From the IMG/VR virus record IMGVR_UViG_3300025735_000005: DNA of 64,000 nucleotides; one strand, written 5' to 3'. Below are positions 1 to 64,000 of the stretch, piece after piece; the first letter of the stretch is position 1; every line of letters begins with the position of its first letter. The position numbers and the translations under genes are program-made. The notes beneath the pieces were generated by a model. It did no database searches, was not told the origin of the DNA, and saw nothing but the letters and a program-made list of their open reading frames with translations. Source of the DNA: a virus. Taxonomy: Duplodnaviria; Heunggongvirae; Uroviricota; Caudoviricetes.

Positions 1-1630
1 TTACAAATCTTGACTGCAAATCGACATACCCAGCACTGCCTGTTGCTATCGTCAAACCCGTATTTACATCAGTCATGGTGATAGTCATATTATCATCACC
101 AGCAAAGTATAACGAGTAATTACCTGCTTCAGACGACTCAACAGGGAGTAACCACTCAAGGTGTGCTGCAGTAGTACCACTACCAGACCAAACACCGTAC
201 TTATTTAGATGCCTTCCGCCAGATTCCGAGTCTTTCCATCCGCCAACACCAAGTGGATATCTCTTACCGCCAATACCTCTAAAATACGATGTATTGTATT
301 TTGACGGCCAAGACACGCTATCTTCTTTAAAGCCTTCATTTTCATTATGAAAACGAACTTGCACATGATTATATTTTGACTGTGCATCAGGCCACGTAAT
401 ATCTATGCTTTCGCCTAAAACTAGATCATCGTCAGTGATAGTACCTGCTACTACCAAATCTTCATTTGTGTTAGGGTACTGTAAACTCAATCGATATTTA
501 CCACCAGACCACACAAGCCTGGCATCGCCCATTGATGATAGAATACTTTCGATATTTTCTCTAATAGCCTTAGAGGTATCAATAATCAAATTGCATTCAT
601 ATAGAGGTATGTTACGACTAGTTATGTTAAACAGCCCGTCAGTGCTACGCCAAAATTTACCACCAACTGTTACATTCTCTTGAACGATAGTCCGGCAGAT
701 GGCATCAGCCTTTTCAAAACTATCTAGATCGATTTCATCTATAGAAACACCCTTGCCGTTTTCAGTATCTAACAAGTAATCAAGAAGACAAAGCGCTGGA
801 CTATTGTCGTAGCGGTACTTTGTAGGATCATCCTTGTACGATGCCGTAGTGCTGAGTTGGCCATTAGACACCCAACGTACTAAGCGGCCTTCAATCAAAG
901 ACTGTACACCAGGTGTACCGCTGAACTGCGGATTATCACGGTCTAGCCTAAAGACTGCAGATAGATATGCAATACCTGTGAAAAACGCATCAGAGCGTTC
1001 CCCGAAATTAGCAGCGCATATACTATCAACCTTACTGCCATTAAAGTGATAATCTAACCGTAGAGCTGCCTTGATGCCTGTATATTTATCTCTATTAGCT
1101 GTCTCTTCGATAACACCATAAGAGCCTAATGTTGGATCATTTAAATAACGCCCATTATCAATAATAACATCATGAACATTACTAATAGGACCAGCGCAGA
1201 GTGCTTGCTGATAGAATAGGAAATCGTTCTGTCCACCAACAAGGTTCGCAGTAAGATATCCGCTAGCCTGCCGACCGACAACATAGGAAGCAGTTTGAGT
1301 AGCTCCTAGTAGTGCTGACCAGATACGAAAGATTGCTGAGTATTGATTGTATCCAGCAGTGCCTGTCAGAAAACTCTTGTCACTGTTTGGTGTGGTATAT
1401 GTGAAGTTACCTGACGTGCTGTGCCAAGTTCTAGTACCACCAATAAGGGCTCGACCATACACAATTGGCAGGTATTCAGCATTACCTTCAGTTACAACTT
1501 CAAAACCTTTACGAGCATCTGCCGCTTTCAGAGCTTCTTCGCGCATTTTCTTCGCTTGTACGATAGAATACGCAGTTACAGCCGCTGTTAGAACAAAAGA
1601 AGCGATAGCAATAATCAGCTCAACGCCCAT
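1..1630 (-). CDS. Partial CDS (N-terminal ~543 aa; C-terminus beyond left edge): tail tip / host-specificity protein, lambda gpJ-like
   Basis: Minus-strand ATG at 1628-1630 (overlapping stop of upstream gene: TTAATGG) opens a reading frame with no stop down to position 1; translation MGVELIIAIASFVLTAAV...PALCLLDYLLDTENGKGVSIDEIDLDSFEKADAIC resembles the conserved region of lambda J (..MAWCLWDMLTHPRYGMG..). Position after TMP and two minor tail genes fits. Not in ORF track because it lacks a stop in-window. Confidence 0.5.
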   Translation of the reverse strand, partial: MGVELIIAIASFVLTAAVTAYSIVQAKKMREEALKAADARKGFEVVTEGNAEYLPIVYGRALIGGTRTWHSTSGNFTYTTPNSDKSFLTGTAGYNQYSAIFRIWSALLGATQTASYVVGRQASGYLTANLVGGQNDFLFYQQALCAGPISNVHDVIIDNGRYLNDPTLGSYGVIEETANRDKYTGIKAALRLDYHFNGSKVDSICAANFGERSDAFFTGIAYLSAVFRLDRDNPQFSGTPGVQSLIEGRLVRWVSNGQLSTTASYKDDPTKYRYDNSPALCLLDYLLDTENGKGVSIDEIDLDSFEKADAICRTIVQENVTVGGKFWRSTDGLFNITSRNIPLYECNLIIDTSKAIRENIESILSSMGDARLVWSGGKYRLSLQYPNTNEDLVVAGTITDDDLVLGESIDITWPDAQSKYNHVQVRFHNENEGFKEDSVSWPSKYNTSYFRGIGGKRYPLGVGGWKDSESGGRHLNKYGVWSGSGTTAAHLEWLLPVESSEAGNYSLYFAGDDNMTITMTDVNTGLTIATGSAGYVDLQSRFV

Positions 1631-2220
1631 TAAATGCGTCCCCACTTGTATGTAAGAGATCCAGAACCAGTATAGATAGCGTCGCAAGAGCCGTCATTAG
1701 AATCTCTAGCTCTAATATATTCACGGCTAAGAAAGATACCTTTGCTCATGTCCAGACTGATCATAGGTGAAGCACATGCAATTACAAAACTACTGTCTCC
1801 TAGTTCATTGGTATCAATTGCTGCGGAAGGACCATCAATCTGACCTCTATACACCACCAGTGTGTCATTCATATCTGAAACCAACGGCAATCCGGTATCT
1901 GGATCAACAAAACCTAGACGGATTTCAACGAGTTTGCCGATCATACCATATTCTGCTTCAATAGCATTTAAAAAATCAGGATCAGCAACAGTAATTTTAT
2001 ATTGCTCACGGTCGACAGTTGTGGTCATTTGCGGCGGATCAACAGATACAATAAAGTCGTCAGAAATATAGCTGACATTATTACCTGCTGTAAATGAATT
2101 ATAAAATGTGGTAGAGGCTCTGTATAGAGAACCATCCCCGTTAAGTATATGCAAAAAGAAGAAAGCTTCTGCCTTTCCTAATGCAATGATTTGTCTAACT
2201 TTACTACTAAAGAGTATCAT
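1630..2220 (-). CDS. minor tail protein (distal tail/tip assembly)
   Basis: 196-aa ORF immediately downstream of TMP module, start/stop coupled with neighbours (ATGA overlaps); no recognisable catalytic motif. Confidence 0.35.
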   Translation of the reverse strand: MILFSSKVRQIIALGKAEAFFFLHILNGDGSLYRASTTFYNSFTAGNNVSYISDDFIVSVDPPQMTTTVDREQYKITVADPDFLNAIEAEYGMIGKLVEIRLGFVDPDTGLPLVSDMNDTLVVYRGQIDGPSAAIDTNELGDSSFVIACASPMISLDMSKGIFLSREYIRARDSNDGSCDAIYTGSGSLTYKWGRI

Positions 2221-2813
2221 TACAGCCTCTCAATAAGCTTAATAGAGCCGAGGTCCATTAGAATACCATCATCGAATACCATACCCATTACAGTATCGGT
2301 ATCATAAAGACAATTCATAATGACATCGTCGCGATGTGTAAAAGACGTATTTGACACGGCAGTACGCAAAGTAGGATATATACCCACATTGCCGATTCCT
2401 GTTAGATCTGTCGTAGTCATGTACACCTTTGAATGATTAGAGAACCTAATAAAAGTACCTTTAACAATCCGACCTGCATTGCCAGTGACGGCGAGGGAAC
2501 TTGCCCCCGCCGCACCAGTTGCTAGAGGAGTGCTAGTAGAGGTACGCCCTTTAATAACACCAATGTTCTGAGGAACGATAATTGTAACCGCTTCTGAGTA
2601 CCCATGGGTAATCAAGTTCACGAATAGATCCTGTGCACCGCCAGACAAAGGCTCGAGGCGGGTTTCTAATTCCCACCTCTGAGCCGGACGACGGCTTACA
2701 GCCCTCTTCAAGGACAAGGTATCCGATACGAAGACGGGACTATTTGACTTCAGAGTCATAGGTACGACGAACTGAGCGATAACAACACCGTTTTCGTAGA
2801 TACCGTAAGCCAT
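2220..2813 (-). CDS. minor tail protein (distal tail/tip assembly)
   Basis: 197-aa ORF directly after tape measure gene with 1-nt stop/start overlap; position analogous to lambda M/L. Confidence 0.35.
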   Translation of the reverse strand: MAYGIYENGVVIAQFVVPMTLKSNSPVFVSDTLSLKRAVSRRPAQRWELETRLEPLSGGAQDLFVNLITHGYSEAVTIIVPQNIGVIKGRTSTSTPLATGAAGASSLAVTGNAGRIVKGTFIRFSNHSKVYMTTTDLTGIGNVGIYPTLRTAVSNTSFTHRDDVIMNCLYDTDTVMGMVFDDGILMDLGSIKLIERL

Positions 2814-5800
2814 TACTTTATTCCTTTCTCCTTGTTATGTGCATTAACGCCTGCTGCGATCTCTGGCAGCATTTCATAGACAGTCCTCTTGGTTTGCTTA
2901 GTTACATCCCCGGTGATTCCAAGGTTGATCTCAGTTTTACCAGATGTATTAGCTTTAGGCATTTTCTTCTCATCAATAGTAGATGTAGTAGGCACTGCAA
3001 TAATAGAACCGATAGATGAAGAACCTACAATACCACCATCAGCAAACTTAGGAAGTTTATCTTCGTTAATTGCTACAAGCAACTTACGATACTTCCTAGC
3101 TTGTTTAGCTTTAATAATATGTTCATCATTTGAGACTGCGGCAAGGATACTGTCAGAACGGTCGGAGCCTTTGCCAGAAATCTTACCAGTAGTAGAGATC
3201 TGACCGCCATCAGCAAAGAAACCAGCAATCAAGCTACCGAATAGACCGCCGGCAAGCGAGCCAAGGCCAGCAGCACCACTCGCACCCAATCCGCTAAAGG
3301 CGCCCGAAATACCCTTTGAGAGAGAGTCAGTACCTTTGCTAAGAGCATCGCCAATACCGCCAGAAAGAGCATCTGCACCAGTTCCCAAGGTATCACCAAT
3401 GGTACTAGCCCCTGAATCCAAACTGCCAAGGACATCCTTACCTAGAAGATCGCCGCCTTTCTTAAACAGACCAACGCCACTCCCAGCATCTAACGTAGGA
3501 AGTGAATTACCAATATTAAGAGAGCTGGCAAATCCACCAACATCAGGCACTACTGTATTCTTATCGCCACCTCCGAACAAACCGGAGAAAAGGCCATTAT
3601 TAATACCATCGCTGCCTTTACCAAATAGGCCACCTATTGCAGAGCCTATTCCACCTCCGCTAGAGCCACCGCCAAATACAGATCGAATGCCATTTGTGAT
3701 GACACCATTTTCACCAGTGATCGGCGCCGTAATAGCGCTAGTAGCTTGATGCAGGATATCTTGCGCAAGACCATCAAAGATTGTAGAGAAGAAATTACCC
3801 TTACCGCTAAAAGCGTTGAACAGTGCATCCTGGAAATTCTTATCCAGAGATTGCGCAAATTGTTCACCCATTTGACGGAAGTTATCACCTGCATGCACAA
3901 CACGATCCGTAAAACGTTCCATGCTACCTTGTGCAATTTGCAGTGATTTTGCGAGTTTAGAAGTATCTTCCCCAGCGGTATCGGCTTGTAGAATTGCTTC
4001 ATTCAAGCCATCAATACGCTTCTGGTATTGCTCTAGTGTTTGTAACTGAGCTGGCGTGAAGAGATCAAGTGTTTTACGATCAATACCACTAGCAGCAAGC
4101 GCATCCTTGCGGTTACCTCCATACTGTCTAGTGAAAGTAGAACTCTTCTTTGCTTGGTCGATAAGATCATAGACTTGAGAGTAACCACGCTCTAGTGGCG
4201 TATTCTTTGTCTTAATACCATCAACAACAATCGGAGGCGCCTCTGTGGAATCCACCATTGGTGCATTGCGCAAGGCAATATGCCAATTCTTACCGCCATT
4301 CTTTGCTGTAGACTTTCGGCTCTCGTCAATAGCCTCAGCAACCGAGTAACCAGCATCTTTAAATTTCTTTACGAAATCTTTGAAGGTTATCCCAGCCATC
4401 GGCTTGACATCAACAGCGGATACACCGGCTTCCGTGCCAGGAACATGATAAGAGCGATGATGTGTACCATCAGCATACAACTGGTCGTTACGTGCTTGCG
4501 TTCTGGAAAGACCATTTACACGTGCGTTAGGAAACAATCCTGTTACAATACCCTTTAGCTCTGTATCAGAGAATGCTTTTCCAGTTGCTACAGGAGGCGT
4601 GGCAAATCTATCAACGGCGCTGCTAAATCTATCAACGGCGCTTTCAAATGGTGTAGCATCAAACTTAGTCTTAAATTCCTTTTCGAATTCAGTCCTAAAG
4701 CGAGACATCACGTCATTTTGATTAGAACCATTGAAGCTGTTAATAATATCTACTAGAGGCTTAGTTAGATTAGGCAATTCTTGAGCACGATCTAGAGCAT
4801 CGAGATTAATAGCGCTCTGAGTGACAGACTGACGCTGTTCTGGAGAGAACCTGCGGAACTGCTGTTCTGTTACACCATAATCAGGAATGATATCTTTAAT
4901 TTTCTTAAAGGCACTACGAGCACCGCGAATAAAAGCATCATCGATAGACTGCGCCATATCATTAAACAGCGAGATATATTCACCTTGTTGTTTAATCTCT
5001 CGCAGCCAGCCGAAGGAAGCTTTACCTTGAGCAGCCAGCTTAGCCATTTGGGCTTTAATAACACCAGCGGCAGAACTGATGTATGCAGCAAACTGTTCAC
5101 CAAAGAGATCTGTATTAAACAGTTCAAGATTGGTACCAAATATCGAGTTAATACGCTCAGCGTATTTATCCATCGAATTGGTAGAGTCTTCAAGGAGTTT
5201 TGCACGCTCACGCTCGAGCTTATTCAACTGAGCCATCTTTGCAACATAATCTTCAAGATTAGTTACATCATCAGCTTCAAGACGCTTAAGTTGGATACGC
5301 TTGTCAAGCTCTACCAGCTGCTTTAGCTTATTTGTAGCGATAGCTTCAATAGAGACTTGATCACCGACTCCGCTACGAGACAGAGATTCACCAAGTGCCT
5401 TACCAGTTTTATCAAAAGAATCTACCAGCTTTTCACGCATACTGGCCAACAAGTCAGCCTTCTGCTGCAATAGCGCGGAGACATCTTGAGTAGGCGTAGC
5501 ATTCTTAAGCTGCTTTTCAATACCATGAATTTGAGAGGCAATAGACTGCAATGAAGATCTAGATGTCTGCGAAAGACGCGAAAATCCCATATCAGAGATT
5601 TCAACGCCAGCTTCATTTACATCAGCCAGAAGTTCCTTAAAGCCATAGCGATCTTTAACTTCCTTCTTAGGTGCTTGCCCAAGTTCATTGACACGTTCTC
5701 CAATTGCATCCAATCGGATCTTAGCAGCGTCTAGACGGGCAATCTCTGCAGGCGTAACCCCAGTAATACCGCCCTTACCATCATAACTGATGCGACTTTC

Positions 5801-8800
5801 AATACTAGCAGCATCAGCGGCGAGCTTTGCGCGCTCAGAGCCTAGCTTTGACACCTCTCCTGCGTTACGCTTAAGTGCTCTTGCGTTTGCGCCCAGCCCT
5901 GCTGTTTCATTAATTAAACGAGCTCGCAGTGTGGCCGGTATGGCACCAGCGCCGGCAATTTGTGAAGTAAGTACATTATCAGCTTCAGCCCTAGTGGCTG
6001 CCACATTAGCTGCAGCCTTGCGCAACTGTTCTAGAGCAGTTTTTGCACGAGCAGGACCATCGGTATCACCGATATGATCCATTGCAACACGAACGTCCTT
6101 AGATGCCTTATCCACATCCTTAAGTTCATCAGCCAGCGCTTGGATTTGGTCCGTCGGCAGGTTAATGTAGTCCGTCATATCTAGCGAAGGCACTTGAATC
6201 TTTTGGAGGGCGTTGTTAATCCCGTCAAAGCTCATATCACTAGGTTGCAGCGCACGCATCTTCGTTTCAGCTTCAGATACAGCATCTGCAATTTTCTTAA
6301 GCTGATCTGGTGTAGCATCCGATGGAGCTTTATCCAACTCAGTCTTAAGACGCAGGTACTCAGCAGAAGCTTTGCCGAATTCTACGGCAGCCTTTGAACC
6401 ACTAATTGCAAAATTACGAAGCAATCCTTCATTCGCGCCGTCGCCTAGTGCGCCTGCTTGCTGCGTTATCTTACTACCCAGCAGCATACGGTCAGCAATC
6501 TGCTTATTAAACTCATCAGCAGCTTCCGTTGCACTCTTCATCCATTGTTGTGCAATACGACGTGCAGTGAAGTCAGAAGCAGCAACAGCTTTTTCAGAGT
6601 CCGTAGTAGGATTCAGTCTGGCGTTCGCCTTGTTGAACTGATCTGAATACTTCTTAAAAGCTTCTACATCAGATTTACCTCCAAAGAACTTTTCACCCTT
6701 AGTTCCGAAGTCAGTACCCAGAGCTTTAGTCTTAGTGGTAAAGTCTGCAAGAGAATCATTGAAGGCCTTTACATCTGCGTTCTTTTGCCCAAGAACACCA
6801 AGAGCATCCGAGATACGGCGGTATGCAACTTCAACCTTTGCAAGATGCTGAAGCTCAGCACGACGGCGTGCTTCAAAATCGTCCTTGCCTTCGCCAAAAC
6901 GTTGGCCATCACGATTTGTAGCTGCCACAGTACGAACCGACTGGTCATACTCTGCCCTGGCGTTGTTAAATACACCTTGTTGCTTAGGAGACAGAAAAGC
7001 AAAATTCTTAACAGCCTTTGCTGTAAATTGCTTTTCCCACTCATTGTACATCTTGGTGTCGTTAACAGAAGTATCCTGCGCTCGCGCCCGTACAGCATCA
7101 AAAGCACCTTGTGCCTTATTACCTACAGCACGACCTGCACGACCAAGCCAACTATTAGAAATGTAGTCGCCGACTTTATTTAGAGCATGCGCAATAGCGT
7201 TCTTTACGTAGTCTGAAGCAGTGTAGATACCTGGCAGCGCTTTCTTCTCCCACCAGTCGCCAATACTAGTGAAGACATTCTTGATGTCTTTCCACATATT
7301 AGAGAGCCAGATGGTAAAACCGGTACCGTCACCTTTACCAAAGATAAAACGTCCAAGGTTGCCCGTAAGCGACGTATCTGGCTTAGCGCGATCAGCTGCA
7401 TTAATTGCAATCGTATCGCCGATATTTCTTGCAGTAGCCCCCGGCCTGAGAGGATATCTAGCCAACATTTCAGAAGAATCTTGCTGCAGCTTTGCAAAAC
7501 GACGCTTTTGTTCGTCATTGAGCTTACCGCCTTGAGACATAGCTTCGTCATTGAGCTGAGAAATCGTATCAGTAATGGTCTGTAGGTAGTTCTGAAGTGC
7601 AGCCTGCTGGCCGTCGGAAACTTGACTCAGATCAATATTCTTCAATTGATCTCTAATGTCAAATTTCTGTCCAGCAACATCCTTTACACCAAAATCTTTA
7701 GCCAGCTTTGCTGCCTTACCGGCGCCGCTCTTTGCGTCCATACCAAAGAAGCCGAGGATGTTATCGCCCAACCATTTGATGTTATCAGTGAACGACTCGA
7801 AAGGTCCAAAGAACCCTGCGATAAGGCCGGTAGCGATAGTCACCGCGCCAACCAAAGCAATGATCTCTGGTCCCAACGCAAGACCAAAGAAACCCAACAC
7901 AGCTGTCAGACCACGTGCCAGCAGTCCGGCAGCGCTGCCTAGTATTCTAGCAGCAAAGCCTGCACCCCGGAAAGCAGCTCCGACCGGTCTGAAAATACGC
8001 GCAAGAATACCTGCTTCTCTCGCTGCGCCTGAGACGCCACCAATCAGAATAGGCCCGGTACCACCAGAGATAGCACGAGCGCCAGCACCCATACCAACAG
8101 CACTACGCAGTGTAACGATAGCCTTGTCGATAATAATAGTCGCGCTTGCCCTACGAGAACCCAGCAGGGTGCCGAAGAACGTAGAAAAGCCTGCCTTCAA
8201 ACCTTCGCCAGCTTGCCTCGTCTGATTAAAACGATCCTTAGCATTGCTGAGAGAGTCCGTCAGGCTGGTTTCGCCCGACATCAGCTTTCCAATACGGTCA
8301 TTCCACCAGCTAGCGCTAAATACAGTAGCCTTTGACAGATCTTGCAGTCTGCTGGCAAAACCACGGATATTAAGTGTTACGGCGTCCCACGCTGCCTTTG
8401 TAGCAGCCTGATCAACACCAGAGCGAAGTTCTTGCTCCTTACTGTTGAGCTTCTCCTTAATACCCTTATTAAGCATTGCGCTGTAAGTACCACGTGATGC
8501 GGTGCCAAACTGTTCCATCCGCTGAGCTTTAGACAGCTTGTCAAAGTCCCAAAGCTTGGTTTGGCGCTTCTCATTAAGACTATCTTTGTAATTCTGCAGC
8601 TCACCGCCGATTGCATCATTAACAAAGTCTTTCTTAGTGCTTCTGAAGGTCTTAAAAGCTTGCACAGACTTTTGAACTGCTTTAAAGGCAGCGGCCAAGG
8701 CAAGCGTAGAAACTACAACGCCGCCAATATTACCGCCAAGATCCGTGAAAGCCTGCCCTGCACCAGTAGCTGCATTTGCAGTACTAGCTAGGCCGACAAT

Positions 8801-11800
8801 CAAAGCTCCGGCTGCAGCCAGCAGAAACAGCTTATTCTGCAAAAGTGAAGAAAGACCGCTCAATATTGGTGAAATGGCACTAAAGAAGCCAGAAATACCC
8901 GAGCGCAGCCCGCTAAAGATTTGTGCAGAAAACGAGAGCAACACAGTCTTCAAATTAGAAGTAGCGCCCTTGATTGTCCTGATAGCAGCGCTGCTAGCCT
9001 TTGTAACGCCGTCCTTAAGCTTCTTTCCGAAATCACCAAGGCTGGTGTTAGGAGAGATTTGAAGCTTAGATACACCTTCGCGTAGACTTTTGAAGGAGTC
9101 TATAAAGTTAGTATCTGACTGCGGTTGCTGAGGACCATTAGCGCCGACCACACTGCTCTTAAACAACGTGCTCTTAAGGTCCAACTCACCATTTGCGTAA
9201 CGTTCACGATTAGCAGCGATATTGCGAAACATATTTGCAAAATCATCGCCAATAGCTGCCAAGGCAGTAGCAATAGGGCCACGCTGTTGGTTTGCCACGC
9301 GCCTAAAGAGAAGAATAGGGCTAGACAACCATGTAGAAACACGCGCAGTCCAACCAGCAGGAAGCACAACAGACGCGGCATCTTTCGCCAGTTTGCCTAG
9401 CACGCCCGCAAGTAGATTGCTACCCATAACGGTAAGATCTCGCAGCAGGCGAGCGCCGCCGTCTTTACCAAACATCGCAATCGCAATGAAAGGCAGAGAG
9501 GCTTCTACAGCTTCCACCATTCCAAACGCATCAGTCAGACCTAGCGACAGGATGCCAGCGGCAATAGCCGCAAACTTAGGCTCATCAATCAGATTCTTAG
9601 CAAGGCTGCTGGTAAACTTAACACGAGAGAGTTGCCCCAAAATAGGGCCACTGTAACCTTCAAGCAGTGCCGGAGCAATACCAGGTTTACGCCTCTTACC
9701 TTCTTTACCGTTACCAAACAGCGTCGTGTAGATATCAGAAAACTTCTTCCCCGAAAACTTGCTATATGCAATCGTAATTGCTGCAAGTGCTCCGATTACA
9801 CTATTAGAGAAGATCGGGATAAGATTGCTTACAACATTCAGAGGCCCTTCCATAAATGGCAGAGCATCCAGGAAGATGCCACGAAGCATTGCAGGGATTG
9901 CGTGGCCGATAAGAGCGACACCTTCCATCGCACTCGCGAGCAACTTCTTAATAAACTCATTTGCGACTACGCCAGCAGCTTGCCCAATAGCTGGAGCTGC
10001 ATTAGTCAATGCTCCACCAGTTGCTGAGTCTACAATAGACATCAGGTAGGAAGCAGCGAAGAATTTAATCGGAGTACTCTTAGAGCGAAGCAACACGAAC
10101 GAAGCATACAATACGGAGCCAAAAGAAGACGCTAGATTCTTAGCAGTATTACCCCAATCGATGTCTTGGATAGTCAGCTTAAGGCTACGGAAGGTGCCAC
10201 CGAAGCGTTGGCCAAATCCTTCGATTTTCTTGTATACGCTTTCAAATGCTGATTTTACAAGATCACCAAACTTTTCGATAGCTGACTGCGAATGGAATAG
10301 GTTCTTCGTGTAAGCATTAACGTCATCGATCGTGTCCGGCCAGAAGGAGTGTCCAACAACTTCATCCCAGATATTGTAGAAAACGTCTTTGATCGTCTTC
10401 CCAAAGTTAGAAACAATACGTTCCACCTTGGCAAGTCCACCACTGGCATAAGATTCAACCGTACGGATCATATTGATGAAGCTTTGCAGCCCATCACGCG
10501 CAGACGCCTTCAAACTATCAAAGATAGCACTGTAATCTACCTGCTGAAGTTGATGCACCAGCTCTGAGCCGACACCAGCAAACACCCCGACCAGAAAGGC
10601 AGGCAGAGTCTTGGCAACACCAACTAGGATGCTAACAATAGTCTTGCCGATCTTAGTGCCTATATCATCGGCGTTTGCCACATTATTGAGCAGTTTTCGG
10701 GCCACTGTAGCGAGTGTCTTAAGCGCTCCAATAACGCCATTAACCAGAGCTTCTCCCAACGCCTTGCCTGTTTCAAAGCTAAAAGCTGAAGAGAAGATAT
10801 CTCGGATGGTCTTGAGGCCAATGTAGACATTTACAGCGGCCTTGTATGCAAAATTACTGAGATCTGGCAGAACAAGATCATTGAATGCTCGCTTGGCCAT
10901 ATCACCAATGAGACGCATATACTCAATAACGCGATCAAATCGGGTGTCTCGAATACGAACAAGTTTGTTGTCCATCAAGCCTAGCTGGATTAGCACATCC
11001 TGCAGAGGCCACACAGTAAACTCTTTAACCAGTCGTTCTTTTTCACGGATCAGGTACTGCACACGATCAATACGGATCAGGTGCCCATCAAAGGTATTAT
11101 TAAGCCTAGTAAGGTTGTCGGCGAATTCCGAAATATCTTTAGACTTAAAAAGGCTGACCAAAGCTCTAGGCGCAAAGTTATCTCCAAGGAAACCTACAGA
11201 CAGCGTTTCTTTAAGGCCTTCTAGTCCACGATTAAGCGGAAGAAGAGCTTTATATACAAATGTATCAGCATCATGCGCAGTCTTCGCAACGGTTGCACCG
11301 AAACTATCGCGGAAACGAACCATAGGTGCAATGATGACAGGCATACTACGCGCAATATTGCGAGCAATCAACTCCACGCTACGCGTCATCTGCACAGCAG
11401 AATCAGTGAGCGCTTCTACAGTCTTACGCGTGTCGCCTAGATCAAAGAATCCTCGATTGTCTTCCTTAGTAGGCTTCTTGATACGGCTGAACAGTCGTTG
11501 AATGATATTCTGTGGAACATCGATTTGATCTTGCGTCTTGAACAATTCGCGGATTTTATTCACCGCGTCCTTGGTCTGTGCCCGCATTTGGCTACGCAGC
11601 GACAAGGGATTGAAATCAAGGGCTAGCTGCCACTTAAGCCTAAACGAACGGAAGGCATCAAGTGACCTGATGTAATTGTCGAAAGCGCGCTGCGTAGTTG
11701 CAAGGCGGATAATGATCTTATCAGCACCAAAGCCTACATCATCTGCAATAGACGAAAATACCTTACCTAGAGACTGAGACGCGCCGAGGTAGGTATTGAT

Positions 11801-12691
11801 ATCACCAAAGAAGTAGCCAAAAGCCTGCGACATCTTGTTAAGACCAGCAGAGGCGGTAGTGGTCGTCTTTGTGAAGTCCTTATCAACACTTGCGGCCATC
11901 TTTTCAAGTTGCTGAACGAGGAGATCAGTAGTGATCTTACCGTTATTGGCAAACTGCCGAAGCTGGCCTACGCTGACATTAAGAGACTTAGCTAGTGCAA
12001 TGCCCAGATAAGGCATTTGCTCCATGACTGAGTTAAATTCTTCGCCACGGAGAACACCGGAGGCGATCCCCTGGTTCAGCTGAGTAATAGCAGCAGCAAT
12101 CGATTCTACAGAAGAACCTGAAAGTTGAGCACTCTGCTGGATCGTCTTATTCAGACGAATAATCTTTTCCTGGCTGGCACCCGTCTGCTCCAAAGATTTG
12201 CTGAGCGTAAAATACAGATCAGCATTATTCTTGAGTAAAGTGCGGGTATCTTGCGAAGTCTTAAACAAGGCTCGCTGCGACTGAGTAAGCTCTGCGGTAC
12301 CTTGCGTTACGAGCTTTAAGCGATTTCGAATATTCTCGAGATCATCGCCAACACGCGCGAAGGCAGTAACACCACGGGTGGCAACAAATGCTGCTGCAAC
12401 ACCAATAATACTACCCTTCAACAGGTTCATATTGGCTACAAGTTTGTTAGTGTCACCGGCGACGGCGCGGAGGGAGGCCGTACCAGTGGTCCCAAAAGCG
12501 CGCAACTGACGGTTAGTGCGGTCAACCTCCTGACCCACTTTCTTAAATTGATCGCTGTCTACACCGTTTAGTGCAGTACTAGCTTTATTACCTCTAAGCA
12601 CTAGATCTGCCAGCGACTTGTTAAGCTGCTTGAGATCAGACCGCGCTTTGTCAGAGCTGGTATCTACGTCAATAATAACGCCAGACATCAA
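2813..12691 (-). CDS. tail tape measure protein (3292 aa)
   Basis: Giant ORF located between tail assembly chaperones (G/GT) and minor tail genes; long coiled-coil-like Ala/Gln/Lys-rich stretches and a C-terminal Gly-rich block (GGGSSGGGIGSAIGGLFGKGSDG...GLGASGAAGLGSLAGGLFG) typical of TMPs. RBS AAGGAA 8 nt upstream of ATG. Confidence 0.8.
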   Translation of the reverse strand: MMSGVIIDVDTSSDKARSDLKQLNKSLADLVLRGNKASTALNGVDSDQFKKVGQEVDRTNRQLRAFGTTGTASLRAVAGDTNKLVANMNLLKGSIIGVAAAFVATRGVTAFARVGDDLENIRNRLKLVTQGTAELTQSQRALFKTSQDTRTLLKNNADLYFTLSKSLEQTGASQEKIIRLNKTIQQSAQLSGSSVESIAAAITQLNQGIASGVLRGEEFNSVMEQMPYLGIALAKSLNVSVGQLRQFANNGKITTDLLVQQLEKMAASVDKDFTKTTTTASAGLNKMSQAFGYFFGDINTYLGASQSLGKVFSSIADDVGFGADKIIIRLATTQRAFDNYIRSLDAFRSFRLKWQLALDFNPLSLRSQMRAQTKDAVNKIRELFKTQDQIDVPQNIIQRLFSRIKKPTKEDNRGFFDLGDTRKTVEALTDSAVQMTRSVELIARNIARSMPVIIAPMVRFRDSFGATVAKTAHDADTFVYKALLPLNRGLEGLKETLSVGFLGDNFAPRALVSLFKSKDISEFADNLTRLNNTFDGHLIRIDRVQYLIREKERLVKEFTVWPLQDVLIQLGLMDNKLVRIRDTRFDRVIEYMRLIGDMAKRAFNDLVLPDLSNFAYKAAVNVYIGLKTIRDIFSSAFSFETGKALGEALVNGVIGALKTLATVARKLLNNVANADDIGTKIGKTIVSILVGVAKTLPAFLVGVFAGVGSELVHQLQQVDYSAIFDSLKASARDGLQSFINMIRTVESYASGGLAKVERIVSNFGKTIKDVFYNIWDEVVGHSFWPDTIDDVNAYTKNLFHSQSAIEKFGDLVKSAFESVYKKIEGFGQRFGGTFRSLKLTIQDIDWGNTAKNLASSFGSVLYASFVLLRSKSTPIKFFAASYLMSIVDSATGGALTNAAPAIGQAAGVVANEFIKKLLASAMEGVALIGHAIPAMLRGIFLDALPFMEGPLNVVSNLIPIFSNSVIGALAAITIAYSKFSGKKFSDIYTTLFGNGKEGKRRKPGIAPALLEGYSGPILGQLSRVKFTSSLAKNLIDEPKFAAIAAGILSLGLTDAFGMVEAVEASLPFIAIAMFGKDGGARLLRDLTVMGSNLLAGVLGKLAKDAASVVLPAGWTARVSTWLSSPILLFRRVANQQRGPIATALAAIGDDFANMFRNIAANRERYANGELDLKSTLFKSSVVGANGPQQPQSDTNFIDSFKSLREGVSKLQISPNTSLGDFGKKLKDGVTKASSAAIRTIKGATSNLKTVLLSFSAQIFSGLRSGISGFFSAISPILSGLSSLLQNKLFLLAAAGALIVGLASTANAATGAGQAFTDLGGNIGGVVVSTLALAAAFKAVQKSVQAFKTFRSTKKDFVNDAIGGELQNYKDSLNEKRQTKLWDFDKLSKAQRMEQFGTASRGTYSAMLNKGIKEKLNSKEQELRSGVDQAATKAAWDAVTLNIRGFASRLQDLSKATVFSASWWNDRIGKLMSGETSLTDSLSNAKDRFNQTRQAGEGLKAGFSTFFGTLLGSRRASATIIIDKAIVTLRSAVGMGAGARAISGGTGPILIGGVSGAAREAGILARIFRPVGAAFRGAGFAARILGSAAGLLARGLTAVLGFFGLALGPEIIALVGAVTIATGLIAGFFGPFESFTDNIKWLGDNILGFFGMDAKSGAGKAAKLAKDFGVKDVAGQKFDIRDQLKNIDLSQVSDGQQAALQNYLQTITDTISQLNDEAMSQGGKLNDEQKRRFAKLQQDSSEMLARYPLRPGATARNIGDTIAINAADRAKPDTSLTGNLGRFIFGKGDGTGFTIWLSNMWKDIKNVFTSIGDWWEKKALPGIYTASDYVKNAIAHALNKVGDYISNSWLGRAGRAVGNKAQGAFDAVRARAQDTSVNDTKMYNEWEKQFTAKAVKNFAFLSPKQQGVFNNARAEYDQSVRTVAATNRDGQRFGEGKDDFEARRRAELQHLAKVEVAYRRISDALGVLGQKNADVKAFNDSLADFTTKTKALGTDFGTKGEKFFGGKSDVEAFKKYSDQFNKANARLNPTTDSEKAVAASDFTARRIAQQWMKSATEAADEFNKQIADRMLLGSKITQQAGALGDGANEGLLRNFAISGSKAAVEFGKASAEYLRLKTELDKAPSDATPDQLKKIADAVSEAETKMRALQPSDMSFDGINNALQKIQVPSLDMTDYINLPTDQIQALADELKDVDKASKDVRVAMDHIGDTDGPARAKTALEQLRKAAANVAATRAEADNVLTSQIAGAGAIPATLRARLINETAGLGANARALKRNAGEVSKLGSERAKLAADAASIESRISYDGKGGITGVTPAEIARLDAAKIRLDAIGERVNELGQAPKKEVKDRYGFKELLADVNEAGVEISDMGFSRLSQTSRSSLQSIASQIHGIEKQLKNATPTQDVSALLQQKADLLASMREKLVDSFDKTGKALGESLSRSGVGDQVSIEAIATNKLKQLVELDKRIQLKRLEADDVTNLEDYVAKMAQLNKLERERAKLLEDSTNSMDKYAERINSIFGTNLELFNTDLFGEQFAAYISSAAGVIKAQMAKLAAQGKASFGWLREIKQQGEYISLFNDMAQSIDDAFIRGARSAFKKIKDIIPDYGVTEQQFRRFSPEQRQSVTQSAINLDALDRAQELPNLTKPLVDIINSFNGSNQNDVMSRFRTEFEKEFKTKFDATPFESAVDRFSSAVDRFATPPVATGKAFSDTELKGIVTGLFPNARVNGLSRTQARNDQLYADGTHHRSYHVPGTEAGVSAVDVKPMAGITFKDFVKKFKDAGYSVAEAIDESRKSTAKNGGKNWHIALRNAPMVDSTEAPPIVVDGIKTKNTPLERGYSQVYDLIDQAKKSSTFTRQYGGNRKDALAASGIDRKTLDLFTPAQLQTLEQYQKRIDGLNEAILQADTAGEDTSKLAKSLQIAQGSMERFTDRVVHAGDNFRQMGEQFAQSLDKNFQDALFNAFSGKGNFFSTIFDGLAQDILHQATSAITAPITGENGVITNGIRSVFGGGSSGGGIGSAIGGLFGKGSDGINNGLFSGLFGGGDKNTVVPDVGGFASSLNIGNSLPTLDAGSGVGLFKKGGDLLGKDVLGSLDSGASTIGDTLGTGADALSGGIGDALSKGTDSLSKGISGAFSGLGASGAAGLGSLAGGLFGSLIAGFFADGGQISTTGKISGKGSDRSDSILAAVSNDEHIIKAKQARKYRKLLVAINEDKLPKFADGGIVGSSSIGSIIAVPTTSTIDEKKMPKANTSGKTEINLGITGDVTKQTKRTVYEMLPEIAAGVNAHNKEKGIK

Positions 12692-12710
12692 TTGATTCCT
12701 TTCAAAATTA

Positions 12711-12740
12711 AGCCCCTGCTAGGGCTTCCTAGCAGGGGCT
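12711..12740 (-). promoter_or_regulatory. perfect 12-bp stem-loop (agcccctgctag/ggcttc/ctagcaggggct) between chaperone-module and TMP start
   Basis: Inverted repeat read directly; on the minus strand it is followed by TAATTTTGAAAGG then the TMP RBS; possible attenuator/partial terminator or RNA processing site. Confidence 0.35.
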
Positions 12741-12744
12741 CAGG

Positions 12745-13047
12745 CTATTGTTGCCTAACGATGGTTCCACTAGGGGTTATACCCACTTGTGATAACAGTG
12801 TCTTTTCAATAAAGTATGCTGGTGCTTGTTCTGACGAGCCGTTATTTAGAGGAATGACATGTTCCACATCATTCACAATATTACCGGCGTTGTCTCTTTG
12901 CCACCCATCGCGAGCTTCTCCAGTATCTACCGGAGTAGCCTCTTTAAGTGCTTCAATTGCCTTGTCGACGATCTTATCTTTTGCAAGCTCTATAAGCTTA
13001 CTCAGATCTTTGTTAAGATCGCCTGTCAATCTGACTTTAACCTTCAT
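12745..13047 (-). CDS. small structural-module protein, HK97 gp10-like (tail/head-tail joining family)
   Basis: 100 aa; motif PVDTGEARDGWQRD resembles the vDTGxLRxS signature of the HK97 gp10 family; ATG overlaps stop of GT frame (ATGA). Confidence 0.35.
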   Translation of the reverse strand: MKVKVRLTGDLNKDLSKLIELAKDKIVDKAIEALKEATPVDTGEARDGWQRDNAGNIVNDVEHVIPLNNGSSEQAPAYFIEKTLLSQVGITPSGTIVRQQ

Positions 13048-13690
13048 AAGTCGATCTTGTCACCTCCTTGCGCCTTTATCATGGCCTGGAAGAAGAAAGA
13101 GCCCTTCAAGCTGTCCATAGGACTGTCAGTTTCACGTGTAGTTCGTTGGTATATCGCTTTGAGGCTGGGGAACAGCACCCAGGGCTTCTCTTTCACACCG
13201 GCGCTTTGAATAATCTTAGACGCACGGTCGTCTTCACGCCATCCTGGAGGACGACGTTCTAGGTAGTCATACCAGCCTAGCAGTTCATCATAAGGGATTT
13301 GTTCTACCTCATGTACAAACTTACCAAGCTGATACGCAATTTCATACAGCGAGATTTCAGCGTCAGTTAGGGTTACTTTCCCGCGTCTTCACCAATGCCG
13401 GAGTACTTCATAATAGCATTCGACAGGTCGCGGAGTTCATCCATCGGCCATTGTTCAAAATGCTCATCCTGAAGTTCGCTAGCGCCTTCGACGGCCCGGC
13501 GAATAACAGTACGGAGAATATCCAGACCGGCTTCTTCATCAGTTTCCAGGTTCTTTGCCTTTTCCTGGATCTCCTTGACTTCCGAAACGGTAAGCTTGAA
13601 GATAGTAACATCTTCGCCAAGGAACTTAACTCGCTTGGACATACGCTTGCCCAGGAGCGCCATGATGCCGGTGGTCTTGGTCTCAGTCAT
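13044..13690 (-). CDS. tail assembly chaperone GT-like fusion produced by -1 frameshift (approx 205 aa)
   Basis: After a -1 slip at GGGAAAG the reading frame stays open for ~100 more codons (GKVTLTDAEISLYEIAYQLGKFVHEVEQIPYDELLGWYDYLERRPPGWREDDRASKIIQSAGVKEKPWVLFPSLKAIYQRTTRETDSPMDSLKGSFFFQAMIKAQGGDKIDL) across the otherwise 'empty' gap 13048-13372 and ends with TGA overlapping the next ATG. Confidence 0.6.
13373..13690 (-). CDS. tail assembly chaperone (lambda gpG-like), zero-frame product
   Basis: 105-aa acidic ORF between major tail protein and TMP; ends ...GCG GGA AAG TAA with the canonical slippery heptamer. Confidence 0.7.
   Translation of the reverse strand: MTETKTTGIMALLGKRMSKRVKFLGEDVTIFKLTVSEVKEIQEKAKNLETDEEAGLDILRTVIRRAVEGASELQDEHFEQWPMDELRDLSNAIMKYSGIGEDAGK
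13376..13382 (-). promoter_or_regulatory. -1 programmed ribosomal frameshift slippery heptamer G_GGA_AAG
   Basis: Minus-strand GGGAAAG immediately before the TAA of the 105-aa chaperone; identical to the lambda G/GT slippery site. Confidence 0.65.
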
Positions 13691-13695
13691 TTCTA

Positions 13696-13932
13696 TTATC
13701 CCTTAAATTTAGCTGAATTAGTGCGCTGGTATTCATCCAGCCACTTTAGCATCCCGTGGAGGTGCGCAAGAGTTTCAAAAATCTCTGCCTGCTTGACAGG
13801 ATCATTTTCAAACTCTGCCTTTCGTTCAAACGTCTTTCGGATGCTGATGTTGACGCTCTTACGAATATGCTTTGCCGTCGTTCGAAGGACGTATCCAATA
13901 TCAAACGGACGGGATTCTTCCGTCTCTGACAT
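13696..13932 (-). CDS. hypothetical small protein in tail module
   Basis: 78-aa ORF between major tail gene/tRNA and chaperone. Confidence 0.3.
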   Translation of the reverse strand: MSETEESRPFDIGYVLRTTAKHIRKSVNISIRKTFERKAEFENDPVKQAEIFETLAHLHGMLKWLDEYQRTNSAKFKG

Positions 13933-13950
13933 AATTCTTCTTCTCTATAT

Positions 13951-14026
13951 TGGCGGATCCGCTAGGGGTCGAACCTAGATTGCTGGATTTGGAGACCAGA
14001 GTCCTACCATTGGACGACGTACCCAA
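13951..14026 (-). tRNA. tRNA-Trp (anticodon CCA), 76 nt with encoded CCA end
   Basis: Minus-strand sequence GGGTACGTCGTCCAATGGTAGGACTCTGGTCTCCAAATCCAGCAATCTAGGTTCGACCCCTAGCGGATCCGCCA folds as cloverleaf: D-arm GTCC/AATGGTA/GGAC, anticodon loop CTCCAAA (U33, CCA, A37), T-arm CTAGG/TTCGACC/CCTAG; acceptor stem has one A.G mismatch and anticodon stem one T.T mismatch. Confidence 0.55.
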
Positions 14027-14063
14027 AAGTCACTCCCCGCCGTAACAGGGAGTGATATTTCGA

Positions 14064-14666
14064 TTAGATCGTGTAAGCGCCGAAGAACGAACCCTGCAGG
14101 GTCATCGTCAGCGTAGCCGTGGTGGCATCAGTCAGCTGCGGATTAACCTGCAGAGCTTCGATCTTACCAACCCAGTAATACTGAGTATTAGGCACGGTAC
14201 CAAGACCCGATGCAGTCGAAGCGTACTGAGCATTCGTAGTACCAGTCGGAGCCGTAGTCAGAAGCGTGAAGCGGAAAACACGCTGCACACCGTCACCAAC
14301 CATACCGCCAAGAATGGTAGGCGTGCCCGACTTATCCCAGTCAGCAGGGACAAAGTTGAGAGTGATTTCCAGCGAGGGGGCATCAGCCTGACCCTGAATC
14401 TGCGAACTATTGCTCTGGCCATAAGCCGGAACGTTCACAACGTTAGCAGGGGTACCCATAGCAGGAAATTCGCGCACGTTCTTAATACGAACAAATGCAC
14501 CAGTAGCCTTAGTACCACCGATATTCTGGATTTCAGTCGCAAACAGAGCCTGGAAGCCTGCAGACGAATTAAGGGCACTAAGAGCCGACGCGGTGAGTTC
14601 CGACGCCGGAGTGGCAACAGCAAGGTCCGAGAACATGCTGGCGCCGATTGCGGAAATATGAGCCAT
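14064..14666 (-). CDS. major tail (tube) protein
   Basis: 200-aa Thr/Ala/Gly-rich ORF immediately upstream (in transcription order) of tRNA and G/GT chaperones; GC-richer codon usage like the capsid gene. Confidence 0.55.
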   Translation of the reverse strand: MAHISAIGASMFSDLAVATPASELTASALSALNSSAGFQALFATEIQNIGGTKATGAFVRIKNVREFPAMGTPANVVNVPAYGQSNSSQIQGQADAPSLEITLNFVPADWDKSGTPTILGGMVGDGVQRVFRFTLLTTAPTGTTNAQYASTASGLGTVPNTQYYWVGKIEALQVNPQLTDATTATLTMTLQGSFFGAYTI

Positions 14667-14668
14667 TC

Positions 14669-15061
14669 TTATTCTACTCCGAAGAGGTTAAAGGGTATCG
14701 TATATTGCGACCTTGCCAAACCTTGGTTATCTTTATCTTTTCCCATAGGAACTAGAGTGCTAATTAGCAGTTGCAAATTACCTACAGTTTTCGATTCAAG
14801 GTGTCGGTCTAGAATATCAGCGATCTCGAAAGCCCTCGCGGGACCTTGTCCGAAGGCTGTAAATATATCGATGATACAGATACCTGATGCGGAGTTACGA
14901 TTTATACTCTTCCCAGAAGGTATAATTGTAACGCGGAGAAACTCTTCTCCAGTGTTTGTTGGAATAACATCATTAGGGAAAGTCTTTACAGACTCTGCAG
15001 CCCAGGCAGTGCTGCCAAAAACAGAGAAGATAGCTGACATAGCGTCAGAAAACCTGCTCAT
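14669..15061 (-). CDS. head-tail joining / tail completion protein
   Basis: 130-aa ORF in the head-to-tail connector block between capsid and major tail genes; translationally coupled. Confidence 0.35.
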   Translation of the reverse strand: MSRFSDAMSAIFSVFGSTAWAAESVKTFPNDVIPTNTGEEFLRVTIIPSGKSINRNSASGICIIDIFTAFGQGPARAFEIADILDRHLESKTVGNLQLLISTLVPMGKDKDNQGLARSQYTIPFNLFGVE

Positions 15062-15477
15062 GCTTCCTTTTCCCTAAAAATGTTAAATACCCAGACCTTA
15101 CCACTCTGTTTCAGCACATCACCAATTCGCCAGATATATCCATCTAGCTGCATAGTATCGTACAAGGAAAAAGAAACCACATCAGCTCCCTTCGCCATGA
15201 GTGTACGTGTAATCGTATTTGATTTAGTGACTTCTCCAGTAACTACAATCTTTAATACAAGCGGTGCTGCTGTTTGATTAGACAGCTGACCTGCATTAAA
15301 ATCAAAGCTAGAAGAGGTACTCTTAACCAATGTAGCATCAACAGCCAGATCTTTGACTCTTTGAAAAGCCAAATTGATCTGGCGATCGATCATTGCGGAA
15401 TAACCCATTTCACCACGCCCTCCAAACAGCTCGAGAGCCTCCATTGATAAGCAAAGGTCTAATAATCCGTCGTACAT
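15058..15477 (-). CDS. head-tail joining protein
   Basis: 139-aa ORF in connector block. Confidence 0.35.
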   Translation of the reverse strand: MYDGLLDLCLSMEALELFGGRGEMGYSAMIDRQINLAFQRVKDLAVDATLVKSTSSSFDFNAGQLSNQTAAPLVLKIVVTGEVTKSNTITRTLMAKGADVVSFSLYDTMQLDGYIWRIGDVLKQSGKVWVFNIFREKEA

Positions 15478-15889
15478 GCGAAGGAATCAGAGAGGGATTG
15501 CTGACTGACTTCAAGGTAATATTACCTAGCTGCAGATCATTTACCTCACCAGTGCTGTCCAGGAGGCCATCGTTATTTAGAAGGTGGTAAGCCAACTCAA
15601 ACGTAGCCATAGAAATGCGATCAGGCGTTCCATTCATAGAAACAGCCCGACCGAGCCTTGGATCGAAATATGAGATTATACGAGGAAAGGCAAGTTTCTG
15701 AGTATCATCAGAGGCACAGCCCTCCCAGTTAAGCTGGTCGAGCGTAAGGGTTGCCGTTACCAGCGCCTTAGAACGAGTGTCTGCATCTGTAAGATCATCC
15801 CATGCGGCAGCATCTAGTCGAGTCTCGAAGTACTCAACAGCTTCCTCATAGGTGACGTTACAGTTGACGCCCTTAACCAGCGTAACCAT
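15410..15889 (-). CDS. head completion / head-tail connector protein
   Basis: 159-aa ORF directly after major capsid gene. Confidence 0.35.
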   Translation of the reverse strand: MVTLVKGVNCNVTYEEAVEYFETRLDAAAWDDLTDADTRSKALVTATLTLDQLNWEGCASDDTQKLAFPRIISYFDPRLGRAVSMNGTPDRISMATFELAYHLLNNDGLLDSTGEVNDLQLGNITLKSVSNPSLIPSHVRRIIRPLLINGGSRAVWRAW

Positions 15890-15891
15890 GA

Positions 15892-17079
15892 TTAGCTGTG
15901 GAAGACGGGCAGAATGCCGAGCGACAGGGCCGACGTAGTCTTACGCTGCCAGATACCCTTCACGTTCGCGATGTTAGCATCGACCATGTTAGCAACGGTA
16001 CGAACCGTGCTGCCATCAAGGACCGAAGCATAGTCAGCGTCCGAAGGGAAAGCTTCTTCTGGGCCAGCCCAGGTGTAGCCAGCGGGGTGGATCACATAGC
16101 CCCAACGGTGCCAGATTTCCTTGGTACCCGAACCCTTATAAGCAGCCGCGCGAGCGTCCACTTCCACAGGCTCAGGGATATCCAGCTGTTCCATAGCAAT
16201 AGCGCCAGGAAGCACCAGGAACGAGGTATACTGGCCAACGATATCAACGCCAGCACCGACATTGATCTTTGCAAGCTCTGCCGTAGTGAACGAGGTGTTA
16301 GCACGAGACAGAATCAGGCGGAACTTACCATTAAAGATGGTTTCAAATTCCAGCTGACCATCAACGATCTTATCTTGGTCAATCAGGTTAGCCGAACGAA
16401 CGCTCGCCAGGATAGCCGGATTAATAACCCAATACATATAGTCGGGTTCGCAATCCTTGAAAGCCATACCAACAGCACGGAACATAGCTTCTGCACGCTG
16501 AGCGCCCTGAGCCGTGGTCGTAGCAGCACCAACCGGAGAGTTAGCACCAAGGTCCACATAGAAACCATAACGCTTATCAGTCGGATCGTTGAAGAACGTC
16601 TGGCCACCAAGGCCGGCCTGTCCAGTTGCGCTGGCAGCACCATTCAGAAGCTCGGCAACGGCAACACCCTTCAGAACAGCCATAAGCGCGTTATGTTCGT
16701 CCTGCGCATGATGCTCTGCAAAGCTCTTACCCATCTGGATCAAGTCGTCCTTCTGAGTAATAAGCTGCTTGAGATTAACCTTCTTTGCGCCCCACGTACG
16801 CACAGTCTTAATATACTGCGCCCAGTCGCTGGCAAAATCATTGTAGGAACCGTCAGTCGAGTCCGTGATAGAAGCAACGTTGATGACGGCATTCATCGGC
16901 TTGAACCAGCGCATCTGACCGACAAACGTTTCAGTGTTCTTGTCAATCTGAGGATTACCGCCTACAATGGCAGTGCTGGACAGCTTCTTAGCATTAGTGT
17001 AGGCCTCATCGCTGTAAGCAGCGAGAGTTTCCTGCAGGACGTAGTTGAGTGCGCCTGCCGGGATCGAGGGAGTCGGCAT
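15892..17079 (-). CDS. major capsid protein
   Basis: 395-aa ORF following scaffold gene; size, position, composition and elevated GC (high-expression codon usage) fit a major capsid protein. Confidence 0.75.
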   Translation of the reverse strand: MPTPSIPAGALNYVLQETLAAYSDEAYTNAKKLSSTAIVGGNPQIDKNTETFVGQMRWFKPMNAVINVASITDSTDGSYNDFASDWAQYIKTVRTWGAKKVNLKQLITQKDDLIQMGKSFAEHHAQDEHNALMAVLKGVAVAELLNGAASATGQAGLGGQTFFNDPTDKRYGFYVDLGANSPVGAATTTAQGAQRAEAMFRAVGMAFKDCEPDYMYWVINPAILASVRSANLIDQDKIVDGQLEFETIFNGKFRLILSRANTSFTTAELAKINVGAGVDIVGQYTSFLVLPGAIAMEQLDIPEPVEVDARAAAYKGSGTKEIWHRWGYVIHPAGYTWAGPEEAFPSDADYASVLDGSTVRTVANMVDANIANVKGIWQRKTTSALSLGILPVFHS

Positions 17080-17097
17080 TTTTCAGAGATTCCTTGT

Positions 17098-17784
17098 TTA
17101 GCCCCTCGCAGGTTTACCTGCTAGGATGTTCGCAGCAATCTGATCAAAACCCATTTCAAAAATAGAACCAGGTTTATTTTCAGGTTTGCCGCTGGGTTTA
17201 ATAGGCTGGCTACCTCCGCCGCTATTACGCTTAGGCTTGAGCAAGTATGAATTATCATCATGCTCCAGGAAAGCCTTCACATAATCCTCGACAGAACGAC
17301 CATCCTTGGCCTTCCAAACGCCATCATCACCCTTGATAAGCTCAGAAGTGATTTCATTAACAGCAGCTTGCTTAGCCTTGGGAGTACGAAACTCTACGTC
17401 AACAGACGAGACAGCATCACGCACGTCACGATCACGAGACAGTCGAACGTTACTTTCGCGAAGGCTAGTAAGCTCCGACTCAAGAGCGGTCTTTTCGAGA
17501 GCGTAAGCTTCAGCAAGCTTACCTTCATCCCGCAGTCGGTTAGCCTCACGTTCACGTTCTGCCTTTTCAAGTGCAGCAGCCTTTTCTTCAGCCTGCTTTA
17601 CGCGCGCATTCAGATCGTCCATCTTCTTCTTGAAATCGGCCTTGGCCTTATCAAGAGCCTTTTGAGAGTCAGACACGTCCTCAATAGGACTGCCATCTTC
17701 GTTCTTGGTCGGATCATAGTCGGGGTTGTCGATCATCTGACCTTCGTTTTCAGGATCAGGGATCTGCTTTGGATTCACTAGCAT
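17098..17784 (-). CDS. scaffolding protein
   Basis: 228-aa highly charged, coiled-coil-like protein (KKKMDDLNARVKQAEEKAAALEKAEREREANRLRDEGKLAEAYALEKTALESE) immediately before capsid gene. Confidence 0.6.
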   Translation of the reverse strand: MLVNPKQIPDPENEGQMIDNPDYDPTKNEDGSPIEDVSDSQKALDKAKADFKKKMDDLNARVKQAEEKAAALEKAEREREANRLRDEGKLAEAYALEKTALESELTSLRESNVRLSRDRDVRDAVSSVDVEFRTPKAKQAAVNEITSELIKGDDGVWKAKDGRSVEDYVKAFLEHDDNSYLLKPKRNSGGGSQPIKPSGKPENKPGSIFEMGFDQIAANILAGKPARG

Positions 17785-17892
17785 TCAATATTCCTCTGAG
17801 CACAGCTCACTACTTAAGCAACAGTACAACTGTCACTTGAATGGAATGGCGGAAAGGCCACGCTTGAGCACTGCTTTCTACGTGACCCTACC

Positions 17893-17910
17893 GGGTTAAT
17901 TTAACGGGCT
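17893..17910 (-). promoter_or_regulatory. conserved motif GGGTTAATTTAACGGGCT (copy 1 of 4); candidate phage-RNAP promoter for scaffold/capsid operon
   Basis: Same 16-nt core as at 32428, 53644, 53692; lies in intergenic gap between RNAP gene stop (17916) and scaffold start (17784). Confidence 0.5.
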
Positions 17911-17915
17911 CGACT

Positions 17916-20900
17916 TTACCCTACACCGTACCAACCATAGTTATTTTCAAAGTCATACGGTACTTCTTCAAGCACTTGCTCTTGTGTTAGGATATCGTCT
18001 TCTGTAAGTACCTTACCACCAATCACAGACCTTCCTGCGACAGGCACTAGCCCTTTATCAATAGCGTCATTCAACAGCTGATCATAAATATCTTGAGGCA
18101 GACCTCTGTTTTTCATCTCATCCAGCGTCATAATGATAGGATTTTTATCCATAACCTTAGCGTAGATTTGGCGAAGAGCAGATCTGCCAGGAAGCATATC
18201 GGCAATATTAGTAAAGAAAGCGTCATGTACAGTGGAGGTAGCTACATTGTTAGCTTTACCCCAAAGATGAAACCGCTTAACAATGACAGCATCATTTGAA
18301 TGGTTTGCATTAACACCAAAAGCAGTGCCGGCTTTGATGGGATTAGCGATGTCATTGATAGTGCCCGACTTATTAAGTACTTGATCCCACCAGCTCGCTG
18401 CTGTCTTTTGTGGAATCATAAGGATATTAGTTTGCCAATTACCATCTTTATCTTTGTAAACTAAACGTTCTTCAAATGTTTGCGTGAAGGACTGATTGAT
18501 TACCTTTCCATCAAAGTTGACAGAGGGTACATAAGTCCAGCTCTTCGGCAAATCATTCATGTTGGTGTACAGTAGCGTGATTTCAGAAGCCTTTTCAACA
18601 TCCTTGAAACCAGTCACACCAAACTTTGAGGCGATATCTGCGATTGGTACGCCACCAACGCTAAGATCTAGCTTAAACAACTTTCGTCCTAGGGCACGTT
18701 CGCCTGGCTTTTCAACACCAAGGATTAGGTCTGCTAACCCACTTTCAGGCTTCCAATCAGTAAAGACCCGCTGCAGCAGTTCTGCTGTAACAGTGGTGTT
18801 TGGTGGAAGCCCTAAGTAACGCGCAAGCTCTTTACCGATAGGACCACGTCCTGGGCCTTTACGTTCACGCCCTGTCAGTGCGTATGAGGCAATTTTCTTC
18901 CAATTCAAACTGCTGTCTGATGGCTTGGCATTTGCTAGAAAGGCTTGAGCCATGCGTCTGAAGAAGGGACTAAACTCCTTTAGGATAGGCACTTGCTCAT
19001 TCAGATGGTCTGACATGATTCGGGCTACAGCTTCGAAGTCTTTAGGCGTCACGATTTCATCATACGCTTGAGACATCTTCTCTACTAGCTCGCGTGTTTT
19101 AGGCTCCAGGAACCAGAGTTCTGCCATGATTTCGTCGCCAGGTTGCTGACCTTTATTGAAGACATCTACAATATCCTTACGTAATTCGGCAAGCATGTCA
19201 GCGCCTTCTGGATCGTATCGAAGCAGACGTGCCCTCCTGGCATCAATCTCATTCAATACGGTCTGACGTTCTCCGGATGTAACCACAAGAGTATTATCAC
19301 GTTTACCGAGTACCTTACCAAGCTTTCCTTCTACATTCATGATGCCAGTTCTTTCACCAGCGCCGTAAAAGGTCACCATATTTTGGGCTTTAGCTGCTTT
19401 TTGCAGATCTTTAAGCTTCAACCCCAATCGTTCATTTAGGGTCTTAAAGCGAGGATCATTATAAGTAGCTGCAGCAATTTCGTCGTATAGACGTCGCTTT
19501 TGGCTAGTCGGAACCACGTTAGACAGTGACGCCAGTGCTCTGTTTCTAGTTGTAAGTGCAATAATCTGGGCACCCGACGATGATGCGTCCTGCTCCATAG
19601 CAAGGCCAGTCATTAGGTTATCTAGCGTTCCGCCACTTGTTACATGGTTCTCTATTTTAGCTGCTTCAATTGCAAAACGAAAGAACTTACCTAGCTCTTC
19701 ACCTTCAACTTCGGCAACAATATCGCTTTCTAGGATTGCCCTAATATCTGCAGGCCTAGCAGACAACATCTGTTTACCAATGTTTACAAGATCTGGCCAC
19801 CACTTCTCAGCGATGCGTTGCCTACCTCTGAACGTCAGACTATCATAATTACCCTCAAAGAAATCAGCTAGACCACCTAGAAAGCTTCCTATCTGATCTG
19901 TGAAGGCATCATACCCTGCTTTTCCCATTGGTTTTAGTGCAGCTGTGTTGAGGAAAGGGCGAAAGCTTTCACCACTCTGCGCTGAGATATAGCCACGATC
20001 GTAGACACGACCACGGTGGTCTACAAACGGCAGATTAGTGAACGTTTTACCGCGCAGCCATTGCATTGCTTTAAAACGTTCATAAGCATCGCCGCGAGAG
20101 GTAATATACTTACGATAATGATTAAGATCGTCATACTTCTTTGAATTACCTCTATCATCCTTAAAGTATAGAAGCTTTTCAATGAAGTTATGGAAATCTG
20201 AATCAACTGTGTACGCGGCTTTACCAGCCCAATTGAGGGCATCAGCCAAATCTTTATCTACAAAGTCACGAGTAACTTCTGAAGAAGTAATTGACTGGCG
20301 AGTGTTGTACCAGAGGCCGTTTCTTTTAGTGTAGTATGTGGTATAGCCAGGGCGAATCACCAGACCATTGTCAAAGGTGGCCGGAATACGCATACCAACT
20401 TCAATTTTACGCTCCAAAAGGCCATACTCGATTAGCCGAGGATCCAGCAGCCGGATGTAGTAAGAGACAGTATCATAGTACGGACCGAAGTATCTACCAG
20501 AGACGCTAGAACGCATTCTACGCTTTTGAACACCGAATGTATCAATGTCAAACAAATGTCCGGCCTTGCGCTCCAACAGCTTAACACCCAGCTCGTACCA
20601 ATCGCGACGATTGCCATTAAGATTTGCTGTATTATAAAGGCTTCTGCCTAGGTAAACAGCCAGAGCATCTCTATCGCTGCCCTCTCGAACCAATCTATGA
20701 GCAAACTGCTGATAAAATGATTGAAGCTGCGCATCAGATAGACGACGCTTGATCTTCAGTGGAATGCCGGGATCGAAGAAGCCTCGCAGCTCGTTTGCAA
20801 TTGTAGGAGCAACACGGTCTTCCCACTTGTTACGTGCAACAATATTATCAACTAGCCCTTTTTGGAGTTCATCAAGCTGAGTTCGACCTAGAACAGGGTC

Positions 20901-22571
20901 AATATACTCATCTTCCAGAAGCTTCTTAAGAACATCTTTATCACGGCGCAGCTGTGTTTCGATAGCATCCGAGATATTCATTACATCGAATTTCATCTGG
21001 CTATTTAAAACAGCTTTAAGGTTGCCCCAGGGCTGCCCATTCTGCCGAAAGCGGCCAATGACAATACGAAGGTTATCAGCAATAACAGAGCGCTCATTCA
21101 TACCCATCTTCATTGACAGGTCATCCATGACTTGCTTAATAAAAGCTTTATCTTGGTCTTTTAGAAGATCACTGTCATCCACACGGCGCAAGGCACCTGC
21201 GTAGACATCGCCGTTAGGCTGATAAATACGAACGTCATCGTATCTCTGTGTTAGAGGATTGAAGCGAAGCTGTTCTTCCTTTGGCGGTGTTGAAAGAACT
21301 CTATTGCGAGTCAATCGCTTATTACCAAGGTTGATACCACGGTAGGAAGTAAACGAAAGATTACCGTTGAGGTCACCTGCTTGAAGGAGGTAGTAATCTA
21401 CCAGCGTCTTGCGGATATCCTGCAGCTCCTCAGGTCTAGCAGCACCGAGTTGCATCGCGTCCAGACGTTGTTTTGCATCAGCAAATTTACGAGTATCACC
21501 AGGTACTACGTAATCGGCATCAGTAAGCTGTCGAAGCTCCTTAATACCAATATTATTACCCTTAGCATTAGTGAATTGGTCAACGGTCAATTCACCACTA
21601 TTCAACATCTCAACTTTCTTATACTCGCCAAGATGCCTCAATTGAACAGCTACGGGTTGCCTTTTGAGCCAGTCATTGTAGCTTTCCCGTAACGGCGTCT
21701 GACCATCGTAGAACTTTTTCTGTGCTTCTGTGAGCCCTTGTAGGTTTCTCCTACGGACTTCTGCGACGCTTTCCAGATTCGCGACATCTGACCAACTTTT
21801 GAAGACAGGTATGGAAGTAGAGCGACAATTCCAATGAGCTGGAGGAAGATGCTCCACATCACCGACCGGGTAGATTGTTCCATCACGATGGGCACACAAG
21901 GGAGTAGTACGGCTGTCCAAAACAGCAACGTATTGCCAACCTTGGATTGCTTTTTCGTTAGCTTTATAGACTTCATGATCAGCCTGATTATGGACAGACG
22001 TGATTGACGTTGTTACCAGCGTCTGTGATTGTTGCTTTGTAATGCTGTGAAGGTTGCCTTTACGAACAGCCAGAGCAATGTCTTGCATGCTATCACCATT
22101 AGCGATGCCACGGCGAATGATTTGCTCAATACGCTTGCGTTCATTTACAGAGACGCCCAACCAGCCTTGCTCTAGAGTCTTATCTGCGTAAAGAGGACGT
22201 TCAAGTACAACTTCTTCAGCCACACGTCTAGTCGGCCTCTGTGTGCGCCAAATCTTGCCCATCACGTTTTCTACGTTTTGATAAGCAAACGATACTTGGT
22301 CATTGAATAGATCTAAAAGCGAGCGACGCATGGTAGAATGGACTTCAGTAAAGGTATCCTGTAGCTCCTGATCTACAGCCTCTCTAAGACGTGCTAAGCC
22401 TTTGTCACTTTTCTCTGCGTCTACTACAAGCTTATCCAGACGAACAGCGTGGCCGTCAAGTACCAGTTCTACTTTACCCTGGACACGTCGTTCGTATAAG
22501 CGGATCATAGCCGCTCTATCAATAACCTTGTCATAAAGTTCAGTATTAGCATTGACGGCCTTCATTATCAT
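17916..22571 (-). CDS. fusion protein: N-terminal Mu F / SPP1 gp7-like head morphogenesis domain + C-terminal T7-like single-subunit DNA-dependent RNA polymerase (1551 aa)
   Basis: N-terminal region carries the Phage_Mu_F signature (WQYVAVLDSRTTPLCAHRDGTIYPVGDVEHLPPAHWNCRST). C-terminal region carries ssRNAP motifs: motif A AMEQDASSSGAQIIA (cf T7 DGSCSGIQHF, Asp537), motif B region MVTFYGAGERTG (cf MTLAYGSKEFG), motif C STVHDAFFTNIAD (cf HDSFGT, His811/Asp812). Confidence 0.85.
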   Translation of the reverse strand: MIMKAVNANTELYDKVIDRAAMIRLYERRVQGKVELVLDGHAVRLDKLVVDAEKSDKGLARLREAVDQELQDTFTEVHSTMRRSLLDLFNDQVSFAYQNVENVMGKIWRTQRPTRRVAEEVVLERPLYADKTLEQGWLGVSVNERKRIEQIIRRGIANGDSMQDIALAVRKGNLHSITKQQSQTLVTTSITSVHNQADHEVYKANEKAIQGWQYVAVLDSRTTPLCAHRDGTIYPVGDVEHLPPAHWNCRSTSIPVFKSWSDVANLESVAEVRRRNLQGLTEAQKKFYDGQTPLRESYNDWLKRQPVAVQLRHLGEYKKVEMLNSGELTVDQFTNAKGNNIGIKELRQLTDADYVVPGDTRKFADAKQRLDAMQLGAARPEELQDIRKTLVDYYLLQAGDLNGNLSFTSYRGINLGNKRLTRNRVLSTPPKEEQLRFNPLTQRYDDVRIYQPNGDVYAGALRRVDDSDLLKDQDKAFIKQVMDDLSMKMGMNERSVIADNLRIVIGRFRQNGQPWGNLKAVLNSQMKFDVMNISDAIETQLRRDKDVLKKLLEDEYIDPVLGRTQLDELQKGLVDNIVARNKWEDRVAPTIANELRGFFDPGIPLKIKRRLSDAQLQSFYQQFAHRLVREGSDRDALAVYLGRSLYNTANLNGNRRDWYELGVKLLERKAGHLFDIDTFGVQKRRMRSSVSGRYFGPYYDTVSYYIRLLDPRLIEYGLLERKIEVGMRIPATFDNGLVIRPGYTTYYTKRNGLWYNTRQSITSSEVTRDFVDKDLADALNWAGKAAYTVDSDFHNFIEKLLYFKDDRGNSKKYDDLNHYRKYITSRGDAYERFKAMQWLRGKTFTNLPFVDHRGRVYDRGYISAQSGESFRPFLNTAALKPMGKAGYDAFTDQIGSFLGGLADFFEGNYDSLTFRGRQRIAEKWWPDLVNIGKQMLSARPADIRAILESDIVAEVEGEELGKFFRFAIEAAKIENHVTSGGTLDNLMTGLAMEQDASSSGAQIIALTTRNRALASLSNVVPTSQKRRLYDEIAAATYNDPRFKTLNERLGLKLKDLQKAAKAQNMVTFYGAGERTGIMNVEGKLGKVLGKRDNTLVVTSGERQTVLNEIDARRARLLRYDPEGADMLAELRKDIVDVFNKGQQPGDEIMAELWFLEPKTRELVEKMSQAYDEIVTPKDFEAVARIMSDHLNEQVPILKEFSPFFRRMAQAFLANAKPSDSSLNWKKIASYALTGRERKGPGRGPIGKELARYLGLPPNTTVTAELLQRVFTDWKPESGLADLILGVEKPGERALGRKLFKLDLSVGGVPIADIASKFGVTGFKDVEKASEITLLYTNMNDLPKSWTYVPSVNFDGKVINQSFTQTFEERLVYKDKDGNWQTNILMIPQKTAASWWDQVLNKSGTINDIANPIKAGTAFGVNANHSNDAVIVKRFHLWGKANNVATSTVHDAFFTNIADMLPGRSALRQIYAKVMDKNPIIMTLDEMKNRGLPQDIYDQLLNDAIDKGLVPVAGRSVIGGKVLTEDDILTQEQVLEEVPYDFENNYGWYGVG

Positions 22572-22852
22572 TCCTTATTAGCTAAGCAGTAAGCTTCCAA
22601 CGGCCAAACTTTTCGCAAAGCGTCTTCACGTGCAAACTTCTCGCCCAATTCCTTATTGTAATTAACCGGGTCTACACAAGCACTTTCACCTACAATTTTA
22701 AAACCATTACGCAGTTTCAAAATACAAATGGTAAGCGTTTCATCGTAAAAGAATTTAGTATCTACGATTAGCGCAGTAATATCATCTAGCGTGATACGCT
22801 TGGACGTCTTAGCAACAGCCGCTGCGAGTTGATCACTCTGTTCAATACTCAT
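22568..22852 (-). CDS. hypothetical protein
   Basis: 94-aa ORF, ATGA overlap with RNAP fusion gene start. Confidence 0.4.
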   Translation of the reverse strand: MSIEQSDQLAAAVAKTSKRITLDDITALIVDTKFFYDETLTICILKLRNGFKIVGESACVDPVNYNKELGEKFAREDALRKVWPLEAYCLANKE

Positions 22853-23281
22853 TTAGTACTCCGGCTCTGGAATATGAAAGCCAATCTTTTGTTTCTCTTC
22901 TTTTACATCCTTGACTGTTTTATAGCCAAGGCTTTTCATACAGAATTTCACAAAGCTATCCAAAAGATAAGCTTGAGCTTCGTGGCTAGGCTTTCGTTCA
23001 CCAGCATACTCAAAGGTATTTTGGACAGCATGCATGCATTCATGTGCGATGACAGAGGCAGGACAGACATCTTCGTCATCCTGCATGTTTTCGGGGAATA
23101 CCATGAGAACCCAGAAAGCCGTTTCGCTTTCCATAGAGATAGTGACAGCGTAGCCACCATCAGGATCAATATAGGGCATTCCTTTACGCTTACAAAAGCG
23201 TTTGAGCGCTGCCTCATTGTCTACCACTGCAATATTAACAGGGTAAGGACGGGCTTTCATCTCTGCCACACGCTTCATCAT
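22853..23281 (-). CDS. small zinc metallopeptidase-like protein (HExxH)
   Basis: 142 aa with SVIAHECMHAV (HExxH) motif; sits between portal and MuF-RNAP genes. Confidence 0.45.
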   Translation of the reverse strand: MMKRVAEMKARPYPVNIAVVDNEAALKRFCKRKGMPYIDPDGGYAVTISMESETAFWVLMVFPENMQDDEDVCPASVIAHECMHAVQNTFEYAGERKPSHEAQAYLLDSFVKFCMKSLGYKTVKDVKEEKQKIGFHIPEPEY

Positions 23282-23285
23282 TATT

Positions 23286-24923
23286 TTATGCCTTTAATTT
23301 TGCCTTCATCTGCTGGGCAAAGTTGGATTGCTGGGCTGCATGCTGCTCACGAGCAGATACAACAGTCTCGTCTGCATTGATCTCCTTCTGAGCTTCGTCA
23401 TCATCAAAGTCAGGAGGAAGCATATCATTTTGCTTGAGGATAAGAAGCCAAGCACTACGAGGGATAAGCGCATTCTGATACCATTCAGTGGCCAGCCGAA
23501 GCCAGTCAGCACCTTGTGGAATTGGATTGAAATCAGAAGAAAGTTCAAATTCCATATCAGCGGGATCAATTTCAAGCGCATACCGCCAGTTAATCATAAA
23601 GCAGATAATCTGCCGTAGAGTATTTGAAACCTTAGTATTCAAAGAACCTAGTTGTGCAGTTTGAGCTGCATTACGTAACTCCAGCGCGACACCCGACTGA
23701 TTTCCAGTCTCAGGCGCCAGCATCCGAACACCCAGCTTAGCGATTTCTTCGTAGCCTGCTGCAATTGCATTCTCCATATGTTCCAAGGCATCTGCAGGCG
23801 CCTTTAGAATATCTGCCTTATCTTCAGAGTTAGGCAAATGGATCCAGCTACCTAAACCTCCTTCTACAACTTCCTCAAACTTATCATCAGACATGCTGGA
23901 AGAGAGAACCGGAGTATAAGTAGCTGCGCCGTACATCAAGTGGTTACGACGACTGATCTTATTGTAGAGGGCAATTTCCTTATCTACAATCGCAGTCAAC
24001 ATTGGCTCCTGGCCTTCAATAGAACCATTGAGAGGCCACGCGGGGATCATCGTCAGCGGCTTATCGTGAACTAACACAGGAATTGTGTCGATTAGTTTAT
24101 AAATAGGATTGTTGGTATTATTGATCTGCTTGTCACCGCCAACGTATGTGACACTGTCAGTAGCTTCGTCTACTTCAAAGACACGAATTTGGTAAGTACC
24201 AGCAGAGCTAAGCTCATGCACCCAGATAGTAGGAACCATCTTAGGGTGGAATTCGTACTGGTCCTCGTCGTAACGTTCAGTCCAACCCTTCACAACCACG
24301 CGGTCTAGGATGGTCTTACCTGCAGAGTCTGTACGAGTGCGAGTATTGATGATGCTCTCTGCCTGATAAAGCACAGGGTAGGGCTTTGCAGTGGCGTCTA
24401 CTTCTTCATCTTCAGGTACAACAGGGTAGTCAACAAACACCCATGCCGCGCTGGTCTGCACTTCCTCCCAGAGAGCTTCGTCCATAAAGGCAGTTAGAGC
24501 AGAATCGTCCTTACCAAACTCATGTAGAATCCAGTGGTATGCCTCTTTAGGAACACTATCTGGAAACTTGATAGTAGGTTGCTTACGCAGCAGACCGCCT
24601 ACGAGCGTCTTAGAGAACTGTGCAGTGATCCCAGGCAACTCTGCCTCTGCCTTATAAAAGGCATATTGACGAGCAGTCATAGACGGAGAGAAAGGAATGA
24701 GCAAATTCGTGAAGTTAACGACATCCAATGTATCATCGAAATCTTTTACGAATTGCTCACCTTTACAGACAGCCCTACTCTTTGCGCGAAGATACGAGAA
24801 GCTCTCATAAGCAGCAGAAGGATCAGCCACCGTCTTGACAGGCGTGGTTGCTGTATTAGCAACAGTAGTGGCACGAGACTTTATGGGCGCTGCCGCCAGC
24901 CTTTCGAAAGTGGCTTCATCCAT
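23286..24923 (-). CDS. portal protein
   Basis: 545-aa ORF positioned portal -> MuF-domain protein -> scaffold -> capsid exactly as in SPP1-type head modules; size typical of portals; acidic C-terminus. Confidence 0.55.
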   Translation of the reverse strand: MDEATFERLAAAPIKSRATTVANTATTPVKTVADPSAAYESFSYLRAKSRAVCKGEQFVKDFDDTLDVVNFTNLLIPFSPSMTARQYAFYKAEAELPGITAQFSKTLVGGLLRKQPTIKFPDSVPKEAYHWILHEFGKDDSALTAFMDEALWEEVQTSAAWVFVDYPVVPEDEEVDATAKPYPVLYQAESIINTRTRTDSAGKTILDRVVVKGWTERYDEDQYEFHPKMVPTIWVHELSSAGTYQIRVFEVDEATDSVTYVGGDKQINNTNNPIYKLIDTIPVLVHDKPLTMIPAWPLNGSIEGQEPMLTAIVDKEIALYNKISRRNHLMYGAATYTPVLSSSMSDDKFEEVVEGGLGSWIHLPNSEDKADILKAPADALEHMENAIAAGYEEIAKLGVRMLAPETGNQSGVALELRNAAQTAQLGSLNTKVSNTLRQIICFMINWRYALEIDPADMEFELSSDFNPIPQGADWLRLATEWYQNALIPRSAWLLILKQNDMLPPDFDDDEAQKEINADETVVSAREQHAAQQSNFAQQMKAKLKA

Positions 24924-24924
24924 T

Positions 24925-25119
24925 TTAAGCCCTCAGAGCAGCGTTAAATTCAGCGATAGTGCCCTCAAAACGTTCCTTAGAACCGAAAGCTTCTGCCACG
25001 ATAAGATCGTCTTCTACAGAAGTGATGCTCCAGTTAGAAGGGCAGCGCTCGACAAGCTTAACTTCAGGGGTGCTAAGCTCAATATCAAGAGGATTAGTAC
25101 CAATATTCAAATCAGCCAT
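24925..25119 (-). CDS. hypothetical small protein
   Basis: 64-aa ORF, coupled to neighbours. Confidence 0.3.
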   Translation of the reverse strand: MADLNIGTNPLDIELSTPEVKLVERCPSNWSITSVEDDLIVAEAFGSKERFEGTIAEFNAALRA

Positions 25120-25128
25120 TTAAATTCC

Positions 25129-25383
25129 TTATGAATCAGGTTGCATACAAGCCAGATGCCCTGGCCCACGAACCCAAATATTGTTTGCAGTTCCTACTGC
25201 TACATTTCCAGCATCAATAGAAACACCGTCTAGGGGTGTAGGCTTACTACCGCCAAAGTAGATGAAAATCGATTTATCAGAACGATTTTGCATAAGTACT
25301 TTAGTACCAGACAAAGCTGGCACCACCGTAGTGATGTCCAGCCAGTCAGAGGTGAGCCTAATGGTAGGGAAGCTGGTAGCCAT
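25129..25383 (-). CDS. hypothetical small protein
   Basis: 84-aa ORF. Confidence 0.3.
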   Translation of the reverse strand: MATSFPTIRLTSDWLDITTVVPALSGTKVLMQNRSDKSIFIYFGGSKPTPLDGVSIDAGNVAVGTANNIWVRGPGHLACMQPDS

Positions 25384-26195
25384 TAGCTAAAGCGCGAAGG
25401 ATTCTGTGTAATATCAGCTATAATAAGATCAGTGATAGTCTTAGAGCCGGCGACGGTCAGATCCCACAGCCACAGACGGCCAACAGCACCCTTAGCATCA
25501 GTGTTGTTGCCATAGGCACCAATGTACGGTGCACTGCCTGAAGGAACAACCAGGGAACCAGACCAGGTCTGCGCTGTCGAGGTATACACAAGAATACCAT
25601 CAATATACACTTTAATCTGGAAAGTGTTTGAGGTATTCGCATACATTTCAAAAGCGTAATGATGCACAAGCCCATCCGTAGGAATTACGGACTTAATATC
25701 CACCACGGCGCCGTTCATTGACAGGTAGATATTATTTGCCAGGCCGGTAGCCTTATCATAGAGCGCGCGGAGACCATACTGTGCATTAGAACCATTCGTC
25801 TGCGACCACCCAAACAGGGATGCATAGGTTGTGCCAGTGCCATTAATGGTAAACCCACTCAGCGGCACTTTCATAAAGCCACCAATAGCAAAGTGAGAGC
25901 AGGTAGATGGCAACTTCCATTCAGTACCTAGGGCAACCTGCGTAGCTGCGCCACTGATAATAAGCATCCCGCCAGACCAGGCAGGGGTTCCGGCAACAAT
26001 AGCTACGTTACCACTGCGCCTGTAATTACGCATATTAGTATTAGCAGCCACAGGAGTCGCCATCGCGGCATAGCCCCACTTGTGGTTAAAATCAAGAAGA
26101 CTAATACAGCCTGGATCGATAAGCTGATCACGGTAGAGAATACCAACATCAGTTCGACCCGTAGAAATTCCAACTTGTTCAATAATAGCAGGCAT
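25383..26195 (-). CDS. beta-rich protein, possible ConA/LamG-like lectin domain (fiber accessory / decoration?)
   Basis: 270 aa, Gly/Thr/Ser-rich beta-strand pattern; immediately downstream of the tail-fiber-like gene, ATGA-coupled. Confidence 0.3.
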   Translation of the reverse strand: MPAIIEQVGISTGRTDVGILYRDQLIDPGCISLLDFNHKWGYAAMATPVAANTNMRNYRRSGNVAIVAGTPAWSGGMLIISGAATQVALGTEWKLPSTCSHFAIGGFMKVPLSGFTINGTGTTYASLFGWSQTNGSNAQYGLRALYDKATGLANNIYLSMNGAVVDIKSVIPTDGLVHHYAFEMYANTSNTFQIKVYIDGILVYTSTAQTWSGSLVVPSGSAPYIGAYGNNTDAKGAVGRLWLWDLTVAGSKTITDLIIADITQNPSRFS

Positions 26196-27892
26196 TATTT
26201 ATCCCATCCTCTGCTCTGAACTGCAGCATACAGAGCATTAGCTTCAATTGTATTACCTGCACTGTTAGGGTGCAAGAAGTCAATTACAGTGTTATCTGAA
26301 TCTTTCACACGAAGTGAGCGTGGCGTAATACCATTTGCGATGTCAGCAAGGTCTCCAGCGGAGCCATCCCCACCATTCTGCAATGGCCCATTAAAATCTA
26401 CCCAATTATTAGGCCAACGTGCTTTGATAGCATTATTCGTGAAGTCAATAACTGCACGATTAGCAGTGCCAATTTCATCACCTTCGCCATAGAGACAAAG
26501 CGGAATCAGGAATCGTTTAGTAAGCGGTGTTTGCTGAGCAATTTGAAGTGCAATATTCTCAATAACGTCGTCTGTCTTATGCACATTATTACGAACAGGC
26601 CAGATGATTGCTAGAGCATCCTGGCGATACATAACAATACTACCAGTACCTGCGCCTAGCGGATAGAAACGGGTGCCTGCAGGTACTGTAACGTCGGTAC
26701 CACCTGCGTCTTGCGTCAGGTAGTAGACAGAATCATCGCCCGCCTTTGTAAGAGTAGCATAAGGTCCTGAAGTGCCAACACGCCCATAGATCTTCAGATT
26801 AGGAAGGCCAGGTGTAATTGGATTTTCAGTAATTACTGTAACAGTTGCAGCACCGCTTGCAGGCAGCAAATTAGAAGCCAAGGTAATATAGAACGGGCGT
26901 GCACCCACACGGGACGCAATCTGACGACCATCTTGTCCATTTACACCAAATCCATTTGCAGGCCAACCCAGGAGAACCCCAAGCTTATACCAGTAGCTAT
27001 TAGCGGCAATACCGCTAACATACGTCAAACTGTCACCACGAGCATCAATTGCACGGCTGGGGATGACAGGCACTTCTAGCGTTAGACCTGTAACGTTCCT
27101 TGCAAAGAGATTTGCAGGTGGGCCATTGCTGCGCGTTGACTTGTAAATCGCATAACCATCAGTACGAATACCAACAGCCGTATGGTTAGAACCTGCCGGA
27201 GACAGCTTAACCATTTTACCAGATGCGCGCTCGATGGAATACACCATAGTATTAGTGCCATCTGAGATTTCAGCAAGCTCGTATAGCTTATCAGCGTCGA
27301 CAGCTGCCGTTACTGTAGCAACAGGCTGTGGAGATATAATACGAAAATCAAGGTCAACTACAGCCTCACTTAAACCGCTGCGTTCATATTCATACACATC
27401 GAGTAGTGCAATAGAAACGCCATTCGCAGAAAGACCAGTAGCAATCACGGGTGCCGCAGCAGGAACTGCTTTGGTAGCGCCTGCAAGAATCCTATAATCA
27501 GCGTCGATGACAGCATATACATAGCCGCTGCGTTCATATTCCTCAGGCAGCATGGAAAGGCCTAGGGCGGCAACAACGTCAGCGCCGGAAACGATAGGTG
27601 TAGGTGTAGCCTTAGTTGCCCCAGCGAGAATCCTATAGTCAGCGTCAATAATAGCGTACGCATACCCACTACGCTCATACTCGCCCTGTGTGTCCACACC
27701 TAGCGTTGCAATTGCAGCACGCTCGTCGGCGGTCATGATTTTTGCAGTGGAAGTCTCTGTAAGAGTAGAGATAGGTGCGTTTGGCTGGACAGAGCCTTCA
27801 ACAGCGTTCTTAAGGTTAGTAAGGTTATTATCCATTTCCGAGTTAGTAAGAGGAGCTCCCTTACCAGCACGGGTTACAAGTGTAACAGCCAT
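26195..27892 (-). CDS. tail fiber / tailspike-like protein with three internal repeats and C-terminal SGNH(GDSL)-type esterase domain
   Basis: N-terminus MAVTLVTRAGKGAPLTNSEMDNNLTNL (fiber-like); three tandem ~45-aa repeats (EYERSGYAYAIIDADYRILAGATKA / EYERSGYVYAVIDADYRILAGATKA / EYERSGLSEAVVDLDFRIISPQ); C-terminal DFLHPNSAGNTIEANALYAAV resembles SGNH block V (DGxHP). Confidence 0.5.
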   Translation of the reverse strand: MAVTLVTRAGKGAPLTNSEMDNNLTNLKNAVEGSVQPNAPISTLTETSTAKIMTADERAAIATLGVDTQGEYERSGYAYAIIDADYRILAGATKATPTPIVSGADVVAALGLSMLPEEYERSGYVYAVIDADYRILAGATKAVPAAAPVIATGLSANGVSIALLDVYEYERSGLSEAVVDLDFRIISPQPVATVTAAVDADKLYELAEISDGTNTMVYSIERASGKMVKLSPAGSNHTAVGIRTDGYAIYKSTRSNGPPANLFARNVTGLTLEVPVIPSRAIDARGDSLTYVSGIAANSYWYKLGVLLGWPANGFGVNGQDGRQIASRVGARPFYITLASNLLPASGAATVTVITENPITPGLPNLKIYGRVGTSGPYATLTKAGDDSVYYLTQDAGGTDVTVPAGTRFYPLGAGTGSIVMYRQDALAIIWPVRNNVHKTDDVIENIALQIAQQTPLTKRFLIPLCLYGEGDEIGTANRAVIDFTNNAIKARWPNNWVDFNGPLQNGGDGSAGDLADIANGITPRSLRVKDSDNTVIDFLHPNSAGNTIEANALYAAVQSRGWDK

Positions 27893-28095
27893 TAGGTATA
27901 TCTCACTATAAAGTCGCTAGCAAAATAATCACCGACGACATAATTAAGGGCACCCGCCAGAATAGGTGTCGGAAACCATAGTGAGCTGTCCATCTTGACA
28001 TTCACACCATCTTGGCTTACCTTAGCAATCACAGACGGTATGGTAATGTCAACGGACACGTTAGGCCCGGTGATGGTCACATTTCTATCAGGCAT
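27892..28095 (-). CDS. hypothetical small protein
   Basis: 67-aa ORF. Confidence 0.3.
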   Translation of the reverse strand: MPDRNVTITGPNVSVDITIPSVIAKVSQDGVNVKMDSSLWFPTPILAGALNYVVGDYFASDFIVRYT

Positions 28096-28678
28096 CGGGC
28101 ACTACAGCGGTAGGACTAAACAGCATTTCAATGACGCCCCTGACCGGCTTCCATGTGTGCGCAAAGCCAGCAGTTACTTCCGTGACACGCAACTCAAAGA
28201 AGCCATAAACAGGGCTACCTACCGTAGGTTGCACAGTATAGTTTGCCCCAAGCGAGTCAGGAAATTGCACATAGATTTTGTTTAGTGTAGTTACACGCCA
28301 ATAAGGATCTTGGTCCGGCGTCGTATTGCTAGAGCGATTTACACCAGCGATAAGCTCATAGTACACAGTACCATAAGAAATCACGTCACCGGCAGTATAA
28401 CCAGTTGCGCTACTCCAGGCGCTCTTGTAAGAAGGCAGTCGTACTACTAGCTTTGACTGTACACCCGAAGGGCGAATAGCCGATGGGGTATCAGTCTGAC
28501 CTTCAACATTTAGAGCTTCCACAACAACAGCTTCGTAAACAAGCCCCTGAGAAGCATCTGCAACAAATGATAGCGTAATAGGGAATTCCAGCTGTTCGCC
28601 CATAACCATGGACCACAAGATGCTGCCACCATCGCTAATAAGATCGGACTTTACATCCGTAAGTTTGGAGCGTGCCAT
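28088..28678 (-). CDS. hypothetical protein (possibly structural)
   Basis: 196-aa ORF between terminase and fiber-like gene. Confidence 0.3.
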   Translation of the reverse strand: MARSKLTDVKSDLISDGGSILWSMVMGEQLEFPITLSFVADASQGLVYEAVVVEALNVEGQTDTPSAIRPSGVQSKLVVRLPSYKSAWSSATGYTAGDVISYGTVYYELIAGVNRSSNTTPDQDPYWRVTTLNKIYVQFPDSLGANYTVQPTVGSPVYGFFELRVTEVTAGFAHTWKPVRGVIEMLFSPTAVVPDA

Positions 28679-28687
28679 TAGGCCTCC

Positions 28688-28975
28688 TTAAAGTGGTAGA
28701 GATAATTGACGATGTTTAAGGCTTTCTAGATAATTATACACCAACTCAAAAAGAAGTTGTACAATTGGCGCCGACACCTTTATAGTACGCCCGTTTGCCA
28801 ATCGCAGTGTATGATTCCAGCTAGCATCCTTCCCGTAGCATGCAATAGTGGCCATGCAAAGGTCTATGAGACCATCTTTGTTAATAGACAGCGGCCCATA
28901 AGGGCTGTCGTAAATCCCCTCTGGATTTTCTTCCAGAAGCGCGCTGATCTTTTGCACGTTATCACCTCCGTTCAA
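28688..28975 (-). CDS. hypothetical protein
   Basis: 95-aa ORF. Confidence 0.3.
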   Translation of the reverse strand: MNGGDNVQKISALLEENPEGIYDSPYGPLSINKDGLIDLCMATIACYGKDASWNHTLRLANGRTIKVSAPIVQLLFELVYNYLESLKHRQLSLPL

Positions 28976-29279
28976 TACGTTCGGAGATCTTATCCAGTTT
29001 AATGTTGAAGTCCGAGAAGATCTCCTTCAGCTCGACCTTCGTAACATACTGCTTTGCTAGGAGAAGCTCCAGGTTACCTACACGATCGAGACGATTGAGC
29101 AGTTCCCTATGCTTCTCATCAATGTCTGACTTAGGCATATAAGTCTCTGTCACCCTCAATTTAAAGGCATCAAAGTCCTTTCTATGCTCCTTACTATCAG
29201 CCCAAATGGTTTTCATCCACCAGCCGCCTGCGGTCGCAACCAGAGACAGTACAGCTAGCAGGATTTGCTCAGTGCTCAT
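28962..29279 (-). CDS. membrane-anchored coiled-coil protein (N-terminal TM helix; i-spanin-like topology)
   Basis: 105 aa: hydrophobic ILLAVLSLVATAGGWWM followed by charged coiled-coil segment. Confidence 0.3.
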   Translation of the reverse strand: MSTEQILLAVLSLVATAGGWWMKTIWADSKEHRKDFDAFKLRVTETYMPKSDIDEKHRELLNRLDRVGNLELLLAKQYVTKVELKEIFSDFNIKLDKISERIERR

Positions 29280-29782
29280 TAGAAGTTGAACCCTCTTGCC
29301 GTTGCCTTGCGTGCTACCCTGATTGGGTGTAGATACTCTGTAGCGTAACGAACGCCATCAGAGAAGTGTTCTACACCATCCTTCTTGTCGATGGTGGCAG
29401 TATTGGGGTTATTATCCACCCACTTAGTCCGCTCCATAGAGAGGATAAGGTTAGGACACTTAATAGGATCAAATAGCATACCTCCATGATGAAGCATGCC
29501 GTTGACAGCATTGACGCTGTCCACCATGGATGGTGCTTTATTGTGTGCCAAGCAGCGAATACCATGGCTTTCCAGAATGGCAAAGTCAGTACGCCCAACC
29601 ATAGCAGAAGTCTTGCGAGCTCTACCAGAAGGGTCTGGATAAGCAAAGATACGCCGCTTGCCGTTGTCGTAGCGCCCTTTGATTGCTACAGCCAACTGTT
29701 CTGTATCAGGATGTCCCATGAACTCATCAAGCCATTGCATCTGTTTGCCGCGATGCGCAAAGACACCAGAGGCTTGTATCAA
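29279..29782 (-). CDS. terminase large subunit, C-terminal nuclease portion (second exon/fragment)
   Basis: 167-aa ORF (track start is TTG; first ATG gives MQWLDEF... at ~29740) with RNase-H-like terminase nuclease features (IFAYPDPSG..., ILESHG, DGVEHFSDGVRYATEY); in-frame stop at 29801-29803 limits exon to <=29800. Confidence 0.55.
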   Translation of the reverse strand: MIQASGVFAHRGKQMQWLDEFMGHPDTEQLAVAIKGRYDNGKRRIFAYPDPSGRARKTSAMVGRTDFAILESHGIRCLAHNKAPSMVDSVNAVNGMLHHGGMLFDPIKCPNLILSMERTKWVDNNPNTATIDKKDGVEHFSDGVRYATEYLHPIRVARKATARGFNF

Positions 29783-30367
29783 ATTGTTCAGTAGATGGCG
29801 TTAACATCTACCCGACTATTGGAGAAGATATGTAGCAGCTTGTGCTAGATTATAGATACTGTCTTTAAAAGCCCCTAATCCTGTGTTGCAGTGTCCACAT
29901 AAAATACCACGGATGGTACCAGTTGTATGACAATGATCAACAACAGCAGCGTCGCCTGTATTATCCTGCCGACCTGCTCTAAAATGTACAGGATTACGAC
30001 ATATTGCGCAGCAACCGTCTTGCTGTTCTAAAATTGCATCGCGTTCATGAAGCTCTATCCCAAATTTACGGCGATAGTACCACTCAGCTTGCTTTTCCTT
30101 AGCGCATTGCTTGCAATAAGTCTGTCGGCCATCAGCACGTCTAGCGTGAGGGCCGAAATATTCGTAAGGCTTTTTAATTTTACAGTAAGTACAAATTTTC
30201 AATTTATATCTCCAAAGTCCGCTATATGTTACCATATAGATCAGACTATATCATCAGTTGCCTTTAGTGACTATTTCTCAAGTCCAGCACTGCCTGGCGC
30301 TTCCGTTACACTTGTAACGTACTCCCCTGCGGGATAGTCGTTGCACCTTCCTCTTACGAGGCTTGGC
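29783..30367 (-). mobile_element. intervening sequence splitting terminase large subunit (candidate group I intron carrying HNH ORF)
   Basis: Terminase ATPase ORF stops at 30368 and nuclease ORF resumes by 29800; the 585 nt between contain the HNH ORF flanked by hairpin-rich non-coding sequence (e.g. tcccgcagggga, cgttacaagtgtaacg). Confidence 0.45.
29816..30235 (-). CDS. HNH homing endonuclease
   Basis: 139 aa with CxxC...CxxC zinc knuckles and AVVDHCHTTGTIRGILCGHCN (HNH core). Confidence 0.8.
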   Translation of the reverse strand: MVTYSGLWRYKLKICTYCKIKKPYEYFGPHARRADGRQTYCKQCAKEKQAEWYYRRKFGIELHERDAILEQQDGCCAICRNPVHFRAGRQDNTGDAAVVDHCHTTGTIRGILCGHCNTGLGAFKDSIYNLAQAATYLLQ

Positions 30368-31288
30368 TCAGAGTTGTCCCATAAGGATATTCTCTGAATT
30401 CACCAGGTTTAGTATGTGGGCATACAGTTCACCCACGTTAAAGTCGATAGCTACATGCACATCCTCGTGTTCTCCCAGAGGCTCTAGCGTCTTGTTATGC
30501 TTAGCGCGTTCATAGGAGTAGAACACCATATTACCAGAGTCCATGAAGGACGCCATATATTCCGCAGCAAAGGCCCGTGGATCCATAGTACTCTTCAGCG
30601 CTACGATTTCTTCTGGGTCTAGAAAAGGAGAACCAGTATAGTCATAATGATAAGAGTTCCAGGTAGGGTCTTTCTCGTGGAAATGATGAAGCTCATGAAA
30701 GAAATCATAGCCATTAGGTGTAGAAGCAAAGACAGCACGACCAGGACTTCTAGCACCATAGCGACGTGCGTTTGCAGGAGACCAGCGGGTGCTGATGCAG
30801 GGTCGTACAATAGACTCCCAAGCAGCTTTTGCGCCAATACCCTTAGTGCAGGTGGTGACTTCGTCCCAGCCAACGAAATAATAGCCCTTACCGCGCATAC
30901 GCTGTACTGCTTCAAAAGACAGCAGGCGAAGTTCTACATTATTTGGGAGGACAAAGCGGCCTTCATCTTGGCTCGCCTTAATGGCAATTTCTTCCAGCCC
31001 CATATCCTGAGCCAGGATAGGGTAAAAGATGTCTGTAACCTGATCGTATGTCGGGGCAATAATACCTACACGTTTGTTAGGAACGTTTCTAGGTAACGCC
31101 ATAAGCTCATGCACTGCAGTTGCAGCACAGGCAGAGAGGAAGTATGATTTACCCCAGCCACGAGCACAGCATACAGACACAAAGCGGTGAGCTTGATCAA
31201 TAAAGAGATCTTCGTAAGCATCGCTCTGCCCGTAGTGGAGATCAATCACACCTGCAACTCCAAAGGGCAAGCTTCTTGGCCAGTACAA
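30368..31288 (-). CDS. terminase large subunit, N-terminal ATPase portion (first exon/fragment)
   Basis: 306 aa with Walker A CARGWGKS and Walker B YYFVGWDEV; ends with VAIDFNVGE resembling the first catalytic-Asp strand of the nuclease domain, then stops. Confidence 0.8.
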   Translation of the reverse strand: MYWPRSLPFGVAGVIDLHYGQSDAYEDLFIDQAHRFVSVCCARGWGKSYFLSACAATAVHELMALPRNVPNKRVGIIAPTYDQVTDIFYPILAQDMGLEEIAIKASQDEGRFVLPNNVELRLLSFEAVQRMRGKGYYFVGWDEVTTCTKGIGAKAAWESIVRPCISTRWSPANARRYGARSPGRAVFASTPNGYDFFHELHHFHEKDPTWNSYHYDYTGSPFLDPEEIVALKSTMDPRAFAAEYMASFMDSGNMVFYSYERAKHNKTLEPLGEHEDVHVAIDFNVGELYAHILNLVNSENILMGQL

Positions 31289-31345
31289 TTACAGCGTTTA
31301 CAAAACCAATAAGTGGGAAGCCATCGACACAGAAAGGTGCCTGGA

Positions 31346-31540
31346 TTAATCACCACAAAGCAACTCCTTAATTTCGCGCTCGATACGCTCTTTCTGCTTG
31401 CGCAGCAGCGTGAGGCGGTCCATGAGACCATTACAAGGAGCTGCCAAGCATTCATCCGTAGCGTCACAATGGCGGCAGACATAGTCAGTAGTTAGAGAAA
31501 TATCAGATACATCCACTACTACGTGTGATTTATGGATCAT
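31346..31540 (-). CDS. small Cys-rich protein
   Basis: 64 aa, CxxC...C...C pattern. Confidence 0.3.
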   Translation of the reverse strand: MIHKSHVVVDVSDISLTTDYVCRHCDATDECLAAPCNGLMDRLTLLRKQKERIEREIKELLCGD

Positions 31541-31836
31541 ACAGGGATCCTTGCCAGCGCAAGAGCCAGTGTGCGACAGGCGGATGGCGGAAGAGGAAGC
31601 TGCACAGTGATGCCTTCACCACGAACAGTAGCTGTAATAGCACCCTCATCATCTTCATTTACAGAGATATAGTCAGGGCATGATGTATTGGACATATCAG
31701 TCCAAGCTGCGAGATTCTTCATCAACAGTATTCCCATCAGTGTGATAAACTTCACCCTTTTTACGGGTGTTGATAATAAGCGGCGGAATAGAAGCCGTTT
31801 CCAGCACATTAGTTTCAGGTACACGACCATAGCCAT
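31537..31836 (-). CDS. hypothetical protein
   Basis: 99-aa ORF upstream of terminase. Confidence 0.3.
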   Translation of the reverse strand: MAMVVYLKLMCWKRLLFRRLLSTPVKRVKFITLMGILLMKNLAAWTDMSNTSCPDYISVNEDDEGAITATVRGEGITVQLPLPPSACRTLALALARIPV

Positions 31837-32143
31837 AACGCAACAGCTGTTCTGCGATCTTAATCTTTTGTTCAGTAAGCTTGATATAAAGCTCTGGCTT
31901 CCAGATGATCACACGACCAGTGTTGGGATTGAGTTCTACAGTAACACCATCACGAAGATCCTCTTCGCGCTTAATAGCGGCGGACAGTCGATGATGCTCA
32001 GTAACCAATTCACCAATGGGGTCATAACGAAGTTGTCTCAGTCGATCCTTAGAGCGCTCAGATCCTGCGTGGTAGCGACGTCCATCATAGAGTTCACCAT
32101 CACGAACAGGAGGCTGCTCAATGACTGCATTCTTAAGTGACAT
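31697..32143 (-). CDS. candidate terminase small subunit
   Basis: 148-aa ORF that is first gene after promoter motif/terminator junction and lies upstream of terminase large subunit; no diagnostic motif. Confidence 0.3.
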   Translation of the reverse strand: MSLKNAVIEQPPVRDGELYDGRRYHAGSERSKDRLRQLRYDPIGELVTEHHRLSAAIKREEDLRDGVTVELNPNTGRVIIWKPELYIKLTEQKIKIAEQLLRYGYGRVPETNVLETASIPPLIINTRKKGEVYHTDGNTVDEESRSLD

Positions 32144-32427
32144 TATTTCTCCTCTCGGACACTAAGGCAGCTGCAAAATATCAAGCTGTGCCTGTGTGAC
32201 CCATCATTAAGCTAACGGTTTCGTGATTATCCCTTTGCACACCTATCTTGTACGCTGCCAGAAAACGTTTGTAAATCAACGCTCTCGACGCCCGGCTAAA
32301 GGTACACAGGAGGAACACTCCTATAGGGGTAAGGGTATAGGGTATAATATAGGGTCTATCATCTATCATCCTCTACCCTTATACTCCCAATCTTGTTACC
32401 TAACGGTAACGGAGGACGTAAATATCA

Positions 32428-32444
32428 TTAATTTAACGGGTTGA
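32428..32444 (-). promoter_or_regulatory. conserved motif TTAATTTAACGGGTTGA (copy 2 of 4); candidate phage-RNAP promoter for packaging/late genes
   Basis: Shares 13-nt core with the three other copies; sits 30 nt downstream (in transcription direction) of a strong terminator. Confidence 0.45.
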
Positions 32445-32470
32445 GCCTCGGATTATTGCCTATAAAGCTT

Positions 32471-32553
32471 AAAAAAAAAATAAATAAGCCGCCCCTCAGG
32501 GAGCATTAACCCTACAGCCCTAAGGCCATAAGATCAATGCTCCCTGAGGGGCG
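32471..32553 (-). terminator. rho-independent terminator for leftward transcription (18-bp stem, then T10)
   Basis: Plus strand A10-TAAATAA followed by inverted repeat cgcccctcagggagcatt ... aatgctccctgaggggcg; on minus strand hairpin is followed by CTTATTTATTTTTTTTTT. Confidence 0.75.
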
Positions 32554-32555
32554 TG

Positions 32556-32771
32556 TCAAATTGGTTCTTCAATAGCTACAGCGATTACTTGCAACGGTAG
32601 ATCACGATTGACTGTATACCGCATACGGCTCGTGGCTGGCCCGGTCGTACGATAGAATTGAGCATTTTCAAATGTGCTCCATCCTCCACGATGATGCGTG
32701 TAAAGTCCTGTTTCTCTATCTTTAATAACGTATAATTTCATCAGCAATATCCGTCTCGTAAAGTGTCTCAA
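32556..32771 (-). CDS. hypothetical protein
   Basis: 71-aa ORF, last before terminator. Confidence 0.3.
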   Translation of the reverse strand: MRHFTRRILLMKLYVIKDRETGLYTHHRGGWSTFENAQFYRTTGPATSRMRYTVNRDLPLQVIAVAIEEPI

Positions 32772-32995
32772 ATTGTTTGCCGGGAATCACTTTCAAAATA
32801 CCTACATCATTATAAGTAATATAATCACCTACCTTGATCCGGGAGGATTCTACACGCCATCCGTCATGAAATGAAATACGCCCACTAGTGATTGCCTTCT
32901 GCAGCCATTGTGGCGATTCACTGAAACAAAGCGCCCATGTTCATAGTCTATAGAAACAAATTTAACAGCTTCAACAGGCTTACACCTATACTTCA

Positions 32996-33277
32996 TTAGC
33001 TTAGCTCTTTAATACGACGCTTCACAAAAGCCAGTCGGACAATATCCAGATGCTGTGTTTGTCCCTCTTGTGCGGCTTGGTAGGCTGTACTCCCGAAAGG
33101 AAATAAACTTTCACCTGCGTGTATTTCTAGATCTACCTCTACTGAGCAGTTGCCCCAAGTCTTTGCATTTTCGCAAAGACCACAACGTTTCATAGTCTCT
33201 TCATAAGGAACCGTGTAACCGGCGGCAAGGGCTTCAGCTAGATCTAGCCATTCTTTATAGAAGTCAAGGAGGTCCAT
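32996..33277 (-). CDS. paralog-family protein (1 repeat unit)
   Basis: 93 aa; unit pattern LxFYKxWL...GLCxNA..WGNCS...H...FPFG..Y....TQHL...RL.FV.RRI.EL. Confidence 0.5.
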   Translation of the reverse strand: MDLLDFYKEWLDLAEALAAGYTVPYEETMKRCGLCENAKTWGNCSVEVDLEIHAGESLFPFGSTAYQAAQEGQTQHLDIVRLAFVKRRIKELS

Positions 33278-33821
33278 CGGTCAATTCCTTAATACGGCGC
33301 TCAACAAAATCAATCCTATTTGGATTTATATTTTGTGTGCCATAATACCAGTCGTACTTGTACGCAACCTCTCCAAAAGGGTATATTTGATCACCAAAAT
33401 GATATTTGATGTCTGCTAGCACAGTAGCACCACAACCCATTTCTTCTGCATTAATACAAAGGCCAGCCGCCCTGACTGCATACGAAGGATTTTTGCTGTT
33501 AGCGTCCGCCAACCATGCTTCATAAAACTTAAGTAGCTCGAGCTCTGTTATACGTTTCCTAACAAAAGTTAAACGTTGACAATCTAGATGTTGAGTCCTT
33601 CTCGCATGATGATAATTATATCTAGTTTCACCGAAAGGATACTCTGGATCTTTTGTATGAGCAGCTAGATCATCGTATAGAGCATCGCTGCAGTTTCCCC
33701 AAACCTGCGCATTACTGCACAAACCATAATCTTCTAAGAAAAGCGAGTAAGGCACCGCTATACCGCTAGCGAGCGCTGTTGCGCGCTCAAGCCATGTTTT
33801 GTAAAACTCAAGCAAGTTCAT
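33264..33821 (-). CDS. paralog-family protein (2 repeat units)
   Basis: 185 aa containing two copies of the same ~90-aa unit. Confidence 0.5.
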   Translation of the reverse strand: MNLLEFYKTWLERATALASGIAVPYSLFLEDYGLCSNAQVWGNCSDALYDDLAAHTKDPEYPFGETRYNYHHARRTQHLDCQRLTFVRKRITELELLKFYEAWLADANSKNPSYAVRAAGLCINAEEMGCGATVLADIKYHFGDQIYPFGEVAYKYDWYYGTQNINPNRIDFVERRIKELTDGPP

Positions 33822-34080
33822 TGAGTTGTTCCCTCACCCACGCAAGACGCTTCGGATTTCTATGAGCAAATCCACCAATGGTTTCTCGTAGGTAATCATA
33901 ACCGCTTTCGTTGAAAGGATAGGTCTCTTTGAACTTAGGCATAGCCTTAAATACCTCAGGCGCGTACCTGGCGGCAACAAAGCACAAACCGCCGTGCTTT
34001 ATATTTTCTTTGAAGCTCTCAGGGTAACTTGCATCACCCTCAGCGGCTGCTAAGTAATCTTTAAAGAATTCACGAAGCAT
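33808..34080 (-). CDS. paralog-family protein (1 diverged unit)
   Basis: 90 aa, diverged version of unit (GGLC...YPF..G..Y....AHRNP.RLAWV). Confidence 0.45.
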   Translation of the reverse strand: MLREFFKDYLAAAEGDASYPESFKENIKHGGLCFVAARYAPEVFKAMPKFKETYPFNESGYDYLRETIGGFAHRNPKRLAWVREQLNELA

Positions 34081-34645
34081 ATAGGCTCTCCAATTTACAG
34101 CGGACCCAATCGAGCCGCGTTTGGTTCAAATGCTGTGTTTCTTTTGCCTTTGCGCGCATATACTCATGCATATCGTCATGAAAAGGTGCCGCCGTGGTGA
34201 TATCTAGATTTGCGAGCACATCAGGCCCGCCGTAGGTTTCGGCATTCATGCAGAGGCCACAGGTTCGCATCGTGCGTAGCCGCTCTTTAATAATCTTTGA
34301 GACATCACCACTATTCGCCATAGCCATTGCAATTTCGAGGTATTCCTCAAGAAATTGAATGGTCTTCAAACGAAGAATCTCGTTGGCAATCCAAGTCAGT
34401 CGCTGCTGATTTTCATGCTGTGTGCCTGTATGAGCCGCGCACCAATACTCAGCACCCGATGTGTTGAATGGCCACTGACTTTTTGTATGAAAACGCTTTA
34501 ATAGGTCATCACCACCACCGTATAGCACACAAAGACCATGTACACGAACGTCATCAGCAGGTGATGCAGGGGTAACGTAACAACCAGCATGCACCGCCTT
34601 GACATCTTTTAAGTACTTCTGAAGAAACTGCAAAAGGTTCGACAT
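34070..34645 (-). CDS. paralog-family protein (2 repeat units)
   Basis: 191 aa with two units (HGLCVLYGG...WPF...Y...TQHENQQRLTW; CGLCMNAETYGG...PF...TQHLNQTRLDWV). Confidence 0.5.
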   Translation of the reverse strand: MSNLLQFLQKYLKDVKAVHAGCYVTPASPADDVRVHGLCVLYGGGDDLLKRFHTKSQWPFNTSGAEYWCAAHTGTQHENQQRLTWIANEILRLKTIQFLEEYLEIAMAMANSGDVSKIIKERLRTMRTCGLCMNAETYGGPDVLANLDITTAAPFHDDMHEYMRAKAKETQHLNQTRLDWVRCKLESLYAS

Positions 34646-34781
34646 AAGATGATCCTACTGTTAATCAAGGTTTGACGTGTTATCTGACATAAAACTGCAG
34701 TTTAGGAATGAGCTCTTCAAGAGTTATTTGTGTATCATCAACTAGAAGATTCACTATAATGGCAGCCGTGACCTCTCTCAA

Positions 34782-35219
34782 TCATTTTGCCAACTCAAAG
34801 AGTTGATCACCGTGTTTACTGTCTAATACAGTATCTTCAATCTTCCAGCGCAAAACGTTGAAGCCCCATGATCGCAGTGTCGTCACCACAAACAGTGTTT
34901 CGCGTTTGATCTGATACAAGCTCTTGTGACGTCCCGTGATAAATCCAGTTGGTTCTTTGTCTTTGTGCATTTCAAAAGTAGCGAGTTTCCAGTTGCTGAA
35001 AGCGTCTTCTATACGCTTACCAGCGAGTTCTGTCTCCGCATTTCTTTCAAAATTGACATGGGCTTCATAATAAAGTCGAGCTTCTCTCATTTCTTTACTC
35101 TCCTGTAGTTTATAATCGGCGGGCTGTGGAGTACATGCACACCCGCGCCACCACAACCAGGGCATGTCCACCACTGCAACCCATACAGTGTAGTTAGCAG
35201 AGAACCTGAGCCTTTGCAA
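34782..35219 (-). CDS. hypothetical protein
   Basis: 145-aa ORF (true start may be internal ATG). Confidence 0.3.
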   Translation of the reverse strand: MQRLRFSANYTVWVAVVDMPWLWWRGCACTPQPADYKLQESKEMREARLYYEAHVNFERNAETELAGKRIEDAFSNWKLATFEMHKDKEPTGFITGRHKSLYQIKRETLFVVTTLRSWGFNVLRWKIEDTVLDSKHGDQLFELAK

Positions 35220-35222
35220 ACG

Positions 35223-35672
35223 CTACAGATCATACACAACCGGCTGTATATGGGTGAATTCCTCTTCAATAATCTTTTCTACAACAGACCATTCGCCATT
35301 CGCTAAGCCACAACCGATACGTGGCAGTGCTATAGCTGCTGTAAAAGGAGCACATTGTTTATTAACAGTTTCACAGCAAAGCCGCAGTGCGGCGTAGCTA
35401 ATATAGCGACGTGTCCTATCTCTACCATACATGCGTTGTGTGATTGCATTGATGATCATCTTATCGCTGCCATGCGCAATAATAATCTGACCTAAATACA
35501 AACGACCACCCTGGTCATTATAGACCTTGTAATATCTTTGATAAGCTTCAGACCACCTGTCTCGTATAGCTTTCGCTACACCAGATTGCATTACACCTTG
35601 TGCGTTGCAACCATGCATGATATATGGCTCTTCGCAATCCAACAGATTGCCTTTCTTGTAGATAATCTTCAT
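35223..35672 (-). CDS. macro-domain protein (ADP-ribose binding / ADP-ribosyl hydrolase)
   Basis: 149 aa: KGNLLD...HGCNAQGVMQSGVAKAI and PRIGCGLANGEW match macro-domain signature blocks. Confidence 0.65.
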   Translation of the reverse strand: MKIIYKKGNLLDCEEPYIMHGCNAQGVMQSGVAKAIRDRWSEAYQRYYKVYNDQGGRLYLGQIIIAHGSDKMIINAITQRMYGRDRTRRYISYAALRLCCETVNKQCAPFTAAIALPRIGCGLANGEWSVVEKIIEEEFTHIQPVVYDL

Positions 35673-35741
35673 TAAGGTAATGCCCTTTACAAGCCTGACT
35701 TAACCGCACACGATTATTTATTGATAATCGCTTCTCTCCTG

Positions 35742-36197
35742 TCACCACCCCTTCCACCATTGATTGCCGGGAGTCTGCATATCTGCGTAGAAGTTTTGAA
35801 TAACAGATTCAGGAACTTTATGTTCTTCAGGCCGCTTTGAATTGCGCTCTAACAAAGTTTTAAGTGACAGATCAAACAGTTTGACGGTGGGTTGAATCCG
35901 CAGCTCATTATAAAAGGGTTCTACATTACGCCAATGAATGCCGGTATCACTCAGCAGAACTTCTTTGTACCAGTGGTAGCCGGCTCGAAGAGCTCCCAGC
36001 ATGGCTGGTGTAACCACACGAGATTTATTGCTGTAATGCAATGGGTGCTCTTGGTACGCTTGCCTTGATCCAAAGATGGCTTCTCTAAACTTGTCACGCT
36101 CCAGCCTAAGTACATAAGGCCTTGTTGCACAGTATTCATCTGCCCATGTGCTTTTACCAGAGCCTGGGCATCCAACTGTGACAATAAACTTATTCAT
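35742..36197 (-). CDS. polynucleotide 5'-kinase (T4 Pnk kinase-domain-like)
   Basis: 151 aa: TVGCPGSGKSTWA P-loop and LLERNSKR closely parallel T4 Pnk (TIGCPGSGKSTWA ... LVKRNSKRG). Confidence 0.75.
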   Translation of the reverse strand: MNKFIVTVGCPGSGKSTWADEYCATRPYVLRLERDKFREAIFGSRQAYQEHPLHYSNKSRVVTPAMLGALRAGYHWYKEVLLSDTGIHWRNVEPFYNELRIQPTVKLFDLSLKTLLERNSKRPEEHKVPESVIQNFYADMQTPGNQWWKGW

Positions 36198-36378
36198 CTG
36201 TCAAATACTCCTCAAGAAAACCATCTTCTATAAGCTTTGCAGTGAATGTCTCTCGTGTCCAGCCTTCTCCGTACATTTGCTCTCTAAATTTTTCACTGAA
36301 ATGATCTTTAATCATTTCATCAAGGATATCGTCATCTATAACAAGCGTCTGAACACCCATTATTGAGCTTCTCTCCAT
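36190..36378 (-). CDS. hypothetical small acidic protein
   Basis: 62-aa ORF. Confidence 0.3.
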   Translation of the reverse strand: MERSSIMGVQTLVIDDDILDEMIKDHFSEKFREQMYGEGWTRETFTAKLIEDGFLEEYLTDE

Positions 36379-36560
36379 GCTTTTTCACGACTAAAACGTG
36401 TGCTGCCAACTGAACCTTTACGCATACGCTTCTTTACAGCAATGCCGAAAACCTCTGGGTATTTGTCTCTACCACAAAGAACGCAGCAGAGTGCGTCACC
36501 CATACCGCCTCCGCCATCAAGGACACGCGCATGGATGCCCATAAAACACAAAATGTTCAT
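36360..36560 (-). CDS. hypothetical small protein
   Basis: 66-aa ORF. Confidence 0.25.
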   Translation of the reverse strand: MNILCFMGIHARVLDGGGGMGDALCCVLCGRDKYPEVFGIAVKKRMRKGSVGSTRFSREKAWREAQ

Positions 36561-36569
36561 ATTTTAATC

Positions 36570-37100
36570 CTATAGTAGACTTTTCAAATCGACAGTACCG
36601 CGATACTCTAGAGGGATCTGATCCCAGACCATACTGAACAGCGCTCGATTGCCACGTGTAAGCACAGCCATCAGTTGTACTTTTTCAGGAAAGTAAACCC
36701 TGCTGAAACCGGGGTCACGTCCGACGATCGTGCGCGTATTGCTGTAGAGGTCTGCTAGCTTGATGGTATGAACTTCATCTTGAGCAGCGCCCAGACGATC
36801 CCTTGACAAAGCTTTACGAGTTGCTCGGTTACCCTTCTCCATATCCGAAAGCGCCATAACATATGACGTCACAACAGGACCAAATACAACCCTAAGCTCA
36901 GCTTCAGTCACATTGCAATCTTCAACAACATCGTGGAGGAGAGCCGCCTGCTGCATTTCTACAGAGCCGCCGAAGTTGCGCACCAGCATCATCACTTCAA
37001 TAGGGTGCACAATATAGGGTTCGCCCGTGTACTTGCGCTCCTGATCAACGGCGCAATGCGCAGCAGTGGCGTAAACAAGAGCACGATTAACTTCATTCAT
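36570..37100 (-). CDS. HD-domain phosphohydrolase, SpoT/Mesh1-like (p)ppGpp-hydrolase family
   Basis: Track ORF 36570..37226 in a frame overlapping the upstream gene; likely start at internal ATG (MNEVNRALVYATAAH...). Motifs YIVHPIEVMMLV and AALLHDVVED match the HD signature of RelA/SpoT hydrolase domains. Confidence 0.6.
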   Translation of the reverse strand: MNEVNRALVYATAAHCAVDQERKYTGEPYIVHPIEVMMLVRNFGGSVEMQQAALLHDVVEDCNVTEAELRVVFGPVVTSYVMALSDMEKGNRATRKALSRDRLGAAQDEVHTIKLADLYSNTRTIVGRDPGFSRVYFPEKVQLMAVLTRGNRALFSMVWDQIPLEYRGTVDLKSLL

Positions 37101-37887
37101 AATTAGTTTCCTTACAATACGCCGAATTCGTCGTGGACTTGTTTGCCTTAGTGAGAAAGTACCGCTTAGCGATATCCGAAATAGGTTTACCCAAATCTTT
37201 ATGAGTAAACCCACTTGCGGCAACACGATCAGACTCTTCTTTCATAACGTCTGCAAACACCCAACGAAGGTAGTGTCCGATATTACGCAGCTCAAACGCA
37301 TGCTCTTGCAAGAATATCTGCAAACCCTGCTCAAGCCGATTTTCAGTAACGATCGCAGCGATCAAATCATCCTTGCGCGCAATAGCTTCTACGTCAACTT
37401 CAACAAGTTTACTTACCTTTGAGACGCTGTGCTTTTCGCCTTTTACCTTAAACCAGTATCTGCTATCTGAATACTCAGTATCGACGGGCTTCCATACAAT
37501 ACCTTCGCCAATTCCACTAACATCAGCTAGCTGTTTAGCGACAGGGCATTCCGCTTCTACAGCGGAGGTATATTCTACCAGCCTGTTTTGCACAAGTTCG
37601 GGCTGATTGAAATCAATTTCAACCATCCAATTTGGAAAATCATGAATACAATAAATATTATAATCACTAAATGCAATTAGACGTAGGTTCCTAATATCTA
37701 ACCATTCGTCGCCAGCGCGTACTGCAAACACCACAAAGTGTTTAGCGGAAAGATGGTTAATACCGACGCCTCTTTGAATGCCAGGTCCGCACCATTCGCC
37801 AAAAAGAGTGTATTGCTTAGACTTGCTGTATATACTATGCACCAAGTCGAATACTGCAGGTAGGACGCTGGTCTCTAGAGTACTCAT
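37093..37887 (-). CDS. RNA ligase (Rnl2-like), C-terminal portion as annotated; motif I lies upstream of the ATG
   Basis: Motif IV EGIVWKP and motif V WFKVKGEKH in the 264-aa ORF; the same frame continues upstream to 38097 and encodes motif I GTVKLHGTNAG (cf T4 Rnl2 EKIHGTNF) without any in-frame ATG/GTG/TTG. Confidence 0.55.
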   Translation of the reverse strand: MSTLETSVLPAVFDLVHSIYSKSKQYTLFGEWCGPGIQRGVGINHLSAKHFVVFAVRAGDEWLDIRNLRLIAFSDYNIYCIHDFPNWMVEIDFNQPELVQNRLVEYTSAVEAECPVAKQLADVSGIGEGIVWKPVDTEYSDSRYWFKVKGEKHSVSKVSKLVEVDVEAIARKDDLIAAIVTENRLEQGLQIFLQEHAFELRNIGHYLRWVFADVMKEESDRVAASGFTHKDLGKPISDIAKRYFLTKANKSTTNSAYCKETNYE

Positions 37888-38104
37888 ATACGCGCAAAAG
37901 CCAGCATTATCTTGCGATTGAGTAATAACTCGATTTCGCGAAAGGTAGGTGTATGTGGAGCCCTGATGAATACCGGCGTTTGTACCATGTAGCTTTACTG
38001 TCCCATTAAACCAAAGCTTTGGTACAGGTTGCTCTTTGAAAGTACAATGATCACGAATGGCCCTAACTACATGCCGGTATTGTTCAATAGATGGAACTTA
38101 TTCA

Positions 38105-38770
38105 TTACCAACCTTCCATGGGAAACTCGAGATAGACCTGCGTTTGCGCCCTAAGTTCATTTGTAATAGTTTTGACCCTATCAGTGTCGCGGCTGACACG
38201 ACCGAACCAACGCCAACCAGAACCAACAGCTTTTGTACCGCTATGAAATGTTTGCCAGTCAAATTCAATTAATTGGCGATCTGGAGCTTCCCATTGTGCT
38301 AGCTTGTTTTCCTCTAGCATCTGCTTAATGCGAGTATCCCAGTCACGATATATCAACCCATTGACTTTAGGCAATTCACATTCACCCAAGGCAAATGAAG
38401 TAGGAGCTAAATGCGCATTAACCAACCCCATAATATGCCTGCTGTGGTAGGCAGGTGTATCGTAATCAGGTTGACCAGCTGTGAGAAAATGCTGGCCTAC
38501 CGGAATAGGCGGGCGTGGAACGTCATCGTGGTGATACCCTGGAATCCCAGGATACCATCCAGACATAAGCATATGAACCCTGCTATCAAATACACACGGC
38601 ACTGATAGCCAATCTTGAGGCATAGATGAGATAAAAGAGCGCGTAATAGGACCGCCCTTTTCATACGCAAATTCAAGATCTGAATTGAAGAACATAGGTT
38701 CATTCTTCACATCATCACAATATTTTGCAAAAGAATTAAGTAGATATGCACGACTGTTGAAGCTGTACAT
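38105..38770 (-). CDS. hypothetical protein (weak HxD...H 2OG-oxygenase-like pattern)
   Basis: 221 aa; YHHDD...H spacing reminiscent of Fe/2OG oxygenases but not diagnostic. Confidence 0.25.
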   Translation of the reverse strand: MYSFNSRAYLLNSFAKYCDDVKNEPMFFNSDLEFAYEKGGPITRSFISSMPQDWLSVPCVFDSRVHMLMSGWYPGIPGYHHDDVPRPPIPVGQHFLTAGQPDYDTPAYHSRHIMGLVNAHLAPTSFALGECELPKVNGLIYRDWDTRIKQMLEENKLAQWEAPDRQLIEFDWQTFHSGTKAVGSGWRWFGRVSRDTDRVKTITNELRAQTQVYLEFPMEGW

Positions 38771-39131
38771 CTATATTCTCCGTGAAATTTATACCCACTC
38801 TGTTTTTAAATAAACTTGCAATACTTTGCTGTTTTGCTAAGTATAAATCGTATAAACTTAATTCACTCTTAATGTACGATTTCGGAAGATTAAATATAAC
38901 CTGCCGATATCTTACTTTAATATCAACAGCCTCAAATATACTGACTACAAAGGAGTCATCATAAAGATTTTCTAGTATTTTGATAGGAAATACATAAAAG
39001 AGATCTTCTAATGACGCAAATCCGCAGAATTCTGCATCGTAATCAATGATACCTAAATCAGGTGAAATCAAATCGCCAGGATAGGTCACCCCATGAGATC
39101 TGGAAAGGTTTTGCAAGATTACGTGGCCCAT
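38736..39131 (-). CDS. hypothetical protein
   Basis: 131-aa ORF. Confidence 0.3.
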   Translation of the reverse strand: MGHVILQNLSRSHGVTYPGDLISPDLGIIDYDAEFCGFASLEDLFYVFPIKILENLYDDSFVVSIFEAVDIKVRYRQVIFNLPKSYIKSELSLYDLYLAKQQSIASLFKNRVGINFTENIDVQLQQSCIST

Positions 39132-39197
39132 ATCACGTCCTCGTCAGGGGCCACGATCTGCATGTCCTTTAAGATGTATTCTATATACCTCGGACAT

Positions 39198-40559
39198 TTA
39201 GAAATCCTTTGCACGATTGCGGACTTCATCGAAAGTATGCTTAACAAGCAGTTCGCCATCTCGCCACACAGGCTGCATGAGATCAACAGCATGATGCGAG
39301 AGATGATCAGTGCGAATAGCACGATATTGACCGTCGTATTCGATAACAGATTGGCGGCCAGCCTTGCTTGCCTTTTGGATGCTGCCAGTAGGCGTCTTCT
39401 GAACATCCCGCCAGCCATCGCCGTAATTAACAGCATTCATCTTCATGGCAAAGCTGAGTGTATCGCGATCGACTTTCTGAAGAAGACCACCGCCCATGCC
39501 AAATACGATATTATCCAGCGAGAAGCCGGCATGAATGATATTGCGGATAAGTTCCTCAATAGAATCCTCATTCATACCATCGCCTTGAATAACACGTACG
39601 TGCGAGTCCAGAACACGGTATCCCTTACTGTTTACAGTACCACCAAAAGCTTCCCACAACTTGTGCATGATATCGATCGATACCGTCGTAGGGTTGCCGC
39701 TATCAGGCCGAACAACAAGAGTGCCATTGCGTTCAAGAATCTCTTCCTTGAGACTATAGCACCAAGCCTTACGTACGGCACGTTCCAGGTCATAGCTATC
39801 CGAAACGATCGATACAAGACCATCAGGAAAACTCTTGAGAATGTGATGATACGCATTGTATTCGCGTTCACGTCCCCAGCTAGTAATAGTGCTGTGCTCG
39901 GCCGCAGGGATATTGAAGCCGGGCATACCAGCCTTGTAATAGTGCTGCGCATGGAGAATGCCAGCGAGGGTATCCGTGCTGCTGAAATTTAGCAAATGCG
40001 CCATGCCACCCAGAGCAGCGCTTTCCCGGCTGCTGGCACCACGAGCACCCATATCGTGCAGTTTGAATTCGATCTGGCCGTCAGGGTCATCACTGCTGAT
40101 CAACAGACCGCGATAAATGATCTTACGGCATTTTGCCGACAGCGTAGCAACCGTAGAAGGATACCATGTTGTGCGCGTCAAATCCGTGTCGATGAAGTTA
40201 GGCAGCCACGGGAAGCGTGGATCTGTGTTGACAACCTCAAATAGCGGTGTACCACAAGGAACTGCAATCCCTTCAGGCAAGGCGCGGATTTCCAGTGGTA
40301 GATAGCCCAGATTTTCCAGATCACGAAAGCCCTTATCATTAAAAGGGATGCCGTGGGCCGCGAGCACATCTGCGCATTCTTCGATCATATCAAGGTCTGG
40401 CGCATCCATACTGTCCATCAACGTAGGTTGCAGACCAAAGAAGATCATGCGATGGCTGAAATTGTTGATGCGTGCCTCGCCGTAGACAGAAGCGTACTTC
40501 ATTTCCGGCGGATACTGCATAAAGTGCGAGTGCTTATAGCTATCAACATCAAAAATCAT
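39198..40559 (-). CDS. nadV: nicotinamide phosphoribosyltransferase (NAMPT/NadV)
   Basis: Start taken at internal ATG (MIFDVDSYKHSHFMQYPP, cf human NAMPT ATDSYKVTHYKQYPP); FGMGGGLLQKVDRDT matches NAMPT GSGGGLLQK block; length ~453 aa. Confidence 0.8.
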   Translation of the reverse strand: MIFDVDSYKHSHFMQYPPEMKYASVYGEARINNFSHRMIFFGLQPTLMDSMDAPDLDMIEECADVLAAHGIPFNDKGFRDLENLGYLPLEIRALPEGIAVPCGTPLFEVVNTDPRFPWLPNFIDTDLTRTTWYPSTVATLSAKCRKIIYRGLLISSDDPDGQIEFKLHDMGARGASSRESAALGGMAHLLNFSSTDTLAGILHAQHYYKAGMPGFNIPAAEHSTITSWGREREYNAYHHILKSFPDGLVSIVSDSYDLERAVRKAWCYSLKEEILERNGTLVVRPDSGNPTTVSIDIMHKLWEAFGGTVNSKGYRVLDSHVRVIQGDGMNEDSIEELIRNIIHAGFSLDNIVFGMGGGLLQKVDRDTLSFAMKMNAVNYGDGWRDVQKTPTGSIQKASKAGRQSVIEYDGQYRAIRTDHLSHHAVDLMQPVWRDGELLVKHTFDEVRNRAKDF

Positions 40560-40560
40560 T

Positions 40561-41544
40561 TCAAAACCCCTTGTAAAAAGCCATGTGGTAGTGGTCTTCA
40601 AAGTATTGTGTTGGATGAACTGCGTGCTCATGCATCCAGCCAGCCCAGGATGCATCATCCTTACCCTGAGGCGCTGGCATGTCTACGTTGTCAGGAATTT
40701 CTATGTAAGCGGCATGAGTGATGATACGCCCTCGCAAGCTGCGTTCAGGATCATCAAAGATATGCCAACCAACAATGTATTGCGGATCGATGAGAAGTCC
40801 TGTCTCTTCCTCGACTTCTCTAAGCATACCTCTTTCGATACGCTCGTCAGGTTCAAGAAATCCTCCTGGCGCTGCATATAGGTTTTTACCTACAGCACCG
40901 CCGCGCTTGATAAGAAGTCTTTTGTCACGCCAGCGGATAATACCATCAACTGTGACAAAAGGACCAGTCCCATATTTAAGGCGATCCTTATCTACACCTT
41001 CCTTATAAGACAAGAGCTCCTTGAATGTATCCGTCATCTTGAAATGCTCAAGGAACGTCAAGGTATTTGGTGTGATGTAGGGAGCAGGGATATGAGGCAG
41101 ACGCCGAAGGTACACCTCACGAACATCGCTGGCGGAAAAGGTGCCGTAACTACTGCTAATCTGAATGCTTTCCCACGATGGAAACATATTCAGATAGTAG
41201 CTGGATTTGTCTTTGCCGTAGCCGGTCAGATAGATTATATCTTCAGGCTTGGAGCAAGAGCTGATGAGATTTTCAACGTTTTGCAGCCAATCCGCGTCGC
41301 TGTACGGGTAGTCATCAAGCGGAAGAACCTCCAACCGACCCAGTGCGTGCTCATAAGCAAAGGCGTTACTGATCAGCGATCGACGTTCTTCATATGTGAA
41401 AGGGTTCTTCGGATCTCGGGCTTTATTTGCAGAGCCAACAAGCACAATCAGCCTATCAACCTTTGAAAGAGCTTCCGAAATGACATGCGCGTGACCGATA
41501 TGCATCGGCTGAAAGCGCCCGATAAAAACGCCTATTTTGCTCAT
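40561..41544 (-). CDS. natV: bifunctional NMN adenylyltransferase / Nudix ADP-ribose pyrophosphatase (NatV/NadM-Nudix)
   Basis: N-terminal GRFQPMHIGH ((H/T)xGH nucleotidyltransferase motif); C-terminal Nudix box GGFLEPDERIERGMLREVEEETG. Confidence 0.8.
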   Translation of the reverse strand: MSKIGVFIGRFQPMHIGHAHVISEALSKVDRLIVLVGSANKARDPKNPFTYEERRSLISNAFAYEHALGRLEVLPLDDYPYSDADWLQNVENLISSCSKPEDIIYLTGYGKDKSSYYLNMFPSWESIQISSSYGTFSASDVREVYLRRLPHIPAPYITPNTLTFLEHFKMTDTFKELLSYKEGVDKDRLKYGTGPFVTVDGIIRWRDKRLLIKRGGAVGKNLYAAPGGFLEPDERIERGMLREVEEETGLLIDPQYIVGWHIFDDPERSLRGRIITHAAYIEIPDNVDMPAPQGKDDASWAGWMHEHAVHPTQYFEDHYHMAFYKGF

Positions 41545-41831
41545 AAAATCTCCGGGATGTGAACCAGCGAATGCATGGTGAATTCGTAGCGGTTGAAAAG
41601 GCTAGCGAGCGTAAATGCTGCATTTGCCTTCTGCGTCTCTTCGGCTGCGTGCGCCTCTGTCATTCGGTAACTCTCGCTGTCATGACCACGTTGATCGGCA
41701 TGAAGAGCGGCCTGCCGTAGTAAACTATTTGCAGAATCACGGTGTTTATCAGCGATACTCCGCAAGGCGCTCACTACGAGTTCTAACTCATTCTCCGTCA
41801 AATCGCGCGATGTCGTCATAAGGTTTTCCAA
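41541..41831 (-). CDS. hypothetical protein
   Basis: 96-aa ORF. Confidence 0.3.
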   Translation of the reverse strand: MENLMTTSRDLTENELELVVSALRSIADKHRDSANSLLRQAALHADQRGHDSESYRMTEAHAAEETQKANAAFTLASLFNRYEFTMHSLVHIPEIL

Positions 41832-42014
41832 TCACGGATGATTATCAACAAAATCAGCCATCAGTATGAAATCCAGGGTGTCTGCACAAATTTTAAACTC
41901 TGCACAAGTTTTTAAATCAGCCTCGTCATCGTCAGCTAGATTCAGATAAAAGGCCACAACTTTATCATAAAAGGCTTCATTAGTCACCGAATATCTCCAA
42001 AAGATGCTCCCCAC
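41832..42014 (-). CDS. hypothetical small acidic protein
   Basis: 60-aa ORF. Confidence 0.25.
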   Translation of the reverse strand: MGSIFWRYSVTNEAFYDKVVAFYLNLADDDEADLKTCAEFKICADTLDFILMADFVDNHP

Positions 42015-42037
42015 CGCTAGGCAGGGAGCTTCCTAGA

Positions 42038-42433
42038 TTACTCTGACAGCTCAGCCAGTTGGCGATCGAGGTCTTCGTCCGTCATCTTGCCGATCCTGTC
42101 GTCTGCGCGCTTGGCCTTTTCATCCAGCAAACGCATGCGATGCGTACGACGATCCATTGCAGCAGCTGCCTGGTTCTTCTCGTTGAGCTTCACCGCAATG
42201 ATATGCTTGACAACTTCAAGACGCAGCTTTGCAATACGCACCGCAGGATCTTCACCTTGCGTAACCAGAGACTCGCCTTCAGAGTCCTTAATGAAGCGAT
42301 TAATCTGGCGTCCGACAGCATCCAGACTGCAAGCACCGGTCAGCGGCAGATCCCAAAGCTGTTCAGTGCTGAGGCTGCCCTTTTGGCTTTCAAAGCGGAA
42401 CTTGCTGCGGGTTGCATTTTCAAAAATGTTCAT
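42038..42433 (-). CDS. hypothetical protein
   Basis: 131-aa ORF. Confidence 0.3.
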   Translation of the reverse strand: MNIFENATRSKFRFESQKGSLSTEQLWDLPLTGACSLDAVGRQINRFIKDSEGESLVTQGEDPAVRIAKLRLEVVKHIIAVKLNEKNQAAAAMDRRTHRMRLLDEKAKRADDRIGKMTDEDLDRQLAELSE

Positions 42434-42441
42434 TGTAAATC

Positions 42442-42720
42442 CTATCTAGCTATGCTAAGGGTTAAGAGAATAAGACTTGTGAATATTACTGTGCCGAAGA
42501 CAATAGCTGTAAATTCATCGGTACCTCGTCCATTCTGAGAGCCACGTGGTCTATATTCCCACCCAGCGCGGTAATAGGTACCGTACTCTCCGTACGAGTA
42601 CCTCACCCTTCTCTCAGCCTTCCCTATAACTACACCATTCATAGTTGGCCTTGGCACAAATACAAAACAATTATGCCAACCGTCTGGTGGAGTTTTTCGC
42701 TTAAAACTGATATTCATCAA
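42442..42720 (-). CDS. small tail-anchored membrane protein
   Basis: 92 aa with C-terminal hydrophobic segment AIVFGTVIFTSLILLTLSI. Confidence 0.3.
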   Translation of the reverse strand: MMNISFKRKTPPDGWHNCFVFVPRPTMNGVVIGKAERRVRYSYGEYGTYYRAGWEYRPRGSQNGRGTDEFTAIVFGTVIFTSLILLTLSIAR

Positions 42721-44693
42721 AACATCAATTCATAGGCGCGGTTGTTGTCGACAATAACGGTAACAGTGTCACCACGTGCCCTTGTGAAACCAACACCTGA
42801 GAGCTGAGTTTCAGAGACTTCACATTTGGTGCGAGCGCCGAGTACTTCAAACACCTTACGATGTTCCTGAAGCTCCGGTCGGAGATCCTCGTTATAGAAA
42901 CCTCGCACAGGATCAGGGTTCTTACAACCCTTCAGCATGAAGAAGAGGTGCTTTGAGCCGAAGCCGCCTGCGCCATCCCAATGATTCGGGGAAAGTAGCA
43001 CAGTCTCTACGTCCACCAGAGTATCAGTAGAAAGGCCCCACTTCGTCGCAGAAGCACTAACAGACGGAAGGTTGGATTCAAATTTTACAGGCCTTCCGTC
43101 CTTCACTGTAACCACGACAGCGTTGACGCGCCCACCATTAGGTACTGCATTATTGTATGTATACGTCGTCACCACGCCTTCGAATTCTACATCGATATTA
43201 AAGCCAACGTCTACACTTTCGCGTCGTGTAAAATTATGTACGCTAAAGCCGTAGACACCGTCTTGCAAGCTGTTAAACGCCATATTCTCGACAGCGTCAC
43301 GTTTATGGCCGCCACCGGCGTTCATATCAACGTCTAGGATACCCATCTTGTTTCGGAAATAGATGTGCTCTCCCGAAGGCGCATAACAATGGAGATCGAG
43401 ATCATCAAAGTTGAACCACGACAACGACACACGGAAGAAAGTATCGGTGCGACCGCCCGCAGCTTTTACACGCTCCTTAACGCTGTCCTTCACATCGCCA
43501 TCGTAGGACCATGAAAAGTCATTCTGCCAATTGAACAGACGTCCGGTGCTTTCATGCTGTGGCGCCGTAATTGACACGAAATTGCCCAAGTGCTTATTGG
43601 TCAACTTCAGCTTCAATGAAGAAGCTTGTGGAAGAATAGTGTTGATGAATTGATCTGGATCAATCTTCTGTGCATGTGCCAAATCCGGAGCCTTCGCGGG
43701 CTTAACATCCAGAGCGAGCAGGTCTTCAATACCACCGCGCATCTTACCTTGCACGGCGTTGTCGACGAAGAGCACATCGTTCACAGACAAATCTTCAACG
43801 GTAGCAAAGCGTCGTTTAATCGACTGCTCCAAACCCAGTGACTCTAGCGTAGCGTTTGCCTGCTGCACCATTTTCGTAGTGATCGGAGCCGACGAACGAC
43901 GGAAGTTGCGAGGAGCCATTACAGCATCGTATGCTCGCAAGCAGGCATCAAGATCAAGTCCTTTGGAAAGATTGATCAAAAGCGTGCCGAAAGCATTGTT
44001 GCGGATCCTTGCAACGGGTGTATCACTTTGGCTCCAGGCGAATGCTTCCTTGTCGGCAGAAGCATCATAAGCCAGTTTGAAATCTCTGAACTTACGGACA
44101 GCGTTTTCGTATTCAGCGCCTCGGTAGAGTTCATTATTATTGATGAGATCGAGCGCTGTATCGAATGCTTCAATCGTCAGCTCACGAAGACCGCGTTCGA
44201 ACACTTGTGCTTTCGTGTTAAAATCGCCTCGCGCTTTATCGGCGTCTTTTGAATAATGCCGCTGAGCGATAACACCATAGAAGTGCGACCATTGCCTATT
44301 TGTATGAGCATCGTAGTTATGACGTTCGCCATACCAATTCTGCTTAGTTCTGTAAACGCTCTTGATTGGCGCTTGCAGGACAAGATCGCTCATTCGTTCA
44401 GCAACAGTCTCGTACGGCTCTGGCAGTGCGCCCAGGCCGCCCCATACTGTCATACGCTCGCCGTTATCATCAAAGGCAATAACGCCGCCCAGATTCTTGA
44501 TAAAGTTTCGGCAGGTATGACAGGTATGCTCGGTCTCTTTGCGATACAGAGGATCTGTTCCGGCAGGAAAGGCTGCCAAGTACTTCGCATACAAGTCGTC
44601 GAGATCAACCACGAAAAGCTCATTTCGCTTCATGACGTCAAAACGAGCGATAACGGCTTTTGCAAACTTATCAAACATGTTAATAATCCTCAC
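42717..44693 (-). CDS. large hypothetical protein (658 aa, GTG start in track; first ATG 44676-44678)
   Basis: Long uninterrupted ORF, no motif I can confidently assign. Confidence 0.5.
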   Translation of the reverse strand: MRIINMFDKFAKAVIARFDVMKRNELFVVDLDDLYAKYLAAFPAGTDPLYRKETEHTCHTCRNFIKNLGGVIAFDDNGERMTVWGGLGALPEPYETVAERMSDLVLQAPIKSVYRTKQNWYGERHNYDAHTNRQWSHFYGVIAQRHYSKDADKARGDFNTKAQVFERGLRELTIEAFDTALDLINNNELYRGAEYENAVRKFRDFKLAYDASADKEAFAWSQSDTPVARIRNNAFGTLLINLSKGLDLDACLRAYDAVMAPRNFRRSSAPITTKMVQQANATLESLGLEQSIKRRFATVEDLSVNDVLFVDNAVQGKMRGGIEDLLALDVKPAKAPDLAHAQKIDPDQFINTILPQASSLKLKLTNKHLGNFVSITAPQHESTGRLFNWQNDFSWSYDGDVKDSVKERVKAAGGRTDTFFRVSLSWFNFDDLDLHCYAPSGEHIYFRNKMGILDVDMNAGGGHKRDAVENMAFNSLQDGVYGFSVHNFTRRESVDVGFNIDVEFEGVVTTYTYNNAVPNGGRVNAVVVTVKDGRPVKFESNLPSVSASATKWGLSTDTLVDVETVLLSPNHWDGAGGFGSKHLFFMLKGCKNPDPVRGFYNEDLRPELQEHRKVFEVLGARTKCEVSETQLSGVGFTRARGDTVTVIVDNNRAYELMF

Positions 44694-44902
44694 TTGAATA
44701 AAGATCTTCGATGATCTGTTGGCGATCAGCGTTTGTCAGTCGCTTTTCAATCCAATTCCACTTATAAGGCTTTCCAGCCACATGCGTGATATACCAATCA
44801 TCTATATAGGATTCGGGGATGCCGACATCTGGTTCAGCAGGTTGCATCGAGTAACAAATTGTTACAGGAAGACCGCCCAGAACAAAGATGTCGGCCTCGC
44901 CC

Positions 44903-45214
44903 TTAGGCAGGAAGACCGCCGAAGATATACCGGAGCAGATCTACCGGGTTAGTGCCCTTTGAGCACGGCAGGCTGATGTACTGCCCTGACTGAAAGAGGT
45001 CAATAGCCCGCTCAGCACCGATCCGCCGATTATATCGATCTTTTGGGTTCAAGAAAGTAACGGCCACATCCATCAGCGTTTGATTGCTCTTTCGCTGAAA
45101 AACCAGGGTGCAGCTTCGTGCATGACCACCGAAGGGTCCGTACAGACCGCTGTTATTAACATGTACAAGAGTAAGGCCGTTTGCTGCAAGCTCAGCTGGA
45201 ATATCACGCTTCAT
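44903..45214 (-). CDS. hypothetical protein
   Basis: 103-aa ORF. Confidence 0.3.
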   Translation of the reverse strand: MKRDIPAELAANGLTLVHVNNSGLYGPFGGHARSCTLVFQRKSNQTLMDVAVTFLNPKDRYNRRIGAERAIDLFQSGQYISLPCSKGTNPVDLLRYIFGGLPA

Positions 45215-45225
45215 GATTGATTTCC

Positions 45226-45726
45226 TTAAAGACGAATGCCACGACGCGAAGGAGCGCCACTGCGACGAGTCTGCGTTACAAGCGCGGGCTTCTCCCTCAA
45301 CTGCTTGTGATCCACAAGTACTGATCGTTGCCGATCACCGGTGAGCCAATGAATTCGTGGTGTAATAAGTACAAAGCAGCAGCCATTGCGAGTGATCAGC
45401 CTCTCAGTGATAACACCAGAGACACCAGTAACAGGGTCTGTAACCTTTTCCCCGAGATCTACTGCAAACGGCAGATCCGGAGCCGGCAAACCTGAAGGCG
45501 CTGTTCGCTCCAAAATCTCGAGCTGAAAGGCATCAAAGCTTTGGAGATCTGGCACCGTATCCAGCTTGTCATCACTGCACTTTGGCTGAATTTGCACTTG
45601 TACAGAGCCATTGCGTAGCTCTGCAAAGCTGTCGATGATGCCTGTAAAACCTGTGAATTGATCACGGACTTTCCATCCGCGCTGCAGAACTTCACCATCG
45701 ATAGTTGGAATAGCAAAATCAGTCAT
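45226..45726 (-). CDS. hypothetical protein
   Basis: 166-aa ORF. Confidence 0.3.
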   Translation of the reverse strand: MTDFAIPTIDGEVLQRGWKVRDQFTGFTGIIDSFAELRNGSVQVQIQPKCSDDKLDTVPDLQSFDAFQLEILERTAPSGLPAPDLPFAVDLGEKVTDPVTGVSGVITERLITRNGCCFVLITPRIHWLTGDRQRSVLVDHKQLREKPALVTQTRRSGAPSRRGIRL

Positions 45727-45741
45727 GTTTATACCTCTTGG

Positions 45742-46005
45742 TTATTTAGGTTTCTTCTGTGCAGCAAATGCTTGATTTAAACCTGCTCGGCATTCTTCAA
45801 TCATCTTTGCGCGGATGGCATCCTTGTCAGCGTCTACTGCTAAAATATCAACTGAAACACCTGCTTCAATCTTGACATTTTCAAAATTTCCAAGATTTAC
45901 TGTTCTACCAATGCTAAGCGACATTGATCTAATAGCAAATGCATCAGGCTTTTCTACTTCGAGCCATGGAATAGAGTCGTCTAAAGCTTCTGAAAGTGTG
46001 GACAT
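45742..46005 (-). CDS. hypothetical protein
   Basis: 87-aa ORF. Confidence 0.3.
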   Translation of the reverse strand: MSTLSEALDDSIPWLEVEKPDAFAIRSMSLSIGRTVNLGNFENVKIEAGVSVDILAVDADKDAIRAKMIEECRAGLNQAFAAQKKPK

Positions 46006-46012
46006 TGTACCC

Positions 46013-46831
46013 TCACTTATTTACAATAAGTGGCGTGCCCTGCTGAATAAACGTGCAGTTATTATCGCCGCAGACTTCTTTAAGTGTATCCAACTTCAGC
46101 TTTTCCATATATTGATCGCTGGTCAAACCAAGACCTTGCTGATATGCGCGATCAGCTGCCGCGCGCTTGGCTTCAGAGATCGCTCGCTGCTCTTCTGCAA
46201 GTACTTCCTGCTTCAATGTTTGTACCTTTTGCTGAGAAGCTGCAGTAGCAACACGCTGATCCTTAATGCTATCCGGCGGGTTAGCCTTACCAAGCGTAAA
46301 GCGAACCAAACGAACCGGGAACCGGTTAGCCTTCAAATACGCTTCAATCCGAGTGGATACGTTACTATCAATCTCAGCAGCTGCTGTAGTGGCGATCGCC
46401 GTCTCGTTCATACCATGCTTCTTGACTTCATCGCGAACATATGAGAGAACTTCACTGTAGATGTTATTCTCGTACCACTTTGGACCAAAACGCTTGACAA
46501 GATCAAGGGCGTCAGTGGTCTGGGTAACAAGCGTAGCGTCAAAATCAAGCGGTACGCCGTCAGAAGACATGAGATCATTGAATTCAATAGCATGCTGCTG
46601 TGGTTGCATATTCACAGCAACACCTTCCGTCGTTCTCCAGGTAAAACTGGTGCCTGGCCCTTTCAGCGTTTCTGAATAATAACCGCCGGAGCCAAACCAT
46701 GGCTTTGAAAGTAGTACGACTTCTTCGCCACGATCTGCGGTGACATAATGGGTACTCATACAACCAGTGACTAGGAGAAAGAAGGAGAGGACAGCGGCGG
46801 CGGCCAGCTTAACAATGATATTATTAGTCAT
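46013..46831 (-). CDS. lipoprotein with coiled-coil/SPFH-like C-terminal region
   Basis: Signal peptide with lipobox LLVTGC at N-terminus; C-terminal QQKVQTLKQEVLAEEQRAISEAKRAAADRA coiled coil. Confidence 0.4.
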   Translation of the reverse strand: MTNNIIVKLAAAAVLSFFLLVTGCMSTHYVTADRGEEVVLLSKPWFGSGGYYSETLKGPGTSFTWRTTEGVAVNMQPQQHAIEFNDLMSSDGVPLDFDATLVTQTTDALDLVKRFGPKWYENNIYSEVLSYVRDEVKKHGMNETAIATTAAAEIDSNVSTRIEAYLKANRFPVRLVRFTLGKANPPDSIKDQRVATAASQQKVQTLKQEVLAEEQRAISEAKRAAADRAYQQGLGLTSDQYMEKLKLDTLKEVCGDNNCTFIQQGTPLIVNK

Positions 46832-46837
46832 AAAACC

Positions 46838-47347
46838 TCAAAGCTTTGTGCGATTAACAACGGATTTTTCAAATCTATCAGTGGCTTGCATTACGTATGT
46901 AGTCTTTCCTGTTGCATTTGCCAAACGTTCGGCTTCTTTAAGAGCTTTAGAATATGAATTATGCCCAACTGATGGTGTACTACCGCCTATGACGTAGCAC
47001 ATCCAAAACTTGTCAAGTTCAATATTTGGTATATAATGAAATAACATTTTATCATGATCCATAAAGCTGACGGTAAGACCCGCCGCGCCCTTTGTGATAT
47101 TGATTGGCTCACCGATGTTAGGAAACTTCATGATAAGCTCTCGTGATACCCGAGTTGCTTCGTCATTAGATACGTAATCAGTCAGTTTATCAATTAAAGG
47201 ACTCATTATTGTTTCCTTATATAGTACATTAAAGATGCGATTGTTACAGCGTCTGTTTAAATCGTCTGCCAGATCATTCGCTTCTTTCATAGTTTTAACA
47301 GGGGCAGTTACAGTCTTAGTGATCGAGTTTTCTACATAATAAGGCAT
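46838..47347 (-). CDS. hypothetical protein
   Basis: 169-aa ORF. Confidence 0.3.
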   Translation of the reverse strand: MPYYVENSITKTVTAPVKTMKEANDLADDLNRRCNNRIFNVLYKETIMSPLIDKLTDYVSNDEATRVSRELIMKFPNIGEPINITKGAAGLTVSFMDHDKMLFHYIPNIELDKFWMCYVIGGSTPSVGHNSYSKALKEAERLANATGKTTYVMQATDRFEKSVVNRTKL

Positions 47348-47580
47348 TACATAGCATCCTTTTGTAAAAGTGCATCTACAACTACAAGACTGTTTACAAC
47401 AGCTGTCACAGCTTCTGGCGATGTAAACGCGATATAAAAATCTGGCATTGTAGAAGGCTGCATAACCTGCTGTACAACACCGTCATTATTGCGTTTCCAA
47501 AAACACAATGCAGGGCCTTCAGGCAGCTGCCCGACGCCTACGGTCCATGCGCCGTTTCCGGCGATGATCTTATCGTGCAT
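47347..47580 (-). CDS. hypothetical small protein
   Basis: 77-aa ORF. Confidence 0.3.
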   Translation of the reverse strand: MHDKIIAGNGAWTVGVGQLPEGPALCFWKRNNDGVVQQVMQPSTMPDFYIAFTSPEAVTAVVNSLVVVDALLQKDAM

Positions 47581-48064
47581 AAAAGAAAGCTACCTGCTGT
47601 ATGATAAGCGCGGCGCCTACTGCCCAAGTCAATGATCGCCAAAACTTTGTTTCGTTCTTTGGAATCATATCAATATCTGCATAATCCCGGATTATATGTT
47701 CCCCGGTGTCTACATCTTCAAAGCTGAGACCGATTCTAGCACGTTGGCTAGATGCACCCACCCAACTGACAAAATATTTATTGTCAATAAAAAAGTCAGA
47801 GCGTCGCTCATACATATCTTTATAATATGATGTATTCTCATTGCTCTTTTTAAGAGCAACACTCAATGTTTGTATAGCATCGTGATCCGCGGCTTTTCGT
47901 GTCTTATACGCGTCTGTGATGACACCGAGTTCACTGATAAGTTCTTCAATAAGCATCTCAGCCGTAAGAGATGAATTGACAACAGTATCATTTACAGCGA
48001 TACTATAGTATTTACCTTTCTTAATAATCTCTACCGTTGTGCCATTTCTTTCAAACTTAATCAA
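47570..48064 (-). CDS. hypothetical protein with C-terminal TM segment
   Basis: 164-aa ORF ending WAVGAALIIQQVAFFYAR. Confidence 0.3.
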   Translation of the reverse strand: MIKFERNGTTVEIIKKGKYYSIAVNDTVVNSSLTAEMLIEELISELGVITDAYKTRKAADHDAIQTLSVALKKSNENTSYYKDMYERRSDFFIDNKYFVSWVGASSQRARIGLSFEDVDTGEHIIRDYADIDMIPKNETKFWRSLTWAVGAALIIQQVAFFYAR

Positions 48065-48168
48065 TGGGACAGCCTCCTTGGATCTGGCGGATAATCACCT
48101 AGGATAAGCCCAAGTTTAACCTCGCCCATGCCATACGATTTTGCAAAATAATATTTTAGGGTATAATA

Positions 48169-48432
48169 CTACCGCCCCCGTTTAATAAAGGCATTTGCCT
48201 TCCTCTTTGACACAGCAAACCATTTTGTAGGCCTTTTATCTCTAAGAGCGGTTGCTAGCTCACCATCGCAGTAAGCAATAACAGCCATTTCGCTGGTATC
48301 GTTAGTGGAGACTAGCGCAATAGGAATTTCTTCTTTATTTTTTAAAACCTTTTTAGCTTCATCCTTACTTATTTCACGTCCATGATTCCTTAACCATTTT
48401 TCCTTCTCTGGAACCTCGACGTAGAAACTCAT
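48169..48432 (-). CDS. hypothetical small protein
   Basis: 87-aa ORF. Confidence 0.3.
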   Translation of the reverse strand: MSFYVEVPEKEKWLRNHGREISKDEAKKVLKNKEEIPIALVSTNDTSEMAVIAYCDGELATALRDKRPTKWFAVSKRKANAFIKRGR

Positions 48433-48441
48433 AGCAGACTC

Positions 48442-48831
48442 CTAAACGATTAGCAAGATAACACTAGACTCCTCTTTAAAGAATTCAGTGTCATTCTCAC
48501 ACAACACACACCCACAAGGTACCACTGGTTCCTTTGGATGTAGCTCTTGGTATAGTTTGTATTCGTGCGATGGCATTGGTACTACAGTTAGTGTTGACCC
48601 AATCATCGCCAAATCTCTCTGCAAGTCATCAACTGCAACCGCAACAGTCCAGCCAACAAAACAGTCGTATCGGCCTGATCCTCGAATTGAGTCGCGTACT
48701 CGCGAGACAACGAAGTCTGGACAACCGTAATCGCCGCAGACTTCGCCAATCTCGAAGTAGCGCTCCCTGGGAGCCCGTATGCTGATAGCTAGACCAGCCG
48801 GATAACCGTAGGGCTTAGGAAGCGCCAACAT
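48442..48831 (-). CDS. Cys-rich hypothetical protein
   Basis: 129-aa ORF with several Cys pairs. Confidence 0.3.
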   Translation of the reverse strand: MLALPKPYGYPAGLAISIRAPRERYFEIGEVCGDYGCPDFVVSRVRDSIRGSGRYDCFVGWTVAVAVDDLQRDLAMIGSTLTVVPMPSHEYKLYQELHPKEPVVPCGCVLCENDTEFFKEESSVILLIV

Positions 48832-49104
48832 TTATGCGTTTCCTTCGATAGTTTCGAGGGTTCTCTTAGAAATTGCTACCGGAACACATACCATAGCAAC
48901 CTCGCCTGCAGCAAGATCAACTGACAATGCCTCTGCAGATGCAGAAGCTCGATCGCCATGCAGCATAGACTGCCTCACCTCGCCAGCCGCATTGACAACA
49001 ACAGCAAGTACAGCAGTATGAATAGGACGAGCAGACATTTCAGAGTTCTCCTCTTTAGATAGAACAGCTTTACGGAATTCAGAATCGCCACGTAGAATAC
49101 GCAT
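48832..49104 (-). CDS. hypothetical small protein
   Basis: 90-aa ORF. Confidence 0.3.
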   Translation of the reverse strand: MRILRGDSEFRKAVLSKEENSEMSARPIHTAVLAVVVNAAGEVRQSMLHGDRASASAEALSVDLAAGEVAMVCVPVAISKRTLETIEGNA

Positions 49105-49145
49105 TGTAGGGTTCTCCTTTCATATAAGATACCCGAGATTGCGCA

Positions 49146-49445
49146 TTACAAAGCATTAGCCCAGGTGTAAGCCTGAATAGCCGATATAAGTCCAACTTTA
49201 AAACCCCTGTACTCTCCATTTTCGAAGAGTACAAGGGTGGGAGCTGCGCGAATATCTACTGCTTTTGCAACATCAGGATATTTCTCGATATCTACACTTG
49301 CTGTCGGTATGCCCTCTAGATTTTCTAATCGCATAAGCATTTCAACAGAAGGAAGCGCCCATTCAACCCAGAAAAGTACTAGAAGTTTACCTGTACATTC
49401 AAGCACATCTTTATTGAAATTTTCTGATGTTATCTCATTAGGCAT
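49146..49445 (-). CDS. thioredoxin-fold protein lacking the CGPC active site (redox-inactive thioredoxin homolog)
   Basis: Aligns along its length with E. coli TrxA (FNKDVLE..GKLLVLFWVEWALPSVEMLM vs [29 protein letters not shown]; ...APTLVLFENGE vs IPTLLLFKNGE) but CGPC is replaced by ALPS. Confidence 0.6.
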   Translation of the reverse strand: MPNEITSENFNKDVLECTGKLLVLFWVEWALPSVEMLMRLENLEGIPTASVDIEKYPDVAKAVDIRAAPTLVLFENGEYRGFKVGLISAIQAYTWANAL

Positions 49446-49728
49446 AGGCCTTCACCTTTTGTTTACGATCATTTTCGCGGATCTCCACCACGCTTTTGAC
49501 ATAATGCTTAAAGTGGATGCCTAGATGCGTCATTATATACACACCAGAGTCTCCATAGAGACCTGTGCATTCAATAAGACCTAGCTTTTCAGCAGCCTCA
49601 AATGCCTTCGCACTGGGCTTGTAAAGGCTCCAATGATTGTTGGTGAAGGCCCTGTGTGTAGGAGCCCCTTCGACGATCATCAGAACGCCCATGGACGCCG
49701 CTTCCAGCAGCTTTTCGTAACCAACCAT
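49438..49728 (-). CDS. hypothetical protein
   Basis: 96-aa ORF. Confidence 0.3.
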   Translation of the reverse strand: MVGYEKLLEAASMGVLMIVEGAPTHRAFTNNHWSLYKPSAKAFEAAEKLGLIECTGLYGDSGVYIMTHLGIHFKHYVKSVVEIRENDRKQKVKAYA

Positions 49729-49771
49729 TATATACTTCCTTTAAACAAAAGAATGTGGAGTCCGCATGCTG

Positions 49772-50083
49772 CTAATCGATTTCTACAGCAATACGCTCCT
49801 CAAGTGGAATTGATGTACTTTCATCGACAATAGCGGTGAAACGATTTTCATTGAAGTGATTTCTCGGAAAATTATCCATGGAGTCACGGCATCGCCTGAT
49901 ATACCCTTGGATATTCTTTTCAGAAAACACATCGACCAAAGCCTTAAGATCATCTGGCAACCCATGTTCTAGTATTTCTACCAAAACATCTGCTGCAATG
50001 TCTTCTGCAACATCAAAGGTCATACCTTTGGGCAAAAGTGTTGCAATATTTTCATTGGTCTTAATCACTTGTGACAATTGCAT
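49772..50083 (-). CDS. hypothetical protein
   Basis: 103-aa ORF. Confidence 0.3.
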   Translation of the reverse strand: MQLSQVIKTNENIATLLPKGMTFDVAEDIAADVLVEILEHGLPDDLKALVDVFSEKNIQGYIRRCRDSMDNFPRNHFNENRFTAIVDESTSIPLEERIAVEID

Positions 50084-50122
50084 TTCACCCTCCCAGATCG
50101 ATTGTAAATAGCATGAATCACA

Positions 50123-50473
50123 TTATATACTTTCCTCCCATGTAAATCCTCTTACTTTCGCCCAGTCCTGAATATCATTCCAGCAACCGATCATGAGCAT
50201 GAAGATTAGGTAAGCCTCATTATCGTCGCGCGCGTTTGCTGCAGCGGCTTCTTGCGTAGAAATGCGGTAAGTTCCGCAGTTCAGCGTAGACTCGATGCCA
50301 CAAACTACAATTTTTGCTTTTGCAGGTACATAGCTATCTTCTCGAAGCTTCATAGCTCTAAGTACACGTACAGCCAGATTATCGTAGTCTGAACCTAGGT
50401 TTTCTTGATCAGTGAAGCAAACCCTCGGAAGCGCCTGGTTGTCGTTTGATTGCTGCAAAGTCAACTGCCTCAT
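50123..50473 (-). CDS. hypothetical protein
   Basis: 116-aa ORF. Confidence 0.3.
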   Translation of the reverse strand: MRQLTLQQSNDNQALPRVCFTDQENLGSDYDNLAVRVLRAMKLREDSYVPAKAKIVVCGIESTLNCGTYRISTQEAAAANARDDNEAYLIFMLMIGCWNDIQDWAKVRGFTWEESI

Positions 50474-50660
50474 TACTGTAAGTATTAAAGGTTACCACGC
50501 GAGTGGTTTTGGGTGTATGATTGACTTTGGTCTCACTTGAGCGAAAAGAACGTGTAAGATTGTATTGATCGACACTAAATTCTACAATTTGGCCATTGAA
50601 CGCAACAGTTGCGTCAGGGTCCATATGTTCTAGTAGTCGAATCAGTTGATCTACTCGCAC
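50409..50660 (-). CDS. hypothetical small protein
   Basis: 83-aa ORF (overlaps previous; start uncertain). Confidence 0.25.
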   Translation of the reverse strand: MRVDQLIRLLEHMDPDATVAFNGQIVEFSVDQYNLTRSFRSSETKVNHTPKTTRVVTFNTYSNEAVDFAAIKRQPGASEGLLH

Positions 50661-50713
50661 GTGTTTCCAATCAATTTAAAAGGAGCAGGCCCGAAGGCCC
50701 ACTCCAGTGGTGA

Positions 50714-50938
50714 TTACAAAGTTTCCAAGACAGCCTTGAGACTAGTCTTCAGCGGATGATCAGCCGCCTTAAGGGCAGCTTCAACAACCGTCTTACGTTG
50801 CTCAGATGGCATCTCAACGCCAAGCAGCGCAACAGTCACCTGCTGAATATCTTCTACCTTATTTTCAGGATGCGCCTTGAAATGCGCCGTCATGATTTCG
50901 GTGGCGGTATCAGCAGCAGGTTCAAATTCAACAGCCAT
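50714..50938 (-). CDS. hypothetical small protein
   Basis: 74-aa ORF. Confidence 0.3.
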   Translation of the reverse strand: MAVEFEPAADTATEIMTAHFKAHPENKVEDIQQVTVALLGVEMPSEQRKTVVEAALKAADHPLKTSLKAVLETL

Positions 50939-51132
50939 TATTTTACTCCTTCGTAGATTGGTTCATCGCGCATAGGCAGCTTATCTTCAAAAGGTGCTAC
51001 ACGAAATGCGTCGTAGCCCGCATACCATTCAAGACCACGACTGGGCGGAGACTGGCGAATAGCGCCGCTAAAAGCAGCATTCCAGCCATACATAAAATCT
51101 GTGCTAAACGGCGGCTTATAGACCAAAGTCAA
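50938..51132 (-). CDS. hypothetical small protein
   Basis: 64-aa ORF. Confidence 0.25.
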   Translation of the reverse strand: MTLVYKPPFSTDFMYGWNAAFSGAIRQSPPSRGLEWYAGYDAFRVAPFEDKLPMRDEPIYEGVK

Positions 51133-51694
51133 TATCCTTAGCCGAAGTTACCTTCTTTACAGAAGGTGTTACAAAGTTGCCAGGTTTAACGGGTACAAAA
51201 ATATCGCTGAGATCAATTTTATTTTTACTTTCGATTGGCTTTAGATGCGGCAAGATCCAGTCAGGCACCTCAGTCAGCCAATGCTTACCTTGTATCTTCT
51301 CAGCAATATAGTACGCCCTGTAGCTGGCGACAGGATCTTTTTGTTTATACATATCTGGCATACAGAGTACCGGTGTTGTGATACTCTCGAAAGGCGATGG
51401 TTTTACAAACTCTTTCAAGTGCTCTAGAATATTTCTAGGCTTAAGAAATTTGAACTCGCGAGGGTTTGGATATCTGATGTCGAATTGTGCAAGCAATGCT
51501 GCCATGTGACATAGCAACCACCAAACATTCGCTTCAGATTCTTCTAACCATAAGGTGCATGGATGATTATCCACGCTCTTTGGTCTGCCTGACCATCCTT
51601 GTGCTTTTGGTGAACCATCAATAATAGGTGGCGGAGTGGGCAAATCACGTTTCTCAGCCCAAGCTGATAACATTTGAGAACATTCACTAATCAT
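51116..51694 (-). CDS. hypothetical protein
   Basis: 192-aa ORF. Confidence 0.3.
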   Translation of the reverse strand: MISECSQMLSAWAEKRDLPTPPPIIDGSPKAQGWSGRPKSVDNHPCTLWLEESEANVWWLLCHMAALLAQFDIRYPNPREFKFLKPRNILEHLKEFVKPSPFESITTPVLCMPDMYKQKDPVASYRAYYIAEKIQGKHWLTEVPDWILPHLKPIESKNKIDLSDIFVPVKPGNFVTPSVKKVTSAKDIDFGL

Positions 51695-51806
51695 CTTGAC
51701 AATATGCTGGTCGTGCTGGTAGCCGGCCCTGGCAAATGATGTAGAAAGAATATATTCACGTGTGTACGCCCTGCTTGAATCTCGCTTAGAGTGTACTCGG
51801 GTGTCA

Positions 51807-52007
51807 TTAAATTTTCAATACAAGCGGGCCTGGCTGCATTTCTTTAATTTTTGCAGCGACTGTTTTATAACTTTCATTAACTACAACAGCGTCTGAGCTA
51901 CCCAAATAGAGTATGGCATTAGTGCCGTTGCTTTGAAGTTTACGAAACTTTCTGAGATTGATCAGTATAGGACGCTGTGTATAGTAGTCAGTAAGTTCAA
52001 TATACAT
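51807..52007 (-). CDS. hypothetical small protein
   Basis: 66-aa ORF. Confidence 0.25.
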   Translation of the reverse strand: MYIELTDYYTQRPILINLRKFRKLQSNGTNAILYLGSSDAVVVNESYKTVAAKIKEMQPGPLVLKI

Positions 52008-52010
52008 AGA

Positions 52011-52691
52011 TCACCCTGGAAAAGAGGCACTGTTATTATGGTATTGCGACGAGTGCACAAAACCATTATCAGTATGGAAACCCCAATCTTTTTCTTTCTT
52101 GAAGGTTCCAAAAAGACTAACACAATCAGGAGATGTTTCTACAATAGCATGAACACTATCTGCTGAGCGAACAACAACATCGCCCACCTTTCGAATACGT
52201 GATGCGATTAGTTTATTTGTACCTGATTCATAGCAATGCTCACGGTAGTAACCGCGAACAACTAGTGTCATGTTTGCCCATGGATGACAATGAGGGTCGT
52301 CTTTATCACTACGATCATAACGATGTAGATACAGGTTTTCCAGTTCACTTGGAATAAAACCAAGGGTACCACCTAGAGTTTGCCACGCAGGGTCATCATA
52401 CACAGGTACAGCAGCTTTACGTGACAGCATCCAACGGCTAATATACGGTTCACTATGTCGCTTAATCAATTGATTAGGTTCACGTGATGCCATTACGTAT
52501 TCGCAACCCGCAGTGATAAGTTTCATCAATTCAGGAAGAATTGCGTTAGTAAACGATTGAAAGTCTTGCATTATTAGCCTTAACCATTTCTTTGATAGTT
52601 TCAACAGAACGCTTAAGTGGCGGCGGGAGGTCTTCGGGTGTGGGGTGCACGAAAGCAAGACGCACAGAAGGATTTTCTGCAAGAATTGCAT
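52011..52691 (-). CDS. hypothetical protein
   Basis: 226-aa ORF. Confidence 0.3.
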   Translation of the reverse strand: MQFLQKILLCVLLSCTPHPKTSRRHLSVLLKLSKKWLRLIMQDFQSFTNAILPELMKLITAGCEYVMASREPNQLIKRHSEPYISRWMLSRKAAVPVYDDPAWQTLGGTLGFIPSELENLYLHRYDRSDKDDPHCHPWANMTLVVRGYYREHCYESGTNKLIASRIRKVGDVVVRSADSVHAIVETSPDCVSLFGTFKKEKDWGFHTDNGFVHSSQYHNNSASFPG

Positions 52692-52818
52692 TACGAGCTC
52701 GTACTAGGATTTGAATTTCAGTACTGTAGAAGTAATTATCACCAGTATCGGCACCCAGCTTTTTACGAGCAGCCACAATCTTATCAGATATCTCTTGCAG
52801 TTCTTCAATAGCTGCCAT
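52546..52818 (-). CDS. hypothetical small protein
   Basis: 90-aa ORF first after terminator (overlaps next ORF in another frame). Confidence 0.3.
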   Translation of the reverse strand: MAAIEELQEISDKIVAARKKLGADTGDNYFYSTEIQILVRARNAILAENPSVRLAFVHPTPEDLPPPLKRSVETIKEMVKANNARLSIVY

Positions 52819-52827
52819 ACTCTATCT

Positions 52828-52858
52828 TTCACAAAATAAAACCTCCCCGAAGGGAGGT
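52828..52858 (-). terminator. rho-independent terminator (leftward): 7-bp stem ACCTCCC/CGAA/GGGAGGT followed by TTTTATTTTGTG
   Basis: Read directly: plus strand acaaaataaaacctccccgaagggaggt; sits just downstream of the 201-aa gene. Confidence 0.7.
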
Positions 52859-52986
52859 AACTGCATCAGGGCATGAATTTGGGGACCGGACAGACCTCGG
52901 CTTTCATCATTTAAGAGTTGTTAGCTACAACAACACCCCTGTTACAGTAGACAGTTTATTGACTTGTCTAGGTCTCACAAAGCCTC

Positions 52987-53592
52987 TTAGGCTTCGGCGC
53001 TCTCTGCTGCAGCAGCCTCACGGGCAGCCTTTTCAGCGGCCTGCTTAGCGCGGTATTCAGCTAGAGCATTGGTAGCATTCGGCGACACAGGGCGCGTGGG
53101 CTTCGCAGCCTTGTACGCTTCCGTAATCGCTTCACGGTTTTCGACGATATAAGCAGCGAGCTTTTCGTTCTCGCTCGCTTCCGTCAGAACGCGAACCATT
53201 TCAGCAGCCTTCGCAGCGTCGTCCATACGCTTCACAGCCGGCCAGCGGAAGCCTTCAAAGGCAACCACAAGGTTTTCAGCCATAAAAGGCATAGCCTTGG
53301 CAAAAGCCTTACCTTCAGGAGTTTCCAGGAATGCGGGAGCGGCTTCCACATCCTTTTCGATCTTCTTCAGTTCCGACTTGGTAACACGCTTGATGGTACC
53401 GACTTCGAAGGCACCTTCAACGGCTTCTTGGTTTTCCACAAGCCAATCGATAAGACGGTCAGCCTGTTCGCCCGTACCAACAGTGGCACGAAGGGCGTCT
53501 ACGATCTTGGGACGACGGACAAAGGCTTCAGCTTCAGCCTTGGTGTCGAAAAAGCGATCGCCAACCTTGAAAACCTGGGTGAGTTCGGTCAT
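52987..53592 (-). CDS. highly expressed Ala/Glu/Lys-rich 201-aa protein of unknown function (monocistronic unit)
   Basis: GC-rich codon usage like capsid/tail-tube genes; two internal similar segments (VENQEAVEGAFE / VENREAITEAYK); preceded by twin promoter motifs and followed by a terminator. Confidence 0.55.
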   Translation of the reverse strand: MTELTQVFKVGDRFFDTKAEAEAFVRRPKIVDALRATVGTGEQADRLIDWLVENQEAVEGAFEVGTIKRVTKSELKKIEKDVEAAPAFLETPEGKAFAKAMPFMAENLVVAFEGFRWPAVKRMDDAAKAAEMVRVLTEASENEKLAAYIVENREAITEAYKAAKPTRPVSPNATNALAEYRAKQAAEKAAREAAAAESAEA

Positions 53593-53643
53593 GTATAATT
53601 CCTTCTGTATAATGGCGTTCTGAAAAGGCTGAGTGCCCTTTCA

Positions 53644-53663
53644 GGGTTAATTTAACGGGTTGA
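53644..53663 (-). promoter_or_regulatory. conserved motif GGGTTAATTTAACGGGTTGA (copy 3 of 4)
   Basis: 52 nt upstream of the 201-aa gene ATG; flanked by CCCTTTCA. Confidence 0.5.
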
Positions 53664-53691
53664 TTATGCCCGGTCAACCGTCCCTTTTCAA

Positions 53692-53710
53692 GGGTTAATT
53701 TAACGGGTTA
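53692..53710 (-). promoter_or_regulatory. conserved motif GGGTTAATTTAACGGGTTA (copy 4 of 4), tandem with copy 3 (48 bp apart)
   Basis: Same core and same CCCTTTTCAA flank as copy 3. Confidence 0.5.
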
Positions 53711-53835
53711 AACCGGGCTGTTTGACGAAAGTGTCGTCAGAAGTGCCTGAAATTTGCACCTGGAGAGCCGCTGGAGACCGTTCGTCCGGCGCAGTAGATT
53801 CCCGTGCGCGCGGGTCGCCAGCAGCCCTGTCTACG

Positions 53836-54222
53836 TCAATCAACGCTAATGCACGCGGATTGTCCCTCCTTATTTTCTTGAATAAAGGTTGCCTGCAGAC
53901 GCCCAAGCAGCCCATTCTTAATCTGCAGCGAATAATGAATAACCTTACGTTCAGAACCCCATGCATCCGCCGGGAAGTGCTTTTGTACAAATTCCCAAAC
54001 AACAGCAACACGAGCATAATCCATTGGTTTTCTGAGGTTATAAAATGTTTCATCAAAGTCTCTGAACAAAATTCCTTTAACGTAGCTTTCAGGAATTTCG
54101 CCATGAGCAATATAACGCAGCAGATCAGAACGAGCGTCTTGTGGTATAACCAGCCCACCGTTTTCACTGGCAAACATACCAAGACGTTTCTTCCAAGCTA
54201 GTTCAAAGAGTGGGCTAATCAT
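53836..54222 (-). CDS. hypothetical protein
   Basis: 128-aa ORF; preferred over overlapping 53700..54182 frame which would run through the promoter motifs. Confidence 0.35.
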   Translation of the reverse strand: MISPLFELAWKKRLGMFASENGGLVIPQDARSDLLRYIAHGEIPESYVKGILFRDFDETFYNLRKPMDYARVAVVWEFVQKHFPADAWGSERKVIHYSLQIKNGLLGRLQATFIQENKEGQSACISVD

Positions 54223-54226
54223 ATTC

Positions 54227-54571
54227 TTATCCTTGTTTCAAATATTTGGACATTCGCTCGTGAACGTCAACAGCGATCATATGCCAAGTCTGTGGGGATA
54301 CAAGCCCTTTGAACTCAGGATCGGCGGGTCCAGGGTTATTTTCTGAAGCTGTCTTTGCATAATGACGTATAGCTTCAATAATGAAAATCTGCCCCAATCC
54401 ACCGAATGGCGAACAGTTCATCAGATTTTCAATAAAGTTCATATTAGAATGAAACTGTGTTTGAGGTTCTTCTACCTTTGGTAACACCAAATTCTTTCCA
54501 CGCTCTTCCGGAGGTTTTTCCAGTTCCATGCGACGAACATCGCCTAGATTTGGTGTCTTATTAATTTTCAT
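54227..54571 (-). CDS. hypothetical protein
   Basis: 114-aa ORF. Confidence 0.3.
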   Translation of the reverse strand: MKINKTPNLGDVRRMELEKPPEERGKNLVLPKVEEPQTQFHSNMNFIENLMNCSPFGGLGQIFIIEAIRHYAKTASENNPGPADPEFKGLVSPQTWHMIAVDVHERMSKYLKQG

Positions 54572-54822
54572 TTAAACTCCTCAGGACGGATATAACCCAT
54601 TAGAATACCATCATACAGCCATAAGCCATAGCCTCTGGCAAAGATATCTTCACAACTAACCCCTGCACTATTTGGTTCGTCTGGATGCTTAAATCTCCAA
54701 CAATACCAAAAGTGAGCAGGTCTTGTACAGAATCTTTGTATCAAATGGTATACATCAGCTCTTTTCGGAAACGATATCAAGTGGGTGGCGGATTTGAGGT
54801 TTGATATATGTTCCATCGCCAT
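54568..54822 (-). CDS. hypothetical small protein
   Basis: 84-aa ORF. Confidence 0.3.
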   Translation of the reverse strand: MAMEHISNLKSATHLISFPKRADVYHLIQRFCTRPAHFWYCWRFKHPDEPNSAGVSCEDIFARGYGLWLYDGILMGYIRPEEFK

Positions 54823-55024
54823 TGTAGCGTTCTAGTTTACCTTCTACTGAAACAATGAAGTCACACATACGGGAAGCTTTTACGAAGTTGCCTCCATTAT
54901 CCTTAAGCAAAGGACGCAGTACTATAACTTTACGACCGTCACGTGTAAAGCCTTCAAAACCCAAATGTAGCTTCATATCAACCCTTCGTACTTTCACGAG
55001 CAGTTTTTGCAAGCTTAACAGCAC
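54755..55024 (-). CDS. hypothetical small protein
   Basis: 89-aa ORF. Confidence 0.25.
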   Translation of the reverse strand: MLLSLQKLLVKVRRVDMKLHLGFEGFTRDGRKVIVLRPLLKDNGGNFVKASRMCDFIVSVEGKLERYNGDGTYIKPQIRHPLDIVSEKS

Positions 55025-55292
55025 GCATAGAGCGATAAATATGGTTTCCCTTAAGATTTAGGATTTCATCAAGTGCATTACGATAGGTATCTCCCCTAAA
55101 GCGTAGCGTACTTACTACCTTCCTAAATGCTTCAATTTCTTGAGTCTTGTCGTCAATAGTTTGATTTTTGGTATTCAGCAACTCAGCGTAGTTTTCAATA
55201 GTACTCTTTTGATTTGTAATAGTTTCGCGATAATGACTCACCAGACAGCCGGTGATCAATCCAAGAAGACTAATAAGGATAATAGAGATCAT
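54978..55292 (-). CDS. small lipoprotein with coiled-coil domain
   Basis: MISIILISLLGLITGC lipoprotein signal/lipobox followed by heptad-like region. Confidence 0.4.
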   Translation of the reverse strand: MISIILISLLGLITGCLVSHYRETITNQKSTIENYAELLNTKNQTIDDKTQEIEAFRKVVSTLRFRGDTYRNALDEILNLKGNHIYRSMRAVKLAKTARESTKG

Positions 55293-55294
55293 AA

Positions 55295-55501
55295 TTATAG
55301 GTGTCCAGTCTGTTTGTTGTACTCTGCGATAAGCAGATTGCGTTTACGCGGGCACATTACCCGCTCTTTGATGACGTTAGTGAAGATATCACCATCTTCG
55401 TACGTCTTTCCGAAGATCATGACAGGAGAAAATATTCGGACCTTAATTTCACGTTCGACAGTCACATAGGCGTCGCTAACGAAAATTGATCTAATGGTCA
55501 T
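55295..55501 (-). CDS. hypothetical small protein
   Basis: 68-aa ORF. Confidence 0.25.
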   Translation of the reverse strand: MTIRSIFVSDAYVTVEREIKVRIFSPVMIFGKTYEDGDIFTNVIKERVMCPRKRNLLIAEYNKQTGHL

Positions 55502-55512
55502 CTGAAATTCTT

Positions 55513-55776
55513 TCAGAACCTACTGAAGAGTCTCTGCAGTAGGGTAGGTTTGTTGATGATAACTAAACGGCCTGAGTATTTACATTTGATATTACGGTTA
55601 CTATTTGGCGCTGTATGCCAAACATCATCACCGCTGATACCTGTAATAATTCTAACATCAATCAAAGGATTAATAGCCGAGCCTGCTGGCTTGATGACAG
55701 TCATACCTACGCTGAGTTTCTTACCAAAATAGTCACAGCCATCATTAATATAATTACGAGTGGTATTTTTCATCAC
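55513..55776 (-). CDS. hypothetical small protein
   Basis: 87-aa ORF. Confidence 0.3.
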   Translation of the reverse strand: MMKNTTRNYINDGCDYFGKKLSVGMTVIKPAGSAINPLIDVRIITGISGDDVWHTAPNSNRNIKCKYSGRLVIINKPTLLQRLFSRF

Positions 55777-56747
55777 AGATCCATCTTACTGCGGAAACCG
55801 AGAGCACGAGCTTGGCGATATTTATCTTTTGCACCATGTGGGAAGTGACGGTATTTAATCAATCGGCCTTTATCTCTTGGCCAATTGTCCCAAATATCCT
55901 GCAACTGTTCATGAGTGAACATGCCGGGGGCACAGCTGAATTCGTCTTCTGCGGAAGTGCCAAGCTTAAATTTACCTACTGTTCCTGCAGGCACGAGATT
56001 TTCGGAAGCCTTGCTGCGCTTCGCAGCGCCAAGGGCATCGCGCTCTTGCTCATTATTATTGATAACACGCTCAACAAGACGGTACAAAGGTGCTTCAGCG
56101 TCTTCCTCATTCTTCAACTTGTAGCTGATATTTTCCAACCACGTACTTCGGCCAGGCTTATAGCGTCCACTAGCAGACTTTGATATACTGCCTTCATAAC
56201 CATCTTCGATGAATTCGCTGTGAGCTTCCATCATTTCGGTAGCAGTAGTAACACGCTTTTGAGGAACCATGTAAATACCTGGCACACCTTCAGCCAGACG
56301 CGCTGCCTCTGCATAGCGTTCTTCAAATGGCCTATTCAACCATTCAGGATGACAGTAATCGAAGACATAAAAAGCCAGCAATGGTGATGGCTTATCAAAA
56401 GCCATGACATGTGATTGCGTCTTGTTGTATACAGCCGGATCTGTAGGCTCGCCTGCAATTGCCTCACCATCAAGAAATGGAATTGATGTGAAATACTGCT
56501 GCAATTGCCTTGAACGCAAAGGCTCAAGCTTTCGGCTGTAAGCCACCTGATCATACCCAATCAGACACCGAATACCGTCAATCTTGGGGCTTATCAGCTG
56601 CGGTCCACGAGATACAATAGTTTCGCAGTACAAAGGCGTCTTAGCCAGACTATGGCTATTACAGCAAAGGCTTGGTTTACTTAGAAAGCTGCTCATGCCA
56701 TTCCTTATGAAATTTGAACTTCTTCTGCCCACGTGCTGCAATATCAT
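55773..56747 (-). CDS. ATP-dependent DNA ligase
   Basis: Motif I KIDGIRC (KxDG), motif IV EGSISK, motif V KLK...; ~320 aa like T7 gp1.3; real start probably an internal ATG (MSSFLSK...). Confidence 0.75.
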   Translation of the reverse strand: MILQHVGRRSSNFIRNGMSSFLSKPSLCCNSHSLAKTPLYCETIVSRGPQLISPKIDGIRCLIGYDQVAYSRKLEPLRSRQLQQYFTSIPFLDGEAIAGEPTDPAVYNKTQSHVMAFDKPSPLLAFYVFDYCHPEWLNRPFEERYAEAARLAEGVPGIYMVPQKRVTTATEMMEAHSEFIEDGYEGSISKSASGRYKPGRSTWLENISYKLKNEEDAEAPLYRLVERVINNNEQERDALGAAKRSKASENLVPAGTVGKFKLGTSAEDEFSCAPGMFTHEQLQDIWDNWPRDKGRLIKYRHFPHGAKDKYRQARALGFRSKMDL

Positions 56748-56991
56748 TTATCGACAAATCATAACGATTTATCAAATGCTGCAATGTGCTGAAAACATCG
56801 GCGACTTCGTCTTGAAGCCATTTACGATTGGTGATGTCCTCGCCAGGTACCTGAGCATCAATTCCTTGAATAAGGATTCGGCTAATTACTGTAGCGCACT
56901 CATTCAGCTCTTCAGCAGCCTTGCCGAGGATGGCAATATCGACTTTATCAGTCATAGGCTGCCAGATATCGTTTGTAAGCCGATCAGTCAT
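56677..56991 (-). CDS. MazG-like nucleoside triphosphate pyrophosphohydrolase
   Basis: 104 aa; AAEELNECATVISR resembles MazG EExGE motif region. Confidence 0.45.
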   Translation of the reverse strand: MTDRLTNDIWQPMTDKVDIAILGKAAEELNECATVISRILIQGIDAQVPGEDITNRKWLQDEVADVFSTLQHLINRYDLSINDIAARGQKKFKFHKEWHEQLSK

Positions 56992-57295
56992 TAATAATAC
57001 GTCCCATATTCACATTGATATCGCCGTATTCATGTTTATACTTATACAACTTTCTTTTAAAGTTGTAATAAGATTGAATAGGTGCTCTGAAGACCTGCTG
57101 CGGGTTGCTTTGAATTGTAATCAGCAGATCGCCGCCATTTGATGGGTTCAGCTGGAAGTTACGGGTGGCAATGGTTATATCTATTGCACCTTTAATCTCC
57201 TCTAAAATAGCCTCCATAGGCTTTCTTGCGGTGGCGTACTGAAACTGTACAGCCCTGGTGTTTACATCACGATATACTACAAACTTTCGGCTCAT
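56984..57295 (-). CDS. hypothetical protein
   Basis: 103-aa ORF. Confidence 0.3.
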   Translation of the reverse strand: MSRKFVVYRDVNTRAVQFQYATARKPMEAILEEIKGAIDITIATRNFQLNPSNGGDLLITIQSNPQQVFRAPIQSYYNFKRKLYKYKHEYGDINVNMGRIIND

Positions 57296-57333
57296 ATGCT
57301 GTCCGTTAAAGGGCGGCTCATCGGCCGCCCATA

Positions 57334-57696
57334 TTACCCACGCATAGCTACGTATATCTGTTTAAGGATTTGCTCAACATCGTAATTGTCTAGCGCTAGG
57401 ATTCCAGCCATATCTAGACGGTACCCGTCAACGAGCAGTACACGCGTCAGCAAATACGCCTTCTGATGAGCAGGCGCTTTTTGATTTGCTGCAATAACAT
57501 CCTCATAAGTAGCCCTATAAAATTCGGCTAATTGCCCTGAGTGCAGCACCCGACTCCCAATAAGCTTAGAGCCAGGAACTCGATCCGGGCGAAGTCCTTC
57601 AGCTTCCTGCCTTATAAAGAACTTAGGAGGCTTTATATACTCATCAACAGGAATTGTTAGGACTAAGCGCAAACCAAGCGCTTTATAAATATCCAT
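57334..57696 (-). CDS. hypothetical protein
   Basis: Track 57334..57726; start trimmed to internal ATG (MDIYKALG) to avoid overlap with nrdB. Confidence 0.3.
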   Translation of the reverse strand: MDIYKALGLRLVLTIPVDEYIKPPKFFIRQEAEGLRPDRVPGSKLIGSRVLHSGQLAEFYRATYEDVIAANQKAPAHQKAYLLTRVLLVDGYRLDMAGILALDNYDVEQILKQIYVAMRG

Positions 57697-57697
57697 T

Positions 57698-58675
57698 TCA
57701 TTCCTTCTTGTAAGCACCCCACACATTTCCCCAGCTGCCTGTCAAGGCTGCCTTTGCGTACGAGGTTGCTCGTGTTTCAAAGAAATTCTCATGATTTTGC
57801 GAAGAAATCATGTCATCAAACCAACCCAGAGGATCAGTCAATTCCTTGTACACTGGCGGTATACCCATGCGGATAAGTCGCTTATTGACCGTATACCTGA
57901 TAAATCGCTTCAGGTCTTTCTTATGCAAACCTCGGATTTCATCGCGGCCAGCATAACTGTATTCAATAAAATCCATTTCCATTTCAGCCATAAGCTGACC
58001 AATTGCGGAAATCTCTTCTTCTACCTCTGGCGTCCAAGAGTCAGGATCTTCTTCCTTCATCTTATCCAGCAGATACATTAGACCTTCTACGTGTTTCTGC
58101 TCATCTAGAACAGACCATGATACGATCTGACCCATACCCTTCATCAGCCCGTTACGGGGATAATTCATAAGCATCGCAAATGAAGAGAATAGGAACATAC
58201 CCTCTGTAAAAGCGCTGATACCAGCAATCTTGATAGGCAGTGCACCATCAGTGCCAGAGATCACCTTTTCAAAGAACTCATGCTTAGCCGCCATAACAGG
58301 CACTTTGAGGAATTCTTCGTAAAAGCTATCAGTCTTGCCCAGCGATTCATTCAAATAGCTGTAAGCATCGATATGAACAGCTTCTCTGGCAGCAAAACTC
58401 AAGAGCATCATACGGATTTCAGGATGCTCAAAGTGGGGTAGGTAGTCATGAATATATCCGCCGGACACATCGACATCGCCCTGCGTAAATAGCCTTAAGA
58501 TATCGTCTAGGTAATTACGATCATAGTCGTCGAGCTTATTACGCCAGTCACGTGTGTCTTCATGCAAGTTTACCTCGCGTGGAAGCCAATGCATCTGCTC
58601 GTGTTCAAGCCAAATATTATAAGCCTCCGGATACAAGAATGGCTTATAAGTCTTGCGCTTATCAAAAATTTTCAA
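57698..58675 (-). CDS. nrdB: ribonucleotide reductase small subunit (class I, NrdB/R2)
   Basis: 325 aa with di-iron ligand pattern (EAVHIDAYS ... E..H) and R2-like spacing. Confidence 0.8.
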   Translation of the reverse strand: MKIFDKRKTYKPFLYPEAYNIWLEHEQMHWLPREVNLHEDTRDWRNKLDDYDRNYLDDILRLFTQGDVDVSGGYIHDYLPHFEHPEIRMMLLSFAAREAVHIDAYSYLNESLGKTDSFYEEFLKVPVMAAKHEFFEKVISGTDGALPIKIAGISAFTEGMFLFSSFAMLMNYPRNGLMKGMGQIVSWSVLDEQKHVEGLMYLLDKMKEEDPDSWTPEVEEEISAIGQLMAEMEMDFIEYSYAGRDEIRGLHKKDLKRFIRYTVNKRLIRMGIPPVYKELTDPLGWFDDMISSQNHENFFETRATSYAKAALTGSWGNVWGAYKKE

Positions 58676-58814
58676 AGCTTATTTCTCCACTTGCGAATTT
58701 GATAATCAGCACTTGCATACAAACAAATCAAAAGAATCGCAAGAATCCCAGCCATTGTGACTAAGATTGGAAAAATCTGAACAAAGCAGTAAACAGCCAA
58801 TATAAAAGCAGGCA

Positions 58815-60593
58815 TTATCCCTCACACGCAATACAGCCCTCATCGAGGGTCTGCTGGAAATTGTGAACAACCTTGCGACGCTGATTTCCCTCACCACTGT
58901 ACAGCTTATCCGAGCGACAATAGTAAAGAGTCTTCAATCCCTTCTTCCATGCCATAAAATGCACATGGTGGAGGTACTCTACCGAAACGTCTGCCTTAAA
59001 GAAGATATTAATTGACTGAGCTTGGTCAATAAACTTCTGCCGATCAGCTGCAAATTCAATAATCCACATCTGGTCAAGTTCGGAGGCTGTCTTGAAGATA
59101 TTACGCTCACGCTCAGTTAGCTCTTCGTCAAGATGCTGCACGGAGCCCGCATTCTTAACAATGCTACGCCAGATTTCGTCGTAGTAGTCGCCTGTGCCGA
59201 AACGGTTCTTAAGAATTTCGTCTAGACGGCGATTCTTAAGGATAAAAGAACCAGACAAGGTGTCTTGCCTGACTGCATTTGCTCGAATGGGTTCTACAGA
59301 TGCAGACGTATTATTCATTACAATCGAAGTAGACGCATTTGGTGCTACTGCCATCTTGCAACTAAATCGTTCCATCACACCGTAATCAGCAGCATCTGGA
59401 CATGGGCCACGCGCATGAGCCAGTCGAACGCTGCACGCATCAAGAGACTTACGGATATGCTGAAAGATCGTAATGTTCAAACCCTTTGCCATCGGGCTTT
59501 CAAATGCAATCATCTTCTTCTGGAGCAGCGCATGAAATCCGATCGCGCCAACTCCAATAGCACGTTCACGCATTGCCGAGTAGGCAGCTCTCTTAGCACG
59601 TTCACTTGCGTTATCAATATAGTATTGCAGGCAGTTATCTAGGAATTCTCCAAGATCATCAAGGAATAATGGATCATTCTTCCAATCATCCCAATACTCT
59701 AGATTTGGCGAACTCAAACAGCAAACAGCAGTCCGGTCTTTATCGGTTGGAAGAGTGATCTCGGTACAGATATTTGACTGTACAATTTTGAGACCCTTTG
59801 CCTGTTGATACCAAGGCATCGCACGATTACTGGCGTCGATGAAATGCATAAAGGGTTCACCAGTACGCATCCTAGTTTCCAGCATCTGTTCCCAAGTGTT
59901 TCTAACAGACACTACTTCCTTAACAGCGCCTGTATGCGGATCTCGCAGTTCCCATCGATCGTCAGCGTCTGGATCCATCATGCAGGCTTCTACACGCTGC
60001 ATAAAGTCATCGCTGATGTTGAACGCATGGTGCAATTCCATACAACGCTTGGACTGATCCCCTGTAGGCTTTCGCAGATCAAGGTGGTCTTGCATATTCG
60101 GATGATCAATATCAAGGTAGCCCGCAAAAGAACCTCGCCGCGTTTTACCTTGGCGATACGCCAGGCTTACAGCTTCAAATACTTTTTGGTGAGGACCGAT
60201 ACCTACAGACTTGCTGTCTTCAGAACGAATACCAAGCCCGATACCTACGCCGCCGCCGCCCATAGACAGCACGGCGATTTCAGCAAGGGCGTCTACCAAG
60301 CCTTCCTTACTATCGTGCACATAGGAAAGGAAACAGCTGATAGGCATTCCTTCCTTACTACCCTTGAAAGCTAGAATAGGAGTTGCAAAGGAAACCCAAT
60401 GCCGACTTGCGTAATTGTACATGCGCTTTGCATGAGCCTCGTTACTGGCAAACGCGGCTGATACATACGCAAATCGTTCTTGTGGGCTGGTCTCATCATC
60501 TGCGAGATAGGAGTCTCGCAGACGACGCATACCCATTTCTTCAAAAAGGTCATCGCGGGAATAGTCAATTTCAATTGGATATTGTGGCTTCAT
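58815..60593 (-). CDS. nrdA: ribonucleotide reductase large subunit (class I, NrdA/R1), short form without ATP cone
   Basis: 592 aa; active-site NxCxE motif VQSNICTEITLP; C-terminal Cys pair CIACEG; adjacent to nrdB. Confidence 0.75.
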   Translation of the reverse strand: MKPQYPIEIDYSRDDLFEEMGMRRLRDSYLADDETSPQERFAYVSAAFASNEAHAKRMYNYASRHWVSFATPILAFKGSKEGMPISCFLSYVHDSKEGLVDALAEIAVLSMGGGGVGIGLGIRSEDSKSVGIGPHQKVFEAVSLAYRQGKTRRGSFAGYLDIDHPNMQDHLDLRKPTGDQSKRCMELHHAFNISDDFMQRVEACMMDPDADDRWELRDPHTGAVKEVVSVRNTWEQMLETRMRTGEPFMHFIDASNRAMPWYQQAKGLKIVQSNICTEITLPTDKDRTAVCCLSSPNLEYWDDWKNDPLFLDDLGEFLDNCLQYYIDNASERAKRAAYSAMRERAIGVGAIGFHALLQKKMIAFESPMAKGLNITIFQHIRKSLDACSVRLAHARGPCPDAADYGVMERFSCKMAVAPNASTSIVMNNTSASVEPIRANAVRQDTLSGSFILKNRRLDEILKNRFGTGDYYDEIWRSIVKNAGSVQHLDEELTERERNIFKTASELDQMWIIEFAADRQKFIDQAQSINIFFKADVSVEYLHHVHFMAWKKGLKTLYYCRSDKLYSGEGNQRRKVVHNFQQTLDEGCIACEG

Positions 60594-60594
60594 A

Positions 60595-62319
60595 TTATTT
60601 CTTCACCCAGGTCGTCTCGAGTTTTTCGGTGCTCCCGCCTTTGCTAAAACCTTCATCGCTGTCAGACAAGGAGTCATCGTCTGCAGCAGTAAGCCGTCCT
60701 GTTTCGTAATCGTAGATGGCTCCGATACACCTCCCTGTCAATCCGACAGTTCGGCATTTCAGCACAGCCATCTTGATTGTATTTCGTGTTTTTTCTTCCG
60801 CAGCATTCATATTACGGGCGAATGCAATAATATCAAACGAGATCTGCTTAATTGAACCGGAACCTTTAATATCATCCATAGAAGGCAGCTTTCCTTCTTC
60901 AAAGCTAGTCTGCCCCTGACCCACCTTACGCAAGTGTGAAACCAGACCGATCCAAACAGGGTAACGCTTAACGATAGACAGCAGCGCATTCATAATCTTA
61001 TCTTGGGCTTCGTTGCCTTGCAGATTATCAATACCCTCTGACACTAGAATGGTGATGTGGTCAATCAAAATATATCGGCAGCCCATCAAGCACATATACT
61101 CGATCTTGTCAATGATCGATGTGTCATTCATAGAGCCTTCGTGATCGAGCATGAGGATGCGCTCTTCTTCGTCCTCAGTGCCAAATAGTTCATCAAATCC
61201 TTGCTCAAGGGTTTCGAAGTCTAGTTCTTCACGAGCTGTGTTGCGGTTTAGCTGCATACCAGACATTCGACGAGCTTCGGCTTCTGGGCTTTCTTCCAGA
61301 GCGCAGATACCAATCTTATGCTCAAGCGGTGCGGTTCGCTTGATCTCTAGGATAATCTCGCGGAGAAGCGTTGACTTGCCAGAGCCGGTGCCAGATGTGA
61401 ATAGAGTAATTTCGCCAAAGCGCATACCCTTTGCTTTGCTATTTACGCCAGCCATACAATCAGGGTAAGGCAGCGCAACTACGCTATTGAGCAGCCGCAT
61501 CCGCTCTTTGAGATCTTTGCGAGATATGATGCCACCAGGTTTGACGCGTTCAGCATCAAAGACTGGTTTAAGAATATTTTCCCAACCAGCCTTTAGGTGT
61601 ACTTCATTTGCATCTTTGAATTCAGAGTGTTTGGCAACTTTTACCTTGTCGAAGCCAATGATTCTTACAGCTTTTTCTAAAGCAGCTTTACCAGCTTTAT
61701 CGCTGTCCATCCACAAGACGACTTCGTCATAGGAGCGAATCCACTCGCGATTCTGCGCCAGCAGCTCAATATTGCTAGCAGACCCCATAGTAACAACAGG
61801 GTAAATCCTATCCCACTTCCGCTTTGAAGCATAGGCAATCGACAACATGTCGATCTCACCCTCAGTGATGATAAGACGCTTACCACCTGCTGAGAACTTC
61901 TCTTGACCGCACAGTTCGGATTTGCGTCCTACTGTGTAAAACTTTTTATCAGCTACAACACGAACATTATAGCCTTCACCATAAGGGTAAAAGTGTTGGT
62001 CAATTTCGCCCTTACCATCAAAGGAGACTCTGATACCGAAGAATTCACAGATATCACGAGGGATACCGCGTTTTTGAAACCCCTTCACAGGCAGCTCATG
62101 GATCTCTGCCAAAGAGATTTGTTTCTTTACGCGTTTAAAACCTTCAACCTCGTCCACTGAATTCCCTTTAGTAGGCGCCCCGTCTACTTCTTCTTTTTTC
62201 CAAAAGTTTTGGCATACGAAGCAGAAGCCATCTCCTCCCTCGTATACCTGCATACCATCACTTGATCGGCATTTCACTTGATCTGGGCAAGGTTGATTCT
62301 TAATTGCGATTGCACCCAA
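60595..62319 (-). CDS. DNA primase-helicase (T7 gp4-like)
   Basis: N-terminal Cys4 zinc ribbon (CPDQVKC...CFVC), TOPRIM primase (ITEGEIDMLS, DSDKAG), DnaB-like helicase with Walker A GTGSGKST. Confidence 0.85.
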   Translation of the reverse strand: MGAIAIKNQPCPDQVKCRSSDGMQVYEGGDGFCFVCQNFWKKEEVDGAPTKGNSVDEVEGFKRVKKQISLAEIHELPVKGFQKRGIPRDICEFFGIRVSFDGKGEIDQHFYPYGEGYNVRVVADKKFYTVGRKSELCGQEKFSAGGKRLIITEGEIDMLSIAYASKRKWDRIYPVVTMGSASNIELLAQNREWIRSYDEVVLWMDSDKAGKAALEKAVRIIGFDKVKVAKHSEFKDANEVHLKAGWENILKPVFDAERVKPGGIISRKDLKERMRLLNSVVALPYPDCMAGVNSKAKGMRFGEITLFTSGTGSGKSTLLREIILEIKRTAPLEHKIGICALEESPEAEARRMSGMQLNRNTAREELDFETLEQGFDELFGTEDEEERILMLDHEGSMNDTSIIDKIEYMCLMGCRYILIDHITILVSEGIDNLQGNEAQDKIMNALLSIVKRYPVWIGLVSHLRKVGQGQTSFEEGKLPSMDDIKGSGSIKQISFDIIAFARNMNAAEEKTRNTIKMAVLKCRTVGLTGRCIGAIYDYETGRLTAADDDSLSDSDEGFSKGGSTEKLETTWVKK

Positions 62320-62322
62320 ACC

Positions 62323-62847
62323 TTACTCTCCAATAAAATCGTGCATTGTCACTACTTTGTTAAGACGTTCTATATGTCGCGGAGTTACATCGTTCTTCAC
62401 TGACCATGTAATCTCTTCTACGCGCTTATTGTACCACTTAGGGTCTAGTGGCGCTTTTACAGAAACCAGACCCCAAGTTTCAGCCCAACCTACATCACCT
62501 CTGGATGTATATTCTTCCAAGACAATGCATTCAAATTCGTGCCAAGGTCTCTCTTTTAACATCGTTGCTAACGTGCCTGAAGAGGACTTATAGGTTCGCC
62601 AGTCAGATTCTACCCATTTTCTAGTAGTTTTATCTCGTTTCTGATAAAACTTCTTACCCATGTAAAAGCGGCTTAGGTAAGGATCTCGTATAATATACAC
62701 GAATCCTACGACACCTTTGCGCTTCCCCATAGGCTCTGGGAAAGACCAGTGGCCATTTACACGATGATCTGTTCTAGCCTCAACGGCTGCCAGAGCGGCG
62801 GTGACCTTGACCAGGGGTATATTTGGGATCTCCCCTTCGAATTTCAT
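62323..62847 (-). CDS. GIY-YIG family endonuclease (free-standing homing endonuclease candidate)
   Basis: 174 aa; GVVGFVYIIRD...RFYMGKK matches GIY-(10-11 aa)-YIG spacing. Confidence 0.45.
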   Translation of the reverse strand: MKFEGEIPNIPLVKVTAALAAVEARTDHRVNGHWSFPEPMGKRKGVVGFVYIIRDPYLSRFYMGKKFYQKRDKTTRKWVESDWRTYKSSSGTLATMLKERPWHEFECIVLEEYTSRGDVGWAETWGLVSVKAPLDPKWYNKRVEEITWSVKNDVTPRHIERLNKVVTMHDFIGE

Positions 62848-63025
62848 TAAGTGTATTCCATCTATCAGTCAACTCCTGCTCAACACCTCCGGGATCATAG
62901 CCCAATTCTGGATGCTCTTCGCCTATTACGACAACTTTGCAGTTGTCACATAAAATCGATGGTGTTCGATTTTTGCTGTACACCATTGTTGGCTTTTGCC
63001 GGCACAGTCTGCACACGAAGATCAT
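62780..63025 (-). CDS. small zinc-ribbon protein
   Basis: 81 aa with CRLCRQ ... CDNC. Confidence 0.3.
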   Translation of the reverse strand: MIFVCRLCRQKPTMVYSKNRTPSILCDNCKVVVIGEEHPELGYDPGGVEQELTDRWNTLNEIRRGDPKYTPGQGHRRSGSR

Positions 63026-63860
63026 GGTCTAGCTCCTGAGCTACTGGCCAATCGTGAAGATCGAACCAGTCGTTTTCATAACGCTGGATATGAATCATTT
63101 TACCATTAGACAGCAGCCAATTTCGCCAGTCATCACCGTAGGTACTAATATACATACCTACCACAGTTTCTTGGTACTCTTTTACAGTTTTACAATTTGC
63201 CAGAGCCTTGGTGGCTTTTACAGGGCCTACACCAGGAAGACCTGGAATATTGTCAACTGGATCCCCTTTAATCAACTGCTCAAAATAAAGGCGATCTGCG
63301 TCTTCTTGCGTAACAGTGATGTATTCATCTTTTCGGATGTTATAATGCTTTCCTGGAATACATAGTAGATCTTTGTCATTAGACGCGATGATGACTTCTT
63401 GGCCTACAGCAGCTGCTTCCAAAGCCCACCAACGAAGCAGATCGTCTGCTTCACAACCTGTTGAAGGCACAGCCAGGCCACTCTGAACGGCAAGCTTTCT
63501 AAGAATAGGAAGAAACTTAGTGTATTCATTTGGTTTATTCGTCCGTCCACTAGACATCTTATACTCTGGGTACATCTTGGCGCGGTAATTATTAGGCCCC
63601 TGCACAGCAACCATTGCTTCATCACAAAACAATTTTTCCTGGATGTCTAAGACTTTATCTTGAAATCTCTGCCAGGTTTCTTTCAAATATGCTGCGTCTT
63701 CTTCTTTCGTATACGTCTTTTCAATCCGCATTGGACGACCGGAAAGCGGATCAAGCTGCGTAACAGCAACACCCTGAGGCGTTACATTGTTTAGCCATCT
63801 TGGCTCAAAGGAGAGGTAACACAAAACGTCACCATCAATTAGAGCAATCTTTTTAGCCAA
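62946..63860 (-). CDS. 5'-3' exonuclease / flap endonuclease (FEN, T5 D15 / T4 RNase H family)
   Basis: 304 aa; PIN-like N-terminus (ALIDGDVLCY), EADDLL, and H3TH motif DNIPGLPGVGPVKA. Confidence 0.8.
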   Translation of the reverse strand: MAKKIALIDGDVLCYLSFEPRWLNNVTPQGVAVTQLDPLSGRPMRIEKTYTKEEDAAYLKETWQRFQDKVLDIQEKLFCDEAMVAVQGPNNYRAKMYPEYKMSSGRTNKPNEYTKFLPILRKLAVQSGLAVPSTGCEADDLLRWWALEAAAVGQEVIIASNDKDLLCIPGKHYNIRKDEYITVTQEDADRLYFEQLIKGDPVDNIPGLPGVGPVKATKALANCKTVKEYQETVVGMYISTYGDDWRNWLLSNGKMIHIQRYENDWFDLHDWPVAQELDHDLRVQTVPAKANNGVQQKSNTIDFM

Positions 63861-63873
63861 GCTTATCCTTTAG

Positions 63874-63906
63874 AAAAAAAAGAGGGTTGCACACTCGCAC
63901 AACCCT
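63874..63906 (-). terminator. rho-independent terminator (leftward) upstream of exonuclease gene
   Basis: Plus strand A8 then agggttgcacactcgcacaaccct; on minus strand hairpin is followed by TTTTTTTTCTAAAGG. Confidence 0.6.
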
Positions 63907-64000
63907 TTGATAGTTTAATCGTCGTAGTCAGAGAGGCCACGCATAGCCTCGCTGTACCATTCCCAATTATCAACACCGTTTGCTTCCAAAGCTGACAGCT

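Follow-up and report, generated by a model that had tools for sequence, protein, structure and literature searches.

A conserved cassette predicted to drive very high expression of an uncharacterised 201-residue protein in uncultured siphoviruses with T7-like replication genes

Introduction

An uncultured siphovirus represented by a 79-kb contig, which carries T7-like replication and transcription genes, encodes a 201-amino-acid (201-aa) protein between what appear to be its own promoters and its own terminator. How strongly is this protein made, and what does it do? Proteins at capsid-like levels usually do a central, stoichiometric job. An earlier note, made from the letters of the 64,000-nt stretch analysed here (the window, to which coordinates refer unless another contig is named), had proposed that the protein is produced early in very large amounts, and had listed a single-strand DNA-binding protein (SSB), a DNA mimic or anti-restriction protein, and an inhibitor of the host nucleoid or RNA polymerase (RNAP) as candidates. 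The gene is nearly universal in a widespread uncultured clade, yet lies outside every annotated family, and its product has a confidently predicted fold without a match among solved structures; its function, once identified, would fill a gap in how phages of this clade replicate or take over cells.

Results

The cassette and its conservation

The cassette lies on the minus strand, where a twin motif, a ribosome-binding site (RBS), the 201-aa open reading frame (ORF), a 128-nt 3' UTR and a terminator can be read directly from the sequence in that order (Table 1). AACCCGTTAAATTAACCCT is present in two exact copies whose starts lie 48 bp from each other, which bears out the twin promoter motif described in the earlier note. 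The hairpin with T-run that it reported is also present, with the attributes of an intrinsic terminator on the coding strand (a 7-bp stem with five GC pairs and a TTCG loop, then TTTATTTTGT), but it stands 128 nt past the stop codon and not immediately after the gene. Rfam and folding searches of the cassette UTRs gave no result, the 3' UTR having no Rfam match and a fold that was not significant (z -1.1). A small hairpin lies at each promoter copy, and the GGG of the upstream one is a possible +1. Such promoter-adjacent hairpins were found at 6/14 and 14/52 promoters of the 201-aa family and at 8/15 SSB promoters, compared with 5/79 other promoters and 5% of shuffles.

Table 1. Features of the cassette and of related loci in the window.
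Feature	Coordinates	Strand	Basis or remark
Intrinsic terminator: 7-bp stem ACCTCCC/GGGAGGT, TTCG loop, then TTTATTTTGT	52831-52858	-	
3' UTR, 128 nt	52859-52986	-	
CDS, 201 aa, 22.0 kDa, pI 5.16	52987-53592	-	Uncharacterised phage-only family
Internal repeat copy 2, residues 132-168	53089-53199	-	hhalign
Internal repeat copy 1, residues 30-70	53383-53505	-	hhalign
N-terminal domain, residues 1-70: beta-hairpin and three helices	53383-53592	-	YebG-like topology and motif, kinship unproven
RBS GAAGGA, 7 nt upstream of ATG	53600-53605	-	Direct sequence reading
Hairpin CCCT-GAA-AGGG, after promoter copy 2	53636-53646	-	Sequence reading
Promoter motif, downstream copy (copy 2), AACCCGTTAAATTAACCCT	53643-53661	-	Exact match; 50 nt 5' of ATG
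Sigma-70-like pairs TTGAAA-17-CATAAT and TTGACC-17-TAAATT, between and over the motifs	53649-53691	-	Consensus scan only
Small hairpin CCCTT-GAA-AAGGG, 3' end of promoter copy 1 and downstream GGG	53682-53694	-	
Promoter motif, upstream copy (copy 1), AACCCGTTAAATTAACCCT	53691-53709	-	Exact match
Same motif, exact 15-mer core, directly upstream of scaffold/capsid operon	17892-17910	-	Defines promoter class
1551-aa Mu-F head protein fused to T7-like RNAP	17916-22571	-	Candidate reader of the motif
Degenerate motif copy, 5' of terS-like gene	32424-32442		

This arrangement recurs in relatives and is therefore not chance. The motif occurs no more than 350 nt upstream of 50 of 61 distinct homologues, and a terminator no more than 350 nt downstream of 32 of 59, against 5 of 280 random control windows; twin motif copies 46-47 bp apart also precede the homologues in L125/L074 and L152. 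These comparisons support the cassette as an autonomous monocistronic unit that would be built for very high expression, with a layout conserved in the family.

A strand-specific promoter of a T7-like type

Allowing up to three mismatches, the window contains four matches to the motif where 0.02 are expected, and its 15-mer core recurs in at least 119 IMG/VR stretches. Across 1.39 Mb, 69 sites lie on the gene strand and none on the opposite strand. The genes downstream of the motif fall into four clusters, namely scaffold (73 occurrences), gp2.5-like SSB (21), the 201-aa family (17) and terS-like genes (16), and the motif sits 28-250 nt 5' of their start codons, often directly past a terminator. 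The core common to the clade is CCGTTAAATTAACCC. The motif thus has the properties of a T7-type promoter, being conserved, asymmetric, strand-specific and 5' of genes in a phage that encodes single-subunit RNAPs. Two such T7-like enzymes are present, a virion copy fused to the Mu-F head protein (PF04233, E 3e-16; PF00940, 25.5 bits against a cut-off of 22; phrog_414, E 6e-16) and a separate early gene, which contains an HNH insert. These sequence comparisons make the motif a predicted promoter, strand-specific and shared by a large clade of uncultured siphoviruses with T7-like RNAPs, and it is probably read by one of the two enzymes of this phage. A 3292-aa ORF considered as N4-like was rejected in that role, as it encodes the tape-measure protein. 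We found nothing usable in the literature on the promoter sequence, and the Naomiviridae paper, which deals with DSS3_VP1 and DSS3_PM1 as the closest relatives in culture, contains no description of an RNAP, promoters or the 201-aa gene.

The unit resembles the class II/III units of the T7 group (such as genes 2.5 and 10 with T-phi), in which a promoter for the phage RNAP and a strong RBS yield an abundant product upstream of a hairpin terminator. Shared features are the conserved, asymmetric and strand-specific promoter of ~17-19 bp, reused before SSB and capsid genes, the PF00940 RNAPs encoded by the phage, and closure of the unit by a stem-loop terminator and T-run. As a tentative lead, the core AATTAACCCT is identical to the T3 promoter between -17 and -8. 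The present phage differs from the T7 group in being a 79-kb siphovirus instead of a podovirus and in having one copy of its RNAP joined to a Mu-F head protein; the sequence 3' of the motif and its spacing to any GGG also vary.

The motif could instead be an operator for a dimeric regulator, with transcription starting from the sigma-70-like hexamers between the copies. The 11-bp inner core GTTAA-A-TTAAC is palindromic, and TTGAAA-17-CATAAT (10/12 matches) and TTGACC-17-TAAATT lie inside the twin-motif region. The full 17-19-bp motif is nevertheless asymmetric and never occurs on the non-coding strand, it is placed ahead of the most abundant gene classes, at the distances from their start codons given above, and the phage has T7-like RNAPs of its own. 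Conservation of the hexamers, moreover, does not extend to relatives, and chance can account for their number (five pairs in a 1.9-kb region against 2.1 +/- 1.5 expected, from a consensus scan). We regard an operator as quite improbable.

Codon usage points to very high expression

According to the earlier note, the ORF shares a GC-rich codon bias with the capsid and tail-tube genes, and computation over the candidate ORFs confirmed this. None of the other 86 candidate ORFs reaches its GC content of 0.548 (mean 0.451, sd 0.041), which partly reflects amino-acid composition (GC1 0.673, Ala 21%) and partly codon choice, with a GC3 of 0.535 where the mean is 0.427. The codon adaptation index referenced to the capsid gene (CAI) is 0.722 (mean 0.44, sd 0.10), exceeded only by that of the major tail protein (0.770); the gp2.5-like SSB reaches 0.670. 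Its codon usage matches that of the capsid and major tail genes. All 17 Lys codons are AAG, AGR codons for Arg are absent and A is the last base of only 5% of four-fold codons, a pattern that is the same in the capsid gene. Among the homologues, 33 of 58 have the lowest Nc of their own locus, and in 57 of 58 the GC content exceeds that of the locus.

Together with the twin promoters, the good RBS, the dedicated terminator and the family-wide conservation, this codon usage lends support to the proposed very high expression. The 201-aa protein would accumulate to capsid- or SSB-like levels once the phage RNAP is active, and among the non-structural genes of its phage clade its gene appears to be the one with the strongest expression. 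The claim that expression is early found no such support: the same promoter serves both the gp2.5-like SSB and the late scaffold/capsid operon, and timing can therefore not be read from the sequence.

A duplicated helical protein of a phage-only family

The protein is rich in Ala (21%), Glu (13%) and Lys (8.5%), with a net charge of -5. The two related segments noticed earlier in this Ala/Glu/Lys-rich sequence were recovered by hhalign (residues 30-70 against 132-168, probability 97.3%, E 2.6e-11; reversed control E 0.53), which indicates that the halves are truly homologous, with a duplicated unit of ~40-60 aa. An AlphaFold2 (AF2) model (pLDDT 92.8) is all-helical; besides the duplicated helical unit it has a helical insert in the middle and, at the C-terminus, a long helix. 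The tail, described in the earlier note as acidic and Ala-rich, is indeed Ala-rich (...REAAAAESAEA), but it is only mildly acidic, and neither its length nor its charge is conserved in the family, where tails range from 9 to 94 aa and from -20 to +7 in net charge (median +1); some members have long acidic tails, such as ...EDDDFDI, as in DNA-binding proteins. Conserved Lys/Arg columns (n = 17) cluster as RRP, KRVTK, RWPxVKR and KR, with conserved Arg/Lys pairs in four loops, and conserved acidic columns (n = 12) nearly match them in number. The family has a median pI of 5.5 and a median net charge of -3, and 13% of members have a pI above 8.

At least 197 homologues were found. An exhaustive HMM search of 1.84 billion protein representatives (E <=0.001) returned 177 clusters at 50% identity, and among the 150 of these that were listed all appear to belong to the 201-aa family. 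A single occurrence was found in 185,579 species genomes, on a phage contig inside a metagenome-assembled genome (MAG); the family was found only in lytic-phage contigs. Neither megablast nor tblastn of the locus and protein against 50,697 GenBank phages gave a match, nor did PDB sequence and profile searches. Searches of Pfam, PHROGs and NCBIfam with the protein and 54 relatives returned only scattered and inconsistent sub-threshold matches; we treated as noise both an NCBIfam AcrID1 match (2/54 members, E 0.037) and a PHROG match to a 'virion structural protein' (2/54 members, E 0.07). No enzymatic motifs were found in the protein, and its predicted fold is novel. A few database entries carry N-terminal extensions, which we rejected as informative fusions: that of P0309 is read-through from an HNH-AP2 homing endonuclease, and those of P0295, P0316 and P0323 are low-complexity upstream sequence from mis-called starts.

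Judged by its distribution, the 201-aa gene is a near-core gene of its phage clade, conserved at ~45% identity across a wide range of phages with presumably different hosts. It always lies within the DNA-metabolism block, after primase-helicase, ribonucleotide reductase (RNR) and ligase genes, and never in the structural module, while the immediate neighbours of the cassette are not conserved among relatives.

A weak and recurrent resemblance to YebG

Five members of the family are named 'dsDNA-binding SOS-regulon protein' (COG3141) by JGI, the designation of the YebG family (PF07130). E. coli YebG is SOS-inducible. An HMM of enterobacterial YebG gave scores of at least 10 bits to 31 of 266 members and to none of the reversed or shuffled controls, and reached a top score of 19.2 bits (E 1.2e-5, 266 sequences). 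Comparison by hhalign gave P values of 0.0009-0.03 and probabilities of 2-24%, always in the same register, and both internal repeats align to one YebG segment. The AF2 model of E. coli YebG, although of low confidence (pLDDT 59), has the beta-beta-alpha-alpha-alpha order also seen in the 201-aa protein, whose N-terminal domain is modelled as a beta-hairpin and three helices in that same order. Common motifs are F-[DT]-[ST]-K-x-E-A and L-x-x-W-L-x-E-x-x-[DE]-x-[VL]...G. The structure 3ERM, from Pseudomonas syringae, was confirmed as a member of the YebG family. A Pseudomonas-only YebG profile gave no signal, PF07130 did not match the 201-aa protein at E <=1 and was not among the 25 listed of 53 families matched by the 54 relatives, and the exhaustive HMM search gave no YebG connection among the 150 listed of 177 clusters. 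The 201-aa protein differs from YebG in being twice as long, with the helical unit duplicated, a middle insert and the long C-terminal helix, and in being phage-encoded under a phage promoter, whereas YebG is LexA-controlled. The YebG link is accordingly a weak, recurrent signal below every formal threshold, and kinship is unproven. Our literature search on YebG function returned nothing usable.

Discussion

What the protein does has to be judged from its context, its predicted fold and its abundance. That it is the SSB of the phage, as the earlier note suggested, would suit its neighbourhood of replication genes, its high predicted expression, its mildly acidic Ala-rich C-terminus and the strongly acidic tails of some relatives, and it shares predicted abundance, promoter class, codon bias and replication module with SSBs of the T7 gp2.5 type. 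Structure prediction nevertheless gave the all-helical model described above and no OB barrel; neither the protein nor its 54 relatives matched a gp2.5- or SSB-type profile in Pfam, PHROGs or NCBIfam; and the tail, ending ...AAAAESAEA in the window protein, is not conserved. The SSB that the note could not identify is missing from the window because its gene lies 3 kb past the window edge at coordinate 64000, so that its absence was an edge artefact. It is found at 6242-6805 of contig L207 (hmmsearch E 2.4e-76, phrog_112), which derives from the same phage (it overlaps the window by 11,055 nt with 0 mismatches), and it has an acidic tail with a terminal Phe, as clade gp2.5-like proteins all terminate in an acidic run and F or Y. 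Both genes occur on the same contig in at least five related contigs. We therefore rejected the SSB candidate, which we hold to be very improbable. A DNA mimic or anti-restriction protein is also unlikely, as mimics of the Ocr or ArdA type are very acidic and strongly negative, and the present protein is neither (net charge -5, pI 5.16, and a pI above 8 in 13% of its family); it showed no structural or sequence similarity to them.

We tentatively propose, with low confidence, that the 201-aa protein serves the T7-like replication module as an abundant accessory protein associated with DNA. Transcription from the two tandem clade promoters would enter a short leader that carries a strong RBS and run through the codon-optimised ORF to a stop at the intrinsic terminator with its UUCG loop. 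The product would act stoichiometrically on nucleic acid, in a double-strand-binding, architectural or replisome-accessory role beside the gp2.5-like SSB and the T7-like replisome; its pseudo-dimeric basic loops may contact the backbone, and interactions with itself or with partners may be mediated by the Ala-rich helix at the C-terminus or by the variable tail. The replication-block context, the conserved Lys/Arg loops, the acidic tails of some members and the YebG signal would count for such a role, albeit at low confidence, and against it stand the net acidic protein, a number of acidic columns (12) near that of basic ones (17), the sub-threshold YebG link and the unconserved neighbours. 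By analogy, phi29 p6, SPO1 TF1 and T4 MotB/DsbA are likewise small, non-structural, very abundant and encoded with replication or transcription genes, but they have no sequence or structural similarity to the 201-aa protein. Phi29 p6 is also net acidic.

High abundance would also suit a host-takeover or anti-defence protein that binds other proteins and, by analogy with T7 gp5.5 or gp2, titrates a target that is itself abundant in the host (a nucleoid protein, RNA polymerase or a defence sensor, for example), at a dosage high enough to match it. The helical repeats, mild acidity and conserved surface loops of the protein are compatible with this, as are a novel fold without enzymatic motifs and an occurrence found only in lytic-phage contigs, and the phage has other genes of the counter-defence type (gp5.9-like; NAMPT and NMNAT/NUDIX). 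Anti-defence genes are usually patchy and accessory, however, and this one is near-core at ~45% identity over a wide clade, sits inside the replication block with a promoter subclass in common with the SSB, and matches no known anti-defence family in Pfam, PHROGs or NCBIfam; we consider host takeover rather unlikely. An internal DNA-associated head protein or assembly chaperone, needed in structural amounts and merely encoded outside the structural module, could also account for a codon bias like that of the capsid and major tail protein, the only genes of the phage to group with it in this respect, and for a promoter that is the same as that of the scaffold/capsid operon. Yet in every genome examined the head/tail module is over 20 kb away from the gene, which sits amid DNA-metabolism genes and has no structural PHROG similarity. 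The gp2.5-like SSB, which is clearly non-structural, has the same codon bias and promoter; both features mark abundance and not virion membership. A virion or assembly role is, in our judgement, distinctly unlikely.

A more far-reaching form of the proposed DNA-associated role would make the protein the founder of a new class of non-OB, tandem-repeat, YebG-like proteins that are very abundant and coat DNA, and that organise or shield the replicating genome of siphoviruses with T7-like replisomes. We think this unlikely; were it true, it would give the first functional handle on the SOS protein YebG, whereas a function as a routine DNA-binding accessory would be of ordinary interest. The cassette itself offers a compact set of promoter, RBS and terminator for a new family of T7-like RNAPs, and thus a possible orthogonal expression part. 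The clade from which it comes comprises hundreds of metagenomic contigs from phages of ~70-85 kb and is entirely uncultured; one of its contigs was binned with a Gammaproteobacteria MAG.

Architecture and conservation of the cassette

All genes of the window lie on the minus strand, including the unit of twin motifs, 201-aa ORF and terminator that the earlier note had described, which we confirm overall (see the table of features). The two motif copies are identical 19-mers with the claimed spacing. The terminator is likewise a hairpin with a T-run, but it does not follow the ORF immediately, as had been stated, being separated from it by an untranslated stretch; the next gene starts 13 nt past its T-run.

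Features of the cassette and of the wider phage genome (window coordinates unless L207, a contig of the same phage, is named)
Feature	Position	Strand	Remarks
Tape-measure protein (TMP), 3292 aa	2813-12691	-	TMP families match only N-terminal ~320 aa
tRNA-Trp (CCA), single	13951-14024	-	Between major tail protein gene and tail-chaperone region
Motif site	17892-17910		Directly upstream of scaffold-capsid operon
Mu-F/SPP1-gp7-type head-morphogenesis domain + T7-like single-subunit RNA polymerase fusion, 1551 aa	17916-22571	-	PF04233, PF00940, phrog_414
Degenerate motif site	32424-32442		Upstream of terS-like gene
NAMPT-like phosphoribosyltransferase	39198-40658	-	NAD salvage pair
Cytidylyltransferase-like (NMNAT) + NUDIX fusion	40561-41544	-	NAD salvage pair
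SPFH/Band-7 family protein	46013-46831	-	
Cupin-type 'cysteine dioxygenase' PHROG member	52011-52691	-	One small ORF 3' of cassette
Terminator	52858-52831	-	7-bp GC-rich stem, TTCG loop, tail TTTATTTTGT
Untranslated stretch, 128 nt	Between cassette ORF and terminator	-	
Cassette ORF, 201 aa	52987-53592	-	ORF reading
Ribosome site GAAGGA	7 nt before ATG of cassette ORF	-	Sequence reading
Hairpin CCCT-GAA-AGGG after motif copy 2	53636-53646	-	Sequence reading
Motif copy 2, identical 19-mer	53661-53643	-	48 bp after copy 1
Hairpin CCCTT-GAA-AAGGG after motif copy 1	53682-53694	-	Sequence reading
Motif copy 1, AACCCGTTAAATTAACCCT	53709-53691	-	Exact match
Second, stand-alone T7-like RNAP gene	L207 2539-5486		4.4-7.3 kb past window coordinate 64000
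SSB promoter variant CCGTTAACTTAACCC	L207 6121		
gp2.5-like SSB, 187 aa	L207 6242-6805		Beyond window coordinate 64000; clade SSB profile, hmmsearch E 2.4e-76

The GC-rich codon usage said to be shared with the capsid and tail genes is correct and statistically clear, as judged from GC rank, codon-adaptation index and codon pattern. The cassette ORF has the highest GC content among 86 candidate ORFs (0.548; mean 0.451, sd 0.041), and the 1-kb segment containing it has a GC of 0.526 vs 0.41-0.43 in its neighbours, a value to which only that of the capsid segment is comparable (0.523). Amino-acid composition (21% Ala, GC1 0.673) and synonymous choice (GC3 0.535 vs 0.427) each account for part of this excess. 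With the capsid gene as reference, its codon-adaptation index of 0.722 ranks second of 85 (mean 0.44, sd 0.10), behind the major tail protein (0.770). Lys is encoded by AAG in 17/17 codons, Arg is never encoded by AGR and A-ending four-fold codons amount to just 5%, the same pattern as in the capsid gene.

Among 61 distinct homologues from IMG/VR, 50 have the motif within 350 nt upstream (at most two mismatches), with a median distance to the start codon of 87 nt. A hairpin and T-run terminator lies no more than 350 nt past the stop in 32 of 59, compared with 5/280 control windows. When ORFs of at least 150 aa were ranked within each locus, the cassette homologue had the strongest codon bias (lowest Nc) in 33/58 loci and one of the two strongest in 43; its GC content exceeded that of the locus in 57/58, by a mean of 6.2 points. 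The gene keeps a constant position, 3' of the primase-helicase, RNR and ligase genes and 5' of the packaging genes, and the small ORFs directly adjoining it vary between genomes. Taken together, these results show that the cassette is a conserved, autonomous promoter-to-terminator unit, an unremarkable architecture in a phage that encodes an RNA polymerase. The proposal of high expression holds, with codon bias and promoter-terminator unit both conserved among homologues, and the predicted abundance of the product is on a par with that of the single-strand DNA-binding protein (SSB) and the major structural proteins.

The upstream motif in related phages

The 64-kb window contains four motif sites at up to three mismatches, against 0.02 expected. 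At least 119 IMG/VR stretches contain the 15-mer core of the motif, CCGTTAAATTAACCC. All 69 of its occurrences in 1.39 Mb of related loci are on the gene strand. The first ORFs 3' of the motif form four main clusters: scaffold (73 occurrences), gp2.5-like SSB (21), the cassette protein family (17) and terS-like (16). Two perfect copies are found in this phage only at the cassette gene, and the SSB gene has a one-mismatch copy. Since the genome holds two T7-type RNAP genes, the simplest reading of the motif is as a putative phage-RNAP promoter; that it is an operator instead is less likely. Sigma-70-like hexamers between the motif copies do not exceed chance expectation in number, and their conservation was not found in relatives. 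The promoter serves replication genes and late genes alike, so the "early" timing assigned to the cassette cannot be concluded.

At this promoter, in the window as in related loci (L001-L204), a GGG located a few bases further 3' often base-pairs with the terminal ACCC(T), giving a hairpin of 4-5 bp. This hairpin is found at 6/14 and 14/52 promoters of the cassette family and 8/15 of SSB; the figures are 5/79 for other promoters and 5% for shuffles. It may reflect no more than a start site at GGG; alternatively, it may mark a subclass of promoters or stabilise the 5' end.

In many relatives (for example loci L006, L009, L018 and L003, the last at 13437/13569), scaffold and terS-like genes are as a rule preceded by twin promoter copies ~100-150 bp apart, and a C-rich tract (…GCGGTCCCCC…) typically follows the first copy. 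Tandem promoters are therefore a habit of the clade and not unique to the cassette gene.

The cassette protein and its family

The cassette protein (22.0 kDa, pI 5.16) yields an AlphaFold2 model with a pLDDT of 92.8 from an alignment of 54 sequences. The predicted fold consists of a short beta-hairpin (residues 8-15) and then eleven helices, the last of 30 residues. The two related segments noticed earlier are borne out by hhalign, which finds residues 30-70 and 132-168 homologous (probability 97.3%, E 2.6e-11; reversed control, E 0.53). Conserved basic clusters occupy four loops: RRP 26-28, KRVTK 68-72, RWPxVKR 116-122 and KR 166-167.

At least 197 sequences of a 90%-clustered database belong to the family, which forms 177 clusters at 50% identity among 1.84 billion representatives. 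The 150 listed of these 177 clusters are ~180-260 aa or fragments, and among them, in that search of 1.84 billion representatives, no other family is connected to the cassette protein. A survey of 185,579 species genomes gave one occurrence; the contig that carries it is a 74-kb phage sequence assigned by binning to a gammaproteobacterial MAG. These data show a near-core, phage-only, helical tandem-repeat protein of the DNA-metabolism block; its family is uncharacterised, its predicted fold is unmatched, and it merits biochemical follow-up.

In a subset of the family (P0241, P0295, P0302, P0249) the C-terminus is extended by a long, strongly acidic segment, which in one member ends …EDDDFDI in the manner of the gp2.5 tail, whereas the tail of the window's cassette protein is short and weakly acidic.

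Candidate functions of the cassette protein

The suggestion that the protein is an SSB is essentially excluded: it has neither an OB fold nor a profile match, tail length and charge vary across the family, and the phage already has a canonical gp2.5-like SSB just past the window edge. At least five related contigs hold both genes. The SSB of this phage has an acidic tail with terminal Phe (…GEIF), and 7/11 clade SSB members match phrog_112. Its codon bias is like that of the cassette gene (codon-adaptation index 0.670, capsid-like; Lys AAG in 18/18); because the SSB shares both this bias and the promoter, these features mark abundance and not a particular function. A DNA mimic is unlikely, the net charge of -5 being far from that of such proteins.

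Five family members bear the JGI name 'dsDNA-binding SOS-regulon protein', the JGI label for YebG/COG3141, an SOS-inducible protein of E. coli. Comparison of the family with E. coli YebG or YebG alignments by hhalign always gives one 52-column register (FDTKAEA vs FTSKKEA; LxxWLxENQExVE…G vs LSLWLAEQKDVL…G), with P just 0.0009-0.03 and probability 2-24%. An enterobacterial YebG HMM scores 31/266 family members at 10 bits or more (top 19.2, E 1.2e-5) and none of the reversed or shuffled controls at 10 bits. Both internal repeats align to YebG residues 50-87, and the hairpin-plus-three-helices order recurs in an AF2 model of YebG predicted with low confidence. A Pseudomonas-only YebG profile gives no signal in the family, and Pfam's own YebG model does not match the cassette protein. 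A relationship is plausible but unproven, and it adds little mechanistic information because the biochemical role of YebG is itself uncharacterised in the literature found.

We consider it possible that the cassette protein would associate with dsDNA and act on nucleic acid in stoichiometric amounts, in an architectural or replisome-accessory role, on account of its genomic context, its dosage and its pseudo-dimeric conserved basic loops, together with the acidic tails of some members and the YebG hint. The main alternative, a protein-binding host-takeover factor, appears rather unlikely, and a virion or assembly role is less likely still.

Genome context

Gene content identifies the phage as a siphovirus, with portal, scaffold, capsid, major tail and tape-measure proteins and a T7-like DNA metabolism block (5'-3' exonuclease, primase-helicase, RNR, ATP-dependent ligase). 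Its nearest GenBank relatives are no closer than EBPR siphovirus 1 (55% capsid identity) and roseophages DSS3_VP1 and DSS3_PM1 (36-39%). The window shares 11,055 nt without mismatch with a 79,040-bp ENA contig, which reaches beyond coordinate 64000. The extension carries the second T7-like RNAP gene, the gp2.5-like SSB, a family-A DNA polymerase and a gp5.9-like gene, the last two downstream of the SSB gene on L207. With the SSB, polymerase and gp5.9-like gene added to the window genes, the T7-like replisome of this siphovirus is complete.

Within the 1551-aa fusion, Mu-F spans aa 147-252, phrog_414 aa 849-1077 and PF00940 aa 1406-1489; homologues in EBPR siphovirus 1 and DSS3_VP1/PM1 are annotated only as minor head proteins. 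This arrangement suggests that the polymerase may be carried inside the capsid and leave it together with the DNA, in which case it would be functionally like the N4 vRNAP but built differently. The stand-alone RNAP gene comprises 514-aa and 230-aa ORFs parted by a 158-aa HNH endonuclease ORF, which could reflect a homing-endonuclease/intron insertion or a genuinely split enzyme.

The unusual length of the tape-measure protein implies either that the tail is very long or that the protein includes large non-ruler domains. Because the listed ORFs of the NAD salvage pair share 98 nt, the start of one has probably been called wrongly; the pair resembles the NAD-reconstitution pathways with which phages counter defence by NAD depletion. 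The SPFH/Band-7 and cupin-type genes are unusual auxiliary genes.
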